From: Cytophagales bacterium | Lineage (GTDB): Bacteria > Bacteroidota > Bacteroidia > Cytophagales > Cyclobacteriaceae | Assembly (NCBI GenBank): GCA_022360015.1 | Contig: JAKSDQ010000060.1 | Coordinates: forward strand, 13,922-77,921 | Direction: 5' to 3' | Length of the DNA: 64,000 nt | Shown: positions 1-64,000 of the stretch, one piece after another | How positions within the stretch are numbered: the stretch's first letter is position 1 | Layout: every line of letters begins with the position of its first letter | Position numbers and translations under genes: made by a program | Notes under the pieces: model-generated | What the model was told of the DNA's origin: nothing | Seen by the model: the letters and a program-made list of their open reading frames with translations, nothing else | The model's database searches: none

Positions 1-1464
1 CAGCATACCGGCTTGTTCATCTGAAACGCTTTCGGCATCTACAAGTACCCGGAGTTCTCTGCCTGCCTGAATGGCATAACACTTATTAACACCGTCAAAA
101 TTGAGCGCCAGATCTTCCAATTCTTTCAACCTTTGTATATAAGAGTCCATAACTTCCCTACGTGCCCCGGGTCTGGAGCCTGAGATGGCATCACAGGCCT
201 GAATGACAGGTGAAATCAACGTAGTCATTTCGATCTCATCATGGTGAGCACCAATAGCGTTACAAACATCAGGATGCTCCTTGTACTTTTTCGCCAACTC
301 CATACCCAGAATAGCATGAGGGAGTTCCTGTTCTTCCGGCCATACTTTACCGATATCATGCAAAAGACCCGCCCGCTTTGCCAGTTTTGCATTGAGGCCC
401 AACTCGGATGACATGACCGCGCAAAGTTTTGCCACTTCTTTTGAATGTTGCAACAGGTTTTGGCCGTAGGAAGATCTGAAGCGCATTCTTCCCACCAGCT
501 TAATCAGTTCCGGGTGCAATCCGTGGATACCCAGGTCAATGACTGTTCTTTCGCCCAATTCAACAATTTCCTCTTCAATATTTCGGGTAGTTTTAGCCAC
601 TACCTCCTCAATTCTTGCCGGGTGAATACGCCCATCAGTTACCAACCTGTGTAAAGCCAGCCGGGCAATTTCCCTCCTTACCGGGTCAAAACCCGATATA
701 ATGATGGCCTCCGGTGTATCATCAACAATAATCTCAACACCGGTCACAGACTCAAGCGCCCGTATATTTCTTCCTTCACGGCCAATAATCTTTCCTTTAA
801 TGTCGTCACTTTCGATGTTAAATATGGAAACACAATTTTCTATAGCATGCTCAGTGGCAGTTCTCTGGATAGTTTCAATGACAATTTTCTTTGCCTCCTT
901 GGTCGCTGATAACCGGGCCTCCTCCATGATCTCCTTGATGAATGAGGAGGCTTTTGTTTGAGCTTCTTCTTTTAAGGTTTCTACGAGTTGATCACGTGCC
1001 TCATCAGCCGTTAGATTTGAGATTTTCTCAAGCATACTAATTTGCTGCTTTTTCACCTTTTCCATTTCCTCTTTCCTTTTAGCAGTGATCTCCAACTGGG
1101 CATTCAGGTTTTCGGTAGAACTTTCCAGTTCCGCCTCTCTCCGCTTCATCTTCTCAATCTGCTTGGAAAAATTTTGCTCTCTCTGCTTTAGCTTGTTCTC
1201 ATTACTGATGATTTGATTTTTCTTTCGGTTGGCTTCTTCTTCAAACTCGGCTTTCAATTTTAGAAATTTTTCTTTTGCCTCTAAAATTTTGTTCTTTTTA
1301 AGGTTTTCTGAAGAAATCTCCGCCTCCTTTATCAGTAGTTCTGCTTTTTCCTTTGTTTTCAGTTCTTCCTGTTTATAGGCCTTTTTCAACACTATCCGCC
1401 CTGCAAATACACCGATTAACAAGGAAATTATTGCAATTATCGGGTAAATGATAGTCTCATCCAT
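1..1464 (-). CDS. rny: Ribonuclease Y (partial; 3' end runs off the window)
   Basis: Missing from the ORF track because it has no stop in the window. Manual translation from ATG at 1464 gives an N-terminal TM anchor ([18 protein letters not shown]), a coiled coil, a KH motif ([28 protein letters not shown]) and an HD motif (AGLLHDIGK). Confidence 0.95.
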
Positions 1465-1562
1465 ACGTTTCAATTTAGTTCATATTAGAAAACGGCAGGT
1501 AGGATGAGTTAAACCAAGTATTGCAAAATGGAAAGTTGAGGGAAAAGGATATAAAAAAGTAA

Positions 1563-1865
1563 TTATAAAGTTCTGGAAATTAAATCATTCAAGCTTCTAA
1601 TCCTATTTACTACATTCTCGTCAACGCCGTCATTGTTTTCCTCTAATTGTAATTTTTCTATCAAACAATCAAAAGCAACCATTGCCAGTAGATCTTGTTT
1701 ATCATCTATTCCAAATTGATTCCTATAATTTCTAATTTTTTCGTTAATGACTTTTCCAGCCATTCTGATCCTCTCCTCATCATTTGGGTGTACCTTCATT
1801 GGATACTCCCGGTCCCCAATTTTAATTCTAATTGAAAGCTCCGTCATAGGAGTAAATCTACTCAC
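1563..1865 (-). CDS. zapA: Cell division protein ZapA
   Basis: IKIGDREYPMKV...EERIRMAGKVINEKI...DLLAMVA pattern; position between pheT and rny. Confidence 0.9.
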   Translation of the reverse strand: MSRFTPMTELSIRIKIGDREYPMKVHPNDEERIRMAGKVINEKIRNYRNQFGIDDKQDLLAMVAFDCLIEKLQLEENNDGVDENVVNRIRSLNDLISRTL

Positions 1866-2154
1866 TCAAATGAGCGATGCATTTATCAATTTCTTTAATA
1901 TAATTATTTATCAATTGTTTCAACTCAGCAGTATCCTCATGCTCTACTGCCATACTTCTTACAAGTTTACTAATTTTAATCTTATTTTGAAAATTATTTA
2001 AATGATCATCCTTAGTTCTGATAGAAACCTTGAGTTGGTTATTTTCGTCTTTAAGATATTGAATTTCTTCCTTTAGCGCCTTATGCTCATTCAACAAAAG
2101 TTTTAGTCTTCTTTCCAGCGCCTGAAACTCCGAATTTAGTATTTCGCGATCCAT
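1858..2154 (-). CDS. Coiled-coil protein, ZapB-like hypothetical
   Basis: 98-aa heptad-rich ORF overlapping the zapA start and abutting the pheT stop. Confidence 0.75.
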   Translation of the reverse strand: MDREILNSEFQALERRLKLLLNEHKALKEEIQYLKDENNQLKVSIRTKDDHLNNFQNKIKISKLVRSMAVEHEDTAELKQLINNYIKEIDKCIAHLSE

Positions 2155-4569
2155 TTATTTTCTGATAATTGCTCCTAGTTCTTTTTCAAACGACTTCATT
2201 AACCTATCCATGGTTTTGTCAATCGTTTTATCGGTTAGGGTTTGGTGGTGATCCTGTAAAATGAATTTTATGGCATAGGCCTTCTTCCCTGTACCTACAT
2301 TTTCGCCTTCATATACATCAAATACACTGATGTCTCTCAATAACCTGCTTTCACTTTTTTCCGCAATCTGCCTGATTTTATCAAATCCAATTTTTTTATC
2401 CAAAACCAGGGATAAATCTCTTCGCACTTCCGGAAACTTGGAGATTTCCTGATAATTAACACGCTTGTCACTTTGCTTTAACAGATATTCCCAGTTGAAG
2501 ATCGCATACCACACCTCTTCCTGTATGTCTGCCTGACCGGTAACATCTTCAGAAAGCTTCCCAAAAGCTACTATTTCCCTGCCTCCTACAGAAATTTGTA
2601 AACCAAAGGCAAATAATCCGTCATAAATTGCTTTACTATCGGTATTTGTAATGCTAAATTTATTTAAAATTTTTGCAACCACGGACGAAAGATCATAGAA
2701 TTCTAACTGACGTGCCTTATTAATCCAATTTTCATCCTCCACCATTCCGGTCAGTAAAAGACTGAGACCAGTCTTTTCGCCATAGCCTTTTTCGCTTTTG
2801 AAATACGATTTCCCGAATTCAAAAAACTTCAGATTCTTCTGTTTTCGGTTAATATTATAGGCCAGGGATTCCAAACCCGTGAATACCATATCCTGTCTCA
2901 GTACACCCAGGTCTTCACTTAATTTGTTTAAAATCTCGACATGTTTAGTTTCGTCAATAAAATCAGCATTAACCGCATAGCTAGGTTTGGTTAAAGAGTT
3001 GGTAATGATTTCATTGAAGCCCATGGACGCAAGCATTTCGGAAGTCCTGAATTGAACCTGTTCCCTGTCAATAACAGGAAATTCAGACAAGTAATCGGTG
3101 CCAATATAATCAGGTAATTCCACATTGTTAAAACCATAAATTCGCAATATCTCCTCCACAATGTCTGCCTCCCTTTTGACATCGACACGATACGGTGGTA
3201 CCAGCGCAATAAAACTCTCATCTTCCCGGTTGTCAGTTTTTATATCCAGGTTTTCCAGAATCTTGAAAATTGTGGCCTGATCTATCTCTTTACCAATCAG
3301 TCTGTTGATATGGCTGAACTTCACCTTTATGCTTGTGTCCTCAACCGGTTCGGGATAAACATCGACGATTTCCGAGGATATATCACCGCCACAGATGTCT
3401 TTTATCAGCAAAGCTGCCCTTTTTACTGCATAGATAGTAATTCGAGGGTCGGTACCACGCTCAAATCGAAATGAAGCATCAGTTTTTAATCCATGGGTCA
3501 CGGAGGTTTTTCTAATGTAATCAGGTGAAAAATAGGCCCCTTCAATGAAAATATTTGAGGTTGTGTCGGTTACTCCTGATTTGATGCCCCCAAATACTCC
3601 CGCAATACACATGCCTTCTTTTTCGTTACAAATCATGAGATCATCAGCGGCCAGTCTTCTCTCTTTTCCATCTAAGGTAACAAAACCTGTGCCTTCAGCC
3701 TGGGTTTTAACGATTATTTTATGGCCGGTAATCCTATCGGCATCAAAAGCATGTAAGGGTTGACCTATTTCATGGCACACAAAATTGGTTACATCCACCA
3801 CGGCATTGATTGGCGTTAGGCCGATGGAACGCAACCGTACCTGTAGCCAATCCGGTGATGGTTTTACGCTGATATTCGACACAGTAACGCCGGAATATCT
3901 TGGGCAGGCCTCCCGATTTTCTACCTCAACACGAATTGAACGTGCAGTGTTGTCAATTTTAAATTGATCTACCGACGGCCATTTTATAGATTTGTCAAAT
4001 ACAGCTTTGAGATCCCTGGCTACGCCAATATGGGAAATAGCGTCACCTCGGTTGGGGGTCAATCCTATTTCGATGATGTAATCATTTTCAAGTTTAAAAT
4101 ATTCACTGGCAGGAGTTCCGGGTTTTAAATCTGTTTCCAAAACCATTATCCCGTCATGAGAATCTCCTAACCCGATCTCATCTTCAGCACAAATCATGCC
4201 CATAGACAATTCACCCCTTATTTTTGTTTTTTTAATCTTAAAGGGCTCACTACCTTTGGGATACAGTGTTGAACCTACCTTGGCCACTACCACCTGTTGG
4301 CCTGCCGCTATATTTGGAGCACCACATACAATCGGCAATGTTTCCTGTTCGCCTACATCGACGGTAGTTATCTTCAGCTTATCAGCGTTGGGGTGTTTTT
4401 CACAGGTCAATACATTCCCGATCACCATTCCTTCTAATCCACCTTCTACCGACTCATACTTCTCTATCCCTTCAACCTCAAGTCCGGTTTGCGTAAGAGT
4501 TTCGGACAATACCTCCGGTTTATCTTTGACCTCAATGTATTCTTTGAGCCATTTTAAAGAAATCTTCAT
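2155..4569 (-). CDS. pheT: Phenylalanine-tRNA ligase beta subunit
   Basis: MKISLKWLKEY start, tRNA-binding OB fold (CEKHPNADKL), B3/B4 (RFERG), B5, and FDX-ACB C-terminus (FPEVRRDLS). Confidence 0.98.
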   Translation of the reverse strand: MKISLKWLKEYIEVKDKPEVLSETLTQTGLEVEGIEKYESVEGGLEGMVIGNVLTCEKHPNADKLKITTVDVGEQETLPIVCGAPNIAAGQQVVVAKVGSTLYPKGSEPFKIKKTKIRGELSMGMICAEDEIGLGDSHDGIMVLETDLKPGTPASEYFKLENDYIIEIGLTPNRGDAISHIGVARDLKAVFDKSIKWPSVDQFKIDNTARSIRVEVENREACPRYSGVTVSNISVKPSPDWLQVRLRSIGLTPINAVVDVTNFVCHEIGQPLHAFDADRITGHKIIVKTQAEGTGFVTLDGKERRLAADDLMICNEKEGMCIAGVFGGIKSGVTDTTSNIFIEGAYFSPDYIRKTSVTHGLKTDASFRFERGTDPRITIYAVKRAALLIKDICGGDISSEIVDVYPEPVEDTSIKVKFSHINRLIGKEIDQATIFKILENLDIKTDNREDESFIALVPPYRVDVKREADIVEEILRIYGFNNVELPDYIGTDYLSEFPVIDREQVQFRTSEMLASMGFNEIITNSLTKPSYAVNADFIDETKHVEILNKLSEDLGVLRQDMVFTGLESLAYNINRKQKNLKFFEFGKSYFKSEKGYGEKTGLSLLLTGMVEDENWINKARQLEFYDLSSVVAKILNKFSITNTDSKAIYDGLFAFGLQISVGGREIVAFGKLSEDVTGQADIQEEVWYAIFNWEYLLKQSDKRVNYQEISKFPEVRRDLSLVLDKKIGFDKIRQIAEKSESRLLRDISVFDVYEGENVGTGKKAYAIKFILQDHHQTLTDKTIDKTMDRLMKSFEKELGAIIRK

Positions 4570-4692
4570 ATTAGTTTCAGTGCTAAATGGGTTTTTTGCC
4601 CGTATATAAAAAAAACAAAAATGTTAAATTGAATCAATCTGATGACAAAGTAAACAGCAAAATTATAAATTTACCTGAATTATCACCAGACA

Positions 4693-5310
4693 TTAGTTTT
4701 TCAAATAGTTTTTCTCGCCTGCTTTAATAGCAACGGATAAAAAGTTTTCCTTGGGAGGCAAGGGACAACTAAACTTATCACTATAAGCACAGTAAGGGTT
4801 GTAGGCCAGGTTAAAATCAATAATCAACTCATTATTGTCAGGTATTTCAAAGTCCAGGTACCTGCCTGCTCCATAGGTTTCCAGCGCACTGGTTCCATCA
4901 GCAAAAGGAAGAAACAACTGGTCATCTGGTTTTTGAACGGATTGATATAACACCAGCCGCAATGCTTCACCACCTAATTGAAATTTGGCGTAAGCATATT
5001 TTTTATATTGCTTTTCTTTACCGTCAGAGGTAGGCATAGTCACAATTTCTCTGGCAGTAAGCAGCACTAAGGTAGCCTTGACTTTGTAGGTCTTATCGAC
5101 AGGATAGTAGCTTAAACCCTCGAATTCTTTTTTATCTGTGACAGTTAAAGGGGAGTCTGCTGAATTACGAAGAAATTCATCCTTTTCATTTCTTTCCTGC
5201 TGAATTAACTCAGTATAGGAAATATCTTCACCTGTATCTGAAAATGTGTAAATTATACTGCCAATAACCACTAAGCAAGCCACAAACAACAGAATACGGG
5301 TGTTTTTCAT
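4693..5310 (-). CDS. DUF1684-family protein
   Basis: LFLPFADGTS...TYGAGRYLD, DFNLAYNPYCAY...CPLPP motifs. Start moved to ATG 5310 because a -7 promoter element (5334-5341) lies inside the longer ORF. Confidence 0.85.
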   Translation of the reverse strand: MKNTRILLFVACLVVIGSIIYTFSDTGEDISYTELIQQERNEKDEFLRNSADSPLTVTDKKEFEGLSYYPVDKTYKVKATLVLLTAREIVTMPTSDGKEKQYKKYAYAKFQLGGEALRLVLYQSVQKPDDQLFLPFADGTSALETYGAGRYLDFEIPDNNELIIDFNLAYNPYCAYSDKFSCPLPPKENFLSVAIKAGEKNYLKN

Positions 5311-5379
5311 GATCGTTATCTTTATCCTCCTGGCAAAAATAACGGAAATTACGGGCAAAATGCATCTTTGGATATAGTT

Positions 5380-6090
5380 TTATAATATGCCCTCATCGCT
5401 AAAGCTAAAGTAACTTTCATCTGTAAAAATCAAATGATCGAGTACCGGTATATCAAGCATTTTACCGGATGATTTTAACTGGCTGGTTAATCGGATGTCA
5501 GCCTCACTGGGTTTGAGGGTACCTGAGGGATGATTATGTACAAGGATGATAGAACTGGCCAGGTGGTTGAGGGCATGTTTGAATATAACCTTGGGATCTG
5601 CCAGGGTACCCGACACCCCTCCCATGCTCACGGCAAGTTTTTTCAGAACCTGATTGGCACGGTTTAAAAGTATGATCCAAAAATGCTCTGTTGGCTGATC
5701 CAGCAGGACTGGCCTCATTAATTTGTAGACATCTGATGATGAGGTTATTTTAAATTTACGGTTGGGAGCGATTTCATTTCTCCTTCGCCCCAGTTCAAAG
5801 GCACTGATAATGGCTATGGCCTTTGCCTCGCCTATGCCTTTGATCCTTTGTAATTCTTTGGCATCGAGCCTGGCGATTGTGTTGAGATCGTGATTAAACT
5901 CGTTTAACACACTTCTGGCTAAATCAATTGCACTCAATGACTTCGTGCCGGTAGCAATCAGAATTCCTAAAAGCTCTGCATCCGTAAGAAAAGATTTACC
6001 TTTATTTAAAAGCTTTTCCCGTGGTCTGTCTTGTTCAGCCCAATGGCGAATATGGAAGCCGTCGCCGACTCTGTAGGTGGTGTTTTTCAT
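5380..6090 (-). CDS. radC: RadC/JAB-domain protein
   Basis: DRPREKL, HhH (GIGEAKA) and JAB motif HNHPSG...PSEAD...LDH. Confidence 0.95.
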   Translation of the reverse strand: MKNTTYRVGDGFHIRHWAEQDRPREKLLNKGKSFLTDAELLGILIATGTKSLSAIDLARSVLNEFNHDLNTIARLDAKELQRIKGIGEAKAIAIISAFELGRRRNEIAPNRKFKITSSSDVYKLMRPVLLDQPTEHFWIILLNRANQVLKKLAVSMGGVSGTLADPKVIFKHALNHLASSIILVHNHPSGTLKPSEADIRLTSQLKSSGKMLDIPVLDHLIFTDESYFSFSDEGIL

Positions 6091-6147
6091 AATAAGTCTA
6101 AAAAATGTATTGCCCCTCCGGAGCCCCTAAAAAAAGTCTTCTAATAT

Positions 6148-6179
6148 AAAAAAAGCCTCATGTTTTTTCAACACAAGGC
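6148..6179 (-). terminator. Intrinsic terminator after rpsT
   Basis: Minus strand GCCTTGTGTT-GAAAA-AACATGAGGC (10 bp including two G-U pairs) followed by a U-tract. Confidence 0.75.
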
Positions 6180-6203
6180 CAAATTTTTTCTTCTGTATTT
6201 TTC

Positions 6204-6455
6204 TTACAAACTGTTTACGTAGCTTGTTAGTTTTGATTTATTATTGGCTGCTTTGTTTTTATGAATGATATTTCTCTTGGCCAACTTATCCAGCATACTG
6301 GAAACTTTTTTCAATAGTTCTACTGCCTCTGCTTTATCGGTAGTTTCCCTCAATTTTTTGATATAGGTTCTGGTTGTTTTATGTTGATATCTGTTCCTTA
6401 GCCTTTTGGCATTGTTAGACCGTATCCTTTTTAACGCAGATTTATGATTCGCCAT
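6204..6455 (-). CDS. rpsT: 30S ribosomal protein S20
   Basis: [13 protein letters not shown]...[14 protein letters not shown]. Confidence 0.98.
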
Positions 6456-6483
6456 TTTATACCCTTCATTTTTTTTAAGAATG

Positions 6484-6514
6484 CAAATTTAATACTAATT
6501 CTATAAATTACAAA
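6484..6514 (-). promoter_or_regulatory. Bacteroidota sigma-ABfr promoter for rpsT
   Basis: Minus strand TTTG (6514-6511), 19-bp spacer, TAAATTTG (6491-6484). Confidence 0.8.
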
Positions 6515-6609
6515 AACGCAAGATAATTTTTAAGTTTTGTTTTCTCCTGCAATAATTCCTGTTTATATTACTACAGAATTCCCCCCTTTTTTTAAAATGC
6601 CACCAGACC

Positions 6610-7617
6610 ATGAACAGATCATGTATTTTTTTATTATCGTTGCTGCTATGCCATTTTAATGGTAACAATCCTGAATATTCAAACCGTATTGCGGCAGAAA
6701 AACCTTTGTGGGGCTTTTATGCCCATAAGCTGATTAACCGTCTGGCGGTATTTTGTTTACCCCCAGAAATGATAGTTTTCTATAAACCTAACATCCGCTT
6801 TTTGGAAGATCACGCCGTAGATCCTGATAAAAGAAGATATGCCATAAAGGGAGAAGCGCCAAAACATTATATTGATCTGGACCATTTTCCGGCAGAAAGT
6901 TTGGATCAATCAGCTTTTTACTGGAAGGATGCGGTTGAAAAATTTTCAATCGATACCCTGATGAGCCGTGGAGTCGTGCCATGGCATATAGTGAAGGTAA
7001 AGTATCAGCTTACCAAGGCCTTTGAGAAAAAAGATTTCCATAAGATTTTAAAACTTTCAGCCGATCTTGGACATTATATAGGAGATGCCAACGTTCCACT
7101 ACATACTACGAGCAATTATAACGGACAATTAACCGGTCAATATGGCATTCACGGTTTCTGGGAATCCAGAATTCCTGAACTCTCCGCCGATAGTTACGAT
7201 TTGTTTGTAGGCAAGGCTTCTTATTTATCAAATCCTCAAAGAACTGCCTGGCAGGCCATAAAAAATGCGCACAAAGCCGTTGACTCGGTTTTGTTGTTTG
7301 AAAAATTATTGAGCGAATCCTTTGCTGAAGACAAAAAATACAGCTTTGAAGAACGGAACGGACAAACTGTCAAGGTATATTCCAAACCTTTTAGTAAAGC
7401 TTACGAAAAAAAGCTTAATGGACAGGTTGAACGCCAGTTGAAGGCTTCAATCAAGATGGTGGCGGACTTTTGGTATACTGCCTGGGTTGACGCAGGCCAA
7501 CCGGTGCTGGTGGGCTTGAACAGTGAGAATAATATGAGTTTACTGGAAAAACTACTAGAGGAAGAGAGTCGTTTATGGCAACAGAAAAAATTTCCTGCAA
7601 GACCTCACAAGAATTGA
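6610..7617 (+). CDS. Zinc-dependent phospholipase C / S1-P1 nuclease family secreted protein
   Basis: Signal peptide, WGFYAH, HYIDLD, LGHYIGDANVPLH and HGFWES zinc-ligand motifs. Confidence 0.85.
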   Translation: MNRSCIFLLSLLLCHFNGNNPEYSNRIAAEKPLWGFYAHKLINRLAVFCLPPEMIVFYKPNIRFLEDHAVDPDKRRYAIKGEAPKHYIDLDHFPAESLDQSAFYWKDAVEKFSIDTLMSRGVVPWHIVKVKYQLTKAFEKKDFHKILKLSADLGHYIGDANVPLHTTSNYNGQLTGQYGIHGFWESRIPELSADSYDLFVGKASYLSNPQRTAWQAIKNAHKAVDSVLLFEKLLSESFAEDKKYSFEERNGQTVKVYSKPFSKAYEKKLNGQVERQLKASIKMVADFWYTAWVDAGQPVLVGLNSENNMSLLEKLLEEESRLWQQKKFPARPHKN

Positions 7618-7697
7618 AGATGGAGGTAAGTGTAGCCTTCCCACCCAGACTTACCCTGGTGTTGGCTAAAAGCTTAAATTACATGTTGTAACATTTA

Positions 7698-8486
7698 ATG
7701 GGCACCTCCGTTAATTCAATCATGGCAATAACTATCTATCCAAAAAAAGAACAGGCCAGCGGCCAGTTTGCAGCAGGAGCCATCAAAGAAAACAAGCCAA
7801 TCGGTTTTCCGCACGAGGGAGGCGAGTTAAAGCCCTTTTCTTCCTTGTTTTACTGGGCCCATGCCTGGTCCGATCAAGGTGGGTTAATCGGGGAACATCC
7901 ACATCAGGGTTTTGAAATCATGTCTTTTGTATTAAAAGGTGAAATTGAACACTATGACTCGCAGTTACAAAGTTGGAAAAGGCTCCGGGCTGGTGACATG
8001 CAGATTATCAGGTCAGGAAAGGGCATATCCCATGCCGAGAGATTTTTGCCTGGTGCGCACATCTTCCAGATTTGGGTTGACCCGGACTTGAGAAAAACCC
8101 TGAACAATCCCGCTACCTACAGCGATTACAGGGCAGACAGCTTTCCGGAGTCAAAGGAATCCGGTTGTGTAGTCAGAACTTTAAAAGGGCCTGGTTCACC
8201 TTTAACGATGAATGCCAATATTGAAAGTATCAGAGAGCTCCGGTTTTCCGAGGGACACCACAGAATAGAAATAAACAACAAAAACATGCTGGGAATATAT
8301 GTGACCGAAGGATTCCTCTCGTTGAATGAAGAGGCCGTGGGGCAGGATGATTTTGTATTGATCAAGGAAGAAAAAGAGATTTCTGTAAGCAATGAATCGG
8401 TTGCCGGACTGTTTATTATAGAAGTTCCTGATAATCCGGGGTATGAAACCTATGCCAATATGCAGGGTATTTCAGCTAAAATCTGA
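7698..8486 (+). CDS. Pirin-family cupin
   Basis: HPHQGFE...HYDS and GKGISHAE...QIWV pirin motifs; the true start may be the downstream Met (MAITIYP). Confidence 0.85.
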   Translation: MGTSVNSIMAITIYPKKEQASGQFAAGAIKENKPIGFPHEGGELKPFSSLFYWAHAWSDQGGLIGEHPHQGFEIMSFVLKGEIEHYDSQLQSWKRLRAGDMQIIRSGKGISHAERFLPGAHIFQIWVDPDLRKTLNNPATYSDYRADSFPESKESGCVVRTLKGPGSPLTMNANIESIRELRFSEGHHRIEINNKNMLGIYVTEGFLSLNEEAVGQDDFVLIKEEKEISVSNESVAGLFIIEVPDNPGYETYANMQGISAKI

Positions 8487-8526
8487 TTTTTTTTAAATAA
8501 ACTGAACTTAAGTAATTTGAATTCCG

Positions 8527-8558
8527 TTTGGAAACATAACAATTACCTTTTATATTTG
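8527..8558 (+). promoter_or_regulatory. sigma-ABfr promoter of the sulfur-assimilation operon
   Basis: TTTG (8527-8530), 20-bp spacer, TATATTTG (8551-8558); 30 bp upstream of the riboswitch. Confidence 0.85.
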
Positions 8559-8587
8559 GAACTTCAAGTCAATTATAAGGTAATTGA

Positions 8588-8700
8588 TTTATAAAGAAGC
8601 GCGGAGAGACAGGCTCTGTGAAGCGCTAGCAACCATATCAAAAAGATACACATTGATAGAAGGTGCTAATTCCTGATCCCGAAAGAAGGGAGAATATAAA
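8588..8700 (+). ncRNA. SAM-I (S-box) riboswitch aptamer
   Basis: P1 TTTATA/TATAAA; conserved AAGA-GCGCGGAGAGACAGGCTCTGTGAAGCGC P2, AGCAACC...AAGGTGCTAATTCC P3/J3-4, and P4 TCCC/GGGA. It lies upstream of Met/sulfur genes. Confidence 0.92.
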
Positions 8701-8711
8701 TTAATGAAACA

Positions 8712-8825
8712 ATGAAAAATAACACAAATCTTTTAACAGCCAAAAAAGCCTCACTTTTGAGCCCCTCCATTATTCATAATGAGAATGATACTTTAATGTT
8801 TGGGTGTTGTTGCTGTTGTTGCTAA
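8712..8825 (+). CDS. Putative hexa-cysteine leader peptide (37 aa, MKNNTNLLTAKKASLLSPSIIHNENDTLMFGCCCCCC)
   Basis: Manual translation: ATG 8712, TGT TGT TGC TGT TGT TGC at 8805-8822, TAA 8823-8825. Too short for the ORF track. Confidence 0.75.
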   Translation: MKNNTNLLTAKKASLLSPSIIHNENDTLMFGCCCCCC

Positions 8826-8965
8826 TCAATACATTTTATCTTTCATGAAGGATAATCTGGCCTGAGACAAACTTGTCTCAGCGCAATCAAATTACATCAA
8901 ATCAATAATTTTCAGAAGAAACAGGCGAAGGAGTTAAATCCTGAACCGCTAAAACAAAGAGAAAA

Positions 8966-9313
8966 ATGGCATTAATGATTACTGACGAATGTATCAACTG
9001 TGGAGCTTGTGAGCCGGAATGCCCAAATACGGCCATTTACGAAGGAGGAATAAATTGGAAATGGGGGGAAGGCAATGGATTGACAGAAGTTACCGATGCC
9101 CATGGAAATGTAATTGATGCACAAGAAGATCAGGAACCAATTTCGGAAGACTTTTATTTTATTGTCAGCGGCAAATGCACCGAGTGTGTGGGGTTTCATG
9201 AGGAACCACAATGTGCCGCGGTATGTCCGGTTGATTGCTGTGTTGAAGATCCGGAACATGTAGAAAGTGAAGAAATGCTATTGACTAAAAAAGAAGGTTT
9301 ACATTTAGTTTAA
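8966..9313 (+). CDS. 2[4Fe-4S] ferredoxin (YfhL/Alvin-like, with insertion)
   Basis: [12 protein letters not shown] and [18 protein letters not shown] cluster motifs. Confidence 0.93.
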
Positions 9314-9341
9314 AAGGATAGATTGCGACAGCGCACTAAAT

Positions 9342-10520
9342 ATGAGTGAATTTAAACACATAGAAACGAAGGCCATCAGGACACAAAATGGCAAGGCATC
9401 ATACAGGGAGCATTGTGCGCCGATTTACATGACTTCAAGCTTTACTTTCGAAGATGCTGAGCAGGCCAGAGCACTGTTTGCAGACGAAATCGAAGGTAAC
9501 ATTTATACAAGGTTTTCAAACCCCAATAATTCAGAATTTGTAGAAAAGCTTTGCTTGTTGGAGGAAACCGAAGATGGTATCGCGACTGCCTCAGGCATGG
9601 CAGCTATGTTTTCCAGTATGGCTGCGCTGCTTAATTCCGGAGATCATGTGCTGGCTTCCCGTTCGGTGTTTGGATCCACACATCAGATCTTTACCCAAAT
9701 TTTTCCGAAGTGGGGCATTGAACACACCTACGCAAATATCAACGACCCGTCAGATTGGGAGGGAAAGATCAGAAAAAATACAAAAATGATTTTCGCTGAA
9801 ACACCTTCCAACCCGGGTTTGGATCTGATAGATATGGAATGGCTGGGAGGACTTGCGGAAAAGCATGGACTTGTCTTGAACATTGACAATTGTTTCGCCA
9901 CGCCCATACTGCAACAACCGTCAAAATATGGCGCGCAAATTGTGACTCACTCTGCCACCAAGTTTATGGATGGTCAAGGCAGAACCATTGGCGGGGCAAT
10001 TCTTGGAAAACGTGATTTGATTGACAAAATAAGGTTTTTTACAAGGCATACCGGACCTGCCCTGTCACCTTTTAATGGTTGGATACTTTCGAAAAGCCTG
10101 GAAACCCTGCCCTTGCGCATGGAAAGACACTGTGAAAATGCCATGAAAATTGCTGAATACCTTGAAGGACACGAGGAACTTGAGTCAGTTAAGTATCCAT
10201 TCCTAAAGTCACACCCGCAGTACGATTTAGCCAAAAAACAGATGAGATATGGCGGGGGGCTAATCACATTTGTGGTTAATGGTGGTTTGGAAAGGGGCCA
10301 AAGGTTCTTGAATAGTCTGGAAATGTTGTCGTTTACAGCCAATCTCGGCGACGCCAGAACCATCGCCACACATCCGGCCTCAACGACACATTCAAAACTT
10401 TCGGAAGAAGACCGGAAAGTTGTGGGTATATCTCCGGGCTTGATCCGTATTTCTGTGGGTTTGGAAAATGTCAATGATATATTGGAAGACATCGTAAACG
10501 CATTAAATGCCTCTAAATAG
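9342..10520 (+). CDS. metZ: O-succinylhomoserine sulfhydrylase (Cys/Met PLP enzyme)
   Basis: YTRFSNP, ASGMAA, HSATKFMDGQGR (PLP lysine), HPASTTH. MetZ-like within the trans-sulfuration family; substrate is inferred. Confidence 0.8.
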   Translation: MSEFKHIETKAIRTQNGKASYREHCAPIYMTSSFTFEDAEQARALFADEIEGNIYTRFSNPNNSEFVEKLCLLEETEDGIATASGMAAMFSSMAALLNSGDHVLASRSVFGSTHQIFTQIFPKWGIEHTYANINDPSDWEGKIRKNTKMIFAETPSNPGLDLIDMEWLGGLAEKHGLVLNIDNCFATPILQQPSKYGAQIVTHSATKFMDGQGRTIGGAILGKRDLIDKIRFFTRHTGPALSPFNGWILSKSLETLPLRMERHCENAMKIAEYLEGHEELESVKYPFLKSHPQYDLAKKQMRYGGGLITFVVNGGLERGQRFLNSLEMLSFTANLGDARTIATHPASTTHSKLSEEDRKVVGISPGLIRISVGLENVNDILEDIVNALNASK

Positions 10521-10524
10521 AACT

Positions 10525-10629
10525 ATGAGAATAAAAATATACTATATCGCTCCCCTTTGCTTGATTAACCTGTGTATGATGGCTTGTTTTTGTTGTTGTC
10601 GAAACTGTATCAGCAGGGAGCATCTGTAA
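10525..10629 (+). CDS. Putative Cys-rich attenuator leader peptide (34 aa, MRIKIYYIAPLCLINLCMMACFCCCRNCISREHL)
   Basis: ATG 4 nt after the metZ stop; 7 Cys codons including TGT TTT TGT TGT TGT; TAA 10627-10629, upstream of a terminator. Confidence 0.8.
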   Translation: MRIKIYYIAPLCLINLCMMACFCCCRNCISREHL

Positions 10630-10657
10630 TTTTATGCAAGTTTAGTATAAGTTTTAG

Positions 10658-10689
10658 AGCCTTCCTGCTGACACGGGAAGGCTTTTTTT
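10658..10689 (+). terminator. Attenuator terminator before the sulfite reductase
   Basis: AGCCTTCCTG / CGGGAAGGCT 10-bp stem, 6-nt loop, T7 tract (10683-10689). Its 5' arm can alternatively pair with 10611-10620. Confidence 0.9.
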
Positions 10690-10725
10690 GTGAGTTGTAA
10701 TCAAAGTATTAAACAATCTATAAAA

Positions 10726-12885
10726 ATGACACCAGAATTAAATAACAAAATTTCAACCGAAGCGAAAGAAGATATTCGCGAGTTGGCAGAGAAAATCAGT
10801 CGTTTTCGTGATGGCAAGATAGACGAAGAGAAGTTTAAAGCGTACCGGCTTACAAGGGGCGTGTATGGACAAAGACAATTAGGTGTGCAGATGTTTCGCA
10901 CCAAAATACCTTACGGCCGGCTTACTGCCGATCAATTGACACGGATAGCCGATATCTCGGAGAAATATACGAATGGTAACCTCCATACTACCACCAGGCA
11001 AAATATTCAATTGCATTATGTAAAGTTGGACGACAGTCCTGCCATTTGGACAGAATTAGAAGAGGTAGGGGTAACAGCCCGTGAAGCATGTGGTAATACT
11101 GTACGTAATGTAACCGGTTCTGCGCTGGCAGGAATCGATCCCAATGAACCTTTTGATATAACCCCCTATGCTGAATCCGTTTTCAGATATTTTCTTAGAA
11201 ATCCAATATGCCAGGATATGGGAAGAAAGGTAAAGATTGCTTTCTCTTCCAGTGACAAAGACTCGGCGTTCACTTATTTTCATGATTTTGGATTTATTCC
11301 GGTTGTGAAAATTGAGGATGGTAAGGAAATCAGAGGCTTTAAAACTGTGGTAGGTGGCGGCCTGGGTGCACAGTCTTTTGTGGCCAGGACTGCCCACGAG
11401 TTTTTACCTGAAAACCAGATTATCCCTTTCACCGAGGCAGCGCTCAGGGTTTTTGACCGTTATGGGGAACGTGAAAAAAGGTTCAAAGCAAGACTGAAAT
11501 TCTTAATAGATGAAAAAAGAGGATTGGGATTGGAAAAATTCCTTGAATTAGTGGAAAAAGAACGTAAGGCCATCCCCCACCAATCAATTGAAATTGACAG
11601 GACGCTGGTACCTGAGTTGGTGCTACCGGAAAAACAGGATTATTCTGATGTGACTATTGAGGAGGAAGAAAAATATCGGGATTGGCTAAAATCAAATGTA
11701 TTTGAGCAAAAACACAAAGGCTTTCATGGTATCCGGATCAAGTTAACAAACGGCAACATCGATGCGGAAAGAGCCAGAAAATTATCAGGTATCGTCAGAA
11801 AACATGCCGCCGATGACCTGAGGATCACAGTTAATCAGGGCCTGTTATTGAAATATATACCAACCAGCGCATTACCTCAGGTATTTAATGAATTAAACGC
11901 CCTGGGCCTGGCGGAATTTGGTTTTGGCACCATTGCTGACATCACAGCCTGCCCCGGAACAGATACCTGTAACCTTGGTGTAAGTAACAGCACCGGCGTT
12001 GCAGAAGCCCTGGAAAAAATCATCAGGGAAGAATACAAGGATTTAATCTTTGATGCAGACATTCATATTAAAATCAGCGGATGCATGAATTCATGCGGAC
12101 AACACATGGCAGCCAACATTGGTTTTCATGGAAGTTCAATTAAAAACGGACAACTGGTTGTACCGGCTTTGGTGGTATTACTTGGGGGTGGGGTCGACCC
12201 TGAAGGAAATGGGTTTGTCGCCGACAAAGTGGCCAAGCTACCATCAAAAAAGGCACCACAGGCGTTGAGAATTATTCTGGATGATTATAAGGAAAATGCG
12301 CTTCCGGGAGAGTACTTCAACAGTTACTATAAAAGATATGGTAAAATATATTTTTATGATCTGATAAAACACCTCATTGATCCGACTCAGCTAACGGAAT
12401 CGGATTATATCGACTGGGGGGGAACTGATAATTTTGTGCCAGCAGTTGGTGTGGGTGAATGTGCCGGTGTCAGCTATGACGTTGTCGGAACGATCATCGA
12501 GGATGCCACTGAAAAACTGGCGAATGGTGAAAAAGATCTGGCTGCCGATGAGTATGACAGGACGATTTATAATGCTTACAATACGTTTGTAATCGGTGCA
12601 AAAGCATTACTGTTAAGTGAAGATATCAGATGTAATACACATATTGGTATTATCAGGGATTTTGACAAACATTTTGTTGAAGCCGGCAAATTAACGCTTA
12701 ACGAAAACTTCGAAACCCTGGTCTTGCAAATCAATCAAAATACACCAAATGCAGATTTTGCAAAGCGATATCTGAAGCTGGCCCATGAATTTTTGCAGCA
12801 GGTTAAAACATACCGTGCCAATCAAATTGCCGGTGATGTCACACAGAAAGAAAAGCTGGTGGTAGATAATTTTTATAAAGCATAA
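10726..12885 (+). CDS. Ferredoxin-dependent sulfite (nitrite/sulfite) reductase with C-terminal HEPN-like extension
   Basis: RLTRGVYGQRQ, TTRQNIQLH, CPGTDTCNLG and KISGCMNSCGQH siroheme/4Fe-4S motifs. Start moved from GTG 10690 (on the terminator U-tract) to ATG 10726. Confidence 0.9.
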   Translation: MTPELNNKISTEAKEDIRELAEKISRFRDGKIDEEKFKAYRLTRGVYGQRQLGVQMFRTKIPYGRLTADQLTRIADISEKYTNGNLHTTTRQNIQLHYVKLDDSPAIWTELEEVGVTAREACGNTVRNVTGSALAGIDPNEPFDITPYAESVFRYFLRNPICQDMGRKVKIAFSSSDKDSAFTYFHDFGFIPVVKIEDGKEIRGFKTVVGGGLGAQSFVARTAHEFLPENQIIPFTEAALRVFDRYGEREKRFKARLKFLIDEKRGLGLEKFLELVEKERKAIPHQSIEIDRTLVPELVLPEKQDYSDVTIEEEEKYRDWLKSNVFEQKHKGFHGIRIKLTNGNIDAERARKLSGIVRKHAADDLRITVNQGLLLKYIPTSALPQVFNELNALGLAEFGFGTIADITACPGTDTCNLGVSNSTGVAEALEKIIREEYKDLIFDADIHIKISGCMNSCGQHMAANIGFHGSSIKNGQLVVPALVVLLGGGVDPEGNGFVADKVAKLPSKKAPQALRIILDDYKENALPGEYFNSYYKRYGKIYFYDLIKHLIDPTQLTESDYIDWGGTDNFVPAVGVGECAGVSYDVVGTIIEDATEKLANGEKDLAADEYDRTIYNAYNTFVIGAKALLLSEDIRCNTHIGIIRDFDKHFVEAGKLTLNENFETLVLQINQNTPNADFAKRYLKLAHEFLQQVKTYRANQIAGDVTQKEKLVVDNFYKA

Positions 12886-12887
12886 TC

Positions 12888-13655
12888 ATGAACGGCAAAT
12901 TAACATTGGTAGGTGCCGGTCCGGGAGACCCGGACCTGATTAGCATAAAAGGTATGAAGGCCATCAAAAAGGCTGATGTCATTTTATATGATGCACTGGC
13001 ACATCCGGACTTACTGGAGTATGCCCGGCCCGGCACCGAAAAAATTTATGTAGGAAAAAGGGCCGGATACCACTCCTACAAGCAGGAAGAAATAAATCAA
13101 CTGATTGTGGATCGTGCCCTGAGAGGAAATCATGTGGTAAGGCTAAAAGGTGGAGATCCTTTTGTATTTGCCCACGGAAAAGAAGAACTGGAATATGCAG
13201 AGACATTTTCTATTGAAACAGAGGCTATTCTTGGCATATCCAGTGTTAACCTGCCCGGCTTATATGGCATACCATTAACCAGAAGAGGCGTCAACGAGAG
13301 TTTCTGGGTAATAACGGCCACAACCAAAGACGGAACACTTTCCAAAGATGTTTTTCAGGCTGCCCGGTCAACCGCCACGGTAGTACTGCTCATGGGCCTG
13401 AAGAAGCTGGACCAAATTACCGCCATCTATAAAAAGTCAGGAAGGGGTAATCTTCCGGCAGCATTGATCTCAAAAGGATCACTGGAGGACGGGAACATTA
13501 TTTTTGGCACCGCAGCCACGCTTTTGTCAAAACAACAGGAACACCGGCTGCCAGGTCCTGCGATGATTGTAATCGGGGAAGCGGTAGGCACTCATGAATA
13601 TTTCTATGAAAAAATAAAAAACGTGGAGCGATTCAATAACCATCCAAAATTTTAA
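12888..13655 (+). CDS. cobA: Uroporphyrinogen-III C-methyltransferase (siroheme synthesis; CysG methyltransferase domain)
   Basis: LVGAGPGDPDLIS, YVGKRAG, VVRLKGGDPFVF. Confidence 0.93.
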   Translation: MNGKLTLVGAGPGDPDLISIKGMKAIKKADVILYDALAHPDLLEYARPGTEKIYVGKRAGYHSYKQEEINQLIVDRALRGNHVVRLKGGDPFVFAHGKEELEYAETFSIETEAILGISSVNLPGLYGIPLTRRGVNESFWVITATTKDGTLSKDVFQAARSTATVVLLMGLKKLDQITAIYKKSGRGNLPAALISKGSLEDGNIIFGTAATLLSKQQEHRLPGPAMIVIGEAVGTHEYFYEKIKNVERFNNHPKF

Positions 13656-13659
13656 CGCT

Positions 13660-14313
13660 ATGGAAAGGCTGTTTGACAACAACCATTATACATCGCTAAC
13701 ACCCCGGGAAAGGCTGGAAAAACTATTCAGTGAACATGATGAAGCCAAAATTCTTGTGACCTCTTCATTCGGAAGCACATCGGTTGTGTTATTGCACATG
13801 TTAAGCCAGGTGAAGCCGGGGCATCCTATTCACTTCGTTAACACTGGTTTTCTTTTTCAGGAAACCCTTGATTACAAAAAACAATTGATTGAAAAACTAG
13901 GGCTTAAGGTCATCAATGTCAAAGCCAGGGAAAACCGTCACAGATTCACCAGGGAAAACCAAAGCTGGCGGTTCAATCACGATTTATGTTGTTTTATCAA
14001 CAAAGTGGAGCCGGTTAACGAACTGAGGGCCTCCTATGATGTTTGGATTTCAGGGCTACTCGCGTTCCAAAATGCGAACCGGAGCAAAACCCGCATCTTT
14101 GAACCTAAAAAGGATATCGTTAAATTCCATCCTATCATAGACATGACCGCCGCAGAGGTGAGTTTATATATGACGATTTACGAACTCCCCAGCCACCCTC
14201 TTGTGGCCGAGGGATACGAATCCATCGGATGTACCCATTGCACCAGAAAAGGAAAAGGAAGAGAAGGCCGGTGGTTTGACAAAACAAAAACCGAATGCGG
14301 CCTCCATGCATAA
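13660..14313 (+). CDS. cysH: APS/PAPS reductase; the CC...CxxC pattern suggests the 4Fe-4S APS-reductase type
   Basis: TSSFG, FVNTG, DLCCFINKVEP, GYESIGCTHCT, REGRW and C-terminal ECGLH. Confidence 0.92.
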   Translation: MERLFDNNHYTSLTPRERLEKLFSEHDEAKILVTSSFGSTSVVLLHMLSQVKPGHPIHFVNTGFLFQETLDYKKQLIEKLGLKVINVKARENRHRFTRENQSWRFNHDLCCFINKVEPVNELRASYDVWISGLLAFQNANRSKTRIFEPKKDIVKFHPIIDMTAAEVSLYMTIYELPSHPLVAEGYESIGCTHCTRKGKGREGRWFDKTKTECGLHA

Positions 14314-14352
14314 ATGGAGTGTGGGTGTGGGTGTCAGTGTGGGTGTGAGTGA
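14314..14352 (+). other. Micro-ORF MECGCGCQCGCE coinciding with a GTG(G/A)GT-type hexamer repeat
   Basis: TAA(14311-13) ATG GAG TGT GGG TGT GGG TGT CAG TGT GGG TGT GAG TGA; whether it is translated is unknown. Confidence 0.4.
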
Positions 14353-14423
14353 TCTTCCTGTCCCATAGGGGCAAAATATTGGTAGTACAAGGTTTTAATC
14401 AACGGCAATCGCTTTTGAAGCCT

Positions 14424-14957
14424 TTAAACGAATTGCGTTTTCACAAAAAAATCCCAGACCACAATCCCGATGCTGACAGAAATGTTTAAAGAATGTTTGG
14501 TGCCAAACTGGGGAATTTCAAGGCATATATCAGAAAGAGCTACGGCAGCATCATCCACACCAAAGGCTTCATTGCCAAATATAAAGGCATATTTTTTATC
14601 CTTTCCAGGTTGAAAATCCTGGAGCATCAGCCCATCTTGCACCTGCTCTATTGACACAATAATGTAATCCAGGGATTTAAGACGATTTATCAGGGTCATT
14701 GTGCTCTCCACGTGCTCCCAATCAACAGATTCCGTGGCACCAAGGGCGGTTTTGTGGATTTCACGATGAGGGGGACTGGCCGTAATACCACATAGAAAAA
14801 TCTTTTCAACACAAAAAGCGTCCGAAGTACGAAATGCAGCACCTACGTTGTTCATACTTCTCACATTGTCAAGCACGACAACTAACGGAATTTTTTTCTT
14901 ATTTTTGAATTCCTCGACAGAAATTCTGTTGAGTTCTTCGTTACTGAGTTTTCTCAT
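14424..14957 (-). CDS. TrmH/SpoU-family RNA methyltransferase
   Basis: VVLDNVRSMNNVGAAFRT, FIFGNEAFGV, IPQFGTKHSLNIS. Start moved to ATG 14957 because a TATCTTTG element at 14986-14979 overlaps the ORF-track start. Confidence 0.9.
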   Translation of the reverse strand: MRKLSNEELNRISVEEFKNKKKIPLVVVLDNVRSMNNVGAAFRTSDAFCVEKIFLCGITASPPHREIHKTALGATESVDWEHVESTMTLINRLKSLDYIIVSIEQVQDGLMLQDFQPGKDKKYAFIFGNEAFGVDDAAVALSDICLEIPQFGTKHSLNISVSIGIVVWDFFVKTQFV

Positions 14958-15048
14958 GTCAATGATATGGGCAAGGGGCAAAGATAATTTATAAAAGCTG
15001 AACCAATAAATTTATAAATAAACCTGAATTAAATCTTTAATACAGTCA

Positions 15049-17664
15049 ATGGCAAACACCAAAACCAAAGCGGAAAAGGAAACCCCTCTGATGAAACAAT
15101 ACAATGCGATTAAAGCACGGCATCCCGGTGCCTTATTGCTTTTCAGGGTAGGGGATTTTTATGAGACATTTGGCGAAGACGCGGTTAAGGCCAGTAAAGT
15201 ATTGGAAATAGTCCTGACTAAAAGGGCGAATGGCGCCGCCTCTCACGTGGAGTTGGCAGGTTTTCCACACCACGCCCTGGATACATACCTGCCCAGGTTG
15301 GTAAGGGCTGGTAACCGGGTGGCAATCTGCGATCAGTTAGAGGACCCAAAAGCCGCTAAAGGTATCGTAAAAAGAGGGGTGACGGAGTTGGTTACACCTG
15401 GTCTTTCATTGAACGACAATGTGCTGGAAAAAAACCAAAATAACTACCTCGCATCGATTTTTTTCAACAAAGAGGTATATGGCATTGCTTTTCTTGACCT
15501 TTCTACGGGCGAATTCCTGACCAGCAGGGGTACCGATAAATATATCGATAACCTATTACAAAGTTTCAAACCCATGGAGGTTATCTTCAGCAAAACGGAC
15601 CGCCAGGCGTTTAACACACACTTTCAGGACAAATTTAATACTTACTGTCTCGATGAGTGGGTGTATAGTTATGATTACGCTTATGAAAAACTTACCAGCC
15701 ATTTCTCTACCTCCTCGTTAAAAGGATTTGGGATAGAAGGTGTAACGGAGGGAATAATTGCAGCCGGGGCCATACTGCACTACCTCAATGAAACCGAGCA
15801 CAAAGAAGTTAAACACATCTCTTCCATTTCCAGGATCGAAGAAGAAAACTACGTGTGGCTCGATAAGTTTACCATCAGAAATCTGGAGCTGGTCTATCCT
15901 CAGCAGGAAGGTGGCATCCCCCTAATCGACATCCTGGACCAAACCCAGACACCCATGGGCTCCAGGTTGCTTAAAAAGTGGATGGTATTACCTTTAAAAG
16001 AAAAAGTAGCCATTGAAGAAAGACATCAGGTGGTGGCAGCACTGGTAAAAGACCAGGATTTACAGCACGAGATCTCACAACTTTTCAAAAATATTGGCGA
16101 CCTGGAAAGACTGGTGTCCAAAGTGGCGACGAGAAGAATCAACCCACGGGAAATGACCCAGTTAAAAAAGGCACTGGCGCATATTGCCCCTGTAAAAAAC
16201 CTGTTGACCAAATCCGGGGTTGCACCGCTGCTAAAGCTGGCCGACCAATTAAATCCTTGCGAATTTTTATTGCAAAAGATCGATACCGAACTAAAGGAAG
16301 ACCCACCAATCCAGGCCAATCAGGGCAACCTTATCAAAGATGGTATCAACCGGGAACTGGATGAGCTTCGAAAAATTGCTTTTTCGGGCAAAGACTATCT
16401 GGTACAAATTCAGCAGAGGGAGAGTGAGGCTACCGGGATACCATCCTTAAAAATCGCATACAATAAGGTCTTTGGTTACTATCTCGAGGTCACCAATGCA
16501 CATAAAGACAAAGTACCTGAAAACTGGATCAGAAAACAGACCCTCGTTAACGCCGAAAGGTATATCACCGAAGAATTAAAAGAATATGAAGAAAAGATTT
16601 TAAACGCCGAAGAAAAACTGGGGGTCATAGAGCAAAGGATTTATCATGAACTGGTCATACATGCCACCGATTTTATCAGCCAGATTCAGCAGAATGCTAA
16701 GATAATTGGAAAAACAGACTGTTTGGCTTCTTTCGCCCATATCGCTATAAAATATAAGTACTGTCAGCCCGAAATCAACGAGTCCGGAATATTGGATATT
16801 AAGGAGGGCAGGCACCCGGTTATTGAAAGGCAGTTGCCCGTGGGGGAGTCTTATGTTCCCAACGATATATTGCTGGATCATGAAATCCAACAAATCATGA
16901 TTATCACAGGGCCTAATATGGCGGGCAAATCTGCGCTTCTGCGGCAAACAGCACTGATTGTACTGATGGCTCAGATGGGTTCCTTTGTGCCAGCTAAAAA
17001 AGCAGTCCTTGGTATCGTGGACAAGGTATTCACACGCGTCGGGGCGTCTGACAATCTTTCGAAAGGTGAGTCAACTTTTATGGTGGAAATGACTGAGACG
17101 GCCAGCATTCTCAATAATTTAAGCGAAAACAGTTTGGTATTGATGGATGAAATCGGCCGGGGTACCAGCACCTATGATGGCGTCTCTATTGCCTGGTCGA
17201 TTGTCGAATATCTCCATAATCATCAAAAATTTAAAGTGAAGACTTTGTTCGCCACCCATTATCATGAATTGAATCAACTGACCAACGATCTGGACAGGGT
17301 CAAAAATTTTAATGTTTCTGTAAAAGAGGTAGGTGACAAAGTTATTTTTATGAGAAAGTTAAAAAAAGGTGGCAGCGAGCACAGTTTCGGCATTCATGTC
17401 GCCCAAATGGCCGGGATGCCCAACCCTGTGGTCATCAGGGCCAGCGAAATAATGCACCACCTGGAAAAAGATAAAATTCACACGCGGCATAAAAAGCAGT
17501 TTGAAGAATTACCAAAGAACAATTTTCAGCTAAGTTTATTTGAGGCCGATCCCAAATTTAAGGAGGTTCAAAAACTGGTCAACCTGCTGGATATCAATAC
17601 AATTTCACCAGTAGAAGCACTACTGAAATTAAATGAAATAAAAAACATCCTCGGCAATTCCTGA
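15049..17664 (+). CDS. mutS: DNA mismatch repair protein MutS
   Basis: GDFYETF mismatch motif, GPNMAGKS Walker A, STFMVEM, DEIGRGTST, ATHYHEL. Confidence 0.98.
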   Translation: MANTKTKAEKETPLMKQYNAIKARHPGALLLFRVGDFYETFGEDAVKASKVLEIVLTKRANGAASHVELAGFPHHALDTYLPRLVRAGNRVAICDQLEDPKAAKGIVKRGVTELVTPGLSLNDNVLEKNQNNYLASIFFNKEVYGIAFLDLSTGEFLTSRGTDKYIDNLLQSFKPMEVIFSKTDRQAFNTHFQDKFNTYCLDEWVYSYDYAYEKLTSHFSTSSLKGFGIEGVTEGIIAAGAILHYLNETEHKEVKHISSISRIEEENYVWLDKFTIRNLELVYPQQEGGIPLIDILDQTQTPMGSRLLKKWMVLPLKEKVAIEERHQVVAALVKDQDLQHEISQLFKNIGDLERLVSKVATRRINPREMTQLKKALAHIAPVKNLLTKSGVAPLLKLADQLNPCEFLLQKIDTELKEDPPIQANQGNLIKDGINRELDELRKIAFSGKDYLVQIQQRESEATGIPSLKIAYNKVFGYYLEVTNAHKDKVPENWIRKQTLVNAERYITEELKEYEEKILNAEEKLGVIEQRIYHELVIHATDFISQIQQNAKIIGKTDCLASFAHIAIKYKYCQPEINESGILDIKEGRHPVIERQLPVGESYVPNDILLDHEIQQIMIITGPNMAGKSALLRQTALIVLMAQMGSFVPAKKAVLGIVDKVFTRVGASDNLSKGESTFMVEMTETASILNNLSENSLVLMDEIGRGTSTYDGVSIAWSIVEYLHNHQKFKVKTLFATHYHELNQLTNDLDRVKNFNVSVKEVGDKVIFMRKLKKGGSEHSFGIHVAQMAGMPNPVVIRASEIMHHLEKDKIHTRHKKQFEELPKNNFQLSLFEADPKFKEVQKLVNLLDINTISPVEALLKLNEIKNILGNS

Positions 17665-17684
17665 CCAGGCGTTAAAGCAATTCT

Positions 17685-17855
17685 TTAATGACATAAAACC
17701 AGAGACTCGGGCCTGAAATAGTATTTTTTCGTTTGTCCGTTTCTTGTGGCTATACACTCAACCAGGCCTTTCCCATAGACTGAGCTTATCTTCATTTTCT
17801 TGCTGCCAATAATCAGTTTTACTAAATCACCTTTTTTTAAACTTTCCATCTTCAT
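17685..17855 (-). CDS. Small protein, YodC/DUF2158-like (56 aa)
   Basis: Manual translation MKMESLKKGDLVKLIIGSKKMKISSVYGKGLVECIATRNGQTKKYYFRPESLVLCH; resembles the GDxVxL...M.V...V.C...F...L pattern; below the ORF-track cutoff. Confidence 0.55.
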   Translation of the reverse strand: MKMESLKKGDLVKLIIGSKKMKISSVYGKGLVECIATRNGQTKKYYFRPESLVLCH

Positions 17856-18067
17856 GATTTTTTTTACACAAGATTAAAAAACGTGCCAAAAGTTTAGCCT
17901 GAGAGAATTATTTTCGCTTTTTCTTAATGGCGACTCAGGTAAAAAGTAACCTCTGGTAGAATTTATGCAAAAAACAAATTATGATTTGATGATTGTTACA
18001 ACCGGCAGGCAATAAACCCTACCTCCCCCCATTTGAAGCTTGGTTTCAGGTACACACATAGGGTCTC

Positions 18068-18613
18068 CTATTCCTCCAACAGGTTTTCTATCTCATCCAG
18101 CTTGTCATCATTGTATGATCCGGAAGTCACAAAAACTATTTTACCTTGCTTATCGAGCACAAAAAAATAGGGTACATCTTTCTTCTCAAAGTCGAGGGCT
18201 TCTTTGTATTTTTTCAGCTCACCCTTATAAAACATGATGTGCGGGACCAATTTAGGGTCGGTTTTATCTTTCATTTTTTTCATTACCTTTCCGTAGGCTG
18301 CTTTTTTTACACCAGTGAACATGGGGATAAAATACACATTGACGTCATACTCCGTGTAAAACAGCCCCGGATTTTTAGGTTTATAAATAAATTTTTGATA
18401 GATAGGATTGAACCAGGTTTTAAGATCCTCTTCCGATTTTTTGGAATACGCCATCCCCAGCAATGTGAATTTTTCCTTGGTGTCTGACGGAATAACCACT
18501 TGCTTGTTCAACAATGTCTCCCCCTCCAAATTCGGAAATTGACTGCCGAGCTGCGCATGCACATTAGCAGACAAAAAGAATAGAAAAAACAGGTAATAAC
18601 ATATGTTTTTCAT
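18068..18613 (-). CDS. Secreted thioredoxin-fold / ATP10-like hypothetical protein
   Basis: Signal peptide from MKNICYY (ATG 18613), FPNLEGETL, PYFFVLDKQGKIV; no CxxC. Confidence 0.65.
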   Translation of the reverse strand: MKNICYYLFFLFFLSANVHAQLGSQFPNLEGETLLNKQVVIPSDTKEKFTLLGMAYSKKSEEDLKTWFNPIYQKFIYKPKNPGLFYTEYDVNVYFIPMFTGVKKAAYGKVMKKMKDKTDPKLVPHIMFYKGELKKYKEALDFEKKDVPYFFVLDKQGKIVFVTSGSYNDDKLDEIENLLEE

Positions 18614-18697
18614 AGTCACAATTTTGAATATACCCAATAACGACCCTTTCAAACAAATGTTATTAAAAGGACAATACAAATAATTCCTGACATAACT

Positions 18698-19225
18698 TTA
18701 ACCCTTAAACGCCATGCCCTTCAAACTCTGGGCCATTTTCAGGTTCCTGTTGCTCAATTCCTGATCATTGATCTGGAATCTTAATTTACTGTCTTCACCC
18801 ACATAAAAACTAATGCAGGCTCCTTTTTCATATAATCCCTTTTTCTCTCCAACCACCATAATAGGTCTTCCATTAGTCGTGGTCATGATCTCACCGATAG
18901 CACCACTTTTTCCCAGCGAGACGAAAAGCAAATCGGTTTCACCAATCTCACTCACATTCATAGCTTTTTTCACGGCAATACTGCGACCGTTGATTTTCTT
19001 TGAGGTACTGATCTTTTGCAACTCCTGATATACTTTTGAATTTCCAAAGACTGTTATCTTAAATTCACCGGTATTGCTATTTGGCCACTGTGAATATTTG
19101 GCAAAGTTGTAAAGAAACAACGAATAAGCACTGTTAATGTCGGTTTGGGCTTGTACGGTCGGATTTCTTAAAACCAACAGGCACAAAAAAAGGAAAAGAA
19201 TTTTAAAAAATTTAATGGCTTTCAT
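18698..19225 (-). CDS. YfiR/HmsC-family periplasmic protein
   Basis: Signal peptide; FLYNFAKYSQWP, KKINGRSI, ISF...LRFQIN...LKMAQSL. Start set at ATG 19225. Confidence 0.85.
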   Translation of the reverse strand: MKAIKFFKILFLFLCLLVLRNPTVQAQTDINSAYSLFLYNFAKYSQWPNSNTGEFKITVFGNSKVYQELQKISTSKKINGRSIAVKKAMNVSEIGETDLLFVSLGKSGAIGEIMTTTNGRPIMVVGEKKGLYEKGACISFYVGEDSKLRFQINDQELSNRNLKMAQSLKGMAFKG

Positions 19226-19332
19226 GGTAAACATTACTATATACAAAATTCAAATACATATTTAACCTTATGTATCACCTTTTTAAATTGCTTTTATGCA
19301 ATCCAGGCAAATGATAAACAAAGGATACACTG

Positions 19333-19794
19333 TCAAAGAATGGTAGTCCCAGGACCATCTTTAAGGTTTGGTTCACCCAAGATACCACCAGGTATTTCTG
19401 TTAATATTTTAACAGGCTTACCCCTGGTCTGATCCAGTATCTGTGGCATCAGCCCACTTTTACAAGCTGGCACAAACAGGATCTCCGGTGTACCGATCTG
19501 GTCCAAAGACTTGCATGTCTTTACCTGGACAGGTTGTCCTTTAATTTTTTTGTTCTTGCTAATTTGTTTTAGGTTAATAGCCAAACTGGCGTTTCCCAAT
19601 ATGGCGAAGGTAAATTGATCTCCTCCATGATCAAAGTCGGCGAATTTGCCGAAATTGTAGAGAAGTAATGCTTGAGGATCCGCTTTCTGCGCCTGTACCA
19701 TAGCCAGATTTCCAAGGGCTGTCAAGATCAAAAAACCCATAAATATCCGTTTTAAAAAAATAGCATACGACGTCCTCATCGCTTCCCAATTCAA
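19333..19794 (-). CDS. YfiR-family paralog, C-terminally truncated or divergent
   Basis: LLYNFGKF, KKIKGQPV, EILFVP, KPVKILTE; lacks the terminal INF...F.IN strand seen in both other paralogs. Confidence 0.6.
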   Translation of the reverse strand: MNWEAMRTSYAIFLKRIFMGFLILTALGNLAMVQAQKADPQALLLYNFGKFADFDHGGDQFTFAILGNASLAINLKQISKNKKIKGQPVQVKTCKSLDQIGTPEILFVPACKSGLMPQILDQTRGKPVKILTEIPGGILGEPNLKDGPGTTIL

Positions 19795-20058
19795 ATTTCA
19801 TACGTTAATAAACTGATTTCAAAAATACCAGCTTTACCACTAATTGTATTAGTCAAATAGCCTACAACCTTACCCTTGCAAAAAGATGGGGAAATAATTA
19901 TTTAATTGACCTTTTTATTCGTATTATGCAATTTTATTCTGATAAAGTTAAATTAAAGATCCTATTATTCAATGCTTGAGTGTATGTAAAAGCCGGTCGT
20001 ATATTAATTATTTAGTTTTAAACTTTACATTACATTGCTTCCGAATAAAAAAAAAGTT

Positions 20059-20817
20059 ATGCGGATTGATTTAACAGGGAGAACAATTTTGATAACCGGG
20101 GCTTCCGGAGGTATCGGTAAAGCCGTTGCAGAACAACTGGCGAACGCAGGAGCCACCATTGCCCTCCACTATAATCAACAAAAACAGACCGCAGAAAAGC
20201 TTGCAGCCGAAATAGGTAATAACTCCAGTGCTTTTAAAGCCGATCTGGCCGATGAAAAAGAGGTGATCAACTTGTTTGAAGCAGTGATAGATCATTATCA
20301 AAATGTTGATGGACTCATTAATAACGCCGGCATTGCCATTCCCTCATCACCTGGCAAAGATGACCGGCTTTGGTTAAAGGACTGGCATGCAACTTTGGAG
20401 GTAAACTTAAATGCCACTGCCTTGCTCTGTAAAAAGGCCATCGCACATTTTTTACCCAAACAGGAAGGGCGAATAGTGAATATTACCTCCAGGGCTGCTT
20501 TCAGGGGCGATACACCGGAATTCCTTGCCTACGCGGCCTCAAAGGGAGGATTGGTCTCACTTACGAGGTCCATCGCGCGCGGTTATGGCAAGTCTGGTAT
20601 CAAGGCATTTAATATTGCCCCGGGATTTGCAAGAACAGACATGGCTCAGGGTTTTATGGATCTGTATGGTGAACAGATTGCCCTGGATGACATCGCCTTA
20701 AAAGAATTAACAGCGCCACGGGATATCGCTCCTATGATTGCATTACTTATCAGCGGGCTGGCCGATCACGCCACTGGTTGCACCATAGATATTAATGCGG
20801 GAAGTTATGTACATTAA
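20059..20817 (+). CDS. Short-chain dehydrogenase/reductase (FabG-like)
   Basis: TGASGGIG, NNAG, YAASK, PG; start set at ATG 20059. Confidence 0.93.
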   Translation: MRIDLTGRTILITGASGGIGKAVAEQLANAGATIALHYNQQKQTAEKLAAEIGNNSSAFKADLADEKEVINLFEAVIDHYQNVDGLINNAGIAIPSSPGKDDRLWLKDWHATLEVNLNATALLCKKAIAHFLPKQEGRIVNITSRAAFRGDTPEFLAYAASKGGLVSLTRSIARGYGKSGIKAFNIAPGFARTDMAQGFMDLYGEQIALDDIALKELTAPRDIAPMIALLISGLADHATGCTIDINAGSYVH

Positions 20818-20835
20818 AAAGCGAACCAATACAAA

Positions 20836-21414
20836 ATGAACAGATGTGCCTGGGTAGATACAGCTAACCGGTTATACGTCGATTATCATGACAACGAATG
20901 GGGAGTCCCTGTATATGATGATAAGATACTTTTTGAGTTTTTGATCCTGGAAGGAGCACAGGCAGGATTGAGCTGGATCACGGTTTTGCAAAAAAGACAA
21001 GGGTATCATAAGGCATTTTCCGGTTTTGATGTACAAAAGGTGGCGTCATTTAGCGAAACTAACATTCAAAAGTTAAGAAATGACACCTCTATCATAAGAA
21101 ACGAGTTGAAAATCAGGGCTGCAGTCACCAATGCCAGGGCATTCATCAAAATTCAGGAGGAGTTTGGTAGTTTCAATGCATTTTTATGGTCTTATGTGGA
21201 TGGGGCACCCATCGTCAACCACTGGAATAACATCAGGGAAGTACCTGTTACCACCAGCGAGTCGGACAGGATCAGTAAAGAATTAAAGAAAAGGGGATTT
21301 AAGTTTGTGGGAAGTACCATCATGTATGCCTATATGCAGGCGGTCGGACTTGTCAACGATCACACGACCGATTGTTTTAAACATCCGGCCCATAATCGGA
21401 ATGAGCTGATTTAA
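20836..21414 (+). CDS. tag: DNA-3-methyladenine glycosylase I
   Basis: RCAW...YHDNEWG, LEGAQAGLSW, FKFVGSTI, NDH...C. Confidence 0.96.
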   Translation: MNRCAWVDTANRLYVDYHDNEWGVPVYDDKILFEFLILEGAQAGLSWITVLQKRQGYHKAFSGFDVQKVASFSETNIQKLRNDTSIIRNELKIRAAVTNARAFIKIQEEFGSFNAFLWSYVDGAPIVNHWNNIREVPVTTSESDRISKELKKRGFKFVGSTIMYAYMQAVGLVNDHTTDCFKHPAHNRNELI

Positions 21415-22046
21415 AGGGATTTAATGATCTCTTTTTTGGAAAGCCTGATACTCCACATGCCACAAAAATAATCAGGCTGGCCTTGCAGACTGTCCGGCAG
21501 GATTCCTGTTTTCTTCTCCGGCCGGGCTAACAGGCAAATCCTGTTTTTTGAGGTGATAGGCCTTGTAAAAAGCAGGTAGTCTGTTCCTGATCTTTGCACA
21601 TTATCTTCTGATGGAAGGTTGTTTTCCATATTATATTGATATGCCTCCAGTAATTGTTTTTCAATATCCAGTGTATCGGCCTTCAGGCCTTCCGACCCGG
21701 TGCTAAACAAACTCAGGAAATGACCACTACGACGACTTAGAGAATCCAGCACGGGGATTACTACCTGGCTTAAAGGAGGATTAATTATCCATTTACTTGA
21801 ATTCCGGTTATCTGTTGGAATTGTGTCATGATAATCATCCAGTTTTTTTATCACTATATGCTCGGCCGTATTAACCAATGCTGAACCGGTTTGAAAAGCT
21901 GCAGCCATTAGCTCCGGCTCAGACACTCTTTTAATTTGGCGGTCTTTCATTTCCTGTTTAATCTTCTCTCTGTCCACAGTTTTGTTCCCCTCAGTCGCGC
22001 AGGCCGCTAAAACAATCATCATCAAACACATAGAAAATTTACACAT
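21411..22046 (-). CDS. Lipoprotein, DUF3365/Tll0287-like
   Basis: Lipobox LAAC; C-terminal LLFTRPI...C...GMWSIR resembles the DUF3365 fold but has no CxxCH. Confidence 0.6.
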   Translation of the reverse strand: MCKFSMCLMMIVLAACATEGNKTVDREKIKQEMKDRQIKRVSEPELMAAAFQTGSALVNTAEHIVIKKLDDYHDTIPTDNRNSSKWIINPPLSQVVIPVLDSLSRRSGHFLSLFSTGSEGLKADTLDIEKQLLEAYQYNMENNLPSEDNVQRSGTDYLLFTRPITSKNRICLLARPEKKTGILPDSLQGQPDYFCGMWSIRLSKKEIIKSL

Positions 22047-22084
22047 AGTGATAACTGTATGGGGTTAAGCACTTAATTTACTGG

Positions 22085-22092
22085 CAAAGTTA
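22085..22092 (-). promoter_or_regulatory. -7 promoter element for the lipoprotein gene
   Basis: TAACTTTG on the minus strand, 39 bp upstream of ATG 22046. Confidence 0.6.
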
Positions 22093-22111
22093 AATCTACT
22101 ACAGATAATTC

Positions 22112-22142
22112 AAAAAAAAAGCCCTGACTTTATGGGTCAGGG
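22112..22142 (-). terminator. Intrinsic terminator after the GAF/PAS receptor
   Basis: CCCTGAC/GTCAGGG 7-bp stem followed by 9 U on the minus strand. Confidence 0.85.
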
Positions 22143-22165
22143 TGTATAGAACAAAATTTTTTCTC

Positions 22166-24094
22166 TTATTTTTTGTAACTCGAAAGATCAAAGGACAAGG
22201 CCAGTACTTTGGTAACCTCTCCATGAGCGTTTTTCACCGGCGAATAATTACTTCTGATCCAGATGCTCGAACCATCCCTTTTAACCCGTTCGAATTCACC
22301 TGATTTCGTCTGCCCCTCATTTAATTGTTCCCAAAATTCCATGGTTTCCGTAGCCTTTCTTTCATCCGGGGGAAGCAATACCGAATGGTTTTTGCCTCTG
22401 ATCTCTTCCAGCGTAAATCCAAATATGTTCAGAAATTGTTGATTCGCATCGATAATCTCTCCATTGGGCTTGAACTCCACAGAGGCCAGGGAATTGTTGA
22501 TGGCAGTCAAAATACCCTGGGTTTCGGATTGACTGCGCTGCATTTCTTCTTGTGTGGCTTGTAACTCCTCCATATTTTGTCTCATCTCTTCCTCCTGTGA
22601 CCTCATTTGCTCGGTCATTTCGGTGGATTCTTCCAGTAATCGCTGAGTTTTTTCGTTGATCTTTACCGAAGATACCGTGGAGGCAATGCTCTCGGCAATT
22701 TTTTCAACAAACTCTATCTCATACTGCTTGAATTCATTAAAAGAGGCTATTTCCAACACACCAAACACATCATCGTTGATTTTTAAAGGCACAATCAGAA
22801 TGCTGGTTGGGCTGGCTTCTCCCAGTCCGGAAGTAATGGTAATATAATCTTCCGGAACCTCAGTAAGATAGACCGTATCTTTTTCAAGCCAGGATTGTCC
22901 GGTCAGACCTTCACCAATGTGTACCCTTTGCTCCAGGTACTTTTTCTTGTCCCAGGCATAACAGGCCTTTAGCTCCAGGTATGACTCGTCTTCATCGTCG
23001 TTCACAATGTATAACCCACCCTGATTGCAATTGAGATATTTGACCAGGTTGGATATGATGTCATCGGATAACTTTTCAATATTATCATTGTTTTGACGCA
23101 AAATCTCACCGAAGGTGGCCAACCCGCTGGTGGACCAGTTTCTTCTTTTGTCTTCTTCAGCTACCGATTTAAGGTTATCACGCATTTCAATTAATGAGTT
23201 ACCCAGTACATCTTCCTCACTCAATGGTGTAAATTCAGCATCATAGTTGCCCCTTCCGATATTTTCCGCAAAGCTAGAGGTGGATTTCAGTCCATTGACA
23301 AGGTTTTCCACGGCCCCTGCCATCTCCCCTATTTCATCGTTGTTGAACTTCCTGGATTGATCGTCCGGCAAATTCCCCTGACCGAGCTTAACAATCACAT
23401 TCTTGATATAATTAATTGGTTTTGTAATCGATCTGGCCATCAAAATTCCACCGACCAAACCCAAAATAACCACGATCACCGCTGATACAACAGCCATTTT
23501 CTTTAAACTGTCGGACTCAGCCCTGATGGTTAACTGCTGCTCCCGGTCGGTTTGCACAATGATATCACTGATTTTTTCCAGACTTTTCATAATGGCAGCA
23601 GACTGTGGAAGCACCTCACTTTCAATGGTTTCTGCTGCAGTCAGCTTGATAAACGGATCTTCATAATGATCGAAAGTCACCAATTTACTCATCACATTAT
23701 CCTGCTCGGTTTTAAGCAAAGCCTCAAAATCAAGAAAGATCGAATCCATTTGTTGCTGTAAAGTGTCGATTTCCCACGATGCTTTTAATTCGTTGATTTG
23801 TTCCTTTAGATTGGGATATGCTACATTATGCAGATCTTTCAGCGCTTTTTTATCTATATCATTACTTTGAAGATAAACCCAGTTGGTAACCAACATCTTC
23901 GATTGTGTCACCAAATGTTTAAATTCCTGCAGGGCATTTACCGAAGGTCTTATATTGGTGGAGGATTTTTCAATAAGTTGGTTATTTTTACTGTTGGTAA
24001 CTACCACAATGGTTGCGATTACCGCAAATATGATTATCAGGGAGAAAAACCCTAACAATATCTTGTTTCCGATACTGAACCTCTTTTTTTTCAT
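22166..24094 (-). CDS. Membrane sensor: TM, periplasmic helical domain, TM, HAMP, GAF, coiled coil, PAS; no kinase or cyclase output
   Basis: Two TM helices, DEIGEMA HAMP, GEGLTGQSW...VPLK...GVLEIAS GAF, QEEEMRQNMEELQATQEEM coil, and PAS/PAC ending at the C-terminus. Confidence 0.88.
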   Translation of the reverse strand: MKKKRFSIGNKILLGFFSLIIIFAVIATIVVVTNSKNNQLIEKSSTNIRPSVNALQEFKHLVTQSKMLVTNWVYLQSNDIDKKALKDLHNVAYPNLKEQINELKASWEIDTLQQQMDSIFLDFEALLKTEQDNVMSKLVTFDHYEDPFIKLTAAETIESEVLPQSAAIMKSLEKISDIIVQTDREQQLTIRAESDSLKKMAVVSAVIVVILGLVGGILMARSITKPINYIKNVIVKLGQGNLPDDQSRKFNNDEIGEMAGAVENLVNGLKSTSSFAENIGRGNYDAEFTPLSEEDVLGNSLIEMRDNLKSVAEEDKRRNWSTSGLATFGEILRQNNDNIEKLSDDIISNLVKYLNCNQGGLYIVNDDEDESYLELKACYAWDKKKYLEQRVHIGEGLTGQSWLEKDTVYLTEVPEDYITITSGLGEASPTSILIVPLKINDDVFGVLEIASFNEFKQYEIEFVEKIAESIASTVSSVKINEKTQRLLEESTEMTEQMRSQEEEMRQNMEELQATQEEMQRSQSETQGILTAINNSLASVEFKPNGEIIDANQQFLNIFGFTLEEIRGKNHSVLLPPDERKATETMEFWEQLNEGQTKSGEFERVKRDGSSIWIRSNYSPVKNAHGEVTKVLALSFDLSSYKK

Positions 24095-24121
24095 AATTAC
24101 ATTACACCTTAGACAAAAAAA

Positions 24122-24631
24122 TTATATCAATATAGCGAGCTTCGCCAATTCGGTTGATACTTTCAGATTTCTTTCTTCAGCGGCAGATTTATTCAATTCA
24201 AATTTTGGCTTCCCGTCGACTATCAGAAAGTTGATGCCGCTGCCATCCTTTCCCAAGCCCGGTTTATCGGTTATTATCAGTGTAGCCGTGCCGGTAAGGT
24301 TAGCCTTGCATTCTTCCAGCATACTGCTTTGTTCAGTGGGAATGTAAAGGATATGACACCTTTGAATATCGCCTGGATTTTTATAGCTTACTATAGAAAA
24401 ACGCTGACTCCCCACCTTCTTGCTGGCGGCCATACTTCTCAGGTGCCGCGTTACAGGCGAATTACCTAAGACGCCAATAACAAAATCACCCTTTTTGTAC
24501 GCTGCCGGCCACTGAATAAATTTGCTGAAGTTATAAATGAATATCGAGTGGAATTTGTGGATATCCTGTCCCCTGACTGTTATGTTAAAAGCCAATAATA
24601 CAATCAATAGCCCCAAAATTCTCTTTTGCAT
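24122..24631 (-). CDS. YfiR/HmsC-family periplasmic protein
   Basis: FIYNFSKFIQWP, CHILYIP, GINF...FELN...LKVSTELAKLA; ends 27 bp before the sensor gene. Confidence 0.88.
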   Translation of the reverse strand: MQKRILGLLIVLLAFNITVRGQDIHKFHSIFIYNFSKFIQWPAAYKKGDFVIGVLGNSPVTRHLRSMAASKKVGSQRFSIVSYKNPGDIQRCHILYIPTEQSSMLEECKANLTGTATLIITDKPGLGKDGSGINFLIVDGKPKFELNKSAAEERNLKVSTELAKLAILI

Positions 24632-24896
24632 ATACCTGAAAACTTTTTATAGTTATGGTTATTACAACTTTAATCACTTATACAACAACAAATGTAATAA
24701 GTGACTTAATTGGAAAGTGTGCAATATTTACGGAAATACTACACTAATGCTTTACAGGAAAATACTTTAATAAATTATTGAATAATAGCTTGTTTATAAC
24801 CCGTTTTTTAAAATTCAAGGGCGGGTAATTAGGAAGGTCTTAAATGGTTAGCTTTAATTAGCAAAAATTTACGTGTATAATTAAACACGCATTCAT

Positions 24897-24904
24897 TAAC
24901 TTTG
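24897..24904 (+). promoter_or_regulatory. -7 promoter element for prfA
   Basis: TAACTTTG ending 19 bp before the ATG. Confidence 0.65.
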
Positions 24905-24923
24905 GAGGTGCAACACCAGATTT

Positions 24924-25991
24924 ATGACTGATAAATTAGAAGAATTAAAAGCCCGGTTTGAGGAAGTGGGACAGCTTCTTGTGCAGCCAGAAACCATGGC
25001 CGACATGAAGGCGTATTCAAAATTAAACAAGGAATACAAAGACCTTGAGAAAATCGTTGTTAAATACGATGATTACAAAAATGTATTAGAGAACATTGAA
25101 AGTGCAAAAGAGCTGCTCTCTACGGAAAAGGATCCTGAATTTCGTGAGCTGGCCAAAGCGGAGTTAGAAGAGCTGGCAAAAAACAAGGAAGGATTGGAAG
25201 AAGCGTTGAAACAGTTATTGATTCCCAAAGATCCCAATGACAGCAAAAATGCCATTCTGGAGATAAGGGCAGGGGCCGGAGGTGACGAGGCAGCTATCTT
25301 TGCCGGGGATCTGTTTCGTATGTACCAGCGTTTTGCTGAAAAACAGGGGTGGAAAATGGTTGTGAGTGATTTGACAGAAGGCACGGCCGGCGGTTATAAT
25401 AAAATTGTGAGCACTGTCACCGGAGATGAAGTTTATGGAATACTTAAGTATGAGTCAGGCGTACATCGCGTTCAGCGGGTGCCAGCCACAGAAACCCAGG
25501 GTAGGGTACACACATCTGCCGCCAGTGTGGCCGTACTGCCAGAGATGGATGACGTAGAAGTGGAAATCGACATGAATGACGTCAGAAAAGACACGTATTG
25601 CTCCTCAGGTCCGGGTGGACAATCGGTGAACACAACCTATTCTGCTGTAAGATTGACCCATGCCCCAACCGGAATAGTGGTGCAGTGTCAGGATCAAAAA
25701 TCACAAATTAAAAATTTTGAAAAAGCCTTGAGGGAATTAAAATCAAGGATTTACAACATTGAACTTCAAAAGCATAACGAGGAAGTTGGCGCACAGAGGA
25801 GGTCTATGGTAGGAAGTGGTGACCGTTCAGACAAAATACGGACTTATAACTATCCCCAGGGCAGGGTCACCGATCACAGGATTGGCCATTCGGTTCATAA
25901 TTTGCCGTCAATCATGGATGGCAACATTGATGATTTCATAGAAAAGTTGAGAATAGCGGATAATGCCGAAAAAATGAAAGAAGGAAACTAA
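24924..25991 (+). CDS. prfA: Peptide chain release factor 1
   Basis: GGQ motif and RF1-specific PAT (RVPATE). Confidence 0.97.
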   Translation: MTDKLEELKARFEEVGQLLVQPETMADMKAYSKLNKEYKDLEKIVVKYDDYKNVLENIESAKELLSTEKDPEFRELAKAELEELAKNKEGLEEALKQLLIPKDPNDSKNAILEIRAGAGGDEAAIFAGDLFRMYQRFAEKQGWKMVVSDLTEGTAGGYNKIVSTVTGDEVYGILKYESGVHRVQRVPATETQGRVHTSAASVAVLPEMDDVEVEIDMNDVRKDTYCSSGPGGQSVNTTYSAVRLTHAPTGIVVQCQDQKSQIKNFEKALRELKSRIYNIELQKHNEEVGAQRRSMVGSGDRSDKIRTYNYPQGRVTDHRIGHSVHNLPSIMDGNIDDFIEKLRIADNAEKMKEGN

Positions 25992-26004
25992 TCATTGACT
26001 CCTT

Positions 26005-27378
26005 TTGAAAAACATCATTCAAGCGCTGCTAACAGCATTTATTGTTTTTGTCTCCTGTACACCGGAGGAAGAAAAAATCAGTTCAGGCAGTATTCAACCC
26101 CTGGTGTTTTCGACAGATACTGTAATCTTCGATACTATTTTCACCCAGATAGGAAGTATCACCAAAAGATTAATTGTTGGCAACCCCAATGAAAATGCCG
26201 TAAGCATCGGCTCCATTGCCTTAGCCGGAGGCAGTAATTCACCTTACACCATCTTGGTTGACGGAGTGGCCGGTGATCGGTTTGAAGACGAAATTATATT
26301 GGGAAATGATAGTTTGCTGGTACTGGTCAGTGTCCTTATTGATCCGCGACAGGAAAACCTGCCCTTTTTAGTCAAGGACTCTATCGTCTTTACAACAAAC
26401 AACATTTTGCAGGATGTTAAACTAATAAGCTATGGACAGGACGCCAATTTCCTGAATGACTCTATACTGGTGTGTAACGCCGTGTGGGATTCTGAAAAAC
26501 CTTATGTTCTCAGCAACTCCGTTCTGGTTGACGCTCTGTGCACGCTGACTGTAAAAAAAGGAGTAAAGGTATTGTCAGACAATGATTCCTTCATCTTTGT
26601 CAAGGGCAAACTGATTGTGGAGGGTGATGTGGAAAGTCCGGTGTTGTTCAGCAATTCCCGGCTGGATGAAGATTTTGCCAATGCCCCGGGGCAATGGGGT
26701 GGAATTATTTTTCTGCCGGGCAGCAAAGAAAATAAAATCAACTTTACCGCTATCCGGAATGCCCGGGTAGGATTGAATCTCGATACTTTTGACAATGATA
26801 CATTGCCGGAAGTCGTCGTGAGCAACACCGTCATTGAAAACATGTCGGCGAGTGGTATCCTCACCATTGGCGCCGATGTATACGCAACCAACGTACTCAT
26901 AAACAACTGTGCCGAATTCATGACCGGAAATTTTGGTGGGGGATATCATACTTACATACATTGTACCCTCTCCAATAGCCAAAGTGATTTTTTCAGACAG
27001 AATCCATCGTTTACCTTTACCGATAATTTCAGTCAAAATGACCGCACACTGGTTAGTGACCTGGTGATAAATATCAATAACTCTATCATTTGGGGTGATT
27101 TGGATGAAGAACTACTGTTTGATGTAAGCGGAGGTACCGGCAGTGTATTGCTAATTGCTAATTCTATTCTTAAAACCAATCTTGAACTGGATATCAATAA
27201 CAATCTGTTGAATGAAAACCCCCGATTCCTGGATCCTGCCAACTTTGACTATCGACTCGACACACTTTCACCTGCCAAAGATGCAGGAATACCGGGTGAC
27301 ATATTATTTGACTTAGACGCCAATCCCAGGGACGAAAACCCGGATTTGGGGGCTTATGAAAGAATTGAAAACAATTAA
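26005..27378 (+). CDS. Lipoprotein with parallel beta-helix repeats and choice-of-anchor-Q-like C-terminus
   Basis: Lipobox FVSC (TTG start), PGQWGGI, NPRF...DYRL...SPAKDAG...PDLGAYE. Confidence 0.7.
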   Translation: MKNIIQALLTAFIVFVSCTPEEEKISSGSIQPLVFSTDTVIFDTIFTQIGSITKRLIVGNPNENAVSIGSIALAGGSNSPYTILVDGVAGDRFEDEIILGNDSLLVLVSVLIDPRQENLPFLVKDSIVFTTNNILQDVKLISYGQDANFLNDSILVCNAVWDSEKPYVLSNSVLVDALCTLTVKKGVKVLSDNDSFIFVKGKLIVEGDVESPVLFSNSRLDEDFANAPGQWGGIIFLPGSKENKINFTAIRNARVGLNLDTFDNDTLPEVVVSNTVIENMSASGILTIGADVYATNVLINNCAEFMTGNFGGGYHTYIHCTLSNSQSDFFRQNPSFTFTDNFSQNDRTLVSDLVININNSIIWGDLDEELLFDVSGGTGSVLLIANSILKTNLELDINNNLLNENPRFLDPANFDYRLDTLSPAKDAGIPGDILFDLDANPRDENPDLGAYERIENN

Positions 27379-27381
27379 ACA

Positions 27382-27810
27382 ATGGAATATTATCAGCAGG
27401 AAATAGCACTTCCCCCCTTCAAAAGAGGCTTTCATTTGATCACCCCCATCATTGAAAAAAATTTCAGGGCATTGCAAAAGCTCGAGATAGGTATGCTTAA
27501 CATTTTCATCAAACATACCTCCGCAAGCCTTACTATTAACGAAAATGCCGATCCTACCGTCAGAATGGACTTTGAAAGTCACTTTAATCACATGGTTCCT
27601 GAAAATGCCCCCTATTATCGACACACTTTTGAAGGGCCGGATGATATGCCTGCCCACCTTAAAGCCGCTATATTGGGTAATTCATTGCATATACCATTGA
27701 GCAGGGGAAAAATGAATCTTGGCACCTGGCAAGGCATCTATCTTTGTGAGCACAGGGATTACGGAGGGCCAAGAAGAATAGTACTCACTGCTTACGGCAA
27801 AACCAATTGA
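27382..27810 (+). CDS. yjbQ: YjbQ/UPF0047 secondary thiamine-phosphate synthase family
   Basis: HTSASLTINENADP, HLKA, LGTWQGIYLCEH. Confidence 0.9.
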   Translation: MEYYQQEIALPPFKRGFHLITPIIEKNFRALQKLEIGMLNIFIKHTSASLTINENADPTVRMDFESHFNHMVPENAPYYRHTFEGPDDMPAHLKAAILGNSLHIPLSRGKMNLGTWQGIYLCEHRDYGGPRRIVLTAYGKTN

Positions 27811-27972
27811 GCCCCACCCGGAATAAAAGTATAAAAATATCATTTTACTTACATCAAAGCCGGTTTTCCGGTGTAGTGTGCTTACCAATTGATCCTTTAA
27901 GGTATACATGTGTACCAACTAGCCCTCCCGATAATCATTTTTATTTGTATTAATTTAATAACAAATTTCATT

Positions 27973-28440
27973 ATGTTCAGTAATAAGAAAGAAGTTAAAC
28001 AGACTCAGGAAAGGCACCAGGAAAGCAGCTTATTTGGAAAGGGAAGCACCTTTACCGGAACCATAGACACAGCAGAAAACGTGCGGGTTGATGGTAAGGT
28101 GATTGGTACCATTAACGCCAAAGCCAAAGTGGTAGCCGGCCAGGATTCCATCATTGAAGGAAATATTCATGCAGAGAGGGCTGAAATCAGTGGTGAAGTC
28201 AAAGGAGATATTGAGGTTACCGACATTTTAATTCTCAGGGCCAGTGCCAGAATTCATGGTGACATTTTTACCGATAAACTGATCATGGATGAAGGCGCCT
28301 CGTTTAACGGAAAATGCCAGGTGGGTGAGCAGATTAGAGAAGTAAAGCTTAGAAGAAATGACGAAGAAAACGACAGCGGAAAGAAGCTCAACGGGAATCA
28401 TAATGGCACCAAAACTGACTATATATCAGTCGCAGGTTAA
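27973..28440 (+). CDS. Bactofilin (polymer-forming cytoskeletal protein)
   Basis: G...GTI...VRVDGKVIG...IEGNI.A...ISGEVKGDI beta-solenoid; start set at ATG 27973 (MFSNKKE). Confidence 0.9.
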   Translation: MFSNKKEVKQTQERHQESSLFGKGSTFTGTIDTAENVRVDGKVIGTINAKAKVVAGQDSIIEGNIHAERAEISGEVKGDIEVTDILILRASARIHGDIFTDKLIMDEGASFNGKCQVGEQIREVKLRRNDEENDSGKKLNGNHNGTKTDYISVAG

Positions 28441-28486
28441 ACCGGCAATGATCAAGGCATAACTTCAAATCTATCAATAATAAACC

Positions 28487-28506
28487 GGGGCTCAGGCCCC
28501 TTTTTT
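28487..28506 (+). terminator. Intrinsic terminator after bactofilin
   Basis: GGGGC-TCAG-GCCCC followed by T6. Confidence 0.75.
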
Positions 28507-28691
28507 ATTTCCGGCTGTAAGTTGCCAACCTCCTTTTTTTCGGTATACCTCCTGTATACCGGTTTTTTGCATTTGTCTACCGCTCGTACCCCACATAGGG
28601 GTCATCCAAATTAAATCTTATACGTTTAAGAAGGTGACCATTAAGGTTAGAAACCATTAACTCGTGAGAACTCAAAACGAATAATTCAGTT

Positions 28692-28952
28692 ATGCAAAAA
28701 GAGAGCGGGAAAATTACAATAGGTGGTATTATTTTTTATGTGGAGATCTCCGGCATTGAATTGCTATCGAAGTACATGGCATATCCTGAAATTATGTGGA
28801 AGAAAAAGGCATATGAAAATCATCTTGCCGAGGTATTTTTAAGGATACTGGAGAAAAACAGGGAGATCATCACCACCCGTGACATTGTCAAGATCTTAAA
28901 TAACTGCGACAAGGTGGGACCGGATCATTGCCTGGAAGGAGAAAACAATTGA
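28692..28952 (+). CDS. Hypothetical protein (86 aa)
   Basis: Isolated ORF with ATG and an A-rich upstream region; no recognised motif. Confidence 0.4.
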   Translation: MQKESGKITIGGIIFYVEISGIELLSKYMAYPEIMWKKKAYENHLAEVFLRILEKNREIITTRDIVKILNNCDKVGPDHCLEGENN

Positions 28953-28971
28953 TTTATGAAATCATCCCAGG

Positions 28972-29553
28972 TCACAGTATTTCTACGAGCTGATAGAAAT
29001 CAAACATAGTTATCCTGAAAGCTTCCCGGTCTTGTTTGGATCGAAGCAAGGGTATTTTTTGACCTTGATTTAGCCAGTATAGTTTATGTTCTTTAAGAAT
29101 ATGTTCATATATAACGGCAGTAATGGTGAATTGTGTGTCCTTATTTCCTACACTAAATTCTTCGCTACCCTCAAAGCCTTCCCCCTCCCAGACCAAAGTA
29201 ATATTTTTAATATCTGCTAACTGATTGCCGGGTTCAAGAAGGATGTATGCCTCATCAAACCGCCAGTTTAGTACAATTGCCAGGTTTAACTGCGGCACAT
29301 CGGTATCCCTGGAACGGGTTTTTATTCTGTAAACTTCCAGTTTGGACTCGGTCATTTCCTCCCTGTCGTAATATAGTGCCCTCACATTCTTGAAAAAAAG
29401 CTCTGATGGATCAGTGGTTTTATAGGAAGGTTTATCCTTATCGATTATTTTTTCATTGTCAACAACGCACTGAACAAATAACAGGCAAAACATCATTAAA
29501 GCCGCAGGAAATTTATAATTTATCTTATCATTCATATATGCTTTAACAACCAA
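28972..29553 (-). CDS. Hypothetical exported protein
   Basis: N-terminal hydrophobic segment, TTDPSELFFKNVRALYY...NWR..EAYILLEP; no function recognised. Confidence 0.65.
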   Translation of the reverse strand: MVVKAYMNDKINYKFPAALMMFCLLFVQCVVDNEKIIDKDKPSYKTTDPSELFFKNVRALYYDREEMTESKLEVYRIKTRSRDTDVPQLNLAIVLNWRFDEAYILLEPGNQLADIKNITLVWEGEGFEGSEEFSVGNKDTQFTITAVIYEHILKEHKLYWLNQGQKIPLLRSKQDREAFRITMFDFYQLVEIL

Positions 29554-29621
29554 AAAACTGTCAATGTTTTAATTGCCGAACAACTCCAATGTCATTTTCA
29601 TTTGATTTCCAAGAGAATTAG

Positions 29622-29837
29622 TTTGAGCAAAAAAACCAGCCAGGGACATTTAACCTTCAATCACAAAGTGGATTTGATTCAGGTGGCATTGGCAGTCTCC
29701 TGACTGGTCTGGCAGGAAAGCCCAATAATGAATCGGCTTTTGATTTGACTGATGTGACCGGTATGGTCACAGGAAAAGGCGAGCAGCAAAATGATACGGG
29801 AGAGATTGCCGGGAAAATTCCGGGCAAACTGTTTTAA
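29622..29837 (+). pseudogene. Start-less Gly-rich C-terminal gene fragment (DUF937-like tail)
   Basis: Open frame ...GFDSGGIGSLLTGLAGK...AFDLTDVTGMVTG...GKLF* preceded by an in-frame TAG at 29619 with no start codon. Confidence 0.4.
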
Positions 29838-29977
29838 AAGCCATACCGGGTCTGCTAATCAGATTCTATCGCACATCCATCCTGGTCTCAACTTCATCGA
29901 CCAGGCTATCAATCACAACCATGTGGGTATGTGTATAATCCTTTTTTCCAGATATTTACCATTACCAGGTATGCTAA

Positions 29978-30631
29978 CTACAAAGGTTTTTTGTTATTTC
30001 CGGACAATTTGAAGTTAAGCCTTATTTTTTTGCCTGATACCTCTTCCAGAAACGGTTTTAAAAATTGTCTGGCGCTGACCTGGGTTTGTGATGTAATACC
30101 CGAGTCCAAAGCCGCTTTTTTGATTTGCTTTTCAGCATTTCTGTATACTTCTTCCACAAATCTTCTTTCCTCTTCATCGGTAGCCAAATATCCGGTTTCG
30201 AGATCATAAATCCTCGAATTTTCCAGATCGATTTTATAGTAGCACAATTCGGGTGGAGGTAGATGGATGACCAGGGAATCTTCAAAAACACCAATATCTT
30301 CGACCGATAATTTCGTGAGATCAACACAACCGACTGCTTCCCCTGTTGTGATCAGCGCTGCCTTCATATCCGGACTGTAACTACGCAAAAATATTTTCCA
30401 CTGACTGGTATTTTTAACTTCTGTTATCTCCTTAAACCGATATCTGACCAACTCAAGCCTTCCTAAATTCTCGAGCTTTTGCAAAACGACATCATGTTGA
30501 ATTTGGGTGTTTTCATCTTCAGTCGGGGGATAAAAAGGCAACCTGCCAGTAATCAAAACCCAGACCGCCACTGTCAATAACAGCACCCAGGGCAGGTTTT
30601 TCATTATGATTCTCAGTAATATATTAATCAT
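29978..30631 (-). CDS. DUF4230-family protein
   Basis: TM anchor, LGRLEL, G.AVGCVDL, IHLPPPE, AEKQIKKAALDSGI. Confidence 0.85.
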   Translation of the reverse strand: MINILLRIIMKNLPWVLLLTVAVWVLITGRLPFYPPTEDENTQIQHDVVLQKLENLGRLELVRYRFKEITEVKNTSQWKIFLRSYSPDMKAALITTGEAVGCVDLTKLSVEDIGVFEDSLVIHLPPPELCYYKIDLENSRIYDLETGYLATDEEERRFVEEVYRNAEKQIKKAALDSGITSQTQVSARQFLKPFLEEVSGKKIRLNFKLSGNNKKPL

Positions 30632-30753
30632 GGTTATTCGCTAAATCCATGGAGAATTTACTTAAAAATATGCAAGACCAATGACAAATAACGAATAAAC
30701 AACAAAAATATATCAACGGGTCGATTGAGTTTCAGCCTTGGGTGAAAAGCCTG

Positions 30754-31191
30754 TCAGGCCGCATCGGCCAGATAATTAGCGACAGCTTGTTTTTTAAACA
30801 GATTCCATTCGGATAGGCTTAGTTTACCTTTACCAATCAATAACAATATGGTTCTGATTAGTTCCTTTTTAAATCCGTAATTGATGGTGACATGCTCGCA
30901 CAACGCCATTTCGCTTTTCTCCAGAATGTTATCCACCAGCATCATCCTTACAAGATCGTAAATCTGGTCCAGGCGTTTATTCGGGTCTTCCGGCATTTCC
31001 AATATCAGAGGTGTGTAATTTTCTATGATTTTTGCAATTTGCCAACCTTTCAACCCATACTTCTCACCCACGGTGTACAACAAACTTCTTTCGCTCGGAT
31101 GAAGCTCCCCGTCAATGTAAGCCAAGGTTACCAGATTCCTTAAATGCTGTTTTTTGTATTTCACGTATTGATGTTCAAAAAAACCTATCAT
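30754..31191 (-). CDS. TerB-like (tellurite-resistance fold) protein
   Basis: NLVTLAYIDGELHPSE...LYTVGEKYGL; DLVRMMLVD...E. Confidence 0.8.
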   Translation of the reverse strand: MIGFFEHQYVKYKKQHLRNLVTLAYIDGELHPSERSLLYTVGEKYGLKGWQIAKIIENYTPLILEMPEDPNKRLDQIYDLVRMMLVDNILEKSEMALCEHVTINYGFKKELIRTILLLIGKGKLSLSEWNLFKKQAVANYLADAA

Positions 31192-31388
31192 AATCTGTTA
31201 AATAAGGGTAGTTCAAAAATTTCTTAACCTTAAATATAGCCAAAAAGCCGACCAAAAAGGAACTTTTTCAACATTTTTTTGCATTAAATTGAGAAAGCAA
31301 AAGTATTGAGGCAATTAGCTGATTGACTGTCAAACAGGTAAATATAAATAGTTAAAGCAGGGGTTCAAGTGGTTATAACCCCTTTGTT

Positions 31389-32024
31389 TTAGTCGGCTGT
31401 TTTTACTTCCGTTTCTATCGACTCGTCTTTTGCCGGTTCGGCCGGTTGTTCCTGGTCTTCGGCAAAAAACCTCTTTTGCATGAGCAGGATAATGGCTACG
31501 CCAATAAAAATAGAAGCATCCGCAATATTGAAAATAGGCCATAAAAACAGGTGTTTACCTCCCCAGACCGGTACCCAGTCGGCCACATAGCCCGACCATA
31601 TATCGAGGTAAAACATATCGACAACTTTACCATGAAACCAAGGTGTGGTGGCATCGGCGGGAGCGTTGTTAAGAAGTACCCCATAGAACGTACTGTCGAT
31701 AACATTGCCAATGGCACCCGCCAGGATCAGTGCTACACACCATATAAGCCCCTGGTGAACCTGTTTCCTGGCCAGAACAAGAATGTAGTAACCAATAGCA
31801 ATCATGGCAAATAGCCTGAAAAAGGTAAGCAGAAACTTACCATACTCCCATTCAATCTGGATGCCGAAGGCCATACCCGGGTTTTCGGTATAGTGAATCT
31901 TAAACCAGTCACCAAACACGACAATCTCCTCCCCCAGCTCCATATTAAAATGAACTATTAGTTTGACAACCTGGTCAAGAATTATAACCACTAAACTCAG
32001 CAAATAATATTTATAGTATTTCAC
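31389..32024 (-). CDS. lspA: Lipoprotein signal peptidase
   Basis: DQ..K, NPGMAFG, GAIGNVID...VVD and FNIAD catalytic motifs; directly downstream of ileS. Confidence 0.95.
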   Translation of the reverse strand: MKYYKYYLLSLVVIILDQVVKLIVHFNMELGEEIVVFGDWFKIHYTENPGMAFGIQIEWEYGKFLLTFFRLFAMIAIGYYILVLARKQVHQGLIWCVALILAGAIGNVIDSTFYGVLLNNAPADATTPWFHGKVVDMFYLDIWSGYVADWVPVWGGKHLFLWPIFNIADASIFIGVAIILLMQKRFFAEDQEQPAEPAKDESIETEVKTAD

Positions 32025-32046
32025 TTTGACTCTATTTACCTAAAAA

Positions 32047-35000
32047 TTAAACATCAATCTTCACCAGCAGTTTTAACTCATCCATTTCCAGAAGTTTTCC
32101 ATCAACCAGGTCTTCTTTGATATCAAGACTAAGCGCCTGCGTTTCACGACAAATATATTCTTTATTAGCGAGCAATGCATCATTAATCAATGCTTCGTTT
32201 TTCGCAATGCTTATCATTATTTTATCCTGAACCGCTAATCCCATATCTTTTCGCAAATTCTGTACCCTGTTAACCAAATCCCTGGCGATACCTTCTTTTT
32301 TTAAATCTTCGGTAATGTGGACATCCAGGGCCACCGTCAGCCCTCCGTCACTTGCAACAAGCCAGCCAGGAATATCTTCCGACATGATCTCTACGTCATC
32401 GATGTCAACGTAGATCGTTTCATCATCCACATGAATTTCCAGCGGGCTACCTTTCTCCAGCACACCGATTTCTTCTTGCCCGAATTCTTTGATAGCGGCA
32501 GCAATATGTTTTACTCTGGCCCCGTATTTCTGGCCAAGTTCCCTGAAATTAGGTTTTATTTTCTTTACAATCACACCAGCGGTATCGTCTATGTATTCAA
32601 CCTTTTTCACATTGACTTCAGTCTTTATCAGATCCTCCACCTCATGGATCATTTCTTTTACCTCGGGATCCAGTACAGGAATCAAAACCTTGGCCAACGG
32701 TTGCCGCACTTTGATTTTTTCTTTTTTCCGCAAAGAATGAACCAGAGAGGATATGTTCTGGGACAATTTCATTTTTTCTTCCAGCGCAGTGTCAATAAAT
32801 GGACTCTCGGCTTGGGGAAAATAGCCTAAGTGCACTGATTCCAATTGTTCCTGGCCGCTGGTATTATTCAAATCCAAAAATAACCTTTCCATATAAAATG
32901 GTGCCATAGGGCTGCCGAGTTTTGCCACAGTTATGAGACAGGTATAAAGCGTTTGATAAGCCGCCTGTTTATCCTCCGTGTAATCCCCCACCCAGAATCG
33001 TTTCCGGTTGAGCCTCACATACCAGTTGCTCAAATCATCGATGACAAAATCCTGAATAGCCCTGCAGGCCTTGGTAGGTTCGTAGGCCTCCAGGCAATCA
33101 TCGACCATCAGTATCAGACTATTGAGCCTGGAAATAATCCACCTGTCGCTTTCAGGCCTACGGGCCAATGGAATTTCCTCTTCTGCAAAAGTAAACTGGT
33201 CTAAATTTGCATACAAGGCAAAAAATGAATAGGTATTGTGCAGGGTTCCAAAAAACCTCCGCTGCACTTCTTTGATACCTTCCTTGTTAAACTTCAGGTT
33301 GTCCCAGGGGTTGGCATTGGCAATCATATACCATCGCGTGGCATCCGGACCAAATACTTCCAGGGTTTTAAACGGGTCAACCGTGTTATTTAAACGTTTG
33401 GACATTTTGTTGCCATGTTTGTCCAGCACCAGTCCATTGGCTATGACATTTTTAAAAGCTACATTATCAAACAGCATCCCTGCGATGGCATGTAAGGTAA
33501 AAAACCAACCACGAGTCTGATCTACTCCTTCGGTTATATAGTCGGCAGGGAAGTTTTGTTGAAATATTTCTTCATTTTCAAAAGGATAATGCCATTGTGC
33601 GTAGGGCATGGCTCCGGAATCAAACCATACGTCAATCAGGGCCTCTTCACGATACATTTCCTGGCCTGATTCACTTACTAATACAATGTTATCGACATAA
33701 GGCCGGTGTAAATCAAAATCGTCACCGATTGGCTGATCCATAAATCCGGCACGGATGGACTTCTCCACCTCGGTTTTTAACGCTTTGATCGATCCGATAC
33801 ACTTTTCCTCTTTTTGATCTTTTGTCCGCCAGATAGGTAAAGGGGTACCCCAAAACCTTGAACGGCTTAGGTTCCAGTCCACCAGGTTTTCCAACCAATT
33901 ACCAAACCTTCCGGTTCCTGTGGAGACCGGTTTCCAGTTGATAGTTTTGTTGAGGTTTACCAATTGATCCTTGTAAGCCGTGGTTTTGATAAACCAGGAA
34001 TCCAACGGGTAGTAAAGCACTGGTTTATCTGTACGCCAGCAATGCGGATACGAGTGCTCATACTTCTCCACTTTAAAAGCCTTGTTCTCTTCTTTCAGCT
34101 TAATGGCGATTAATACATCGGTGGATTTGTATTCCGGATCCGATTCGTCCTTTCCTTCATAATTTTTGACATACATGCCGGCAAAATCAGTGATTTCTTT
34201 GACAAATTTGCCTTTTTTATCCACGATCGGCACATAATTACCCAGCTCATCCTTAACCATCACCCCGGGGATTCCGTGTTGCTCACAGGTTCGAAAGTCA
34301 TCCGCACCAAAAGTTTTGGAGATGTGCACGATACCTGTACCATCTTCAGTGGTAACATAATCACCGATTACCACCGTGAAGGCAGGATGCGGTAAAGGAA
34401 CATAAGGCAACAGTTGCTCATAGGCCATCCCTTCCAGGTCAGCGCCAGTATAACTTTCCACTACCTTGTAGGGAATCAATTTATCGCCAGGCTGGTAATC
34501 TTCGATACTTAAACCTTTGGCTTTTTCGCTGAAATACGCCTTCATTCTCTCTTTGGCCAGAATTACGTTCACTGGTTTGTAGGTATACGGATTGAAGGTT
34601 TGAACCTTGACATACGCTATGTTCTTACCGATTGCCAGTGCGCTGTTGGCCGGAAGTGTCCAGGGCGTGGTGGTCCAGGCCAGAAAGTAATCATTTTCAG
34701 TATTTTTGATTTTAAAATGGGCAGTAATCGAGGTGTCCTTCACCATCTTGTAGCACCCGGGCTGATTCAACTCATGTGAGCTCAACCCGGTGCCCGCTGC
34801 CGGGGAATATGGCTGTATGGTATAGCCTTTGTAAAGCAGACCTTTGTCGTAAAATTTTTTCAGCAAATACCATAATGACTCCATATAGTCCTTGTCAAAG
34901 GTGAGATAAGGATTATCCAAATCCACCCAATAGCCAATTTTTTCCGTCAGGTCATCCCACTCGTCCTTGAACTTCATGACGGCTTCCCTGCACCTTTGAT

Positions 35001-35349
35001 TGTATTCTTCGATCGTTATCTTTTTACCGATATCATCCTTGGTAATTCCCAGTTCCTTTTCTACCTTGATTTCAACCGGCAAGCCATGTGTGTCCCATCC
35101 GCCCTTCCTTTTTACCTGATATCCCTTGAGCGTTTTATATCGGCAAAATACATCCTTAAGGGTTCTCGCCATTACATGGTGAATGCCAGGTGTACCATTG
35201 GCCGATGGCGGACCTTCATAAAAGGTAAAAGTTTCACCGCCCTCCCTGCTTTCTATGGATTTATTGAAGATGTCCCTTTTCTTCCATTCAGAAAGCACCT
35301 CTTCTGCCATACCTGCCAGGTCGATAGCTTTATATTCTTTATATTTCAC
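32047..35349 (-). CDS. ileS: Isoleucine-tRNA ligase, type 2
   Basis: GPPSANGTPGIHH, WTTTPWTLP, DWNLSRSRFWG, KMSKR; C-terminal EGIARDLVNRVQNLRK rather than a Zn finger. Start moved to GTG 35349 (VKYKEYK). Confidence 0.96.
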   Translation of the reverse strand: MKYKEYKAIDLAGMAEEVLSEWKKRDIFNKSIESREGGETFTFYEGPPSANGTPGIHHVMARTLKDVFCRYKTLKGYQVKRKGGWDTHGLPVEIKVEKELGITKDDIGKKITIEEYNQRCREAVMKFKDEWDDLTEKIGYWVDLDNPYLTFDKDYMESLWYLLKKFYDKGLLYKGYTIQPYSPAAGTGLSSHELNQPGCYKMVKDTSITAHFKIKNTENDYFLAWTTTPWTLPANSALAIGKNIAYVKVQTFNPYTYKPVNVILAKERMKAYFSEKAKGLSIEDYQPGDKLIPYKVVESYTGADLEGMAYEQLLPYVPLPHPAFTVVIGDYVTTEDGTGIVHISKTFGADDFRTCEQHGIPGVMVKDELGNYVPIVDKKGKFVKEITDFAGMYVKNYEGKDESDPEYKSTDVLIAIKLKEENKAFKVEKYEHSYPHCWRTDKPVLYYPLDSWFIKTTAYKDQLVNLNKTINWKPVSTGTGRFGNWLENLVDWNLSRSRFWGTPLPIWRTKDQKEEKCIGSIKALKTEVEKSIRAGFMDQPIGDDFDLHRPYVDNIVLVSESGQEMYREEALIDVWFDSGAMPYAQWHYPFENEEIFQQNFPADYITEGVDQTRGWFFTLHAIAGMLFDNVAFKNVIANGLVLDKHGNKMSKRLNNTVDPFKTLEVFGPDATRWYMIANANPWDNLKFNKEGIKEVQRRFFGTLHNTYSFFALYANLDQFTFAEEEIPLARRPESDRWIISRLNSLILMVDDCLEAYEPTKACRAIQDFVIDDLSNWYVRLNRKRFWVGDYTEDKQAAYQTLYTCLITVAKLGSPMAPFYMERLFLDLNNTSGQEQLESVHLGYFPQAESPFIDTALEEKMKLSQNISSLVHSLRKKEKIKVRQPLAKVLIPVLDPEVKEMIHEVEDLIKTEVNVKKVEYIDDTAGVIVKKIKPNFRELGQKYGARVKHIAAAIKEFGQEEIGVLEKGSPLEIHVDDETIYVDIDDVEIMSEDIPGWLVASDGGLTVALDVHITEDLKKEGIARDLVNRVQNLRKDMGLAVQDKIMISIAKNEALINDALLANKEYICRETQALSLDIKEDLVDGKLLEMDELKLLVKIDV

Positions 35350-35437
35350 GATATTTGATGTTTTCCTTGTTGATACCAGCGTAATGATAAAGATTTTTTT
35401 TGACTGATCAGCGAGAATCAACCAAAAGACGAAGGCG

Positions 35438-35445
35438 CAAATTTA
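35438..35445 (-). promoter_or_regulatory. -7 promoter element for ileS-lspA
   Basis: TAAATTTG on the minus strand. Confidence 0.6.
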
Positions 35446-35520
35446 CAGAAGAAATCACAAATAATCAGCCCGTTTCACCCATATTCTGGTATACGTAAAT
35501 TCGTAAATTCCAAAATAGAT

Positions 35521-37971
35521 TTAGGCTTCACCCTTTTCGGTATCTTGCAGTTGTTTTACGGAGGCACTTCCATTGCTGGCACCTACACGAATCAGTGATA
35601 AGTCAATTTCCTCATCCTCATCCTCCTGGTAAAACTTTTCATACTGTTCAATCAACGGATGAGTATCTTTTTTACGTTTTCCGTCATCGAAGGTTAAGAG
35701 TAATGCGGGAAGAACCGTGAGATTAGTAAACATGGCAATAAGCAAGGTGGTAGAAGTTAAAACTCCCAGTGCAATGGTGCCACCGAAATCAGACCCTGAA
35801 AAAATAACAAAACCTGCAAAAAGTACGATAGAGGTATAAATCATGCTGGCACCGGTCTCCCGGATACTTTTGGTAATAGCGATGGGAACAAAAAAGTTGT
35901 TGGAAAACAGTTCCTGCCGGTATTTTGCCAGAAAATGGATAGAGTCATCCACAGAAATGCCGAAAGCTATGCAGAAAATTAAGGCAGTGCTCGGTTTAAG
36001 TGGAATATCAAAATAACCCATAAGTCCACCGGTTATAATTAATGGTATCATGTTCGGAATCAGCGAAATGATAATGATTCTGAAATTCCTGAATAATATA
36101 CTCATGATCACAGCGATAATAAGGAACGCCAGAAATAAGCTCGCCCTGAGATTCTCTATTAAAAACCGGTTTCCCTTTATAAACAAAGGTGTAGTCCCGG
36201 TTACAGTTACTTGGGTCGTTGAGTCAGAAAAAATTTCATCAATTTTAGGTTGAATGACATGATCCACCAGCGAATCCATTTTCTGAGAGCCAATGTCTGC
36301 CACTTTTAAAGAAACCCGCATTTTTTGTCCGGTAGAATCCACAAAAGAATCCAGAAGGCCTGAATTATCGGTTTCATCATTTAAATACGAAAAAATAAAA
36401 CTGCGCTCCTGATTATTGGGTAACTGATAAAATTTGGGATTGTTGTTGTAATATGCCTGTTTAGAAGCTTTCACAAAACTAACGATGGAAACCGGGTTGG
36501 AAATATCATCTAAATTGCCCAGAAACTCTTCTAATTCTGCTACTTTCCTCAAATTCTTTAATCGCATGACGCCCTTCTTTTTGCCGGTGTCTACTACCAC
36601 CTCCATAGGCATAATCCCACTAAAATTATCTTCAAAAAATACCAGGTCTTTCTTTATTTTACTTTCCTCAGGAATATCATCGACCAAATATGATACTGAA
36701 TCGAGTTTATATAAACCATACAATGAAATGCCCACAATAATGGTAGTGACTATATATACAAGTGACCGGTAGTTATGTACAAGCCAGTCTAGCAAACTCA
36801 GGATTGAATCGAGGGGTTTAAAGCCCAGGTGTTTTAACTGACGTTTACTGGGAGGGGGTAAATATGAAAAAACCGCCGGTATTAAAATGATACTTACAAA
36901 GTAGGTCGCAAAGATGTTTATACCCGCCACAATTCCAAACTCCCTCAGTATTTTTATATCTGTAAAAGCCAGCACAATAAAGCCGATGGCTGTAGTAAAG
37001 TTTGTAATCAGCGTTACCAGCCCTATTTTTCTTACCACCCGGCTTAATGCTTTCATCTTGTTGCCATGAACACTGTACTCCTGGTGATATTTATTCAGTA
37101 AATAAATACTGTTTGGGATACCGATGACCACGATAATGGGTGGAATCAGTCCCGTCAACAGGGTGATCTTATAACCAAGAAGCGCAATGGTTCCCATCGA
37201 GCAAATCACCATTACCCCGATGATGATTAAAGGAAAAACCACCGCATCCCATGATCTGAAGAACAACAACATGATGCAGCCGGTCACCACTACAGACAAG
37301 ACTAAAAACATATTTAGCTCCTGCCTGACCTTGCCGGCAACCGTGGATCGAACAAACGGAAGCCCGGCATAATGTAATTCGATTCCTGTAAACTCCGTAA
37401 AGGCATCTCCCAGGTCTACCACATCCTGTACAAGAACCTGCCTTTTCTCCGAATTAAGTACATCCCTGTTGATAGCAACCAGTATGATTGTAGCGCCGTT
37501 ATCCTGGTTAACAATCTGTCCACTGTAATACTTCAGGTCGTTGGCCTTGTTGAGCAGGCTGTCCAGGGACTCCTGGTCTTCAGGAAAAGGGTCAAAAAAT
37601 GGCTGAATGTCAAATTTTCTCTCAGCCTTGTTTCTGGTTAAATATTGTATCCGTGGGAGTGACAAAACATTGTTAACGCCCGGCAAGGAAGCCAGCTCAT
37701 CGTTCAGGTACTTAAAACGTTCAAAATTTTGCAGTTGATAGATTGCACTATCCAGTATTCCGATGGCAAAAATATTTCCATCTTCACCGAAGGTTTGCTT
37801 GAATTGCTCAAAGTAAACCATGTCGGGGTCGTGTTCGGGCACAGTTTTGGCGAAGTCAAAAGACCACTCTATTTCCCTGGATTTAATAGCCATAAAGGCC
37901 GTAACCAGCGCTAGAAGGATGAGAAGGTACAGCCTGTATTTAATGATGATATGCGCGATCTGAGTCCACAT
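35521..37971 (-). CDS. MMPL/RND-family transporter
   Basis: Two 6-TM halves with IVVIGIPNSIYLLNKY and GISVDDSIHF motifs. Start set at ATG 37971, supported by TACATTTG at 37994-37987. Confidence 0.9.
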   Translation of the reverse strand: MWTQIAHIIIKYRLYLLILLALVTAFMAIKSREIEWSFDFAKTVPEHDPDMVYFEQFKQTFGEDGNIFAIGILDSAIYQLQNFERFKYLNDELASLPGVNNVLSLPRIQYLTRNKAERKFDIQPFFDPFPEDQESLDSLLNKANDLKYYSGQIVNQDNGATIILVAINRDVLNSEKRQVLVQDVVDLGDAFTEFTGIELHYAGLPFVRSTVAGKVRQELNMFLVLSVVVTGCIMLLFFRSWDAVVFPLIIIGVMVICSMGTIALLGYKITLLTGLIPPIIVVIGIPNSIYLLNKYHQEYSVHGNKMKALSRVVRKIGLVTLITNFTTAIGFIVLAFTDIKILREFGIVAGINIFATYFVSIILIPAVFSYLPPPSKRQLKHLGFKPLDSILSLLDWLVHNYRSLVYIVTTIIVGISLYGLYKLDSVSYLVDDIPEESKIKKDLVFFEDNFSGIMPMEVVVDTGKKKGVMRLKNLRKVAELEEFLGNLDDISNPVSIVSFVKASKQAYYNNNPKFYQLPNNQERSFIFSYLNDETDNSGLLDSFVDSTGQKMRVSLKVADIGSQKMDSLVDHVIQPKIDEIFSDSTTQVTVTGTTPLFIKGNRFLIENLRASLFLAFLIIAVIMSILFRNFRIIIISLIPNMIPLIITGGLMGYFDIPLKPSTALIFCIAFGISVDDSIHFLAKYRQELFSNNFFVPIAITKSIRETGASMIYTSIVLFAGFVIFSGSDFGGTIALGVLTSTTLLIAMFTNLTVLPALLLTFDDGKRKKDTHPLIEQYEKFYQEDEDEEIDLSLIRVGASNGSASVKQLQDTEKGEA

Positions 37972-38172
37972 TTTCAAGCAAGGGCACAAATGTAATCATT
38001 TTTCATCTTTAAAGAAGGGCTATTTTTGTTAATTAATGTAAGTGTTAATACGTATGATATGAATCAACAATAATTTTGCCAGAAGTAACAATTCTATAAC
38101 GACAAATGTTTTGTCAATGCTATTCCCATTGGAATTAAAGATAGCAAATACCCATAAATTATTTGCTACATC

Positions 38173-39546
38173 CTAAAAATTAGTTGGAAAACCAGATGGC
38201 AAAGTAATACCTTTTATTTTCCGGTAAAGACTTATCGCAAAAGAATCCGTCATTCCCGAAACAAAATCGATCATATTCATGATCAGGGTGTATTCCTGAT
38301 TGTTTTGGTCCGGGGGCAATTGAAAGATCTCTTTGGGCAAAAGTCTGACAATACTTTTATCCCGGCTGGTACATTGCGATGGTTCAAACTGAAATCTGAA
38401 AGATGCGGGTAAAAATCTTTCCAGCAAACCGTTGATCACCTCGAAACCAGCGGCTTCAGTTTCCATAACGACTCTGGCCCGGTAAATACATCGGATGGAT
38501 AAACGGGAGATTTCTTCCAGTGTTTCCCGGGCAGGTATCAGATCGGTTAATGCCTGGTCAAAGCTTCCTGACAACATGGTGGTTTCGTTGGCCTCAAAGA
38601 TCTCGATACACTGATCGATAAGAATACCAATTGAAATGGCCCTTAACAGGCTGATCCGCTCATTCACATTATCGATGCGGTTAAGTTTTGCTTCATCGAA
38701 CTTTGGACCCAGGATGCAGGCAAGGAGTTCTTTTGTCTCCTCATAGGTTACCAGGCCCAGGCGGCACCCGTCTTCAAGGTCTATAATGCTATAACATATA
38801 TCATCGGCTGCCTCTACTAAAAAGGCCATGGGGTGCCTGCACCAGACCAGATCCTCCTGACTATCACGCACTAGTCCCACCTCATTGGCCAGTTGTTCAA
38901 AGAGGTGTTTCTCAGCCTGAAAAAAGCCATACTTCTTATGGCTTTTCCGATATTTATCAGGCTTTTGAATAAGTGATTCCCTGGGGTATTTGGTGAAAGT
39001 GGCCAAAGTAGCCATAGTAAGGCTGAGTCCCTGATAAGACCCTTTGTTTAGAATTCTGAAACCCTGTGCATTTCCTTCGAAATTACAGAGGTCGGCCCAT
39101 TGTTTCTCATCGACTTTAGCCCGGAACTGACCGGCCTGAGGATTATTTCTAAAAAAATCACTGATGGCATCTTCACCGGAATGGCCAAAAGGGGGATTGC
39201 CCAAATCGTGGGCCAGTGAAGCCGCCGCCGCTATCGCCCCGAAATCAAACCGGCTTAGCGCATGTCCCGACAATTCCGGATGCCTGTCAAGGATTATTTC
39301 CCCCGCCTTTCGCCCCAGGCTTTTACCTACACTCGAAACCTCCAGGCTGTGGGTAAGCCGCGTATGAACAAAATCATGCTCAGGCAATGGAAATACCTGG
39401 GTTTTATCCTGCAACCTTCGAAACGGATGCGAAAACAAAATCCTGTCAAAATCCTGTTCAAATGCACTTCTTAATTCATTTCCTTTACCCGGTGCCCTAC
39501 TTTTTTGGCCAAACCGGTGTGGGGAAAGTAACTCGAACCAATTCAT
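38173..39546 (-). CDS. dgt: dGTP triphosphohydrolase
   Basis: RLQDKTQV, RLTHSLEV, AHDLGNPPFGHSGE, FEGNAQGFR, EAADDICY. Confidence 0.95.
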   Translation of the reverse strand: MNWFELLSPHRFGQKSRAPGKGNELRSAFEQDFDRILFSHPFRRLQDKTQVFPLPEHDFVHTRLTHSLEVSSVGKSLGRKAGEIILDRHPELSGHALSRFDFGAIAAAASLAHDLGNPPFGHSGEDAISDFFRNNPQAGQFRAKVDEKQWADLCNFEGNAQGFRILNKGSYQGLSLTMATLATFTKYPRESLIQKPDKYRKSHKKYGFFQAEKHLFEQLANEVGLVRDSQEDLVWCRHPMAFLVEAADDICYSIIDLEDGCRLGLVTYEETKELLACILGPKFDEAKLNRIDNVNERISLLRAISIGILIDQCIEIFEANETTMLSGSFDQALTDLIPARETLEEISRLSIRCIYRARVVMETEAAGFEVINGLLERFLPASFRFQFEPSQCTSRDKSIVRLLPKEIFQLPPDQNNQEYTLIMNMIDFVSGMTDSFAISLYRKIKGITLPSGFPTNF

Positions 39547-39606
39547 TGGATAAATTAAAAGAAAAATGCAAATAAAAATGCAAAGTTTATTTTCAATTTT
39601 CTTTAC

Positions 39607-40389
39607 CTAAACCGCCACACTCATATACACCTCCAGCGGATCTTGTTGCAACAATCCCGCCATTGTATGATACAACCTCGGGTGATGTGCGAGAAACTCC
39701 TCCGGTTTCTCAAAAAAAGTTTCTACGGAAACTGCGAAGAACTCCTCTTCATTCTGGCCGGCATATTTTCTGAAAAAATTGTCCTCTCCGTTTCTGATTT
39801 TTTCTATGATCTGATACGACAACCTCTTGTAGGCATCCAAAAGTTTTTCATTCAGAAAACTACGGTTCCTGTTAACAATTTTATCTTCCAAATGCAAGGC
39901 ATGGGCCATCTCGTGCAATCCAAGGTTGATGGCACTCGTAGGTTGTTCGAAGCCCTCCAGAAAGTCTTTCCATGACAGGGCAATGGTTCCCCATCTTGGA
40001 TTAACTTCTCCCTTGTGATAGCGGCGGTTGACAGTGGAATAGTAGGAGTTGGGATAAATTAAAATCCTGTTGAAGTGGGTAAGATAAATTTCGTGCAAGC
40101 CGAAGGTAAGCTGCACAGCCGATGCAGAAATCAATACCTTCATTTCATCCGAAACCTTTTCCAGATTTCTTGGGATGAAGTGTTTGAGACGTATGAAGCG
40201 ATTGACCCTTTTCTCAAAATCAAGTTTCTTTTCAGGACTCAGTCTTTGATAATAAACAAAATAATCTTCCAGGATTTTGCGGTATTCACCGGGCATGGGG
40301 CGCATGAAATAAAAGATGTCTCTGGCAATGCTTACTGACAGCACCAAAAGGATAAATATAGGGGCGATTACTGAAATATATGCTAACAA
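39607..40389 (-). CDS. Zinc-dependent peptidase, M90/MtfA family
   Basis: LIsASAVQLTFG, IYP, LHEMAHAL zinc motif, EEFFAV.VE.FFE.P. Confidence 0.85.
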   Translation of the reverse strand: MLAYISVIAPIFILLVLSVSIARDIFYFMRPMPGEYRKILEDYFVYYQRLSPEKKLDFEKRVNRFIRLKHFIPRNLEKVSDEMKVLISASAVQLTFGLHEIYLTHFNRILIYPNSYYSTVNRRYHKGEVNPRWGTIALSWKDFLEGFEQPTSAINLGLHEMAHALHLEDKIVNRNRSFLNEKLLDAYKRLSYQIIEKIRNGEDNFFRKYAGQNEEEFFAVSVETFFEKPEEFLAHHPRLYHTMAGLLQQDPLEVYMSVAV

Positions 40390-40514
40390 GTCTCAAACAG
40401 ATATAATTAACCCGATAACATGTATACCTTTCAGGCCGAAAAGATAACCCCCTGAACCTCGATTTTTTTTTTGAATGTAGTATTAATGGAAAGATTAAAT
40501 CATTAAGGGCCTGA

Positions 40515-42068
40515 TTACACGTGTAATCGCTGAAATGTCTTACTGAAAGTTACCAGCCCGCCAATTTTGGCATGCAATGCTGCAACAGCCACCCTTTCCT
40601 GCTCCATAGAGTCACGATGCCTTAGCGTTACCGTATCGTCGACCATGGTTTGCGAATCTACGGTAACACAAAGCGGTGTACCTATGGCATCTTGTCTGCG
40701 GTATCTTCGACCAATGGCATCTTTGAAATCGTATTGGCAATTGAAATCATACTTCAGGAGGTCCAGGATTTCCCTGGATTTTTCGGGTAGTCCGTCTTTA
40801 TTGACCAGTGGCAGGATAGCCACTTTTACGGGAGCCAGTACGGGGGGAAGTTTAAGCACTGTTCTTTCGCTGCCATCTTCAAGCACCTCCTCCGTGTAGG
40901 TCGAAGAGAGCACCGCCAGAAACATACGGTCCAAACCAATGGAGGTTTCAATCACATAGGGAACGTAACGCTTGTTTTCCCGGGGGTCAAAGAACTGTAA
41001 CTTTTTGCCGGAGTATTCTTCGTGGGCTTTCAGGTCGAAATCGGTTCTGGAATGGATACCTTCCAGTTCTTTAAAACCCATGGGGAAATTAAATTCAATA
41101 TCGCAGGCAGCATTGGCATAATGAGCCAGGTTAAGGTGGTCGTGGAATCGAAAATTCGCCGGATCGAGGCCCAATGCGAGGTGCCATTCCAGCCTCCTTT
41201 CTTTCCAGGATTCGTACCAGGTCAGTTCTTCGCCCGGTTTAACAAAAAACTGCATTTCCATCTGCTCGAACTCCCGCATCCGGAAGATAAATTGCCTGGC
41301 GATAATTTCATTTCTGAAAGCCTTTCCTATCTGGGCAATGCCAAAAGGAATTTTCATCCGGCCGGTTTTTTGTACATTCAAAAAATTTACAAAAATCCCC
41401 TGGGCCGTCTCTGGCCTGAGGTATATTTTGCTGGCTCCCTCTGCGACCGATCCGAGCTCAGTGGCAAACATCAGGTTAAACTGGCGTACATCCGTCCAGT
41501 TTTTTGACCCGGACACCGGGTCGGCAATACCCAATTCTTCAATCAATGCTTTAAGATCGGCAAAATCTTCATTTGCCATGCCTGTCTTAAACCTCTGATT
41601 GATGGCATCGATGTTTTCCTGGTATTGCAACACCCTGGGATTGGTACTTCTGAATTGATTTTCATCAAAGCTGTCTCCGAAACGTTTGGCGGCCTTGGCT
41701 ATTTCTTTTTTGATTTTCTGCTCGATTTTGGTGATATGCTCTTCAATCAACACATCTGCACGGTATCTTTTTTTTGAATCCTTATTATCGATGAGCGGGT
41801 CGTTGAAAGCATCTACGTGTCCTGATGCTTTCCAGGTGGTGGGATGCATAAAAATGGCAGCGTCTATGCCAACAATGTTTTCATGCAATTGTACCATCGA
41901 TTTCCACCAGTATTCCTTGATATTGTTTTTCAGGCCCACACCATTTTGACCATAATCATACACAGCACCCAGGCCATCATAAATCTCACTGGAAGGAAAA
42001 ACAAAACCATACTCCTTTGCATGGGAGATGATTTTTTTTAGCATGTTTTCTTTATCATTGTTTGCCAT
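40515..42068 (-). CDS. glyQS: Glycine-tRNA ligase (homodimeric alpha2 type)
   Basis: YDYGQNG, YLRPETAQGIF, FRNEI...FR.REFEQME, IETSIGLDR, and anticodon-binding domain IGRRYRRQD. Confidence 0.97.
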   Translation of the reverse strand: MANNDKENMLKKIISHAKEYGFVFPSSEIYDGLGAVYDYGQNGVGLKNNIKEYWWKSMVQLHENIVGIDAAIFMHPTTWKASGHVDAFNDPLIDNKDSKKRYRADVLIEEHITKIEQKIKKEIAKAAKRFGDSFDENQFRSTNPRVLQYQENIDAINQRFKTGMANEDFADLKALIEELGIADPVSGSKNWTDVRQFNLMFATELGSVAEGASKIYLRPETAQGIFVNFLNVQKTGRMKIPFGIAQIGKAFRNEIIARQFIFRMREFEQMEMQFFVKPGEELTWYESWKERRLEWHLALGLDPANFRFHDHLNLAHYANAACDIEFNFPMGFKELEGIHSRTDFDLKAHEEYSGKKLQFFDPRENKRYVPYVIETSIGLDRMFLAVLSSTYTEEVLEDGSERTVLKLPPVLAPVKVAILPLVNKDGLPEKSREILDLLKYDFNCQYDFKDAIGRRYRRQDAIGTPLCVTVDSQTMVDDTVTLRHRDSMEQERVAVAALHAKIGGLVTFSKTFQRLHV

Positions 42069-42073
42069 AGCCG

Positions 42074-42081
42074 CAAATATA
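42074..42081 (-). promoter_or_regulatory. -7 promoter element 5 bp upstream of the glyQS ATG
   Basis: TATATTTG (42081-42074), then CGGCT, then ATG (42068). Confidence 0.65.
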
Positions 42082-42104
42082 ACTTGTCTGTTTGAAAAAG
42101 AATA

Positions 42105-44066
42105 TTATTTATCGAATCTAACGGTTACATTTTCCAGGCTTTCGTTGGAGCCGACCAGAGAAACAATGTCGCCCAACCGCAACCTGGTATAGCCATGAGA
42201 GATAATCATATGGCCGCCCCGGGTTACGGAAAGAATGATTACATCCGCTGGCAGGCGCAAATCGCGGAGTGCTACCCCATGCAGATCAGGGTCCAGTACC
42301 TCCAGATCGATGGTTCCCTGGTCTTTTTCCATACCCAGTAGCAATGAGGTGGCCTGGGGTGACCTGACAAAGTCAAACAGCAGATTGACTATAGCAGTGG
42401 ACGGATCAACGACTTTGGCGCCTAATTCGTGAAAACGGTCAAAATTGCCACGATCATTCAAACGTACCACCACATCCCTTGTTCCGATCTTTTCATATAT
42501 CAGCTCACAAATCTCGTAGTTTTCCTCATCTGTCAGTAACAACACAATGGCTTCTGATAATTTTGCATCCAGCTCTTCCAGCGTATTCTCATCGACCTTG
42601 TCAGGAATATAATGAATATCCAGATCGGTGACTCCCAAATCATTCAGATCTTTTTTCTTGGTAGCAATTTTTACCTCCCATCCATGTTGTTTTAATTGTC
42701 TGGCAAGGGTAATGGATTTGTTTTCCAGCCCAAATATGATGGCATCCCTCATCCCGTCAAATTCCTGATTACCTGCCCGTTGATGCCCCTCTCCGATTTT
42801 GTTGATAGACCATTTAAATAACGGGGGGCCAACTATCTGGTTCAATACAATTACAGCAATCATAATAGTGGCAAATTCAGGCCCCCAGCCAGGATATTTG
42901 GATGAGATGATTGTAACCAATCCCAGACTCACTCCGGCCTGGGTGACATAAGGCATCCAGGCAATCCTGTTAAAGCTGAAGGGATCCCCGCCCAGGGTGC
43001 CCCCTACAAAAGAGGCTATCACCATAGCAATTAACCTGATGGCAAACAAAGCCAGGGCAATTTCCCATACATGAGCCAGTATATCCACAGACAGCGAAGC
43101 ACCGGCGAGAATAAAAAATGCCGAATAGACAAGGTGGCTTATCCTGTTAAGAATTTTCGAAAACTCTAGGCGAAAGGCCGTAAAATTGGTTACAATGAAG
43201 CTCCCAATGATACAAATGACCAGCGGCTCAAGATATACTTCAAATGGCAAATATTGTGTGCTGATGTCTTTAACATAATGCGCTACCAGGTATACGCCAT
43301 ATCCGGTAAACAATATCAAAATGGTTTTGGCAGCCGGCTCTGCCTGAAGCGACAAAATTGTTGTCAGCAGTCTTCCTATCAGGAAACCCATCCCAAATGA
43401 AACGGATAACTCCACTAACAAAAGCAGGATAAATCCAAGCTTCAGCTCTTCACCGGTAATTAAGGCATCGCCAAATGCAAAACAAATAGCAAATAACACG
43501 ATCACCAAAACATCTTTTAAGACGGTTACACCCAGGGCGGTTTGTGTAAACGGCCCTTTCGCCCGCATTTCGTTGATGACAGCAATCGCAGATGATGGTG
43601 ACCGGGCCACAAAGATAGTAGCAGCCAGGAGCGCTACAGCCATCTGGCTTTGTACCGGCATATCCTGCATAAACGGAATGTTTGACGCTAAAAAATAAAC
43701 GCCGAGCCACCCCAGGACAAAAGTCACCACCAATTGCCCAAAGGTCATCCAGATAATACTTTTGAATCGGTGTCGTAATTCCTTCAGATACAACTCCGAA
43801 CCTGCGGCAAAAGCAATGTAGGCCAACGAAAAGTCATTAATAAATCCAAGATTTCTGACTGATTCTTTGGTAATCAGGTTCATAAAAAACGGTCCGCAGG
43901 CAATACCCATGAAAAGCATCCCGGTAATCAGGGGTAATTTGAATTTTAAAAAAATGCGGGACATCCTTAAGGAGGCTACGGTTACAACAAAAAATCCACC
44001 TACAAAAAATAAAAGTTGCCAATAATTCTCCATACGCATACAGTAGTGCAAAAGAAACTTTATCAA
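42105..44066 (-). CDS. Cation:proton antiporter with RCK (TrkA-N/TrkA-C) domains
   Basis: About 12 TM helices (AFAAGSEL, QAGVSLGL), cytoplasmic Rossmann-like RCK and TrkA-C (PHG-like SHGYTRL..GD). The start may be ATG 44039 or 44033. Confidence 0.88.
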   Translation of the reverse strand: MIKFLLHYCMRMENYWQLLFFVGGFFVVTVASLRMSRIFLKFKLPLITGMLFMGIACGPFFMNLITKESVRNLGFINDFSLAYIAFAAGSELYLKELRHRFKSIIWMTFGQLVVTFVLGWLGVYFLASNIPFMQDMPVQSQMAVALLAATIFVARSPSSAIAVINEMRAKGPFTQTALGVTVLKDVLVIVLFAICFAFGDALITGEELKLGFILLLLVELSVSFGMGFLIGRLLTTILSLQAEPAAKTILILFTGYGVYLVAHYVKDISTQYLPFEVYLEPLVICIIGSFIVTNFTAFRLEFSKILNRISHLVYSAFFILAGASLSVDILAHVWEIALALFAIRLIAMVIASFVGGTLGGDPFSFNRIAWMPYVTQAGVSLGLVTIISSKYPGWGPEFATIMIAVIVLNQIVGPPLFKWSINKIGEGHQRAGNQEFDGMRDAIIFGLENKSITLARQLKQHGWEVKIATKKKDLNDLGVTDLDIHYIPDKVDENTLEELDAKLSEAIVLLLTDEENYEICELIYEKIGTRDVVVRLNDRGNFDRFHELGAKVVDPSTAIVNLLFDFVRSPQATSLLLGMEKDQGTIDLEVLDPDLHGVALRDLRLPADVIILSVTRGGHMIISHGYTRLRLGDIVSLVGSNESLENVTVRFDK

Positions 44067-44558
44067 AAACCTGGTAAGTTATTCATCTTTTTTCACATAA
44101 TCAGACCTGTGAGATGATTTAATTTTTAATTTTCGCGCCATGCGCAGCTAACCCCTCATAATCCTTTTTTCGGCTTTTCTTCAAACTTCATAGGCCAAAT
44201 GACACAGTCAATGTGCCCGATTAAAAAGACTCCCTATTGCACGTGGATAGTCAATATAAATATTTTTATTGACAAACCTTAAATAATTACATAATTAATA
44301 GGAAGGACATACCACAGATTTAAATATAAAAAATTGAAAACCAATAATATGTAATCTATTTTTACATTTTAGTGACCGGAATGTTAAATAATATTATTTC
44401 CAGTTGATTCGTAAATCAGAATAAATTGAATTGAAAATATTGAACACAATCCCGGGCTTTATTGATACAAAGTTTTATGATTTTCACACATAACCCGGAA
44501 CTTATCAACACATTTTTTAATTAATTGAAAAAAACCTTTAAGTCCTTATAGTGTCACA

Positions 44559-45335
44559 ATGAACACGAAGATAAAATATTTCAGTATATCGATATTGTGT
44601 CTGTTTTCCATGAACAGTTGTAGTTCTTACACCCCCCCCGAATCAAAAAACACGGCCGCAGACCACAAATTATGGGACCAAATGCTTAAAAAGTATGTTT
44701 CCGATGAGGGGTGGGTTGATTACAAGGGATGGCAAAAAGATCGCGAAGGGTTAAAAACTTACCTGGAAATATTAAGTAACAATCCCCCTAACGATAGTCT
44801 CCAGACGGCTGAGGAGCAATTGGCTTATTGGATCAATGCCTATAATGCCTTCACCATAGAATTGATATTGGAAAATTATCCCCTGGAGAGTATTACAGAC
44901 CTTCATCCTGCCTTTTATATTCCCGGTGTGAATACGGTTTGGCATAAAAAATTTTTTGAAATAGGCGGTGTCGAAACAAGCCTCGATGAAATTGAGCATA
45001 AAATCTTAAGGGTAAAATTTGAGGAGCCAAGAATTCATTTTGCCATTGTATGTGCTTCCTATTCATGCCCGAAATTAAGAAATGAGGCCTACCGGGCCTC
45101 CAGGCTGGAACAGCAATTACAGGAACAGGCAGTAGCATTTATCAATGATCCGATAAGAAATCAGCTCTCGGAAAATAAGATCAAAATCTCTAAAATATTC
45201 AAATGGTTTAAAGGTGACTTTACCAAAAAAGGAAATCTGATCGATTATTTGAATCAATATGCCAGCGTTAAAATCCGTCCGGATGCCAATATAAAACACC
45301 TGGATTACAACTGGGATCTCAACGGGCAGGATTAA
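44559..45335 (+). CDS. DUF547-domain lipoprotein
   Basis: LAYWINAYNA, LDEIEH.ILR, EPRIHFAIVCASYSCP, DYNWDLN. Confidence 0.92.
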   Translation: MNTKIKYFSISILCLFSMNSCSSYTPPESKNTAADHKLWDQMLKKYVSDEGWVDYKGWQKDREGLKTYLEILSNNPPNDSLQTAEEQLAYWINAYNAFTIELILENYPLESITDLHPAFYIPGVNTVWHKKFFEIGGVETSLDEIEHKILRVKFEEPRIHFAIVCASYSCPKLRNEAYRASRLEQQLQEQAVAFINDPIRNQLSENKIKISKIFKWFKGDFTKKGNLIDYLNQYASVKIRPDANIKHLDYNWDLNGQD

Positions 45336-45497
45336 TGTTTCCAGCCTGAAATAGATCAGGCAGGACTCAGGGCTATGGGCCATTGGTTACCGTATGGCCT
45401 TGAATCATGCTGTAATCAAAGAAGTATAATGTCAACTTTTTACAACAAATTATTCATTTTTTGAAACATCCTTGACTCATCCTTATGCAAGATTTTG

Positions 45498-45505
45498 TAG
45501 TTTTG
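45498..45505 (+). promoter_or_regulatory. -7 promoter element for gltX
   Basis: TAGTTTTG; lies inside the over-long ORF-track call, supporting the start at 45529. Confidence 0.65.
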
Positions 45506-45528
45506 CGCTGCATAAAATATACACATTC

Positions 45529-47070
45529 ATGGCACAGGAAGTCAGAGTCCGGTTTGCACCCAGCCCTACAGGAGGTCTACATATCGGTGGTGTGAGAACC
45601 GCGTTGTTTAATTATTTGTTCGCCCGGAACCAGGGTGGAAAAATGATTCTGCGCATCGAGGATACCGACCAAAAGCGATATGTGGCAGGCGCTGAAAAAT
45701 ATATCACAGAAGCCCTTCACTGGTGTGGAATTGAAATTGACGAGGGGCCTGAGCAGGGTGGTGCATATGGCCCGTACAGGCAGTCTGAAAGAAAAAATAT
45801 CTACAAAGATTATGCCCTGCAATTGGTCAATGGGGGAAAGGCTTATTATGCTTTTGATACAGATGAGGAGATCAATGCCATGCGGGAAAGGTTGAAAGCC
45901 GCAAAAGTAGCCAATCCTACCTACAATTCTATTACAAGAAGCAAAATGAAGAATTCCCTGACACTGTCTGACGACGAGGTACAGGCTAAAATGGCAGCAG
46001 GGGAGCCTTATGTAGTGCGGCTGAAAGTACCTAAAAAAGAAGAAATCCGTCTTAATGATATGATCCGGGGATGGGTCATGGTGCATTCCTCTACCATAGA
46101 TGATAAAGTTATTCTGAAATCTGATGGTATGCCTACCTACCACCTGGCAAATATTGTGGATGACCATCTGATGAAAATTACCCATATCATCAGGGGTGAA
46201 GAGTGGCTGCCTTCCGCACCGTTGCATGTATTGTTGTATCAATATCTGGGGTGGGAAGATACAATGCCCGGATTTGCGCATTTGCCATTGATCTTAAAAC
46301 CTAATGGTAACGGAAAGCTATCCAAAAGAGATGCGAAACAGGGTGGTTTTCCAATATTTCCTTTGACCTGGCAGGAATCCGACACCGGAGAGGTGTCTGC
46401 AGGATTCAGAGAGCAGGGCTATTTACCGCCGGCCCTGGTCAACTTTCTAGCCCTTTTAGGTTGGAATCCGGGTACTGAACAAGAGTTGTTCTCAATGGAA
46501 GAGCTCATTAAAAATTTCAGTCTCGAAAGGGTAGGAAAGGCAGGTACTAAGTTTGATATCGATAAAGCCAAGTGGTACAATCAGCAATACCTCAAAATGC
46601 TGGATGACCATGAAATTGCAAAAATGATTGCCTCTGATTTGGAAAAATATGCGCCGGATTATTCAAAGCCTGTCAGTAAAATCGTGCAATTGATGAAAGA
46701 AAGGGTTACTTTTCCCCATGAAGTTGTTACCACTGCGACATATTTATTTGATTCACCACACACTTTTGACGAGAAAATCGTTAAAAAGAAGTGGACCCGG
46801 GAAGCAGTTGATGTTCTGATAGATTTTAAGTCAGCGCTCGAGGGTTTACAGGATTTTAACTCGGCACCTATCAGGCAACAATTTGAACAAATTGTTGCAA
46901 GGAATGAAATAGGTTTTGGCCGGGTAATGCCTGCCTTAAGGTTGGCAATAACCGGGGAGGGATCAGGACCGGATTTAATGGAGGTAATGGAGATCATTGG
47001 TAAAAATGAAACCATTAGCAGGATTGAATTCGCAATAAATCATTTAAATGATAAAATAAAGGTAAGCTGA
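45529..47070 (+). CDS. gltX: Glutamate-tRNA ligase
   Basis: VRVRFAPSPTGGLHIGG, LRIEDTD, RGEEW, KLSKR. Confidence 0.97.
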   Translation: MAQEVRVRFAPSPTGGLHIGGVRTALFNYLFARNQGGKMILRIEDTDQKRYVAGAEKYITEALHWCGIEIDEGPEQGGAYGPYRQSERKNIYKDYALQLVNGGKAYYAFDTDEEINAMRERLKAAKVANPTYNSITRSKMKNSLTLSDDEVQAKMAAGEPYVVRLKVPKKEEIRLNDMIRGWVMVHSSTIDDKVILKSDGMPTYHLANIVDDHLMKITHIIRGEEWLPSAPLHVLLYQYLGWEDTMPGFAHLPLILKPNGNGKLSKRDAKQGGFPIFPLTWQESDTGEVSAGFREQGYLPPALVNFLALLGWNPGTEQELFSMEELIKNFSLERVGKAGTKFDIDKAKWYNQQYLKMLDDHEIAKMIASDLEKYAPDYSKPVSKIVQLMKERVTFPHEVVTTATYLFDSPHTFDEKIVKKKWTREAVDVLIDFKSALEGLQDFNSAPIRQQFEQIVARNEIGFGRVMPALRLAITGEGSGPDLMEVMEIIGKNETISRIEFAINHLNDKIKVS

Positions 47071-47315
47071 TGGCTAAAAGGAAAAAAAAGCAAAATAAGG
47101 AAAAACCGAGGGTGAACCCTGAATTGGAGGGCTTCGATATTAAAATCGATTCTTTTGGTGAAATAAAAAGCTCTTTTAACATTGACAAAATCAATGATTT
47201 TTTAAATAAAAGCGTTGATGATAAAAAGTTAAGGGACAGGGATGATTTGGGCTTTATTAAAGAAAAGAAGCAGTCATCAAAAGATGAGGACCAACCTGAA
47301 AACGGTGAATCCTAG
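47070..47315 (+). CDS. Small basic/acidic hypothetical protein, translationally coupled to gltX
   Basis: TGATG overlap; KPRVNPELEGFDIKIDSFGEI...DKINDFLN...DDKKL core. Confidence 0.75.
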   Translation: MAKRKKKQNKEKPRVNPELEGFDIKIDSFGEIKSSFNIDKINDFLNKSVDDKKLRDRDDLGFIKEKKQSSKDEDQPENGES

Positions 47316-47353
47316 ATTAAATTAATTCATCTCTATACCGCTACACTAACGTT

Positions 47354-47578
47354 ATGCAATCACATGAAATAGATTACCACATTATCCGAGGCGATATACA
47401 GGTTGTAGAGGTGGAATTGGATCCGGGTGAAACAGTTATAGCAGAAGCCGGAGTCATGTTATACATAGATGAAGGTGTCGAATACCAAACCAAAATGGGA
47501 GATGGATCGGATCCCAACCAGGGATTTTTCGGTAAACTGGTTAAAGCCCTGGCACCCTATATTGAAAATAGTAATTAA
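47354..47578 (+). pseudogene. Truncated AIM24/TIGR00266-family gene
   Basis: MQSHEIDYHI..DIQVVEVELDPGETVIAEAGVM...TKMGDGS...GFFGKL matches only the N-terminal part of the family; the rest is absent downstream. Confidence 0.8.
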
Positions 47579-47853
47579 AGGAGAAAGTTCTTTGCTAAGA
47601 GGATTCCTGGAAAAATAAAAAAGTCCGTATCCCCGGCAAGATAATTTTCAATATACCCCAAAATGAGTTAACGAAATGAAATTTTATAAAATCCCCCTTA
47701 AACATAATTAATCCTCTCTTCAATGGGCGAAAACCTTATTTTATTTCATATTCTTGTCTTAAAAAATAACGAAGTTTGGGGGTTTTATCATAACTATGCT
47801 ATATTGAACTTTGTATCGATTGTTTTGATTACCTTCCCAACCCTGAAAATTCG

Positions 47854-48075
47854 TCAAATAATAGAATCTTCTTCACATCTAAGGAATTTGGGAAGGTATT
47901 TTTTGTCCCATTTTTTAAATGTTACTTGATCTTCAAGAACAATTATGGTCAATTCTTTACCTGAAATTACCCCTTCATCACGCTTCATTCCCACTTTTTC
48001 TTCCAATAAGCTCCGGAGGGAAATCTCTTTCAGCCCGTTAAAAAAGAAAGCAGAGAACCTAAGCAGCAAATCCAT
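47854..48075 (-). CDS. Hypothetical protein or gene fragment (73 aa)
   Basis: ORF with protein-like composition in an eroded region; not recognised. Confidence 0.3.
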   Translation of the reverse strand: MDLLLRFSAFFFNGLKEISLRSLLEEKVGMKRDEGVISGKELTIIVLEDQVTFKKWDKKYLPKFLRCEEDSII

Positions 48076-48163
48076 AGCCCGGCCAAGTGAAATTGAAAAT
48101 TCTTAGCCCTGGAAATTGTCCGGCCACAAGCCTGGTCTTCCTGTACACCATTTACTGGCAAAG

Positions 48164-48323
48164 GTGGCTGTTGCACAACGTTTTCGGCAAAGTTCTTTGT
48201 GCCTTGGTGCCTTTGTGGTGTCCCTTTTTTAACCACAGGAGGCACTAAGACACAAAGAGACACAGAGATTTTCGCCGATAAAATAAAAATACTGGCACAT
48301 GTTTTGAGTTGTGCGACGGCCAC
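48164..48323. repeat. Nested imperfect inverted-repeat element (REP/attC/MITE-like)
   Basis: Outer IR GTGGCTGTTGCACAAC (48164-48179) / GTTGTGCGACGGCCAC (48308-48323), 14/16 match. Inner IR TCTTTGTGCCTTGGTGCCTTTGTGGT (48194-48219) / ACCACAGGAGGCACTAAGACACAAAGA (from 48232). Confidence 0.7.
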
Positions 48324-48575
48324 AAAGGCTTGTAAAATCTTTAGTAGCCAAACAACTACAGGCACCCCGGCCACTGGGAAGTTTTTCGCTCGACTAACGT
48401 ATTTTGCCATTTTCTTGCGTTAGGGGCAGGCTACCATAGAGACTTTTATCTTTCATATCCCACAGCATTAAGGCAGATGGACTTTTTCCAAAAATGGCTG
48501 ATTCCGGAACTTTTTTTAATGAATATAATATTTATATATTCAAACCAAATCGAAGCAAAGAGTAACGTATGACAT

Positions 48576-49625
48576 ATGACAACCCTTAAAACAGACTTCC
48601 GGCGGTTGTTTCCCGGAAAGGTTTTTCTGGAAAATGAAAAGGTAGCTCCTGTAGAAAGATATTTGAGGGAAAAGGGGTGGATCGAACCGGATGTTCAGGT
48701 ATTAAAAATTGAAAGGCCGGGCGCAGGGAACATGAACTTGGTAATACGGGTTTTAACAGATAAGACGCCCGCATTGATACTTAAACAGTCAAGGCCCTGG
48801 GTGGAAAAATATCCACAGCTTGCTGCACCGGTGGAACGGATCATGGTAGAAAAAACTTACTATGAGACTATCGGCAAAAACGAAATCCTTGCCAGTTACT
48901 CGCCGGATCTGCTTCATTTTGACGAAGAAAATTTCATCATGGTCCTTGAAGACCTGGGTGAAGCTGCCGATTTTACTTGTGTTTATAAAAAAGGCGTACA
49001 CTTTAAGCCTACTGAAATCACCGAAGCAATCACCTATCTGAATATTCTGGGGGAACTGAAGCCTGTTAATAATTATCCCGAAAACAAGGAGTTGAGAACA
49101 TTGAATCACCAGCATATATTTCACCTGCCTTTTATTTCAAACAATGGGTTTGATCTGGATGATATACAGCATGGCCTCCGGGGTTTGTCGGAAAAAGCTA
49201 AATCTGATACGAAACTGAAGGCCAGGGTATCAGCCCTGGGTGAAACCTACCTTGGCAAAGGAACAACGTTGCTTCAGGGTGATTTTTATCCCGGAAGCCT
49301 TTTAAACGTCAAAAGCCGGATAAAAGTGATAGATCCTGAGTTCTCATTTTTGGGACCGGTGGAATGGGACATAGCAGTATTTATTGCACACCTGTTTATG
49401 TCTGGCGCGGAAGAAGCGTCCATCAGATCGGCTTTTGAACAATTTGAGAAAAAGGAAACCTTTGATTTTGGACGGTTTTCAGGTTTTGTAGGCGTAGAGA
49501 TATTGAGAAGGTTAATCGGCCTGGCACAACTCCCCCTGGAAATGGACCTGGATGAGAAAGCCGGTTTAATTGACCGGTCGATCCTTTGGGTAAAACAGGC
49601 AAATATTGATATTTTATATGGATGA
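48576..49625 (+). CDS. Phosphotransferase, methylthioribose kinase (MtnK)-like
   Basis: GAGNMNLV, ILKQSRPW, QGDFYPGS and VIDPEF..GP..D, resembling MtnK GDGNLN / KQA / HGDLH / IDPEF. Confidence 0.75.
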   Translation: MTTLKTDFRRLFPGKVFLENEKVAPVERYLREKGWIEPDVQVLKIERPGAGNMNLVIRVLTDKTPALILKQSRPWVEKYPQLAAPVERIMVEKTYYETIGKNEILASYSPDLLHFDEENFIMVLEDLGEAADFTCVYKKGVHFKPTEITEAITYLNILGELKPVNNYPENKELRTLNHQHIFHLPFISNNGFDLDDIQHGLRGLSEKAKSDTKLKARVSALGETYLGKGTTLLQGDFYPGSLLNVKSRIKVIDPEFSFLGPVEWDIAVFIAHLFMSGAEEASIRSAFEQFEKKETFDFGRFSGFVGVEILRRLIGLAQLPLEMDLDEKAGLIDRSILWVKQANIDILYG

Positions 49626-50205
49626 GATATTTTACAGCCCTACTTGATAATGGCTCCCGGCATAGGACTACTTATATGCGGGTAATCCTCAAAAAGCCTG
49701 CAAAGTAGCCTTCAGAACCTGCAAAGAAGCCCTTCACATAACCGGGGAAGCCGGAAGTATCGACACCTATGATCCAAAAGAACGGATTCTTCCGGTACCA
49801 AACGGTGATACCCTGCAGGTTATCAGGACACAAAAGGTCTATACATTTTCAGGCGAAAGAAATCAGGATGCACCCCCTCATGCACAGGAAATACTGCCGG
49901 TCACCCTGACCGGTATGCTATTTTTAGACTTGGACTTCACTCAATCCATCGGGTTTATTGCAAACTACGGCAGGTACAACGATACCTCCGGTGCGGTAGC
50001 CGGGGCGATCCTGGGGGCCTATCACGGTTTTGGCAAATTACCGGATAAACTCAAAAATCAGGTGATTGAAACTAACAAAAAACATCCGGGCATTGACCCG
50101 GAAGCACTCGCTGTCCGCATGCATTTGCGTGGACCAATGGGGCCATCTGACAGAAGGCGTCCCGGAGGAGCTTGCGTGATTAACCATCATAAAAAGTTTT
50201 GCTGA
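49622..50205 (+). pseudogene. Eroded ADP-ribosylglycohydrolase-family gene
   Basis: Only the C-terminal NYGR.NDTSGAVAGAILGAYHG..KLP is recognisable (49915-50205). An ATG overlaps the kinase stop (ATGA) but its frame closes early. Confidence 0.65.
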
Positions 50206-50281
50206 CTTTGTTTCAGGGAACCCCAAAATAATGGAGCATCAACCATAAAGATGAGGCCGCCGACCGGCAAAAAAATTGAAA

Positions 50282-50297
50282 TTTAGATTAATCTAAA
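50282..50297. promoter_or_regulatory. Perfect 16-bp palindrome, putative DtxR/MntR-family operator
   Basis: TTTAGATTAATCTAAA, 8 bp upstream of the -33 box of the TonB receptor promoter; resembles TTAGGTTAACCTAA-type boxes. Confidence 0.65.
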
Positions 50298-50305
50298 AAT
50301 TAAAT

Positions 50306-50336
50306 TTTGCAAAGCTAATTTACGTTTTTATATTTG
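50306..50336 (+). promoter_or_regulatory. sigma-ABfr promoter of the TonB receptor-thioredoxin operon
   Basis: TTTG (50306-50309), 19 bp, TATATTTG (50329-50336). Confidence 0.85.
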
Positions 50337-50358
50337 GCAAAAATTTAATTTAATTAGT

Positions 50359-52725
50359 ATGAAAAAATACCTTACTTTAGCTTATTTACTCCAACTGCTA
50401 AGTTTTAGCGCCTTTTGCCAGGAAAACGGAACAATTAAAGGAAAAATCATGGCAAATAACCAACCTCTACCTTACGCCTCTGTTCAGTTTATAGGTACTC
50501 ATCTTGGTACTAGTGCTGATAAAGGAGGCCACTTCATACTGGAAAACGTTCCTGTAGGAAAAGGTGTATTAAAAATCCGGTTAATAGGCTACCAGACTTT
50601 CACCAAAAGTGTCGAGGTGATGGCTGGCGAAACACTTACCGTCAACGCGACACTATTGGAGGACAACCTTAACCTCAACGAGGTCGTTGTCAGTGCCACA
50701 CGGTATGAACTCGACCGTTCCGAAGCCCCGTTGATAGTCAATGTGATTGGTCAAAAATTATTCAAAGCTACGCAATCCATGGCCCTGTCTGAAGGGTTAA
50801 ATTATCAACCTGGCGTCAGGGTAGAAAACAATTGTCAGAATTGCGGTTTTACACAAGTACGCCTCAATGGACTTGAAGGTGCTTATTCGCAGATATTGAT
50901 CAACAGCAGGCCGGTTTATAGCGCCTTGAGCAGCGTTTATGGTTTGGATCAAATACCTACCAACATTGTCGAACGAGTAGAAATTGTGCGCAGCGGCGGA
51001 TCGGCACTGTACGGGTCCAACGCCATTGCCGGTACCGTTAATATCATTACCCGCGAGCCCGTCGAAAACACCTGGGAGGTTTCCAATAACTTCGCCCTCA
51101 CAGACGGTTCAGCGCCGGACAATACCCTCAATTTTAATGGTTCATTGGTAAGCGAGAGCCTGAATAGTGGTGTGACCTTCTATGGAATGTTTCGTAACCG
51201 CGACAGCTTTGATGCCAATGGAGATGGGTTTACTGAAATCACCAAACTTGAAAACAACACGTTCGGTACCAAGGCTTTTTTCAAGCCCAACGACCTTAGC
51301 AAAATCACCTTGGATTTTAATGCCATCAGGGAATATCGCAGGGGCGGTGACCGCCTGGATCTTGCCCCTCACTTTACAGATATTAGCGAGGAGCTGGACC
51401 ACAATACCATTATCACAGGGTTAAATTATGATCTAACCGGCAGGGACGGTAGAAATAAGTTTTCCGCCTATTTTTCCACACAGACCACTGACAGGGATAG
51501 TTTTTATGGAGGTTTGGGAGGCGGCCGTACCCCGGAAGACAGCCTTACTGCCTTCAATGCCTACGGTAATACGGCTGATCTTTCACTTGTGGGCGGATTG
51601 CAATTATCGCGTAACCTCTCCACGGGCGATATTATCACCATAGGCGTAGAGAACCAGTTAAGTGATATAAGAGATGAAATACCCGGTTACAATCGTTTGG
51701 TGGACCAAAGGGTAAATACCATTGGGTTATACGGACAATATGAATGGAAACCGGTTGAGCGGTTAACAGCACTGATTGGTGCAAGATATGATTATACCGA
51801 CGTTGACGGAGAATATGACATTGGAAATATCGAACGTACTTCAGATGTCAGCGTCAATGTCTTTAGTCCCAGAATAACGGTATTGTACAAAGTGACAGAA
51901 TCCTTGCAACTCAGGGGCGGCTATGCCAGGGGCTTCCGGGCACCTCAGGCATTTAATGAAGATATGCACATTTCTTCTGTTGGCGGAGAACCGCAATTTG
52001 TTATCCTGGGAGAAAATTTGGAAAAAGAGCTTTCAGATGCCTTTACAGCCTCTGCTAATCTCACAAGGAACTTTGGCAATACACAAGCCAATATTCTCGT
52101 AGAAGGGTTTTACACTAACCTGAAAAATCCATTCACCTTTGTAAGCACCGGTTCGGTGTTACCCAACGGCTCTATCCTTGAAGAGGTGCGCAATGGCGAA
52201 GGTGCGTATGTCAGTGGTGCAAATTTTGAATTTAATGTATCCCCTTTCTCCGACTTTATTTTTAAGCTGGGAGGAACCGCCCAACAAACAAGGTTCGAGG
52301 AAGATCAGGTACTTTTTGAGCCCGAAGAAACCAATGAGGACGAACCGGTTGTGGTTACTGACGAGTTCATACGCAATCCTGATTTATATGGTTATTTTAC
52401 CACCAACTGGACAGCCACTGAACAGTTCGCTATCGATTTGACCGGAACTTACACCGGCTCCATGATTGTTCCCCGGGTGGTCAGCGAATCGGGTTTTCTG
52501 GATTTGGTGGATACGGATCCTTTTATGGATGTTAATCTAAGACTTTCATATCATATCGACCTGAAAGAAGATTTTCATATCGAGCTAAGCGGAGGGGTTC
52601 AAAACATTTTTAACAGCTATCAGGATGACTTTGATATAGGAGCTGAAAGGGATTCGGAATATGTCTATGGCCCGGCAAGACCGCGCACTTTTTTTCTGGG
52701 GATAAAAATCGGAAATTTTTATTGA
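50359..52725 (+). CDS. TonB-dependent outer-membrane receptor with a CxxC motif in the plug
   Basis: Signal peptide, CarboxypepD-like N-domain, EVVVSA TonB-box region, ENNCQNCG plug, GGSALYGSNAIAGTVNIIT, beta-barrel. Confidence 0.93.
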   Translation: MKKYLTLAYLLQLLSFSAFCQENGTIKGKIMANNQPLPYASVQFIGTHLGTSADKGGHFILENVPVGKGVLKIRLIGYQTFTKSVEVMAGETLTVNATLLEDNLNLNEVVVSATRYELDRSEAPLIVNVIGQKLFKATQSMALSEGLNYQPGVRVENNCQNCGFTQVRLNGLEGAYSQILINSRPVYSALSSVYGLDQIPTNIVERVEIVRSGGSALYGSNAIAGTVNIITREPVENTWEVSNNFALTDGSAPDNTLNFNGSLVSESLNSGVTFYGMFRNRDSFDANGDGFTEITKLENNTFGTKAFFKPNDLSKITLDFNAIREYRRGGDRLDLAPHFTDISEELDHNTIITGLNYDLTGRDGRNKFSAYFSTQTTDRDSFYGGLGGGRTPEDSLTAFNAYGNTADLSLVGGLQLSRNLSTGDIITIGVENQLSDIRDEIPGYNRLVDQRVNTIGLYGQYEWKPVERLTALIGARYDYTDVDGEYDIGNIERTSDVSVNVFSPRITVLYKVTESLQLRGGYARGFRAPQAFNEDMHISSVGGEPQFVILGENLEKELSDAFTASANLTRNFGNTQANILVEGFYTNLKNPFTFVSTGSVLPNGSILEEVRNGEGAYVSGANFEFNVSPFSDFIFKLGGTAQQTRFEEDQVLFEPEETNEDEPVVVTDEFIRNPDLYGYFTTNWTATEQFAIDLTGTYTGSMIVPRVVSESGFLDLVDTDPFMDVNLRLSYHIDLKEDFHIELSGGVQNIFNSYQDDFDIGAERDSEYVYGPARPRTFFLGIKIGNFY

Positions 52726-52726
52726 G

Positions 52727-53212
52727 ATGATCAAGGGTTACCTGTTAAAACACTATCTGGCAGTACTTATCACGGCATTTTGCACACAATTGGTAAGTGC
52801 ACAGAGCAAATCTCAGGTTCAGTGGATCAGCTTCGAGCAATTGGAGGACTCTCTGAAGGCTCGACCAAAGAAAGTATTTATAGATTTTTTTACAGAGTGG
52901 TGCACCTATTGCCGTAAAATGGAAAAGGAAGTATTTACCAAACCGGCTGTCGCAGCGGTATTGAACAACGATTATTATGCCGTTAAAATGGATGCGGAAT
53001 CGATGGATACCATCCGTTTTGACGGACAGCTTTTCATCAACAGAAACAGCACAAAAAGAAGAAAAGGCATACACGACCTGGCCCTTTTACTGGGCCAGCG
53101 TGATGGCCGGTTCGCCCCTCCTACCATGCTTGTATTGGACGCTGAATTCACCATCAAGCAGCGTTACTTTAGTTACATGCACAGCCAAAAACTTCTCAAA
53201 GCGCTTGAATAA
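52727..53212 (+). CDS. Exported thioredoxin-family protein
   Basis: Signal peptide, FIDFFTEWCTYC, PT cis-Pro motif; starts 1 bp after the receptor stop. Confidence 0.88.
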   Translation: MIKGYLLKHYLAVLITAFCTQLVSAQSKSQVQWISFEQLEDSLKARPKKVFIDFFTEWCTYCRKMEKEVFTKPAVAAVLNNDYYAVKMDAESMDTIRFDGQLFINRNSTKRRKGIHDLALLLGQRDGRFAPPTMLVLDAEFTIKQRYFSYMHSQKLLKALE

Positions 53213-53259
53213 ATAAGATAGTATCAGTAGCAGCAAGACCCCTGTCAAAAGCAAGCACC

Positions 53260-53690
53260 CTAAGAGATAGCCACCATCTTACGAAACAGCAAAGGGGTTA
53301 CCCTTCGTATTTCTTGAATAAACGGCTGAAATAAGATTGATCGTAAATACCGATTTCAGAAGCCCCCTTGGCCTACCTGCCATTTGAAACGGGCTGGTAA
53401 ACATGATTAATCTCACAAAGCAAGGCGATAAAATAGGATTGGATCAGGTCGATATTTTGAAGGCCGTTTTTTGAATAGTCAGTAAAAATCCTTTTTAGAA
53501 GCTGCAAAACAAAGCCTGAAGATCGGGCACCGAATTTGATATTGGGATTACCCCACACATTCAGAAACTCAAATGTTTTAAGCAGATCATTTTACCGAAT
53601 TTTCCAACAATAAAGTCATCGTAGAACCCACAAATGTAGCCCTTGTCGATATCATAAAAGGTAGTGCTCTTCCCTGATTTTTTGAAACCG
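53260..53690 (-). pseudogene. AraC-family regulator relic with frameshifts and an internal deletion
   Basis: Manual reading gives GYICGFYDDFIVGKFGK, (N)VWGNP...FIALLCEI, then directly EIGIYDQSYFSRLFKKYEG of the second HTH; frames are broken and most of the HTH region is missing. Confidence 0.75.
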
Positions 53691-53964
53691 TGTGGGCCAC
53701 TCCGGATTATATTCGGCTATTTCTATTTTCACTTGCTCAAAATTGCAGATAACCGATACGCAAATGAATGCTTATGGTAAAACTAGTCGATATTCCCATA
53801 AAAACCAGCCTAAGCTGGTCTGGGGACAGAATAGAAAGGCTTTTTCTTTGAAATATGCCGGTTTTTCGTTGTAAATAGCTGAATACGGTGAACAAAAAAT
53901 CTCATGATTAATAAATCATGAGATTTTTTGTTTTTCAAACATTAAGTATTGTCTTTAGCCGTAT

Positions 53965-56900
53965 TTATTGTTCCGGGATGATGTTTTCTTCATTTTCGAT
54001 CAAAGTACCCTCAAGGGTTCCGGTCAGTGCGATAAACTCAACTCTTCTGTTCAACGCTTTTCCCTCTTTAGTAACATTGCTGGCTATGGGCTTGGATTCA
54101 CCCCATCCTTTGGATTCAAGCCTGGATTCACGGATACCAAATTTGATCAACGCGCGTTTAATAGCTTCTGACCTGTCCTCTGATAGTTTCTGATTAAAAG
54201 CATCTGAACCGTCTGAGTCCGTATGACCATCGATACGGAATGAAATGCCCGGATGTTCTTTCATGAAGGTAGCAATCCTGTTGATAGTGGTAAAGGATTC
54301 AGGCTTAATGGTGGATTTTGAGACGTCAAAGTTGATATCCCTAGTGGTAAATTTACCTTTGGATACCACTTGCTCATACAAGGTCATATTATCAGGGGTA
54401 GATACTATACAACCATTGGCATCGGTCACATTTACCGTATACACCCCTAAAACAAGGTTCTCAATATCCTGCGTTTTGGCACCATTGCTCCACTGGTAGT
54501 CATAAGGCGCTACACCACCATGCACGCTGATATAAATGGCACCACTGTTGTCGCCACAGCACTTTACATTTTTCACGGAGTCGATTCTAAGCTCCAATAA
54601 AGGTGGTTCGGAAACTTCAGCGTTGACCGTTTTAATACAACCATTGGCATCGGTAATCATGGCGGCATAACTGTCTGCACCAATATTACGCAGGTTTTGG
54701 GTCTCAGCGCCGTTACTCCAGGTAAATTGGTATGGCTCTATACCGCCTTTCACATCAATATCAATGGCACCTCTTTCATAGCCAAAACACGCTACATCTG
54801 TGACTTTGCCGACGGAGGCCAGGAATGGCGGAGGCTCTTCTATCACTGCTGAAAGGGTGCTTTCACAACCATTGCCTTCCTTAATTTTTAATGAATAAGC
54901 ACCTGCAGCCACCTGGTGAATATCCCTGCTGGTGGCCCCATTGTTCCACTCAAATGAATAAGGCTGAACACCACCCATCACAGTAACATTGATCGAACCG
55001 GTCTCCTCACCATGGCAACGGACGTCGGTGATCGCATCGATCGACTTCACCAACTCATAAGGTTGTGTAATCTCTGCACTATAGTTCGTGATACATCCAT
55101 TGGCATCCGTAAGGGTGGCCACATACCTGCCCGCTGCCAGGTTCTTGATGCCAGGTGTTTTTTGACCGTCATTCCAATAGTATTCATAAGGGGCAACACC
55201 ACCTTTTGCGGATATGCTAATCGAACCATTTTGTTTCCCCGAACATTCATTGTTCACAAGAGAATCCAATTCAATAATCAGTCTTTCAGGTTGTTTAATG
55301 GCTGTCGTAAATGTCTGTTCACATCCATTGGCGTCGTTTACCCTTACCTGATAACTGCCAGCCATCACGTTCACAATATCTTCACTAACAGCACCATTGC
55401 TCCATTTATATTCATAAGGATAAACACCCCCTTTGACATTAATATCGACAAACCCTTTGCTGTCTCCGTAACAAATGATATTATGAACGGTGTCTTTAGA
55501 TATCATCAAGGGACCGGGTTGTTCTATTACCGTATCCAGTGTAGTCTTACAATCATTTTTATCTGTTACGGCTAACTGATATTTCCCGGCAGGCACTTCG
55601 CTGATATCCTTGGTGGTTTGTCCTGAATTCCATATATACGAATAGGGTTTGATACCACCTTCAATACCTACTAACAATTTACCGGTCTTGTCGCCTGCAC
55701 ACTTAACATCATCTTTGTCCAACAAAGTCGCGATAAGTCCATTAGGTTCTGAAATATTTGCCGTGAGTATCTTTGAACATCCATTGGCATCTTTCACGTT
55801 TACCTCGTAATCTCCTTTGGGAAGGTTTGTGAGGTTTTGTGAGGTGCTGCCATTATTCCATTCGAATGAGTACGGTGAAGTGCCGCCTTCAACCCCCAGG
55901 GATATAGCCCCTTTTTGTTCGCCAAAGCAGCGGTTATTTGTTACATTTTCCACAGATGCCAGTAACTCGGAAGGTTCTGTAATATTCACATGAAGTTCAT
56001 TGGTACAACCGTTGGCATCCGTTATCGTGACCTCGTATTCACCGGCATGGACACCTGTAATATCTTTTGTTTTTTCTCCATTGCTCCAGTAATAACTGTA
56101 TGGTGTAACCCCGCCATTTACATGTAGTTTTACCGCACCTTCATCAATACCCTTGCATTTCACATGGCTTGTTTCCGAAATTTCGGCTGTAAATAACGCC
56201 GGTTCCGTGATGATCTGATTGAATGTTTTCTGACACTGGTTGCCATCTGTGACAGTTAATGTATATTCTCCTGCTTTCAACCCGGAGATATCCTGTGTTT
56301 TAGCGCCAGTATTCCATTCATATTGATAAGGTTCGATACCACCGGTCACGGTTACATTTATGGAGCCCGTGTTATCCTGAAAACAATTGATGTTTTCGAT
56401 GAAGTCTTTAGATACTATGAGTGGTGTCGGTTCTGCCACAGTAGTACTCAGACGCTTTTCATTCCCATTTTGATCTTTTACCGTTACAGTATATTCACCG
56501 GCTTCGATACTGGAGATATTTTGTGTAGAAGCGCCATTGCTCCAACTGAACGCATAAGGAGGCGCACCGCCGGTCACAGAGATGTCTATGGCTCCCAGGG
56601 CATCGCCGTGACAAAGAATATCTTTCACATGATCCAATGAAATTACCAATGGTGGTGGTTGGTTGATAGTGGCAATTACTTTTTTCTCACAACCGTTGGC
56701 ATCCATCACATTCGCGGAGTAATCCCCACCGGGTACTTTGCCGATATCTTCCGTGGTGGCTCCGTTACTCCAGCTATATTGGTAGGGAGTAACACCACCT
56801 TTAACGGAAATGTCGATCGCACCCGCTTTATCACCATTTATCAGTACGTGTTTTACATCAACTACTTCTACTTCCAATAAGGGTGGATGAGATATTTGCA

Positions 56901-59900
56901 CAGCGGGTACCGAATCCCTACACCCATTGGCGTCGCTGATCCCAACGGCATAATTACCGTGTGGAATATCTGTCAAATCCTGCGTTGTCGCACCATTACT
57001 CCACTTGTATTGATAAGGCGCCACACCACCCTTCACAGCTATATTGACATAACCATCGGTGCCGTTAAAGCAAGATACATTTTTTGTATTAACCAATGAA
57101 CTGATTAATTTCGATGGTTCATTGATAACGGCCTTCAAAGTTTGCGTACATCCATTGGCGTCTTCAATGTTGAGCGTATAGGTTCCGGCACCAACATCGA
57201 GCAGGTTTTGACTTGTATTTCCATTACTCCAGTTAAACTTGTATGGTTTCGAACCACCGGCCACTTCAACGCTAACGGCCCCATTTGTAGCCCCATTACA
57301 CAAAATTTGTTTTGTTTTGGCTATGCGGGCCCGAAGCAATGGTGGTTGTTTTACTGCCGCCGTCAATGTTTGCGCACAACCATTGGCATCCGTCACGGTA
57401 AGGGTATAGCTACCAGCCGGCAATTCCCCGATATCTTCCGTGGTCGAGCCATTGCTCCAGCTATACGCATAAGGTTTTACACCTCCTGCAACTGTGACAT
57501 CTATTTTGCCTTTTAAATCACCATGGCAAAGGATATGCTCTATGTTATCCAGCGTTAAGTTTAACAAATCCGGTTGAGTAATCTCAGCATCCAGTGTTTT
57601 GACACATCCATGGGCATCGCGTAGTTTTAATGAATACTTACCGGCAGGCACGGCTTCAAGGTCTTGTGTGGCTGCGCCATTATTCCATTTGTACTGGTAA
57701 GGACCAACACCACCAATCACAGAAACATCAATGGCACCTTCTTCATTACCGTGACAAAGTACATTTGTCACCGACTTTACCGACTGTACAATGGCTGACG
57801 GTTCGGTGATAGTGGTTGTCACAGTCTGTAAACAACCCTTCGCATCGGTTGCCTTTAGTTCATAGAAACCTGCTTTAACATTACTCAGGTTCTGGGTAGA
57901 TGCTCCGTTATTCCAAACAAACTTGTATGGTTTTGTTCCCCCGGAAACCCTGATATTCACATTTCCGGTGTTTTCGCTATTACACAATATATCATTATCG
58001 GACTCAAGGCTTGCTACAAATAAGGGGGGTTCCATGATCTGAGCATCTATTGTCTTGGAACAACCCTTGGCATCGGTTACCATAACTGAATAATTACCGG
58101 CAGGAAGTTTGGTGATGTCTTCGGTTTCCGCACCATTACTCCATGCGTACTTGTATGGCTTAACACCACCCTGAACCGTTAAATTCACAGCCCCCTGAAG
58201 AAGGCCATTGCAATTAATACTTGTAACATCTACTTTTGGTACCAACAATTCATTTTGTGCCACAACGGCCGATAATGTATCCCTGCATCCGTTGGCATCA
58301 AAAATTTCAACGTTGTATTCTCCGGCTTTTACACCGACAATATCCTGCGAAATGGCACCGTTGCTCCATTTGTACTGATAAGGCGTAACACCTCCATTTA
58401 CATCAATGTTTATGGCACCCTTTGCATCTCCATAGCAAAGAATATTGGTTACTTCATGCAACGCTCGAACAAGCTTATCGGGCTGGGTAATCTTTTTTGA
58501 CAGGCTTTTAGTACAACCATTCGCATCTGTCACAACAACATTGTATTCTCCGGCAACAAGATCTTCAATATCCTTGGTTGTCTGTCCGGAATTCCATTTA
58601 TAGGCGTAAGGAGTAACTCCTCCGGATACATTCAAAGAAATAGCCCCTGTAGAATTACCAAAACAGTCGACATTATTGGATTTGTCTTCTTCCACCACAA
58701 GCAATTGGGGTTCCGTCACCTCTGCATTCGCCTGGCGGCGGCATCCGTTGGCATCTGTTACTGTCACCATATAATTACCTGCCTTAACTCCTGCCAGGTC
58801 CTCTGTAGTGGCTTCGTTGCTCCAGTTAAAAATATAAGGCTCCTTGCCTCCGGTAACCGCAATATCCACTGAGCCCGAATTCTCCCCGAAACAATTGATA
58901 TTTTCGATTTTCAAGATATTTATTTGCAAGGGCTCCGGCTCGGTCACTGTAGCCTCAAGTATCTGTTCACACAAATTGGCATCTGTTATTTTTACCGAGT
59001 ACTTACCTGCAGGCACATTTTTAAGATCCTGGTTATTATCACCATTACTCCAACGGTATTTGTAGGGAGGAACACCTCCTGCTACATCTATATCCACACC
59101 TCCCGAATACTCGCCGTGACAGTCAATATTTTTAGCGCTAATCAAAGATGCCTGAAATGCAGGAGGTTCCGTAAGAACGGTATCCGCTTGCTTTTTATGA
59201 CCATTTGCATCAGTCACAACAACGGAGTAGTTGCCGGCTTTTACTTGGGTCAAATCCTGAACCGTTTGTCCGCTGCTCCACTGATAAGAATAAGGTGACA
59301 CACCCCCAATAACCGAGACACTTATCTCACCGGTATTGTCGCCATGGCAAGCAATATTTTGGGTTTTATATATTCTGACCACCATTGGTTCGGGTTGGGT
59401 AAGGGTGACGTTCAGGATCTTCGCACAGCCAATTGCGTCTGTAATCCGGACTGAATATGAACCGGCTTTGAGGCCTCTTAAATTCTGTGTTTCTTTATCG
59501 TTGCTCCACTTGAATTTATACGGGGCTACACCCCCTGAAACTTCAATATCGATGCTACCGTCTTCACCTTGATAATGACGCACGTTTTGTGCCTTGATAA
59601 GCTTCGCCGTAAGTGGAAGAGGTTGGGTAAGGGTTGTTTCTATTGAATTCTCACACCCATTTTTATCTGTGACCTGTACTGAATAACTGCCTGCTGGTAT
59701 CCCTGCAATATCTTGCATCGTTTTCCCGTTGCTCCACTGGTACTGGTAAGGTTGGGTACCTCCTGTTACATTGATATTGATGGCCCCTCCAAAGTCACCA
59801 TTACACCTCAGGTTTCTTATTTCATCAAAGCCAATCTCCAGGGGTTTGGGCTCTGCTACGGTGGTTAAAGAAACTTCGGTACAGCCCACAGCATCTTTTA

Positions 59901-60666
59901 CAGTCACCTGGTATTCACCCGCAGTCAATCCACTTAAATCTTTTTCGGTCGCTCCATGATCCCATTGGTAAGTGTATGGAGCTACCCCACCACTTACCGA
60001 TAGGGTAATCTGACCGGTGCTGTCCCCCTGACAAAGAATATTGCTTTCGTCATCAAGTGTTCTTACAATGAGCGGTTTTTCCTGGACATCGGCTGTCAGA
60101 ATTTCCTGGCATTGGTTAGCGTCGGTAATTAATACGGAGTACCGTCCTGAATTCACTCCGGTGAGATCTTCGGTGGTAGCTCCTGTATTCCAACTGTATT
60201 TGTAAGGTTCGACGCCTCCCTGAACTGAAATTTCCACGGCACCATTATCATAACCATAACAAAGGATGTCTTTGATATTGTCAATGTCGGCTAATAAGGG
60301 CTTTGGCTCTTCGACCACCACCTCAAGTGTATCGCTACAACTGAAGTTGTCATATACCGCCACCTTGTAAACCCCTGCTTTTATTGCGGCAATGTCTTGC
60401 GTTTTTTCCCCATTGGACCAATAATACTTATAGGGAGGATATCCCCCGCTGGCAGATATATTGATGGCACCTTTGCTCTCTCCATTACATACGTTGTGGG
60501 TGACAGCTTCCAGCTTCACAATGATCTTCGGGGATTGTGTGACTATAATGTTAACTCCTGTTTGTTTTTGAGAAGTTGAGTCCTGCTGTGCAATACTTTC
60601 AAAAGACAGAAAGAAAATACAAAATAGTAAAAAATAAAGTGGTTTGATTCTTGTTAAAATCATCAT
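53965..60666 (-). CDS. Giant secreted protein: 27 SprB-type Ig-like repeats plus a C-terminal OmpA-like peptidoglycan-binding domain
   Basis: Signal peptide; 27 counted ~76-aa repeats (C.G...G.I.V.GG..PY...W..G...D...AG.Y.V.V.DANGC); GHTDSDG...LSEDR and NRRVEF OmpA motifs; no T9SS CTD. Confidence 0.93.
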   Translation of the reverse strand: MMILTRIKPLYFLLFCIFFLSFESIAQQDSTSQKQTGVNIIVTQSPKIIVKLEAVTHNVCNGESKGAINISASGGYPPYKYYWSNGEKTQDIAAIKAGVYKVAVYDNFSCSDTLEVVVEEPKPLLADIDNIKDILCYGYDNGAVEISVQGGVEPYKYSWNTGATTEDLTGVNSGRYSVLITDANQCQEILTADVQEKPLIVRTLDDESNILCQGDSTGQITLSVSGGVAPYTYQWDHGATEKDLSGLTAGEYQVTVKDAVGCTEVSLTTVAEPKPLEIGFDEIRNLRCNGDFGGAININVTGGTQPYQYQWSNGKTMQDIAGIPAGSYSVQVTDKNGCENSIETTLTQPLPLTAKLIKAQNVRHYQGEDGSIDIEVSGGVAPYKFKWSNDKETQNLRGLKAGSYSVRITDAIGCAKILNVTLTQPEPMVVRIYKTQNIACHGDNTGEISVSVIGGVSPYSYQWSSGQTVQDLTQVKAGNYSVVVTDANGHKKQADTVLTEPPAFQASLISAKNIDCHGEYSGGVDIDVAGGVPPYKYRWSNGDNNQDLKNVPAGKYSVKITDANLCEQILEATVTEPEPLQINILKIENINCFGENSGSVDIAVTGGKEPYIFNWSNEATTEDLAGVKAGNYMVTVTDANGCRRQANAEVTEPQLLVVEEDKSNNVDCFGNSTGAISLNVSGGVTPYAYKWNSGQTTKDIEDLVAGEYNVVVTDANGCTKSLSKKITQPDKLVRALHEVTNILCYGDAKGAINIDVNGGVTPYQYKWSNGAISQDIVGVKAGEYNVEIFDANGCRDTLSAVVAQNELLVPKVDVTSINCNGLLQGAVNLTVQGGVKPYKYAWSNGAETEDITKLPAGNYSVMVTDAKGCSKTIDAQIMEPPLFVASLESDNDILCNSENTGNVNIRVSGGTKPYKFVWNNGASTQNLSNVKAGFYELKATDAKGCLQTVTTTITEPSAIVQSVKSVTNVLCHGNEEGAIDVSVIGGVGPYQYKWNNGAATQDLEAVPAGKYSLKLRDAHGCVKTLDAEITQPDLLNLTLDNIEHILCHGDLKGKIDVTVAGGVKPYAYSWSNGSTTEDIGELPAGSYTLTVTDANGCAQTLTAAVKQPPLLRARIAKTKQILCNGATNGAVSVEVAGGSKPYKFNWSNGNTSQNLLDVGAGTYTLNIEDANGCTQTLKAVINEPSKLISSLVNTKNVSCFNGTDGYVNIAVKGGVAPYQYKWSNGATTQDLTDIPHGNYAVGISDANGCRDSVPAVQISHPPLLEVEVVDVKHVLINGDKAGAIDISVKGGVTPYQYSWSNGATTEDIGKVPGGDYSANVMDANGCEKKVIATINQPPPLVISLDHVKDILCHGDALGAIDISVTGGAPPYAFSWSNGASTQNISSIEAGEYTVTVKDQNGNEKRLSTTVAEPTPLIVSKDFIENINCFQDNTGSINVTVTGGIEPYQYEWNTGAKTQDISGLKAGEYTLTVTDGNQCQKTFNQIITEPALFTAEISETSHVKCKGIDEGAVKLHVNGGVTPYSYYWSNGEKTKDITGVHAGEYEVTITDANGCTNELHVNITEPSELLASVENVTNNRCFGEQKGAISLGVEGGTSPYSFEWNNGSTSQNLTNLPKGDYEVNVKDANGCSKILTANISEPNGLIATLLDKDDVKCAGDKTGKLLVGIEGGIKPYSYIWNSGQTTKDISEVPAGKYQLAVTDKNDCKTTLDTVIEQPGPLMISKDTVHNIICYGDSKGFVDINVKGGVYPYEYKWSNGAVSEDIVNVMAGSYQVRVNDANGCEQTFTTAIKQPERLIIELDSLVNNECSGKQNGSISISAKGGVAPYEYYWNDGQKTPGIKNLAAGRYVATLTDANGCITNYSAEITQPYELVKSIDAITDVRCHGEETGSINVTVMGGVQPYSFEWNNGATSRDIHQVAAGAYSLKIKEGNGCESTLSAVIEEPPPFLASVGKVTDVACFGYERGAIDIDVKGGIEPYQFTWSNGAETQNLRNIGADSYAAMITDANGCIKTVNAEVSEPPLLELRIDSVKNVKCCGDNSGAIYISVHGGVAPYDYQWSNGAKTQDIENLVLGVYTVNVTDANGCIVSTPDNMTLYEQVVSKGKFTTRDINFDVSKSTIKPESFTTINRIATFMKEHPGISFRIDGHTDSDGSDAFNQKLSEDRSEAIKRALIKFGIRESRLESKGWGESKPIASNVTKEGKALNRRVEFIALTGTLEGTLIENEENIIPEQ

Positions 60667-60690
60667 TAGTAAAAACGGTTGAATACGTCA

Positions 60691-60698
60691 CAAAAGTA
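60691..60698 (-). promoter_or_regulatory. -7 promoter element for the SprB-OmpA gene
   Basis: TACTTTTG, 24 bp upstream of ATG 60666; no clear -33 box. Confidence 0.5.
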
Positions 60699-61173
60699 GC
60701 ACTGAACATCAGCTTAACTTGTTGGATATCGTCTGAAAATATACGTACGTAAGTTTTAGTCTATCAAACTTGTCTCGAATCTGAATAGTTTAGGCCGGAT
60801 AGGATACCTGTTTCACCTGGCATGGAAATGAAAACGATGATTACAATTGAACCCAAAATCCTCAAAAAAGGCCCAATCCATAAAGAATTTTAGAAAATGT
60901 TAAAAGAAAGGGTTTTTAATATGGTACTGATTAATGAAAAATCAGGGATGGGTGTTGGTAAAGATGTCAAACCGGCAACCTCACTGACTTACAAGGGTGA
61001 AGGGATCGGTTTGAAAATCGAATGAAAGTTTTTCTACATGATTTATGCTGATTGGCTGAATTCGAGCCTTCTTTTCAGTTAATGCTGAAGACATCATCGA
61101 TGCCCATACAAGTATTTCAATTCACGCATACTTTAATCTCTGACGTTTTGTATTCTTGCTTTAGCTGGTTATA

Positions 61174-61670
61174 TTGGAAGCTATGAAATCCATGTGGGCA
61201 CGAGTATCAGACCTCAATGCTTTACTTATTGCCTTGAAAAAAGGTGATGAAAACGCACTGGCATCGATATTTGATCTGTACAGCAGCAAGGTTTATGCTT
61301 TTTGTTATAAAAGGTTGAAGTCAAAAGATCTTTCTGACGATGTTGTTATGGAGGTTTTCACAAAATTATGGGATAAACGAAACCCCCTCAAGCTAGACAC
61401 CTCTTTTGAAGCTTATCTTTTTACGATAGCCAAAAACCACCTTGCAAACGTACTCAAAAAGATTGCCAGGGATGAGCACCTGCAAAAGCAGTTAATTCAT
61501 TCTTCCCAGTATTATCATCACCTTGAAGATGAAAATCCTTACGAGGAGTACCTGACGCTGGCAGAGCAGTTTGTGAATAAAATGCCTCCCCAGCAACAAA
61601 AGGTTTTTCGACTTCGCCTGGAAGAAGGGCCCAGTTACAAAGAAATTGGCCATAAATTAGGCCTTTCAAA
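61174..61670 (+). pseudogene. ECF sigma-70 factor truncated within region 4
   Basis: FDLYSSKVYAF...DVVMEVFTKLW...AYLFTIAKN region 2; MPPQQQKVFRL...SYKEIGHKLGLSK, then loss of similarity. Confidence 0.8.
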
Positions 61671-62270
61671 ATGCCCATCTCGCTGGAAGTGCATGACCAA
61701 AACCCGGAGGAATTCCTGCACCGGATCGAGCAGCAAACCGGTTTGAATTTCGTTTATCAAAAATCCCTTGTCGCCAGTGAAAGGAGCCACTCGGGATCAT
61801 ACAGCGAAGTGCCCTTGTATGATGTGCTGCTTGAATTGTCTACCATTTACAATTTAGCATTCAGAAGGGTAGACGACGTGGTAAACATAAAAAAACGTGC
61901 GTCATCGAAAATACCTGTCGAAGAAATCATCTCGGACAGGATGATTACTGGCAAAGTTACCGACGAAACCGCCACCCCCCTGACCGGTGCCACAGTCCAG
62001 GTAAAAGGGAACCTCCGCATAGGGACCGTCACTGATATTAATGGCCGTTACGCATTAAGCATCCCCGACGATGCCACCACCCTTGTCTTTTCTTATATCG
62101 GTTTTTTGCCACAGGAAATTGACGTTAGCAGCCTATCGGTTGTTGATGTGGTATTGCAGCCGGATTTAAGAGAGTTGAGTGAGATAACTGTTGTTTCTAC
62201 GGGGTACTATGAGGTGGAGCAGCGGCTTAACCCAGGTAACATCGTCAAACTAGACGCAGAAACTATTGAT
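61671..62270 (+). pseudogene. SusC/RagA N-terminal fragment (STN + CarboxypepD-like + start of plug)
   Basis: ISLEV...IEQQTGLNFVY (STN), ITGKVTDE...PLTGATVQVKG...GTVTDINGRY...LVFSYIG, EITVVSTGY; no signal peptide and no barrel. Confidence 0.85.
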
Positions 62271-62598
62271 TCACCTCATACGCGCTGAAGCCAGAGCACA
62301 GCAAGGCAATATTTCCGGAGCGCAGGAAGATTTGAACGTCATTAGGACAAGAGCTGGCCTGCCAAATACATCTGCCAGCGATCAAACAAGCCTATTGCTG
62401 ACTGTGGAACAGGAAAGACGCTTTGAGCTATTCAGCGAGTATGGTCAGCGCTGGCTTGATTTGGTGCGAACCAATAGAGCAACAGCCGTGCTAGGCCCAA
62501 TAAAGGAAAGATGGGATGAAACCGATCGCCTATGGCCAGTCCCACAGCGGGAATTCCTGATTAATCCGAATTTGGGTAATCAGAATCCCGGCTATTGA
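62271..62598 (+). pseudogene. SusD/RagB C-terminal fragment
   Basis: LIRAEA...DLNVIRTRAGL...ERRFELFSE.G.RWLDLVR...WPVPQ.E...NPNL.QNPGY. Confidence 0.88.
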
Positions 62599-62675
62599 TC
62601 AATGTAATAATCCCGGATTTCATTGCGGGATCACATAAGCAAAAGAAATTTTTTAAACAATAATACCAGATTTAT

Positions 62676-63098
62676 ATGTTAGACAATAAAGCTGTTGTCT
62701 TACTCGCTGTAGCAGTTGGAGGAGTTAGTTCTATGCCTTCCCTAAGATGGTACCGGGATATGACAAGGACGCAAGAGAATACTATCCACAAATCAAGTCA
62801 AAGACTATTAAGTTCCATGACTGAGGGCCCCTTGGTTATGAACATTTATGCAAATATTCTTAACGCAAATTTTGGATCTGCTACATCATTCTCCACGTTT
62901 TTGGCAGATGGTGCTGTTGTAGAGCACATTTTTCAGTTTTTAGACACAGATGGAAATGTGTTAGCATCTACAACGTTACCAGAGGCCTTTTTTCTGTCAT
63001 TACCACGCTTTAACAACTTTACTTTTGGGCTGGTAGGTCGTACGGATGATGGTTCCGGAGGAAGCGACCTTTCAGTACTGGATATAGAGCATTTTTAG
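62676..63098 (+). pseudogene. Fragment of an unrecognised gene
   Basis: Contains FQFLDTDGNVLASTTL...LVGRTDDG..G..LS, a motif shared with 63442-63780; in an eroded region. Confidence 0.4.
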
Positions 63099-63441
63099 TA
63101 GCAAATAGTGTTCTCGTTAAGCAAGCATAGAGGGGTACTGGCAATTTTCTTTAAACACACAGAATAATTCCGGTTAAGCAATTACGTATCCTCGCTTAAA
63201 GTCACCCCTCCTGTCTATGCTATTTTATTCAATTAAAAATGCAAATTGTAAACTAGCAGCCATCGCTTTGAATATTCCATTGGATAAGTTTTATTCAAAA
63301 AATATTGAGCCGGGTAGATGGCCTAAAATGAAGAATGCCATGAAACAAATTGAAGATCGTCTATTTAAACATAGAGATGAATCACCCAAGGAGAACGAGT
63401 GATGTCTGTCAGTCGGCAAGGTCAATGCCCTTACCCGATTA

Positions 63442-63780
63442 GTGCCCGGACAGTGTAAAAAGTGGCAAAACAATCCATCGGAACGAGTCGGTGACACCTT
63501 CATAGTGGTCAATAATTTGGCGTATCAAGCTGTTTCCAAGTTTGAAAAATTTGAAGGAAGAAACTTCATTCGGCAATATGAATTCCAATACCTGGATGCA
63601 GGAGGTAGGGTACTTACCTCAGCAACTGTACGCCCAATTAGTAATAGGGTAGTGTTGAAAAACATTACCCTGCCTCTAATCGGCAGGTTCGATGATGGAG
63701 AAAGAGGAAATAATTTGTCTTTTAGCACGGATGGCATCCCCGGTCATTGGCAAGCTGGTGTAGCACCGGAACGTCGATAA
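63442..63780 (+). pseudogene. Second fragment with the same unrecognised motif
   Basis: FQYLDAGGRVLTSATV...LIGRFDDG..G.NLS. Confidence 0.4.
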
Positions 63781-64000
63781 AGTCAATCAGGTACTCCGGA
63801 TCATTTACGCAGGTAACCTCCTCATAAACAAGGGCCAAGAAAGAATTCATGAGATAAGAAAAATCATAATTCCCCTATCTCCTGAAGAGGGCACCCCGGT
63901 ACTTTTTTCAATCAACAATATTTCCGTAAAGTGTCTGTATACCACCGCTAAGCCGGCGTTATAGATATTATCAATACTGCCATAAATTAATTCAATAAAT

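Follow-up and report, generated by a model that had tools for sequence, protein, structure and literature searches.

The window, the 64,000-nt stretch of Cytophagales bacterium DNA analyzed here, carries a sulfur-assimilation operon with the gene order fdx-metZ-sir-cobA-cysH on the + strand, on which the control elements and the micro-ORF of this region also lie. The first gene (8966-9313) encodes a 115-aa YfhL-family 2x[4Fe-4S] ferredoxin (NF033683, 101.9 bits, above the 86-bit cutoff) and the second (9342-10520) a 392-aa metZ-like O-succinyl/acetyl-homoserine sulfhydrylase, a Cys/Met PLP enzyme (PF01053, E 1e-124) that is nearest to O-succinylhomoserine sulfhydrylase, with 496 bits against NF006003, just below the 522-bit cutoff. 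These are followed by sir (10726-12885), a ferredoxin-type assimilatory sulfite reductase of the NirA/Sir family (PF01077, PF03460; NF007126, E 6.9e-74) with a C-terminal extension of ~180 aa that has no family assignment; by cobA (12888-13655), the uroporphyrinogen-III C-methyltransferase of the siroheme branch (NF004790, 237.5 bits, cutoff 198; TIGR01469, 232.5 bits, cutoff 185); and by cysH (13660-14313), a phosphoadenylyl-sulfate (PAPS/APS) reductase (NF002537, 209 bits, cutoff 154). The sir reading frame is open from a GTG at 10690, and alignments to relatives begin at residues 4-26; the ATG at 10726 is the likelier start. Apart from the metZ subfamily, which stays just under its cutoff, these profile matches bear out the gene identities proposed in an initial annotation of this DNA.

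A Bacteroidetes-type promoter (8527-8558) precedes the operon, with a -33 TTTG (8527-8530), a 20-nt spacer and a -7 element TATATTTG (8551-8558). This is the sole full match to TTTG-N17-23-TAnnTTTG within 8300-14500 and was also picked out by a sigma-70 scan, in agreement with the single consensus promoter of the initial annotation, although a weak internal promoter 5' of the second leader could escape a motif search. The -7 motif recurs 33-37 nt 5' of the aptamer in 10 of the 37 SAM-I copies examined (including those of the window, the paralogue on C244 and loci L001-L003). The SAM-I riboswitch aptamer itself spans 8586-8702 and matches the full RF00162 model (1-108) at 75.7 bits (gathering score 44.4, E 5.6e-16). 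Nine nucleotides 3' of the aptamer begins leader ORF 1 (8712-8825), whose 37 codons read MKNNTNLLTAKKASLLSPSIIHNENDTLMFGCCCCCC (MKNN...MFGCCCCCC), with the Cys run (8805-8822) directly adjoining the stop; its six consecutive TGY codons are the only run of that length in the 7.3-Mb genome. Both the aptamer and the hexa-Cys leader had been recognized in the initial annotation. The post-leader region (8836-8914) folds into hairpin A (8836-8855) and hairpin B (8862-8881, with no U tract), followed by a G-free, C/A-rich stretch of 31 nt (8884-8914). An intrinsic terminator scan and folds found no terminator between the aptamer and leader 1 or 3' of leader 1, so leader 1 is not a terminator/antiterminator attenuator, and it appears instead to be physically coupled to the riboswitch.

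The second leader fits that description. Leader ORF 2 (10507-10629; in-frame ATGs at 10507, 10525 and 10576) ends ...MMACFCCCRNCISREHL / ...IAPLCLINLCMMACFCCCRNCISREHL, with seven Cys among its last 25 codons and a CCC run at 10591-10599; its orthologue in L001/L002 ends ...PLCMINICMMVCFCCCRNCISRGFL. A terminator scan and masked folds of the attenuator RNA (10549-10689) delineate segment 1 (10549-10565), segment 2 (10609-10621), a GC-rich terminator with a 9-bp stem (10659-10667 with 10674-10682) and a T7 tract (10683-10689), and a predicted 10-bp antiterminator duplex (10611-10620 with 10661-10670), the terminator and antiterminator that the initial annotation had placed here. The antiterminator duplex is predicted at -17.3 kcal/mol versus -7.4 for shuffles (z -4.3), and the masked folds give the antiterminator when a ribosome occupies the Cys codons, the terminator when it sits at the stop, and the 1:2 pairing plus the terminator when there is no ribosome. 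As modeled, leader 2 is a classical trp-type leader-peptide attenuator, and would be expected to respond to Cys-tRNA charging. Like the trpL, hisL, pheL, thrL and leuL leaders of E. coli and Salmonella, it comprises a short ORF rich in codons for the pathway product, alternative 1:2, 2:3 and 3:4 pairings that preclude one another and, immediately 5' of the first structural gene, an intrinsic terminator with a U tract; termination is the default when the leader is untranslated. It differs in that it would sense cysteine, in its position inside the operon after metZ and in its host, a member of the Bacteroidota, a phylum that does without Shine-Dalgarno initiation; it shares no sequence homology with the enterobacterial leaders and matches no Rfam family, and we found no description of a terminator-type cysteine attenuator in the searchable literature.

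The comparison set consisted of 80 related loci from Cytophagales, Saprospiraceae and Chitinophagales. Both Cys runs, whose conservation the initial annotation had put up for comparison, are kept in relatives: poly-Cys mini-ORFs are found in corresponding places in 77 of the 80 loci, whereas peptide length and the residues other than Cys diverge, a pattern that places the poly-Cys ORFs beyond chance. Because of their shared phylogeny, counts over these relatives exceed the number of independent observations. The full architecture of the window is common to nine of the 80. Most loci have a Cys-rich leader 5' of sir, and a hairpin (<= -7 kcal/mol) with a T tract comes after 63 of 69 such sir-proximal leaders; antiterminator complementarity is better than that of shuffles in 42 of these 63 (mean z -2.27). 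SAM-I is present in 35 of the 80 loci, and in 32 of these 35 a poly-Cys ORF comes next, with its ATG 7-12 nt past the aptamer and its Cys run 0-6 codons short of the stop. Several features make it very improbable that the ORFs serve to produce Cys-rich micropeptides with a metal- or sulfur-binding function, or that the UGY runs are untranslated RNA- or protein-binding motifs unrelated to tRNA charging, even though proteins can bind UG-rich repeats. Conservation is confined to the Cys codons and their position. Every run shares its frame with a start codon upstream and a stop codon close by, TGT and TGC interchange synonymously, and length changes come in whole codons. The runs are also linked, at ribosome-footprint spacing, to a terminator and antiterminator, and they occur only before sulfur-incorporating genes.

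The geometry between aptamer and leader 1 suggests how the two are joined. Across relatives, P1 is ~5 bp longer than in the Rfam model; all five extension pairs are nearly always standard, and the third covaries (A-U 12, G-C 6, U-A 1). The 3' strand of the extended P1 stops 3-6 nt before the leader-1 AUG (4-6 nt in the window). A P0 hairpin (8566-8590; AAGUCAAUUAU / GUAAUUGAUUU, RNAfold -7.4 kcal/mol), a proposed anti-sequestor, overlaps with its 3' arm the 5' strand of P1 and of its extension, and its pairing (alpha TCAATTAY : beta RTARTTGA) is perfect in 14 of the 24 loci with exact aptamer boundaries. In modeling, the P0 state and the P1-plus-extension state are nearly isoenergetic (-34.7 vs -33.0), and the unpaired share of positions -18 to -1 is 36% with P1 plus extension enforced versus 85% with P0. 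An extension that reaches close to the leader AUG and a conserved P0 that competes with it together suggest that whether the Cys-sensing leader is translated probably depends on SAM. The main alternative, which we consider unlikely, is that two independent modules stand in series, a SAM-I riboswitch with an output of its own (RNA stability or Rho) and a poly-Cys ORF acting as a separate Cys sensor, such that the nearness of AUG and P1 is meaningless. In the window, the P1 extension is short enough to suit this alternative (8583-8585 pair with 8703-8705, then a mismatch, then 8581:8707, giving 3 bp + 1 bp only). Against it, however, stand the fixed 7-12 nt between aptamer and ATG in 32 loci despite leader lengths of 20 to 56 codons, the covarying extension that comes within 3-6 nt of the AUG, the missing terminator between aptamer and leader 1 or past leader 1, and the three SAM-I loci without a Cys run, in which a short ORF still begins ~10 nt after the aptamer.

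Leader 1 shares with the actinobacterial poly-cysteine leaders a Cys run by the stop of a short ORF, sulfur or cysteine genes next to it and no terminator hairpin. Tna-like Rho-dependent termination has been proposed for actinobacterial Cys leaders (Seliverstov et al. 2005, PMC1262725), whereas the leaderless Cys ORFs of mycobacteria mask a downstream Shine-Dalgarno sequence (PMC1262725; Canestrari et al. 2020, bioRxiv 10.1101/834739). Translational attenuation as in mycobacteria, in which the UGY run of leader 1 would pair with the next gene's initiation region and a stalled ribosome would free that region, has in its favor the Cys run adjoining the stop and the absence of a terminator, two traits shared with Mycobacterium (PMC1262725; bioRxiv 10.1101/834739), along with the above-background complementarity of the paralogous metY leader (-14.2 kcal/mol, 3.6th percentile) and the occurrence of ACAACAAC ahead of the next AUG in several Marinoscillum loci. 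We nevertheless regard it as improbable here: the pairing of the Cys run with the fdx initiation region (-9.2 kcal/mol) is at background level (59th percentile when ranked among 2339 control regions of the same kind), and the fdx start is 140 nt off with two hairpins between. Leader 1 also differs from its mycobacterial counterparts in its 140-nt structured 5' region with SAM-I and in having no Shine-Dalgarno sequence. Its output may rather be Rho-dependent, with 8884-8914 as a candidate Rho loading region. The genome has a rho gene, and the 70 nt after the stop of 34 such leaders contain 23.5% C and 14.4% G versus 16.4% and 18.3% in the genome's upstream background, a moderate skew measured against a background drawn from one genome only.

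We therefore consider it probable that fdx-metZ-sir-cobA-cysH forms one operon with a single promoter and two RNA-level checkpoints, the first a SAM-I/poly-Cys composite (8566-8914) and the second the attenuator (10507-10689). At the first, binding of SAM would favor P1 and its extension, occluding the A/U-rich initiation region and leaving leader 1 untranslated, whereas P0 would form without SAM and allow translation, upon which the six terminal Cys codons would report Cys-tRNA charging. Our best guess is that Rho would terminate on naked or vacated leader-1 RNA in the C-rich, G-poor post-stop stretch, as in tna, and that ribosome stalling within the Cys run would block this, so that abundant SAM or abundant Cys would each suffice to keep fdx-metZ off. 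At the second, stalling at the Cys codons would leave 10611-10620 available for pairing with 10661-10670, and a ribosome at the stop, or none, would let the 9-bp terminator and T7 form before sir-cobA-cysH. Because sir-cobA-cysH lie behind both control points and fdx-metZ behind the first only, the proposal of the initial annotation that the sulfide-producing genes are gated more tightly than MetZ is a reasonable one.

Both devices appear to be a new variant assembled from known principles, and, as the initial annotation had supposed, the literature on Bacteroidota yielded no description of either device or of the combined riboswitch-plus-attenuator architecture. The aptamer is full-length, high-scoring and placed before methionine and sulfur genes like the Firmicutes S-box (SAM-I, RF00162), but its platform has no terminator/antiterminator; an extended P1 (sequestor) apparently opposes P0 (anti-sequestor), and the platform is positioned at the start codon of a short sensory ORF, not at that of an enzyme gene. 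The first checkpoint resembles the Salmonella mgtA and mgtCBR leaders, which combine a Mg2+- or ATP-sensing RNA with the proline-codon ORFs mgtL and mgtP (PMC3641672), in joining a metabolite-sensing RNA and a codon-sensing short ORF in one leader. In mgtA and E. coli tnaC the output is Rho-dependent termination set by the ribosome's stop position, a role that we only infer for Rho in the window, which further differs in ligand, amino acid and phylum and in that initiation at the sensory ORF seems to be what the riboswitch controls. A "neither ligand" logic built from two successive OFF sensors on the same mRNA is also found in tandem riboswitch gates such as SAM + AdoCbl before Bacillus clausii metE, where both aptamers have their own terminator (review PMC9481103); in the window, by contrast, a ribosome translating Cys codons would act as the second sensor, no terminator belongs to the first module and there is an extra mid-operon attenuator.

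The initial annotation had one transcript sensing SAM once and Cys twice, and the elements do lie in series on an apparent single transcript; its further Cys tier, a Cys-alternating micro-ORF after cysH (14314-14352, MECGCGCQCGCE), is present as letters but is ruled out as a control element. It is a (GTGTGG)5.5 tandem repeat (TRF 14319-14351, period 6), is missing after cysH in the 13 nearest relatives examined and has no gene 3' of it on its strand; the genome contains at least nine such GT repeats (the micro-ORF and eight others). The suggestion that sulfide may enter through direct sulfhydrylation of homoserine esters was likewise incomplete, as cysC-cysD-cysN (on C274) and a CysO-dependent cysM-mec-cysO-moeZ operon (on C224) lie elsewhere in the genome, outside the window operon. 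SAM-I precedes metH (C166) without a Cys ORF, and two further Cys leaders stand before metY-metX-hom and before cysM-mec-cysO-moeZ. The former follows SAM-I and carries a CCCC run; a gate that strictly demands the absence of both SAM and Cys seems ill suited to metY-metX-hom under conditions of ample Cys but scarce Met. The latter has a terminator and a 9-bp antiterminator, and is kept in six of six orthologous cysM loci.

The sulfur-assimilation operon of the window lies on the + strand behind a Bacteroidetes-type promoter (TTTG at 8527 and TATATTTG at 8551–8558, with 20 nt between them) that is the sole full match in a motif scan of 8300–14500, in keeping with the initial annotation's claim of a single consensus promoter. 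There follow a full-length SAM-I aptamer (RF00162; 8586–8702), a 37-codon ORF whose product ends in MFGCCCCCC directly before the stop (leader 1; 8712–8825), genes for a YfhL-type ferredoxin (fdx) and a metZ-like homoserine-ester sulfhydrylase, a second small Cys-rich ORF that overlaps the end of metZ and finishes with MMACFCCCRNCISREHL (leader 2; 10507/10525–10629), and then the genes for a ferredoxin-type sulfite reductase (sir), cobA and cysH. No TAnnTTTG that could mark an internal promoter before leader 2 was found in a scan of 10300–10730, a motif search that weak promoters could escape. Runs of three TGY codons arise by chance, with nine counted on the two strands of the window, and the six-TGY-codon run of leader 1 is the only one in the whole 7.3-Mb genome. 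The nearest named relative in a homologue search is Agaribacillus aureus (83% identity in sulfite reductase).

Leader-peptide attenuation and the SAM-I riboswitch are both textbook mechanisms, and the modeled folds of the sir-proximal leader predict that it is a classical leader-peptide transcription attenuator. A GC-rich terminator stem of 9 bp (10659–10667 with 10674–10682; −14.6 kcal/mol) is followed by a T7 tract that ends at 10689, just 5′ of sir, and the last codons of the leader (CAGCAGGGAG, 10611–10620) form a 10-bp antiterminator with 10661–10670, that is, with the 5′ arm of the terminator plus its loop (−17.3 kcal/mol vs. −7.4 kcal/mol for shuffles). With 10577–10610 masked to mimic a ribosome held up at the Cys codons, the antiterminator has the lowest energy; when 10612–10642 is masked, as by a ribosome at the stop codon, the terminator forms. 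The terminator also forms with no ribosome, 10549–10565 then pairing with 10609–10621, and termination is therefore the default at leader 2. Among related loci with a sir-proximal Cys run, a hairpin and T tract follow the leader stop in 63 of 69, and in 42 of these 63 the segment in between shows significant complementarity to the 5′ arm of the terminator (mean z −2.27 vs. shuffles); the sequence of the terminator varies among lineages and the hairpin is kept.

We compared 80 loci that surround homologues of Sir; they belong to Cytophagales, Saprospiraceae, Chitinophagales, and unclassified Bacteroidota. Short Cys-run ORFs occur at the same positions in 77 of the 80 loci, which are phylogenetically nonindependent, and the conservation of both Cys runs thus holds in relatives; peptide lengths and non-Cys residues diverge between loci. 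The architectures are modular. Writing L for a Cys-rich leader ORF, the most frequent are L-sir and L-L-sir (21 loci each), followed by SAM-L-L-sir, or SAM-L-sir with an interrupted second leader, in Marinoscillum and allies (10 loci), the SAM-L-fdx-metZ-L-sir layout of the window (nine), SAM-L-fdx-metZ-sir (five), SAM-metZ-L-sir and SAM-L-metZ-sir (three each), SAM-L-metY-like-metZ-L-sir and SAM-L-metZ-L-sir (two each), and SAM-L-fdx-sir (one); no leader was detected in three loci. One locus (L047, PBTY01000042.1) comes from a metagenome-assembled genome labeled as a Rickettsiales bacterium, and its SAM-L-L-sir layout and leader sequence nearly match those of Marinoscillum pacificum (L043); the contig was probably mis-binned.

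The aptamer of the window scores 75.7 bits against the Rfam RF00162 covariance model (gathering threshold 44.4) over model positions 1–108, and all 12 relatives scanned score between 56 and 77 bits; other Rfam families gave only subthreshold noise in 8480–10760. Aptamers confirmed with Rfam, 13 in number, were used to build an nhmmer profile, which detected SAM-I at 35 loci among the 80. In 32 of these 35 copies a poly-Cys ORF stands behind the aptamer, its ATG 7–12 nt past it (9 nt in the window), and in the three loci without Cys runs a short ORF (MIHSYF…) begins ∼10 nt past the aptamer. The Cys run lies 0–6 codons from the stop in SAM-linked leaders, versus 8–15 codons after the run in sir-proximal leaders. 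The expression platform does not correspond to the Firmicute-type S-box, as no terminator-like site was found on the + strand between 8702 and 8966.

Beyond the Rfam model, P1 is extended by five pairs that are nearly always standard (8583–8585 and 8703–8707 in the window), the third of which covaries (A-U 12, G-C 6, U-A 1 in 20 distinct sequences), and the extended 3′ strand stops 3–6 nt before the leader AUG. A conserved hairpin directly 5′ of the aptamer (P0, TCAATTAY/RTARTTGA; 8566–8590) shares nucleotides with the 5′ strand of this extension. In modeling of the window the two states are nearly isoenergetic, at −34.7 kcal/mol for P0 and −33.0 kcal/mol for P1 with its extension (1.7 kcal/mol apart), and positions −18 to −1 of leader 1 are 85% unpaired in the former vs. 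36% in the latter. From the position of the ORF, the P1 extension, the competition with P0, the energies, and the MIHSYF-type ORFs taken together, we infer that SAM binding would repress translation of the leader ORF, the SAM-bound extended P1 covering its A/U-rich initiation region. Such repression would suit this phylum, as translation initiation in Bacteroidota depends on A/U-rich regions free of secondary structure. Unusually for a P1 helix, the sequence of P1 (GATTTATA/TATAAATT) hardly varies among the 35 loci. Additionally, a three-codon ORF (ATG AAA CAA TGA; 8704–8715) overlaps the start of leader 1 in another frame and lies within the stretch that the extended P1 would cover.

Both leaders resemble those of classical attenuators in being short, Cys-codon-rich ORFs whose position is conserved in relatives, and leader 2 additionally has, in the masked folds, the ribosome-selected antiterminator overlapping the terminator; however, the intrinsic terminator of the classical system is present at leader 2 and missing at leader 1. 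In the window, neither SAM-I nor leader 1 was found to have an intrinsic terminator, a hairpin behind the leader (8862–8881) lacking a U tract, and no consistent terminator stands behind the SAM-linked leader in relatives. Our best guess for the output of leader 1, which we would put just short of an even call, is a tna-like Rho mechanism, as was earlier proposed for terminator-less actinobacterial Cys leaders (PMC1262725). The 70 nt after the stop codon are rich in C and poor in G across 34 leaders (C 23.5%, G 14.4% vs. C 16.4%, G 18.3% in upstream regions of this genome); the window has a G-free stretch of 31 nt (8884–8914), some Marinoscillum spacers are entirely without G, and the genome encodes rho (667 bits). 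An alternative is the mycobacterial type of control, in which the polycysteine tract pairs with the downstream initiation region. Pairing of this kind reaches the 3.6th percentile for the Cys run and the next gene in the paralogous metY leader of this genome, but for fdx in the window it amounts to −9.2 kcal/mol, the 59th percentile of 2,339 controls, and does not rise above background. Furthermore, the mycobacterial polycysteine sORF belongs to a leaderless transcript, whereas here the SAM-I aptamer is placed between the −7 box (ending at 8558) and the AUG at 8712. Long-range pairing between the 3′ strand of P1 and a hairpin after the stop, present in the window and its relative L001, was dropped because inspection showed it to be absent from L004 and L007.

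The same elements recur elsewhere in the genome. A second, near-identical SAM-I/P0 unit with the same promoter spacing (contig C244, 52296–52554, + strand) precedes a leader ending in RCCCCYIIP (…HLSRCCCCYIIP) and then metY (O-acetylhomoserine sulfhydrylase), metX, and hom. On contig C224 (165580–169000, + strand), a Cys leader of the terminator type, MYKSFQTCCCSCCCFRYHGGKENHIR (MYKSFQTCCCSCCCF…), which also has an antiterminator of 9 bp (GUGGAAAGG:CCUUUCCAC), stands before cysM and the genes for a JAMM/Mov34 protease, a ThiS-like protein with a terminal GG, and MoeZ, a gene set that looks like the CysO-thiocarboxylate-dependent cysteine pathway of Mycobacterium. This leader is kept in all six orthologous cysM loci of relatives. 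A genome-wide scan for Cys-rich small ORFs with a terminator returned only the sir and cysM leaders and one probable chance match (contig C122). The SAM-I aptamer before metH has no Cys ORF, and no Cys leader was found before cysC-cysD-cysN, including the 115-nt cysQ/cysC intergenic region. From this distribution over sulfur loci, Cys leaders therefore mark sulfide-making or sulfide-incorporating steps.

Poly-Cys leaders have been described in Actinobacteria (PMC1262725; bioRxiv 10.1101/834739), where upstream-ORF attenuation for cysteine was stated to be previously undescribed (bioRxiv 10.1101/834739), and a transcriptome paper on F. psychrophilum refers only in general terms to leader-peptide attenuation ahead of amino-acid operons. 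A full-text literature search returned no description of Cys leaders in Bacteroidota, nor of the coupling of a SAM riboswitch with a leader ORF, in agreement with the initial annotation, which knew of no such riboswitch-plus-attenuator architecture in Bacteroidota; neither leader has a family in Rfam 15. As leader-peptide attenuation, SAM-I, and actinobacterial poly-Cys leaders are known, the finding extends known principles and is not a new category. How Bacteroidota regulate sulfur assimilation has hardly been charted, and the comparison of sequences suggests control mainly by RNA and the ribosome, with attenuators that read Cys codons predicted before sir in 77 of the 80 loci and also before cysM and metY in this family.

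We hypothesize, somewhat more tentatively than for Rho at leader 1, that SAM-I does not gate an enzyme gene directly but a sensory poly-Cys ORF, as a fused aptamer and ribosome sensor with a Rho-type output, and that this movable module is part of a Cytophagales-wide “cysteine attenuon” that includes the CysO-dependent cysteine synthase operon. The terminal poly-Cys run of leader 1 would read Cys-tRNA charging, the composite output would be of Rho type and not a hairpin terminator, and the SAM-I and leader module would be movable, as it occurs before fdx-metZ, metY-metX-hom, fdx-sir, metZ, or immediately before a second Cys attenuator. If true, this would be a natural two-input gate, joining a metabolite aptamer and a tRNA-charging sensor in one leader, and it offers a concrete, testable proposal for how riboswitches could act in a phylum without Shine–Dalgarno-led initiation, through an extended P1 that occludes the A/U-rich initiation region of an upstream ORF. 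It also flags unannotated mini-ORFs of the kind that gene callers miss.

In many leaders Met codons, often paired, directly precede the Cys run (MMACFCCC, MMCCCCCCCC, MMACCCCCC; examples are L022, L027, L031, L036, L046, L048, L075, L080, and 10576–10581 in the window), and such leaders may sense Met-tRNA in addition to Cys-tRNA.

The third tier of control that had been proposed, a Cys-alternating micro-ORF after cysH (MECGCGCQCGCE; 14314–14352), falls away as a regulatory or peptide element. It is a GTGTGG tandem repeat of 5.5 units (14319–14351) that is not conserved after cysH in 13 relatives; short GTGTG[GA] hexamer repeats are dispersed over at least eight other sites in the genome (e.g., contig C233, 4324, and contig C274, 141265) and may be mini-satellites, REP-like elements, or G-rich structures, and only a convergent SpoU methyltransferase gene lies downstream.

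Among the enzymes, Sir carries a C-terminal extension of ∼180 residues (12400–12885; residues about 560–731) that has no Pfam or NCBIfam match and whose length is kept in all 80 homologues, the alignments reaching residue 731. The cobA and cysH genes adjoin in the window and in L001 and L002, and are spaced by ∼650 nt, possibly holding another gene, in most relatives (L003, L006–L012, and others).

Follow-up and report, generated by a model that had tools for sequence, protein, structure and literature searches.

A conserved cysteine-ended leader ORF adjoining SAM-I aptamers in a Bacteroidota family: a candidate tandem sensor of SAM and cysteine

The window analyzed here, a stretch of 64,000 nt, contains a SAM-I riboswitch aptamer that is directly followed by a short ORF ending in cysteine codons and, further downstream, by genes of sulfur assimilation and homocysteine synthesis (Table 1). 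This configuration raises the question whether the ORF is translated and whether a single mRNA leader can read the supply of SAM as well as that of cysteine. The initial annotation had proposed a cysteine-sensing, ribosome-stalling leader in tandem with the SAM aptamer, with SAM binding possibly gating translation of the leader itself. All RNA structures discussed below are thermodynamic predictions, with comparative support for the P0 hairpin and the small hairpins downstream of the leader only.

Table 1. Features of the locus in coordinates of the window
Feature	Position	Strand	Basis or remark
Bacteroidota-type promoter candidate	8528-8558	+	TTTG 8528-8531, 19-nt spacer, TAtaTTTG 8551-8558
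P0 hairpin (anti-P1), predicted	8566-8590	+	8566-8576 pairs with 8580-8590, 11 bp, loop AAG
SAM-I riboswitch aptamer	8586-8702	+	RF00162 match, 75.7 bits
Three-codon mini-ORF	8705-8716	+	ATG AAA CAA TGA; stop overlaps leader ATG (AUGA)
Leader ORF, 37 codons	8712-8825	+	Read from the sequence; frame, position and Cys-rich end conserved
Hairpin 1	8836-8855	+	Predicted folds; UUAUCUUU / AAGGAUAA; AU-rich, no U-tract after
Hairpin 2, 8 bp	8862-8881	+	Predicted folds; CUGAGACA aacu UGUCUCAG
Hairpin 3	8929-8942	+	Predicted folds; AGGA guuaaa UCCU; about 24 nt to the ferredoxin start
YfhL-family 4Fe-4S dicluster ferredoxin, first operon gene	8966-9313	+	NCBIfam NF033683, 101.9 bits, cut-off 86
O-succinylhomoserine sulfhydrylase-like PLP enzyme (MetZ/MetY family)	9342-10520	+	Pfam PF01053
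34-codon Cys-rich ORF inside the operon	10525-10629	+	...MMACFCCCRNC...
Canonical terminator with T-tract	10656-10685	+	3' of the 34-codon Cys-rich ORF
NirA/sulfite reductase family protein	10690-12885	+	
Uroporphyrinogen-III C-methyltransferase (SUMT)	12888-13655	+	
PAPS reductase	13660-14313	+	

The locus and its conservation

By the covariance model, the aptamer is a full SAM-I member (gathering score 44.4, E = 5.6e-16, full model 1-108) and is predicted to bind SAM. It is located in the 5' leader of an operon whose genes (ferredoxin, sulfhydrylase, sulfite reductase, SUMT, PAPS reductase) fit the gene context of SAM-I; the best NCBIfam matches of the sulfhydrylase-like enzyme, NF006003 and TIGR01325, lie just below their cut-offs. 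Within the genus the aptamer is nearly invariant, and P4 shows compensatory changes. Upstream, the promoter candidate fits the Bacteroidota promoter consensus (-33 TTTG / -7 TAnnTTTG), and a sigma-70 scan of that region returned weak matches and nothing else. The transcript is thus predicted to start at about 8562-8566.

Translation of the leader ORF yields MKNNTNLLTAKKASLLSPSIIHNENDTLMFGCCCCCC, with the C-terminus CCCCCC directly followed by the stop. The start codon is followed by AAA, the six Cys codons (TGT TGT TGC TGT TGT TGC) occupy 8805-8822, and the TAA stop occupies 8823-8825, in agreement with the initial annotation, which had described a run of both Cys codons ending exactly at the stop codon. 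The position of the ORF just 3' of the aptamer was likewise confirmed, although the spacing is 9 nt (8703-8711) with the Rfam boundary of RF00162 rather than the 11 nt given previously. That the ORF is unannotated also holds for public metagenome contigs with an identical downstream gene, in which the ferredoxin, the sulfhydrylase and the sulfite reductase are called and the leader ORF is not. The mini-ORF that overlaps the leader start has a counterpart at the same place in relatives from the genus (ATG AAA ATA TGA). Compared by eye within the genus, the leader peptides share only about 45% of their residues outside the Cys part, but retain the reading frame, the MKN..NLLT start and the MF-x-C6-7 end. 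Across the family, leader length ranges from 18 to 60 residues.

The 7.3-Mb genome has just two ORFs of up to 80 aa that end in at least four cysteines, and both are located directly 3' of SAM-I aptamers, two of the three that the genome contains. The third aptamer, upstream of a metH-like gene, has no poly-Cys ORF. For comparison, we assembled a set of 150 SAM-I aptamers that covers 59 genomes and 58 genera of the family and defined the adjacent ORF as ATG-initiated with a start between -12 and +45 of the aptamer end; 2,883 ORFs from the same loci served as controls. A CCC motif was present in the last 12 residues of 47 of the 150 aptamer-adjacent ORFs, but in only 4 controls (0.14%), and a CC motif in 60 of the 150, compared to 1.7% of the controls. 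In 42 of the 60 CC-bearing leaders, Cys is the final residue. The poly-Cys end is thus conserved in relatives, a point that had been put forward for checking. A chance origin of the poly-Cys leader was considered as well and is ruled out by the genome-wide scan together with the background ORF rate. In the leaders of the family, TGT (212) and TGC (107) are both used as Cys codons, and the last ten residues contain 47.5% Cys and 6.2% Met, compared to 2.3% and 2.0% elsewhere in the peptide. Some metY leaders without CC end in alternating Met and Cys residues, for example ...YMCM or ...MRCPMCR.

Loss of the frame in relatives had been named as a possible refutation of the leader. The frame is kept: of 48 loci with a (TGY) run of at least three within 330 nt 3' of the aptamer, the run is in frame with the aptamer-adjacent ATG in 46, and the shifted frames account for 2/48 and 0/48. 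An in-frame stop follows within four codons of the run in 40 of the 48 loci, compared to 5 and 5 for the shifted frames, and interruptions within the runs retain the reading frame (CCCYCCCCC, CCCPCCC, CCMCCISC). The conserved frame, start and Cys-rich end, combined with a variable middle part, therefore indicate an ORF that is translated, but indifferent to its sequence. This pattern argues for the signature of a sensory leader peptide, as opposed to a functional protein or a pure RNA motif.

The distribution of the leader depends strongly on the downstream gene. Cys-ended leaders precede all ferredoxin-led sulfur operons (8/8), both sulfite reductase genes (2/2), all RimK-like ATP-grasp genes (3/3), most of the metY-type sulfhydrylases (30/42) and a minority of metB/Z-like genes (5/18), and they occur in scattered sulfur-related contexts, namely, upstream of genes for an NhaC-family transporter, an OsmC-like protein, a protein with an FGE-sulfatase domain and TonB-dependent receptors. 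In contrast, none of the 48 metH-like genes is preceded by such a leader (0/48 versus 38/50 for the pooled ferredoxin and metY loci; Fisher p = 6e-17). The leader is therefore associated with steps in which reduced sulfur is acquired or consumed, as one would predict for a cysteine input. Altogether, the combination of a Cys-rich leader and a SAM aptamer was found in at least 38 of the 59 genomes of the family, and the order contains at least three further families that have it. In other families of the class, 20 SAM-I aptamers had no adjoining Cys-ended leader, and SAM-I is followed by a classical terminator there. Similarly, 80 housekeeping ferredoxin loci of other Bacteroidota, matched via the ferredoxin, had neither a SAM-I aptamer nor a leader.

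Given the conserved frame, position and gene association, these sequences are best read as a tandem sensor of SAM and of cysteine, the latter read by the ribosome, and stalling at the Cys codons is predicted. The part of the initial annotation that concerns a conserved Cys-rich ORF coupled to the aptamer is thereby supported.

The leader start and the P0 hairpin

The distance from the aptamer end to the leader ATG has its mode at +8/+9 across the family, so close that the aptamer helix overlaps the initiation region of the ORF, as is the case in riboswitch-controlled upstream ORFs. P1 is formed by 8586-8593 and 8695-8702 and can be extended to 8583/8705. Its 3' strand (AUAUAAAUU) spans -18 to -10 of the leader start, extendable to -7, and its AAA corresponds to -14 to -12. 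When P1 is enforced, the predicted fold indeed lengthens the helix to 8705, seven bases from the leader ATG. Flavobacterium johnsoniae, like other Bacteroidia, does not use Shine-Dalgarno pairing in initiation; experimentally determined positive determinants are an A-rich motif at -14 to -11, with A-12 and A-13 as the most critical positions, as well as A-3 and A-6, and secondary structure around the start region reduces initiation (PMC6847099). At the family loci, A is present at -14, -13 and -12 in 40, 42 and 44 of 60 loci, respectively, and at -3 in 38 of 60. The leader in the window has A at -3 and AAA at -14 to -12. Because the P1 3' strand carries the adenines at -14 to -12, closure of P1 would hide the initiation element of the leader.

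A second helix is predicted immediately upstream. The P0 hairpin belongs to the minimum-free-energy fold, and P0 and P1 are mutually exclusive because the 3' arm of P0 takes up 8586-8590, the five bases with which the 5' strand of P1 begins. The energies predicted without ligand are -33.5 kcal/mol with P0 enforced and -31.2 kcal/mol with P1 enforced. The two folds are thus nearly isoenergetic, which is what a switch tipped by a ligand needs. An RNAalifold analysis of a MAFFT alignment of the P0 region did not yield a structure, with variable loop lengths misaligning the 5' arms. P0 was therefore assessed by folding each sequence together with shuffled controls and by tabulating pairs. At the leader-bearing loci of the family, the mean energy was -6.8 kcal/mol, compared to -2.7 kcal/mol for the shuffles (z = -2.4), whereas z was -0.3 at metH-type loci. 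Judged by these folds, P0 is specific to leader-bearing loci and for the most part missing at metH-type loci. About two thirds of the loci have aptamer bases 1 to 3 paired into P0. The hairpin covaries across the family: the base just 5' of the aptamer is part of an A-U pair in 27, a G-C pair in 12 and a C-G pair in 6 cases. P0 could alternatively be a stabilizing hairpin at the 5' end. To our knowledge, no upstream anti-P1 element has been described for SAM-I, and none was among our literature matches, although it was not a specific search target.

We lean toward a mechanism in which SAM closes P1 and blocks translation of the leader, the terminal Cys codons report the charging of tRNA-Cys via ribosome dwell, and ribosome occupancy sets the expression of the operon. 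One mRNA leader probably reads both SAM and the cysteine supply, and the leader would thus regulate an operon of sulfur assimilation and homocysteine synthesis with two inputs. In the absence of SAM, P0 would persist and P1 would remain open, so that the A/U-rich 3' strand of P1 would be free to serve as the A-rich -14 to -11 initiation element of the leader. Binding of SAM would close P1, which can extend to within 7 nt of the ATG, over this element, and the leader would not be translated. The earlier suggestion that SAM gates leader translation thereby gains concrete support from the overlap of P1 with the initiation element and from the covarying P0, while the gating step itself is deduced from this geometry.

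Alternatively, two independent sensors could be arranged in series: SAM-I would act through a platform of its own that has not been recognized, for example mRNA stability or aptamer-proximal Rho action, and a Cys attenuator would be translated regardless of SAM. Such an arrangement has precedents, as one genus (g76 of family f20) has a SAM-I terminator followed by a separate Met/Cys-rich leader ORF, so that the SAM-I and leader modules can work separately, and the very operon under study contains a stand-alone classical Cys attenuator. However, two unconnected sensors do not account for the fixed +8/+9 spacing between P1 and the ATG at most loci, where the 3' strand of P1 provides the adenines at -14 to -12, for a P0 that accompanies leader-type loci and is largely missing at metH-type loci, or for the lack of a terminator or another platform between the aptamer and the ORF. 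We therefore consider sensors in series unlikely.

From the leader ORF to the operon

In the proposed coupled mechanism, a ribosome translating the leader would terminate and depart at once as long as charged tRNA-Cys is plentiful, and would be parked at the end of the ORF when tRNA-Cys is scarce. Since the regulatory codons abut the stop codon, stalled and terminating ribosomes would be located at nearly the same place, and the signal would be the presence or absence of a ribosome, not its position. Such a logic is shared with tnaC and with the poly-Cys short ORFs of mycobacteria. Operon expression would track the occupancy at the 3' end of the leader. At high SAM there would be no occupancy; at low SAM, it would be brief if cysteine is ample and long if cysteine is scarce. 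With regard to physiology, a strict AND logic would keep the sulfhydrylase off at low SAM and ample cysteine, the usefulness of which is not obvious.

How could occupancy be transmitted to the operon? A terminator scan of 8300-9400, which includes the gap between aptamer and ORF and the region 3' of the ORF, did not find an intrinsic terminator, and only 7 of 57 family UTRs contain one. In comparison, the operon itself uses a canonical terminator farther down, and sister families have SAM-I terminators. The UTR between the leader stop and the ferredoxin gene is 140 nt long in the window (family median 118 nt, interquartile range 95-135). It contains three small hairpins, the first of which is kept in the genus in a slightly shifted register. 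The second, which has one compensatory G-C to A-U change in the genus, is followed by a C/A-rich, G-poor stretch (8882-8916) without a U-tract and was not called a terminator by the scan. The third has a compensatory A-U to C-G change in the genus. No antiterminator overlapping the Cys codons was found, and hairpins 1 to 3 persist irrespective of a ribosome mask. We also considered that hairpin 1 might mimic P1 or pair with the P1 3' strand as an antiterminator, but rejected this, since by eye at most 5-7 AU pairs are possible and these are inconsistent in the genus. K-mer counts did not reveal a conserved primary-sequence motif in the UTRs.

Masking of the Cys run left the predicted accessibility of the main start unchanged (0.64 to 0.66 in the window, 0.60 to 0.61 for the family mean), and folding therefore does not explain the link from leader to operon. 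These values also bear on a translational attenuator of the mycobacterial type, in which the Cys run would pair downstream and make the start of the first gene inaccessible until a stalled ribosome frees it. Such a mechanism is established for Ms5788A. Family-wide, the Cys run pairs better with its own downstream UTR than with non-cognate UTRs (t = -4.5), often with a GCAACA-like segment, and in compact relatives it is complementary to the main start region (CAUGCUGUUGUUG with CAACAACAUG at locus L160; also at L219 and L153), where masking of the run raises the predicted start accessibility. In the window, however, the complementarity to its own UTR is no better than to non-cognate UTRs (-16.8 versus a mean of -17.8 kcal/mol), masking has the negligible effect just described, and the A-rich region around the ferredoxin start, at a distance of 140 nt, is open. 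Attenuation of this type accordingly has only a small chance of operating at this locus.

Since no intrinsic terminator was found and the predicted folds leave the ferredoxin start unsequestered, we infer that occupancy counters Rho-dependent termination or another event. Our leading guess is that the output is Rho-dependent premature termination that would be relieved in proportion to occupancy: a ribosome at the leader end would shield the leader RNA, in which C exceeds G, or would block some other occupancy-sensitive event. In some relatives this event may be a hairpin between the Cys run and the downstream GCAACA-like segment. A rho gene is present in the genome. The C/G ratio is 1.58 in the leader ORFs, 1.39 in their UTRs, 0.91 in coding sequences and 1.15 in metH spacers, so that the bias of the leaders is only moderately above that of the metH spacers and could reflect the composition of Bacteroidota UTRs. 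Concerning the direction of the effect, a ribosome stalled far behind RNA polymerase could also raise Rho termination instead.

Two further alternatives concern the nature of the ORF itself. The poly-Cys peptide could be the actual product, a thiol-, metal- or persulfide-binding micro-protein or a cysteine sink that is merely co-regulated by SAM. Cys-rich micro-peptides are known in nature, and the start context of the ORF is strong. However, beyond the start only the terminal Cys/Met-rich stretch is conserved, the remainder varies in sequence and length as described above, and the ORF is tied to the riboswitch and not to a fixed partner gene, which makes a functional peptide very improbable. 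A short cross-talk pairing between GTTGCTA (8818-8824) and TAGCAAC (8627-8633) in the aptamer had also been proposed. Both segments are present, but a permutation test did not reveal a cognate signal: the duplexes of Cys run and aptamer average -18.46 kcal/mol for cognate and -18.41 kcal/mol for non-cognate combinations (double-centred difference -0.05, t about -0.2). The pairing is generic because every SAM-I contains GCAAC and every Cys run GUUGC. That the (UGY)n tract is an unread RNA element, either a protein- or RNA-binding repeat or an anti-aptamer strand on the invariant GCAAC, is hence hardly credible, since the complementarity found in every locus, including the 7-bp match in the window, is not cognate-specific, and the runs keep the frame in 46 of 48 loci, end at a stop and tolerate in-frame interruptions, with Met enriched near the leader end.

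Relation to known systems and significance

The closest known relatives of the leader are the poly-Cys short ORFs of mycobacteria, which sense cysteine (Ms5788A, the 'Cys ribulon'; Canestrari et al. 2020, bioRxiv 10.1101/834739). Like the leader, they are short, unannotated and placed at the head of sulfur or cysteine operons, and they contain two or more Cys codons in a row. In both cases, ribosome dwell at the Cys tract is the proposed sensor of tRNA-Cys charging, and neither requires an intrinsic terminator. However, the mycobacterial ORFs are leaderless, located at the mRNA 5' end and devoid of a riboswitch, whereas here the ATG is about 150 nt from the predicted transcript start, and the leader of roughly that length includes a SAM-I aptamer that precedes the ORF and overlaps its start region. 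A duplex of the Cys tract with the start of the next gene is not predicted in the window, but is predicted in some compact relatives. In addition, the family belongs to another phylum, one without Shine-Dalgarno initiation. Cys leader peptides have also been predicted in Actinobacteria (PMC1262725), and a cysS uORF in Rhodobacterales (PMC8632094).

Classical attenuators such as trpL and hisL share with the present leader an ORF with clustered codons for the amino acid of the pathway, but they need a terminator/antiterminator pair, which is absent in the window and in 50 of 57 relatives. Like in E. coli tnaC, a ribosome at the leader end would be close to C-rich, G-poor RNA that lacks an intrinsic terminator, and would determine whether transcription goes on. 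The tnaC system is Rho-dependent, and the ribosome is held at the end of the leader ORF by the nascent peptide together with free tryptophan at the stop codon; here, the proposed cause of the stall is codon starvation, and the role of Rho is putative. In the Mg2+ leader of Salmonella mgtA, the proline-codon ORF mgtL adds an amino-acid signal to a riboswitch leader. In M. tuberculosis ppe2/metE, a B12 riboswitch governs an upstream ORF (Kipkorir et al. 2024, PMC11260477). Both have an aptamer beside a short ORF, and ligand and uORF translation jointly set expression, as proposed here. Their ligands are Mg2+ and B12 instead of SAM, and they lack a Cys run, an upstream anti-P1 hairpin and the A-rich initiation element of Bacteroidia. 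Furthermore, ppe2 involves termination-reinitiation at overlapping codons, whereas the leader ORF of the window stops 140 nt before the first gene.

With other SAM-I (S-box) riboswitches the locus shares the methionine/sulfur gene context. Their usual platform is a downstream terminator or sequestration of a Shine-Dalgarno motif. In contrast, the competing helix is located upstream here (P0), and the regulated start is that of a sensory leader ORF in an organism that does not use Shine-Dalgarno motifs. A Xanthomonas SAM-I also binds uncharged initiator tRNA and thereby integrates a second, tRNA-related signal at the level of translation (PMC7270179). Thus, the components are each known, namely, SAM-I, Cys leader peptides, riboswitch-controlled uORFs and tRNA-integrating SAM-I, but full-text literature searches did not reveal any report in which a SAM riboswitch is coupled to a Cys leader ORF, and the combination is apparently new. 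A broader proposal, which we put forward only tentatively and regard as possible rather than probable, is that these loci represent a riboswitch class adapted to the Shine-Dalgarno-less Bacteroidia, in which P1 masks an A-rich element, the anti-P1 helix is upstream, poly-Cys dwell is read out by Rho, and a terminator is not involved, so that operon expression would be set by SAM-gated initiation multiplied by Cys-dependent occupancy.

Riboswitches and leader-peptide attenuators are usually seen as alternatives; here, they are apparently fused in one device that would read SAM and cysteine charging, and partly Met, at the branch point that channels reduced sulfur into homocysteine and cysteine. 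The position of P1 relative to the leader start suggests that riboswitches of Bacteroidia control translation by hiding an A-rich upstream element and not a Shine-Dalgarno motif. The design spans dozens of genera and is thus experimentally accessible in cultured relatives, and genome annotation would gain a family of sensory micro-ORFs that it lacks so far. If the broader proposal holds, it would point to the 'SAM riboswitch plus Cys/Met leader peptide' as a widespread and previously undescribed logic for the regulation of sulfur metabolism.

Short ORFs around the main leader in the window

The ATG of the main Cys leader is overlapped by the stop codon of a three-codon mini-ORF (AUGA), and relatives from the same genus carry ATG AAA ATA TGA at the equivalent position. 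Similar upstream AUGs are found in a few other loci of the family. Such an upstream AUG is unusual because, in Bacteroidia, AUG is depleted close to start codons (PMC6847099).

Further downstream in the same operon, a second Cys-rich leader ORF, encoding the peptide MRIKIYYIAPLCLINLCMMACFCCCRNCISREHL, starts 4 nt past the sulfhydrylase stop codon. Downstream of this ORF lies a canonical terminator with a T-tract, and CAGCAGGGAG can pair with the 5' arm of this terminator. Judged from its sequence, this element, located upstream of sulfite reductase, is a classical attenuator.

Locations of features in the window and of the second SAM-I aptamer in the same genome (G000)
Feature	Location	Detail
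Mini-ORF	window 8705-8716	ATG AAA CAA TGA
Second Cys-rich leader ORF plus terminator	window 10525-10685	
CAGCAGGGAG	window 10611-10620	
Canonical terminator	window 10656-10685	
Second SAM-I aptamer (locus L002)	G000:C244:52296-52554	ahead of metY-type gene

Other aptamers of the genome and variants of the design

The second SAM-I aptamer of the genome has its own leader ORF, ending in ...HLSRCCCCYIIP, as well as its own P0, the upstream hairpin that competes with the closing helix P1. The third (L003), ahead of a metH-like gene, has neither a leader ORF nor P0. Upstream of sulfite reductase genes in two other genomes, G012 (L191) and G008 (L176/L016), two poly-Cys tracts occur in succession, at L191 with a canonical terminator after the second; this layout suggests multi-tier variants of the SAM-I plus Cys leader design. 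The motif CAGGUGACAGGCA is common to the UTRs of two loci from different genera (L095 and L197), where it lies within a GC-rich hairpin 3' of the Cys-run/anti-Cys hairpin, and this motif may be a UTR element conserved in a subgroup.

Leader arrangements in other families

At three loci of another family of the class (L065, L066, and L070; family f20, genus g76), SAM-I has a normal terminator, 3' of which lies a distinct leader ORF whose end is rich in Met and Cys (such as ...FMHCRFFRMCMPVNI). As read from these sequences, the arrangement is a true tandem, not a fused one. In more distant Bacteroidota (L036-L062, for example family f37), short ORFs such as MMYAFLLISYLS and MMVCMPF... begin in or beside the P1 3' strand of SAM-I aptamers, with a Met-rich start and no poly-Cys; these may reflect chance or a different type of leader.

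Genes downstream of SAM-I plus Cys leaders

Within the window's own family, further gene types are found behind SAM-I plus Cys leaders, namely, those for an FGE-sulfatase-domain protein (L230), RimK-like ATP-grasp proteins (L179/L199/L183), an NhaC-family transporter (L152), an OsmC-like protein (L140), and TonB-dependent receptors (L132/L188). Each of these is a candidate for a role in sulfur or thiol metabolism or handling that has so far gone unrecognised.

Follow-up and report, generated by a model that had tools for sequence, protein, structure and literature searches.

A predicted leader-peptide cysteine attenuator between metZ and sir in a sulfur assimilation operon of a Cytophagales bacterium

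The analysed window, a stretch of 64,000 nucleotides (64 kb) from a Cytophagales bacterium, contains an operon of sulfur metabolism genes on its forward strand, which runs from a SAM-I riboswitch through ferredoxin and metZ genes to a predicted attenuator and then sir, cobA and cysH. The operon head and the structural genes comprise the following features.

8527-8558, forward strand: candidate operon promoter of the Bacteroidota type, a motif match with TTTG at 8527-8530, a 20-nt spacer and TATATTTG at 8551-8558
8586-8702, forward strand: SAM-I riboswitch aptamer at the operon head (Rfam RF00162)
8712-8825, forward strand: first poly-Cys ORF (MKNN...MFGCCCCCC, then stop), 9 nt 3' of the aptamer
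8966-9313, forward strand: YfhL-family 4Fe-4S dicluster ferredoxin gene (NCBIfam NF033683, 101.9 bits vs a cut-off of 86; Pfam Fer4)
9342-10520, forward strand: metZ-like PLP enzyme (Pfam Cys_Met_Meta_PP, E 1e-124)
10726-12885, forward strand: siroheme sulfite/nitrite reductase of the NirA family, sir, 719 aa (Pfam NIR_SIR and NIR_SIR_ferr; NCBIfam NirA family)
12888-13655, forward strand: uroporphyrinogen-III C-methyltransferase of siroheme synthesis, cobA (NCBIfam NF004790, 237.5 bits vs a cut-off of 198)
13660-14313, forward strand: phosphoadenylyl-sulfate reductase, cysH (NCBIfam NF002537, 209 bits vs a cut-off of 154)

The candidate promoter is an exact TTTG / TAnnTTTG pair, one of only five on the forward strand of the window, and a sigma-70 style scan likewise selects it. 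The aptamer matches RF00162 over its full length (model positions 1-108) with 75.7 bits (E 8.8e-17; the gathering score is 44.4). In the first poly-Cys ORF the Cys run stands immediately 5' of the stop codon, and an intrinsic terminator is absent downstream of it. The top NCBIfam match of the metZ-like enzyme is O-succinylhomoserine sulfhydrylase (NF006003), whose 496 bits fall slightly below the curated cut-off of 522. The last three genes, sir, cobA and cysH, would be the first, second and third genes regulated by the predicted attenuator, which occupies the interval between metZ and sir and consists of the following parts.

10525-10629, forward strand: leader ORF of 34 codons plus TAA with 7 Cys (MRIKIYYIAPLCLINLCMMACFCCCRNCISREHL, then stop), read from the sequence
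10549-10566, forward strand: possible segment 1 (anti-antiterminator), weak, pairing with 10608-10621 in the minimum free energy fold of the naked leader
10585-10608, forward strand: regulatory Cys codons C21 (10585-10587), C23-C25 (10591-10599) and C28 (10606-10608), read from the sequence
10610-10626, forward strand: antiterminator 5' strand (segment 2), within the last leader codons and ending at the stop codon
10656-10685, forward strand: terminator hairpin with 5' arm 10656-10667 (segment 3), loop 10668-10673 and 3' arm 10674-10685
10683-10689, forward strand: T7 tract of the intrinsic terminator, read from the sequence

An earlier note on this DNA had described a 34-aa ORF with seven Cys beginning 4 nt past the metZ stop, and the sequence at 10525-10629 agrees: because the TAG of the metZ-like gene lies at 10518-10520, the ATG at 10525 is 4 nt 3' of that stop. 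The start of the leader is nevertheless ambiguous, with in-frame ATGs at 10507, 10525 and 10576/10579. Position 10525 is GTG rather than ATG in the two closest relatives, and the ATGATG at 10576 is conserved. Bacteroidota are not known to use Shine-Dalgarno-led initiation, and the true leader start is therefore uncertain. The longest Cys run of the window leader is three codons, and frames homologous to it are present in loci L001 and L002. A mechanical ORF list of this region also contains minus-strand ORFs at 10513-10623 and 10701-10904.

The terminator stem comprises 12 bp, 6 of them GC, closed by a loop of 6 nt, with an energy of -18.6 kcal/mol; it is unidirectional because the opposite strand carries no T tract. 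The strong terminator with a T7 tract that the earlier note had reported is thus present, although its stem limits (10658-10683) give way to arms at 10656-10667 and 10674-10685. The proposed pairing of CAGCAGGGAG (10611-10620) with CTTCCTGCTG (10661-10670) stands, both strands lying where they had been placed and the helix alone amounting to -14.2 kcal/mol. The full antiterminator combines 10610-10620/10661-10671 with 10623-10626/10655-10658 and reaches -26.9 kcal/mol when the terminator 3' arm is absent, which is more stable than the terminator itself. The terminator 5' arm overlaps the antiterminator 3' strand (10655-10671). When the RNA is free from 10609, folding pairs the terminator 5' arm with the leader at a probability of 0.84-1.0, and masking as far as 10624 or 10641 yields the terminator at a probability of 1.0; in the naked leader that probability is only 0.57. 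Classical attenuators have a segment 1:2 pause hairpin through which an untranslated leader terminates, and its possible counterpart here is the weak pairing of 10549-10566 with 10608-10621. Compared with 200 dinucleotide shuffles, the window antiterminator has a z of -3.0.

The trp/his-type geometry attributed to the locus is likewise found, with the antiterminator strand at 10610-10626, stall sites at 10585-10599 and the stop at 10627, and the same spacing recurs in relatives. Stalling had been assigned to 10585-10608; ribosomes at 10585-10599 would leave the antiterminator free, but one stalled at the final Cys codon (10606-10608), which stands alone, would cover it. Pairing of the Cys codons with the sir start region is absent in every fold examined. 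The sir gene begins 41 nt 3' of the terminator stem and its ATG lies 97 nt from the leader stop, so that nothing indicates that the sir start is directly occluded. Rfam yields no family match at E <= 1 for 10525-10689.

Comparison of 81 sulfite reductase (sir) loci from Cytophagales and Saprospiraceae/Chitinophagales reveals that the unit recurs. Terminators in these relatives were found by folding, and a search restricted to perfect stems overlooked many sites. A poly-Cys frame is present within ~600 nt 5' of sir in 74 of the 81 loci, a strong terminator lies ~26 nt past the stop of such a frame in 62, and 20 loci carry two Cys attenuator units in tandem. Cys-cluster frames in the regions upstream of sir number 108 on the forward strand and 8 on the reverse complement, a difference beyond chance. 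The clusters contain a median of 6 Cys (82 units), and Met codons are co-enriched beside the Cys runs, which are the sole peptide feature conserved across loci; other residues and peptide length vary. The distance from the last Cys codon to the leader stop has a median of 30 nt in the related units, that from the leader stop to the terminator stem a median of 26 nt (likewise 26 in the window), and the median terminator energy is -20 kcal/mol. Since the nearest upstream ORF lies on the opposite strand in at least 16 loci carrying the unit, the terminator is part of the leader and not of the upstream gene. Across 37 related loci, SAM-I is the only Rfam match.

The two alternative structures co-vary within this family. 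The sequence that follows the Cys run pairs with the 5' arm and loop of its own terminator better than shuffled sequences do (mean z -2.31 over 82 units), with z < -2 in 51 of the 82 units and z < 0 in 81; this strand extends to the stop from a point a median of 11 nt past the last Cys codon. Cognate antiterminator/terminator pairs are 4.7 kcal/mol better than non-cognate ones (permutation z -15.6, with 0 of 5000 permutations reaching the observed value); covariation in orthologous loci had been named as a check in the earlier note. When the terminator 5' arm alone was used, the signal was weak in the Cytophagales relatives, and it rose once the loop was added; in folds, the antiterminators of these relatives also involve the terminator loop (TATCCG pairs with CGGATA). 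Some close relatives (L005, L006, L013 and L016) have antiterminators no better than shuffles. A genome-wide scan for the design of a Cys ORF plus terminator returned four numeric candidates, and the only other one whose stem is clean and GC-rich and whose T tail is long is at C224:165559, 5' of a cysM / JAMM / MoaD-like / MoeZ-like operon, a result that speaks for regulon specificity. Runs of four Cys across the genome were mostly off-frame repeats within genes, and the terminator filter alone made the scan informative.

These features point to a leader-peptide transcription attenuator, mediated by the ribosome, that responds to the supply of cysteinyl-tRNA and gates ferredoxin-metZ transcription into sir-cobA-cysH, a reading to which we assign a probability of roughly 0.8. 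That the element is a Cys attenuator is very likely, and that its only transcripts come from upstream, making it truly internal with no promoter of its own, is somewhat favoured. We infer that the leader is translated in coupling to metZ and that termination responds to cysteine in the following way. The leader ribosome probably comes from metZ, where it terminates before reinitiating at the ATG 4 nt past the stop; an alternative entry would be initiation at the conserved ATGATG at 10576. With ample Cys-tRNA, a ribosome at the TAA at 10627 would cover 10612-10626 and make the antiterminator strand unavailable, the hairpin at 10656-10685 with its U7 would form, and the polymerase would halt at ~10689, ending the transcript past metZ. 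With scarce Cys-tRNA, the ribosome would stall at 10585-10599 and leave 10610-10626 free to pair with 10655-10671 before the terminator 3' arm exists, and the antiterminated polymerase would continue into the genes for sulfite reductase, siroheme synthesis and PAPS reductase. General ribosome footprint sizes define the masking geometry in this scheme. Judged from the sequence, the sulfide-making genes are most likely transcribed only under cysteine shortage, by means of the short ORF and the switchable hairpin.

The location inside an operon, 5' of sulfite reductase, which the earlier note had given, is borne out by a SAM-I-headed gene order that is conserved in relatives: SAM-I riboswitch, (ferredoxin), metY/Z, leader and sir, with the aptamer in the same position in 17 of 19 metY-linked relatives. 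It is possible, though unlikely, that the same Cys attenuator forms the 5' leader of a separate sir-cobA-cysH unit whose promoter lies concealed within the 3' end of metZ; in that case the hairpin would serve as both metZ terminator and sir attenuator, and the element would therefore not be truly internal. Units in Saprospiraceae/Chitinophagales do front the sir operon, with promoters of their own, and ~10 of the leaders in that position are preceded by an exact TAnnTTTG box, 53-87 nt 5' of the first Cys codon. In L006, L012, L016, L017 and L018 a gap of 46-186 nt separates the metY stop from the leader ATG, and one-mismatch -7 boxes occur in the window at 10478 (TATATTGG, with TTTG 14 nt upstream) and at 10448. 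A further weak promoter-like site is TAAGTTTT at 10648; the sites at 10478 and 10648 may be weak internal promoters. Physiology also favours induction of sir at low Cys even under high SAM, whereas a strictly internal element would leave sir off at high SAM despite low Cys, an awkward outcome for the physiology of the cell, unless it is offset by the first poly-Cys ORF or by a weak promoter. Against a hidden promoter, an exact TAnnTTTG -7 box occurs within 260 nt 5' of the leader in 0 of 20 metY-linked loci. Between the metZ 3' end and sir no consensus Bacteroidota promoter is present, only weak one-mismatch sites in 10250-10730. The motif scan also finds no consensus Bacteroidota box between 10690 and 10726, where a separate promoter would, according to the earlier note, have told against attenuation. 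The Bacteroidota promoter consensus has a spacer of 19-21 nt between TTTG and the -7 box, compared with 14 nt at 10478. A missing exact box is weak evidence, because the scan is insensitive and recovers an exact box in only about one in four of the loci that are bound to have a promoter. Stop-start junctions also tell against a hidden promoter: in 8 of the 20 loci they suggest translational coupling with metY, the leader ATG either overlapping the metY stop as ATGA (L007, L023, L024 and L075) or following the upstream stop by 3 to 8 nt (L008, L003, the window and L011). In loci without a leader, metY and sir are 30-69 nt apart and thus form one operon.

Two further explanations give the hairpin no attenuating role. 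The hairpin could be the ordinary terminator of ferredoxin-metZ, accompanied by a Cys ORF that arose by chance, with sir controlled otherwise, for example by a protein regulator. The terminator does sit directly past a gene end, AT-rich spacers often hold short ORFs, and the longest Cys run here is only three codons, but the comparative data contradict this explanation and leave it scarcely credible: poly-Cys frames precede sir in nearly all of the loci compared (74 of 81, vs 8 control frames), the ORF and terminator also occur together when the neighbouring upstream gene runs divergently, antiterminator and terminator co-vary, and the same genome has a second unit 5' of its cysM operon. It is very unlikely, if a little less so, that the poly-Cys ORF controls translation or Rho-dependent polarity, or encodes a Cys-rich peptide that binds metal or sulfide, and that the hairpin is incidental. 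Mycobacterial poly-Cys sORFs work on translation and without terminators (bioRxiv 10.1101/834739), the operon's own first poly-Cys ORF has none either, and the first-ORF Cys codons of Marinoscillum-type loci pair with the region just 5' of the next ORF start. A strong U-tailed terminator at a fixed distance, together with a matched antiterminator, in 82 units argues against an incidental hairpin, as do the 97 nt between leader stop and sir ATG. A functional Cys-rich peptide is rejected, since beyond Cys neither residues nor length are conserved.

The predicted cysteine attenuator resembles the enterobacterial leaders trpL, hisL, leuL, thrL, pheL and ilvL in its short ORF rich in codons for the end product, in the intrinsic terminator 5' of the first structural gene with its mutually exclusive antiterminator, and in an antiterminator 5' strand that is masked by a ribosome at the stop and freed by a stall at the regulatory codons. 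It differs in sensing cysteine, with Met codons co-enriched by the runs, in belonging to the phylum Bacteroidota, and in being intercistronic, past a SAM riboswitch rather than directly past a promoter; there is no sequence homology. The leaders of Saprospiraceae relatives, unlike that of the window, do lie in the 5' UTR directly past the promoter, a difference that concerns architecture and not mechanism. In Bacillus subtilis, the trp operon within the aro supraoperon has its own promoter and an attenuator governed by the RNA-binding protein TRAP, with no translational hand-over. There, too, an attenuator past upstream genes decides read-through into a biosynthetic block, although the window element would act through a leader peptide and not an RNA-binding protein.

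Other cysteine leaders are more distant in mechanism. The mycobacterial polycysteine sORFs (Ms5788A; Canestrari et al. 2020, bioRxiv 10.1101/834739) are leaderless and translational, their Cys tract pairing with the Shine-Dalgarno region of the next gene; an earlier prediction of mycobacterial Cys attenuators (Seliverstov et al. 2005, PMC1262725) found no terminators. They share with the window element a poly-Cys short ORF 5' of cysteine or sulfur-assimilation genes and a stall at Cys codons as the read-out of Cys, but in the window element a strong intrinsic terminator is accompanied by a matched antiterminator, and the ORF is not at the 5' end: when a leaderless start was considered, no promoter motif was placed to begin transcription at 10525. 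The predicted uORFC-8-2, 5' of cysS in Rhodobacterales (Brewer et al. 2021, PMC8632094), is likewise a ribosome-mediated attenuator, its uORF containing Cys codons and its terminator stem being accompanied by a U run. It belongs to Alphaproteobacteria, precedes a tRNA synthetase gene and has two tandem Cys codons inside the first stem, whereas the window element precedes sir-cobA-cysH and its Cys codons lie 5' of the antiterminator strand.

Serial sensing modules on one transcript are also present in tandem riboswitches and in the two-ORF mgtCBR leader of Salmonella (PMC3641672); the modules in the window would sense SAM and Cys-tRNA and are parted by two structural genes. The composite of aptamer and first poly-Cys ORF, in which the ORF starts 7-11 nt past the aptamer and ends in a Cys run, is kept in 15 of 18 loci and also in Marinoscillum-type loci, where SAM aptamer, first poly-Cys ORF, Cys attenuator unit and sir are contiguous on one leader. 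We entertain, tentatively and at somewhat less than even odds, that the operon is a modular multi-tier sulfur sensor, in which a SAM-I aptamer with a poly-Cys ORF is followed, after two genes, by a second attenuator for Cys and perhaps Met. If so, sir-cobA-cysH would compute a combined logic of SAM and Cys-tRNA, and the intercistronic, translationally coupled leader-peptide attenuator would be of a kind undescribed for any amino acid. In the fused Marinoscillum-type leader, the pairing between first-ORF Cys codons and second-ORF start would form a relay between two leader peptides.

A cysteine version of this textbook switch appears to be unreported in Bacteroidota. A literature search, with most subscription journals outside its scope, found no published description of a Bacteroidota cysteine attenuator, which does not establish that none exists. 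Cysteine has so far been missing from the amino acids known to be read by classical terminator/antiterminator leader peptides, and its sole experimental case, in mycobacteria, is translational; the authors of that work state that uORF-mediated cysteine attenuation was previously undescribed (Canestrari et al., bioRxiv 10.1101/834739). The intercistronic and apparently translationally coupled leader offers a testable case of leader-peptide reading within an operon, and the element may serve as a compact cysteine-responsive part in Bacteroidota genetics. The design also provides a simple rule for annotating sulfur-metabolism regulators so far overlooked in Cytophagales and Saprospiraceae of marine and soil habitats. 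With its ~80 relatives, the element would show that Bacteroidota apply the textbook mechanism to sulfate assimilation, often in tandem or together with a SAM riboswitch.

The element at 10525–10689, a Cys-rich leader ORF with its terminator, lies between a metZ-like gene and a sulfite reductase gene (sir) within a row of co-oriented genes:

8527–8558, forward strand: exact Bacteroidota-type promoter motif, TTTG-N20-TATATTTG
8586–8702, forward strand: SAM-I riboswitch, 75.7 bits
8712–8825, forward strand: first poly-Cys ORF, C-terminus ...GCCCCCC followed by the stop
8966–9313, forward strand: YfhL-type ferredoxin gene
9342–10520, forward strand: metZ-like gene, O-succinylhomoserine-sulfhydrylase-like, stop TAG at 10518–10520
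10525–10689, forward strand: the element
10726–12885, forward strand: NirA-family sulfite reductase gene
12888–13655, forward strand: uroporphyrinogen-III methyltransferase gene
13660–14313, forward strand: cysH
14424–14981, minus strand: SpoU methylase gene, convergent, ending the gene row

Even with E <= 1 as the limit, the element matches no Rfam family. At 719 aa, the sulfite reductase exceeds typical CysI/Sir proteins by ~150 residues and reaches the curated cut-off of no NCBIfam sulfite/nitrite reductase model (top family NirA, 249 bits vs 523).

The leader frame, MRIKIYYIAPLCLINLCMMACFCCCRNCISREHL, contains 34 codons and 7 Cys, opened by ATG 10525 and closed by TAA 10627–10629, and agrees with the Cys-rich ORF that the earlier note described just after the metZ stop. 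Its start codon is uncertain, since in-frame ATGs occur at 10507, 10525 and 10576/10579. A consensus scan of 8400–11200 identifies a single strong terminator, a 12-pair stem at 10656–10685 (6 G-C, loop 6) followed by T7, so that the predicted terminator and T run stand, with a stem that extends two pairs further on either side than proposed; transcripts would end at ~10689. The two segments described as complementary, CAGCAGGGAG at 10611–10620 and CTTCCTGCTG at 10661–10670, are both present. The terminator folds with -18.6 kcal/mol, versus -26.9 kcal/mol for the antiterminator obtained when RNA from 10609 is folded without the terminator 3' arm (10610–10620 with 10661–10671, plus 10623–10626 with 10655–10658). 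RNA left free from 10609 or 10612 pairs the leader with the terminator 5' arm at a probability of 0.8–1.0, and RNA masked to 10624 or 10641, mimicking a ribosome at the stop codon, forms the terminator at a probability of 1.0; the folds thereby reproduce the mutually exclusive antiterminator that had been predicted. A segment 1:2 hairpin (10549–10566 with 10608–10621) is a possible, tentatively modelled candidate.

These alternatives suggest how the element would operate. A cysteine-starved ribosome would meet the Cys codons at 10585–10599 first and stall there, leaving the antiterminator strand free; one that had reached the stop codon would cover the strand and allow the terminator to form. 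Stall sites had been proposed across 10585–10608; the effective ones would lie at 10585–10599, because a ribosome halted on the isolated Cys codon at 10606–10608 would already sit over the first part of the antiterminator strand.

Comparison of sir loci provides evidence that this arrangement is conserved. With the sulfite reductase as query and one genome per species, 80 loci were collected (81 with the window) from Cytophagales (Agaribacillus, Fulvivirga, Cesiribacter, Nafulsella, Marinoscillum, Ekhidna, Flexithrix and Cyclobacteriaceae MAGs) and from Saprospiraceae/Chitinophagales; the nearest of the 80 by sulfite reductase is Agaribacillus aureus (83% protein identity). Short frames bearing a Cys cluster lie within ~600 nt upstream of sir in 74 of the 81 loci, window included, and a single detector run on the same upstream regions finds 108 such frames on the forward strand versus 8 on the reverse complement. 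Under strict criteria, 62 of the 81 loci contain at least one unit (poly-Cys leader ORF plus strong terminator) and 20 contain two in tandem; 82 units were compared. The Cys run is conserved among leaders, and peptide length and non-Cys residues vary. The last Cys codon precedes the stop by a median of 30 nt (interquartile range 21–39), and the stop precedes the terminator stem by a median of 26 nt (23–31), exactly the window value; median terminator energy is -20 kcal/mol. Tandem double units in Saprospiraceae/Chitinophagales comprise loci L015, L021, L022, L025, L028, L030, L031, L034, L038, L044, L046, L048, L054, L055, L059, L062, L064, L074 and L078, and no SAM riboswitch is present in those tested (L022, L028, L046, L048, L055, L064). 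In L004, L014, L039 and L040, the poly-Cys frame and terminator upstream of sir lack an in-frame ATG, so these leaders either begin at a non-ATG codon or are decaying. Met is frequent near the Cys runs of the 82 units, for example at ATGATG 10576–10581 in the window (17.5% of the three residues before, 21.5% of non-Cys residues inside and 12% after, versus 5.6% elsewhere in the leader ORFs), and MM immediately precedes the run in 14 units; true start codons near the run or methionine co-sensing may underlie this enrichment.

A further comparison concerns the antiterminator, for which the earlier note had named covariation in orthologous loci as a check. Pairing of the stretch between Cys run and stem with each unit's own terminator 5' arm gives a mean z of -1.84 (82 units, 200 dinucleotide shuffles). 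In folds, antiterminators of close Cytophagales relatives also use the terminator loop (TATCCG with CGGATA). With the loop added to the arm, and the upstream stretch limited to what lies 3' of the last clustered Cys codon, mean z is -2.31, with z < -2 in 51/82 units, z < 0 in 81/82 and -3.0 in the window. In a composition-keeping control with row and column centring, cognate pairs exceed non-cognate pairs by 4.7 kcal/mol, an advantage reached by 0/5000 permutations (z -15.6 for arm plus loop, -10.8 for the arm alone). The terminator arm itself varies by lineage, as in CCTTCCTGCTG, GCCTCTGCGG, CCCCGGGA and GCCTTTCCAGA. Because cognate pairing surpasses both shuffles and non-cognate pairs, the upstream strand and the lineage-specific arm vary in step across the 82 units. 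Where z < -2, this strand extends from a median of 11 nt past the last Cys codon to the stop codon, so that a ribosome stalled in the Cys run would leave it unpaired and available, and one at the stop would cover it. This geometry uses generally known ribosome footprint sizes.

The terminator might simply mark the end of the upstream gene; this is countered by a nearest upstream ORF on the opposite strand in at least 16 loci and by Saprospiraceae leaders with no metY/Z ahead of them. A scan of the 7.3 Mb, 42% G+C genome of the window for a Cys-cluster frame followed by a hairpin and T run yields four numeric candidates, two of them, including the element, with clean stems and long T tails. The second has its leader, MYKSFQTCCCSCCCFRYHGGKENHIR, at 165559–165660 of another contig (C224), and with its terminator (AGAAAGCCTTTCC...GGAAAGGCTTTTT) occupies C224:165559–165720, outside the window. 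It precedes a cysM-like gene, a JAMM protease, a MoaD/SAMP-like carrier and a MoeZ-like E1, a set that appears to resemble the CysO/CysM-type thiocarboxylate cysteine pathway.

Whether sir is transcribed only from upstream bears on the element's role. MetY-linked Cytophagales share the order SAM-I riboswitch, (ferredoxin), metY/Z, leader, sir, with the riboswitch found in 17/19 loci tested, and relatives without the leader have a metY–sir gap of only 30–69 nt (L037, L042, L073, L079). In L007, L023, L024 and L075 the first in-frame leader ATG and the metY stop share an ATGA; in four further loci this ATG follows the upstream stop closely (L008 +3, L003 +4, window +7, L011 +8); such junctions carry the signature of termination-reinitiation coupling, by which metZ would hand ribosomes over to the leader. 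No exact TAnnTTTG box occurs within 260 nt upstream of the 20 metY-linked leaders, and the window's internal region has one-mismatch boxes only, at poor spacing; ~10 loci with operon-front leaders have an exact box 53–87 nt before the first Cys codon. Against an internal position count the insensitivity of the motif scan and distances of 46–186 nt from metY stop to leader ATG in some relatives; moreover, a strictly internal attenuator would keep sir silent under high SAM despite low cysteine. On balance, sir transcripts probably come only from upstream, making the element truly internal, and an additional internal promoter feeding sir seems rather unlikely.

A second type of leader module recurs in these loci: a SAM-I aptamer followed 0–11 nt later (mostly 7–11) by an ORF whose poly-Cys run abuts the stop, with no intrinsic terminator 3' of the ORF. 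It occurs in the window at 8586–8825 (MKNN...MFGCCCCCC) and in L001, L003–L005, L007–L011, L017, L023, L024, L037, L042, L043, L045, L047, L050, L053, L056, L060, L061, L072 and L075. Its retention in >20 loci points to a joint read-out of SAM binding and Cys-dependent translation. What looks like a paralogue, a putative second SAM aptamer followed by a poly-Cys ORF (...HLSRCCCCYIIP), lies at ~52200–52548 of another contig of the same genome (C244), outside the window, and heads a third sulfur operon (metY of 441 aa, metX, hom). In Marinoscillum-type loci (L043, L045, L047, L050, L053, L060, L061), aptamer, first poly-Cys ORF, classical Cys attenuator (ORF2 and terminator) and sir directly follow one another on a single leader (~450 nt upstream of sir), so both modules share a transcript there. 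A CAACAA-like segment directly 5' of the ORF2 start pairs with the Cys codons of ORF1, and this pairing may represent a relay between the two leader peptides.

Previous work describes other arrangements. Cys-rich leader peptides were predicted in Actinobacteria with no terminators found (Seliverstov et al. 2005, PMC1262725), and in mycobacteria leaderless poly-Cys sORFs were shown to exert control at translation, in a study stating that uORF-mediated cysteine attenuation was previously undescribed (Canestrari et al. 2020, bioRxiv 10.1101/834739); a 2026 Mtb paper still interprets these sORFs as attenuating translation (PMC13236596). For Rhodobacterales, a uORF with two Cys codons and a terminator is predicted upstream of cysS (Brewer et al. 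2021, PMC8632094), and a transcriptome paper on Flavobacterium refers to leader-peptide attenuation of amino-acid operons, with no mention of cysteine (PMC9723704). A full-text literature search of incomplete coverage found no Bacteroidota cysteine attenuator.

Classical ribosome-mediated attenuation sensing Cys-tRNA, as the earlier note proposed, is the best-supported reading: its trp/his-type logic is supported by the parts, their energies, their conservation and the co-variation of antiterminator and terminator, and leader translation, ribosome transfer from metZ, termination at ~10689 and cysteine responsiveness are inferred. The element is neither leaderless nor terminator-free, and thus falls outside the mycobacterial class, which is both. 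At the sequence level it has the defining features of a trp/his-type attenuator and would work alike, but it would sense cysteine and belongs to Bacteroidota; unlike the textbook form, it is intercistronic, apparently translationally coupled and downstream of a SAM riboswitch.

Follow-up and report, generated by a model that had tools for sequence, protein, structure and literature searches.

Gene organization and integrity of the locus

The window, a stretch of 64,000 nucleotides from a Cytophagales metagenome-assembled genome of 340 contigs, carries on its minus strand a gene for a protein of 2233 aa, in which a signal peptide is followed by a long array of SprB-type repeats and a C-terminal OmpA-like domain (Table 1). 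The gene is apparently monocistronic, with its neighbors arranged convergently and divergently. Its likely intrinsic terminator was found to vary by strain, as the sequencing run X4 exhibits a 62-bp indel at this spot and X3 a different hairpin. In X4, a coral metagenome from a different study, a single contig of 28 kb spans positions 53922-60900 without a gap and differs by 73 substitutions. Among 39 strain differences, 32 are synonymous and seven non-synonymous; judged by this substitution pattern, purifying selection is shown to act on the gene. Two metatranscriptome contigs lie inside it.

Table 1. Features of the gene and its product (positions are those of the window, residues those of the precursor protein).
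Feature	Position	Strand	Basis
Whole gene, 2233 codons and stop	53965..60666	-	ORF open throughout
Type-I signal peptide, residues 1-26, cut between SIA and QQ	60589..60666	-	Sequence and family N-terminal alignment
Mature N-terminal cap, residues 27-46 (20 aa)	60529..60588	-	N-terminal alignment
27 tandem SprB-type repeats, residues 47-2091, period 76 aa	54394..60528	-	Pfam, motif spacing, AF2, Foldseek
Repeat 5/6 junction, candidate staple-free hinge	59197..59577	-	Ortholog alignment
Repeat 17/18 junction, second candidate staple-free hinge	56461..56841	-	Ortholog alignment
Vicinal Cys-Cys, residues 2036-2037, repeat 27, invariant	54556..54561	-	Alignment
12-residue linker D-N-M-T-L-Y-E-Q-V-V-S-K, residues 2092-2103	54358..54393	-	Conserved; modeled as short helix
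OmpA_C-like predicted peptidoglycan-binding domain, residues 2104-2212	54031..54357	-	Pfam, structure matches
Disordered, acidic, variable tail, residues 2213-2233	53968..54030	-	Alignment and model
Hairpin and T-run, likely intrinsic terminator	53891..53930	-	Strain comparison

Architecture of the encoded protein

At the N-terminus, a basic n-region and a hydrophobic core precede a cleavage site between A26 and Q27. This layout is common to all orthologs, nearly all of which exhibit Gln at position +1 in the N-terminal alignment. A lipobox, as found in lipoproteins of the Pal or PorE type, was not detected, since no ortholog carries a Cys after the signal peptide, and the lack of a Cys at +1 identifies the signal peptide as type I rather than that of a lipoprotein. 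The subsequent cap consists of a short, variable polar stretch and a conserved strand, G-V-x-I-I-I-T-Q-S-P, which looks like the final strand of a “repeat 0.”

The SprB profile of Pfam (PF13573) matched the protein in 27 stretches (E 1.6e-279, 901.6 bits against a cut-off of 28), and the motif G-x-x-x-P-Y-x-Y-x-W likewise occurs in 27 copies, spaced by 76 aa save for one interval of 75 and one of 77 aa. In an AF2 model that took in three repeats, these appear as six-stranded beta domains with a pLDDT of about 95. A Foldseek search with this model matched the stem of GhpA, with 9flw_A as the best structural match, and the predicted domains superpose on its consecutive Ig-like domains; a PDB sequence search with three repeats did not reach GhpA. 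Repeats of the same index are more similar across orthologs (identity 0.54) than repeats of other indices (0.41), and at most non-core positions conservation among orthologs exceeds that among paralogs. Within the array, conservation peaks at repeats 1, 2, and 27, and it is higher in the N-terminal repeats than in the middle.

Each repeat contains two Cys residues, with the exception of repeats 5, 6, 17, and 18. All 51 Cys residues of the mature protein are invariant in the family, and the two sites at which a pair is missing are conserved as well: Cys1 is missing from repeat 5 (residue 364) and Cys2 from repeat 6 (residue 490) in 90 of 90 orthologs, and all of them likewise lack Cys1 in repeat 17 (residue 1276) and Cys2 in repeat 18 (residue 1402). 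A block duplication was considered as the origin of these sites, which are 12 repeats apart, and was rejected, as profile similarity showed no preferred offset. The solved stem of GhpA is rigid and contains inter-domain disulfides (bioRxiv 10.1101/2024.01.29.577165). In the protein described here, mechanical stiffness is suggested by the invariant pattern of disulfides, and the array would form a stiff rod. If each 76-aa domain, with strands of at most nine residues, contributes about 3 nm, the rod would measure an estimated 70-100 nm. Both estimates, of length and of stiffness, derive from the three-repeat model and the analogy to GhpA. A preliminary description of the locus had assumed 3.5-4 nm per domain and a rod of about 100 nm; its conclusion that the rod would exceed the width of the periplasm stands.

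The OmpA profile of Pfam (PF00691) matched residues 2113-2207 (E 8.5e-21, 74.6 bits against 27.2), which places the C-terminal domain in this family. It carries the invariant motif GHTD...N..LS..R...NRRVE and aligns with OprF, C. gingivalis OmpA, and A. baumannii OmpA-PD, its identity to the C-domains of the first two being 44-50%. AF2 modeling of the C-terminal 278 aa, for which a 36-sequence alignment was used (single-sequence input gave a pLDDT of 32), returned an alpha/beta fold that matches 5u1h, 5wtp, and 3td5 with a TM(target) of 0.78-0.81. The Asp of the HTD and the Arg of the LSxxR motif, invariant in alignments of 36 and of 10 sequences and aligned to OprF and YiaD, reportedly hold meso-DAP in A. 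baumannii OmpA-PD, and the domain is predicted to bind peptidoglycan. The terminal tail is partly missing in orthologs and shorter than any T9SS C-terminal domain (CTD) could be.

A T9SS CTD (Por_Secre_tail, PF18962/TIGR04183; CHU_C, PF13585/TIGR04131) was not found, as the last 150 aa matched only OmpA at E<=1; in the full protein, “Por_Secre_tail” matches were confined to the repeats and none of the stretches was significant. Positive controls from the same genome matched CHU_C at 1.5e-20 and 1.2e-25, and three other SprB-repeat ORFs of this genome end in CHU_C or Por_Secre_tail. In Pfam, no family of outer-membrane beta-barrels matched the chain, and no barrel fits into residues 47-2091, since they are wholly filled by repeats. 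No unassigned stretch is left that could conceal a CTD, a barrel, or a lipobox, and domain searches revealed no TPS domain, ligand-binding motif, or enzymatic domain. The layout given in the preliminary description, namely a signal peptide, 27 SprB-type repeats, and an OmpA-like domain with intact peptidoglycan-binding residues in a protein lacking both a T9SS CTD and a barrel, was therefore confirmed in each part.

Conservation, distribution, and genomic context of the family

About 90 ortholog clusters were identified, and the 90 full-length orthologs are colinear, with lengths of 2203-2245 aa and identities of 44-84%. Between residues 35 and 2221, indels are nearly nil in these 90 orthologs and no repeat has been gained or lost, so that the array is kept at 27 domains across at least three GTDB families. 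Two shorter entries that were checked proved to be truncated and colinear; shorter entries combining SprB and OmpA are found mostly on short contigs, and two inspected examples begin mid-repeat. In contrast, the lengths of CTD-bearing relatives span 2373-3868 aa, and those of all SprB-repeat proteins 1357-7382 aa in a whole-library profile search, which is dominated by multi-repeat proteins.

In the sample, the family is limited to Cytophagales, whereas Flavobacteriales and every other sampled order lack it. Its distribution within Cytophagales is patchy, as about 3% of the genomes in its own GTDB family carry it, which counts against a core role in the envelope. Isolates with orthologs include Sporocytophaga myxococcoides (WP_156026811.1), Reichenbachiella agariperforans (WP_216010412.1), Marinoscillum pacificum (WP_258099171.1), and Agaribacillus aureus BMA12 (WP_346759412.1). 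A literature search for “SprB repeat” plus OmpA returned no report, and the supplements of a proteome study on S. myxococcoides contain no entry for the protein.

By sequence, the repeats are closest to those of T9SS type-B cargo proteins of 2,400-3,900 aa (38-46% identical), and descent from a surface adhesin is therefore likely. Given this ancestry, some surface role of the protein is conceivable. The earlier statement that SprB-repeat proteins are typically T9SS cargo holds in this genome but is not absolute: a separate family of about 590 aa combines a propeller with two SprB repeats and OmpA, and SprB repeats thus occur in other OmpA-anchored proteins.

A comparison of 15 loci revealed no conserved partner gene beside the gene, nor was PorP/SprF, a secretin, or another pore gene conserved there. 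In the window, no PorP/SprF-like neighbor, as used to recognize type-B cargo, was found within about 5-10 kb. A small CarboxypepD_reg+OmpA gene adjoins the gene in Cytophagaceae only; its best match in this genome is located on another contig. A divergent ECF sigma gene recurs only in Agaribacillus, with 25% identity.

Possible location and role in the cell envelope

The preliminary description had reasoned from architecture, and its premises, a Sec signal and a periplasmic type of peptidoglycan-binding domain in a protein without T9SS tag or barrel, are sound; the location, rigidity, length, and structural role of the protein are inferred. The reading we favor, for which the chances appear about even, is that of a fixed-length, disulfide-stapled rod that is tethered to peptidoglycan and provides a strut or scaffold within the periplasm. 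In this model, Sec export and signal-peptide cleavage would be followed by folding and oxidation of the 27 SprB-type beta-sandwich domains in the periplasm, resulting in a stiff rod, roughly 70-100 nm long, in which the junctions following repeats 5 and 17 are staple-free. At the C-terminus, the OmpA_C domain would bind the wall non-covalently, via its meso-DAP peptide stem. A rod of this length, severalfold the width of the periplasm, would have to run more or less along the wall, in the space between peptidoglycan and outer membrane, where it could have a structural function as strut, spacer, or scaffold. The conserved N-terminal tip (repeats 1-2) probably touches a partner or the next molecule, although its role is guesswork, as no conserved partner gene lies nearby.

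The same arguments on location would apply to a multivalent binding platform, held at the wall by OmpA and presenting sites for ligands such as glycan chains, envelope proteins, or passing T9SS cargo, for which the number of sites would count for more than length and rigidity. Each repeat indeed has its own conserved, repeat-specific surface positions across orthologs. However, pure valency would allow repeats to be gained or lost, of which the 90 orthologs offer no case, the disulfide pattern speaks for stiffness, and the searches for ligand-binding motifs and enzymatic domains were negative. We consider this explanation rather unlikely.

The preliminary description had left open whether the rod lies laterally in the periplasm or threads through the outer membrane. 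In the second case, it would be a wall-anchored surface filament, an immobile adhesin with its OmpA domain in the periplasm and a rod that exits N-terminus-first via a pore encoded elsewhere. The relatedness of the repeats to type-B surface adhesins and to the extracellular GhpA stem, the length of the rod, which far exceeds the width of the periplasm, and the better conservation of the N-terminal over the middle repeats, as expected of a functional tip, would agree with such a filament. Against it stand the lack of a CTD, TPS domain, barrel, or lipid anchor, the missing pore gene at the 15 loci, and the fixed length of the family, as exposed adhesins vary widely in repeat number. Moreover, the linker of just 12 conserved residues, modeled as a short helix, leaves little space for a membrane-spanning segment. 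The lateral option, which needs no extra assumption, is therefore favored by linker and fixed length, whereas threading found no support and is improbable.

The rod could also be one unit, of fixed length, in a filament system that is anchored to peptidoglycan below the outer membrane, or reach the surface by a route that does not involve a T9SS tag; this is a speculative extension to which we assign a low probability. The rods might then join end to end or bundle via repeats 1-2 and repeat 27 with its odd invariant Cys, forming periplasmic rails or a periskeleton that bends at the two staple-free hinges and that, in certain gliding Cytophagales, could direct surface adhesins or reinforce the envelope.

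It is very unlikely that the protein is an unrecognized T9SS cargo, exported as a whole with the OmpA-like domain or a cryptic internal signal in place of the CTD. T9SS cargo with either type of CTD is evidently present in this organism, and SprB repeats elsewhere are mostly found in such cargo, but the C-terminal fold is a canonical alpha/beta OmpA_C rather than a CTD beta-sandwich, no CTD signal appeared even at E<=1, and the peptidoglycan-binding residues are kept although they would have no substrate outside the cell. An assembly chimera or a decaying gene, suggested by the metagenomic origin of the window and the ease with which tandem repeats misassemble, can practically be dismissed, as the gapless X4 contig and the colinear orthologs, isolates among them, exclude the former and the strong skew toward synonymous differences speaks against the latter.

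The protein unites features of two known groups, the rods built of SprB repeats and the periplasmic multidomain proteins anchored by OmpA. With SprB of Flavobacterium johnsoniae and type-B cargo including Aureispira GhpA (PDB 9flw), it shares PF13573, a Sec signal, Cys-rich repeats, and the rod build, but it lacks a CHU_C/type-B or type-A CTD and an adjacent PorP/SprF gene, and it ends in OmpA_C after a fixed number of repeats. Its C-domain is a canonical member of the group comprising Pal, YiaD, YfiB, MotB-C, the OmpA/OprF C-domains, and the T9SS protein PorE. These are held at a membrane by a lipid, barrel, or TM helix and have small extra domains, whereas the protein described here has no membrane anchor and its extra part is a rod of 2,045 residues. 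The inverse autotransporters intimin and invasin also combine a peptidoglycan-binding periplasmic module with a tandem Ig-like rod; however, their module is LysM, a 12-stranded barrel lies between anchor and rod, and the rod is C-terminal, while the order is reversed here and the barrel is missing. In Vibrio, CrvA forms a periskeletal polymer. In gliding Bacteroidota, periplasmic filaments and a “multirail” structure containing GldJ were described (PMC9870892). These are elongated structures under the outer membrane whose composition is only partly known; the family is, however, absent from the sampled Flavobacteriales, and GldJ is a lipoprotein unrelated in sequence.

New here are a near-indel-free family with 51 invariant Cys residues, its patchy occurrence in Cytophagales only, and the lack of a conserved partner gene. 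An SprB module has been fused to a cell-wall anchor without an export tag and kept at 27 domains, in a gene that is present in culturable species. If located at the surface, the rod would imply a route of export or anchoring that is so far undescribed. If periplasmic, the rod would provide the Bacteroidota envelope with a large, rigid component of defined length and would qualify as a candidate for filaments observed beneath the outer membrane in gliding cells.

Architecture and authenticity of the rod gene

The minus-strand ORF at 53965-60666 is open over 2233 codons and encodes, as the preliminary description had proposed, a signal peptide, 27 SprB repeats and an OmpA domain. Pfam identified 27 SprB stretches (E 1.6e-279) as well as a single OmpA domain (residues 2113-2207, E 8.5e-21), and a motif scan placed 27 repeat anchors 76 aa apart, with two exceptions (75 and 77 aa). 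In NCBIfam, the C-terminus matched OmpA_C-type anchors only (YiaD, PA1041, YfiB, Pal, PorE and MotB). Weak Pfam lines for Por_Secre_tail, PEGA and Big_7 fell inside the repeats and contained no significant stretch.

Segments of the rod protein, and the genes adjoining the rod gene at four orthologous loci (L001-L004)
Feature	Position	Details
Signal peptide	residues 1-26	cut between SIA and QQ
Cap		20 residues, between signal peptide and repeats
Repeat array	residues 47-2091	27 repeats; window 54400-60520
Linker		12 residues, DNMTLYEQVVSK, between repeats and OmpA_C domain
OmpA_C domain	residues 2104-2212	
Acidic tail		21 residues, C-terminal end
CarboxypepD_reg-like + OmpA gene	L001 13535-14284; L002 6050-6745; L003 13762-14472; L004 5594-6304	same strand as rod gene

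The source genome (7.3 Mb in 340 contigs, 99.9% complete) shares its GTDB genus with Agaribacillus aureus BMA12, and its DNA was found again in coral and marine metagenomes from at least five studies. A single 28-kb contig from one coral metagenome (X4) spans 53922-60900 with 73 substitutions and zero gaps, which rules out the assembly chimera considered earlier; contigs from two further metagenome runs (X1 and X3) also tile the gene, and an artefact is scarcely conceivable. Among the strain differences listed, 32 of 39 are synonymous, which indicates strong purifying selection. Two short coral metatranscriptome contigs lie within the gene at 99-100% identity, suggesting that it is transcribed, with carried-over DNA as the alternative source.

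The gene has convergent neighbours coding for a TonB-dependent receptor and a thioredoxin, a divergent ECF sigma factor gene, and a hairpin with T-run 3' of its stop codon, and therefore appears to stand alone. The terminator hairpin (window 53859-53922) varies among strains, with a 62-bp indel in X4 and another hairpin sequence in loose ends of X3. The region 61174-63098 contains the ECF sigma gene and, after it, three overlapping short ORFs (205, 110 and 140 aa). A CarboxypepD_reg domain is present in the first, and the group may represent a fragmented anti-sigma or SusC-like gene. For a 96-aa ORF at 49915-50205, the match to the ADP-ribosylglycohydrolase family covers just the family's final 38 positions, and the ORF is probably a gene remnant.

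Length conservation and distribution of the family

A homologue search returned about 90 clusters with PF00691 and PF13573. The rod-family members, annotated merely as "OmpA family protein," measure 2203-2245 aa, share 44-84% identity across the whole protein (alignment of 90) and occur in Sporocytophaga, Reichenbachiella, Marinoscillum, Ekhidna, Agaribacillus, Splendidivirga, Chryseosolibacter and uncultured Cytophagales. In a MAFFT alignment of 90 members, gaps are almost absent from residue 35 to 2221 and length variation is confined to signal peptide, cap and tail. Two shorter entries from the first search are truncated ORFs, colinear without gaps; most of those from a second search are on short contigs, and two that were inspected begin mid-repeat. 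Relatives in the same hit list bearing a T9SS C-terminal sorting domain (CTD) range from 2373 to 3868 aa, and SprB-repeat proteins in a library of 1.84 billion representatives from 1357 to 7382 aa. Repeats of the rod protein are on average closer to their positional counterparts in an orthologue (54% identity) than to other repeats (41%), no signal of block duplication is visible in the array, and repeats 1 (0.65), 2 (0.64) and 27 (0.75) are the most conserved. In one Sporocytophaga MAG, the orthologue (L017, 4149-10807) is split into 998- and 1144-aa ORFs by a frameshift or assembly error inside the repeats.

Distribution was assessed by full-length matches to a junction-spanning query of repeats 26 and 27, linker and OmpA. 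As 6-8 candidates were scored per genome, the counts are lower bounds that may miss a few carriers: at least 8 of 301 sampled Cytophagales genomes (three GTDB families), at least 10 of 301 genomes from 6 of 132 genera in its own GTDB family, and none of 387 genomes sampled from the same class outside Cytophagales. No neighbour gene is conserved across 15 loci. Among these, a small CarboxypepD_reg-like + OmpA gene adjoins the rod gene in Cytophagaceae only; its exported product (231-249 aa) is always encoded beside the rod gene, upstream in Sporocytophaga and downstream in two MAGs. At another locus (L005), the neighbour encodes 792 aa with two OmpA domains and an apparent SPOR-type C-terminus.

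Predicted structure and cysteine pattern

The AF2 model of residues 1866-2233 (36-sequence alignment, mean pLDDT 85) shows the repeats as three six-stranded beta domains (pLDDT about 95) and the OmpA part as an alpha/beta fold (about 80); the linker between them is modelled as a short helix and the tail as disordered. In Foldseek, the OmpA part matched the peptidoglycan-binding domain of OprF, C. gingivalis OmpA, and A. baumannii OmpA-PD bound to a peptidoglycan peptide, with TM(target) values of 0.78-0.81. The GHTD Asp and LSxxR Arg are invariant in the family, in keeping with the earlier claim of intact peptidoglycan-binding residues. Over 264 columns, the repeats matched a 508-residue fragment of GhpA, which Aureispira secretes through the T9SS as a grappling hook. 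The SprB-type motif GGVAPYTYVW...GVYTVTVTD also occurs in the phage "neck whiskers protein gp24" (PDB 9occ_A); the repeat type is therefore present in a solved phage protein too.

The mature rod protein contains 51 cysteines, each kept in 98-100% of 90 sequences. In the pattern of two per repeat (Cys1 and Cys2) there are four family-wide holes: repeats 5 and 17 lack Cys1 (364, 1276), and repeats 6 and 18 lack Cys2 (490, 1402). An extra vicinal cysteine at residue 2037 (CC at 2036-2037) is invariant. Two pairing schemes fit: with Cys1(i)-Cys2(i+1) bridges, the holes would remove exactly two staples, while with intra-repeat bridges, two leftover cysteines would cross-link adjacent repeats. Analogy favours inter-domain stapling, since disulfides join adjacent Ig-like domains in the solved, rigid GhpA stem (bioRxiv 10.1101/2024.01.29.577165). 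The count being odd, under either scheme one invariant cysteine must be unpaired or link separate molecules. The junctions of repeats 5/6 and 17/18 are candidate hinges.

Possible location and role of the rod

Sec targeting, a rod-forming repeat array and a periplasm-type wall anchor are established features, and the protein contains no known outer-membrane passage device. The most economical reading of these is thus a peptidoglycan-tethered rod that would enter and remain in the periplasm, held at the wall by its OmpA_C domain; we give a structural rod of this kind an even chance. A binding platform in the same compartment is a less probable use of the array. A wall-anchored surface filament is somewhat less probable again, and no PorP/SprF or other pore gene accompanies the rod gene at the 15 loci. 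Cryptic T9SS cargo is very unlikely. In the last 150 residues of the rod protein, scanned alone at E<=1, OmpA was the sole match, in contrast to three other SprB-repeat ORFs of this genome that have CTD-type ends, two CHU_C (1.5e-20, 1.2e-25) and one weak Por_Secre_tail (2.3e-4, under Pfam's cut-off). No lipobox was found, and no stretch is left over for a beta-barrel; the absence of CTD and barrel had been correctly described.

The nine-residue strands of the AF2 model suggest about 3 nm per domain and a rod of 70-100 nm. The periplasm spans about 20 nm, as seen from PorM/GldM structures. The earlier view that the rod exceeds the periplasm's width agrees with this estimate, its length of about 100 nm being the upper end of the estimated range. 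Being several times longer than this span, a periplasmic rod would have to run alongside the wall. In gliding Bacteroidota, unidentified filaments lie beneath the outer membrane (PMC9870892); the patchy distribution of the rod family argues against a core gliding part.

A literature search returned no publication joining "SprB repeat" with OmpA. The general design of repeats ending in OmpA is not new, because another family, with proteins of about 590 aa (P0375 and relatives), combines a Reg_prop-type propeller and two SprB repeats with a C-terminal OmpA domain behind a signal peptide, a layout like that of PorE with the SprB repeats as spacer. The SprB-type version with a fixed length of 27 domains is an undescribed variant. 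Its strict length, positional repeat identity and invariant staples speak for a mechanical or geometric function, in which the periplasmic rod would act as strut, spacer, scaffold or ruler, and its conserved tips suggest that they make defined contacts.
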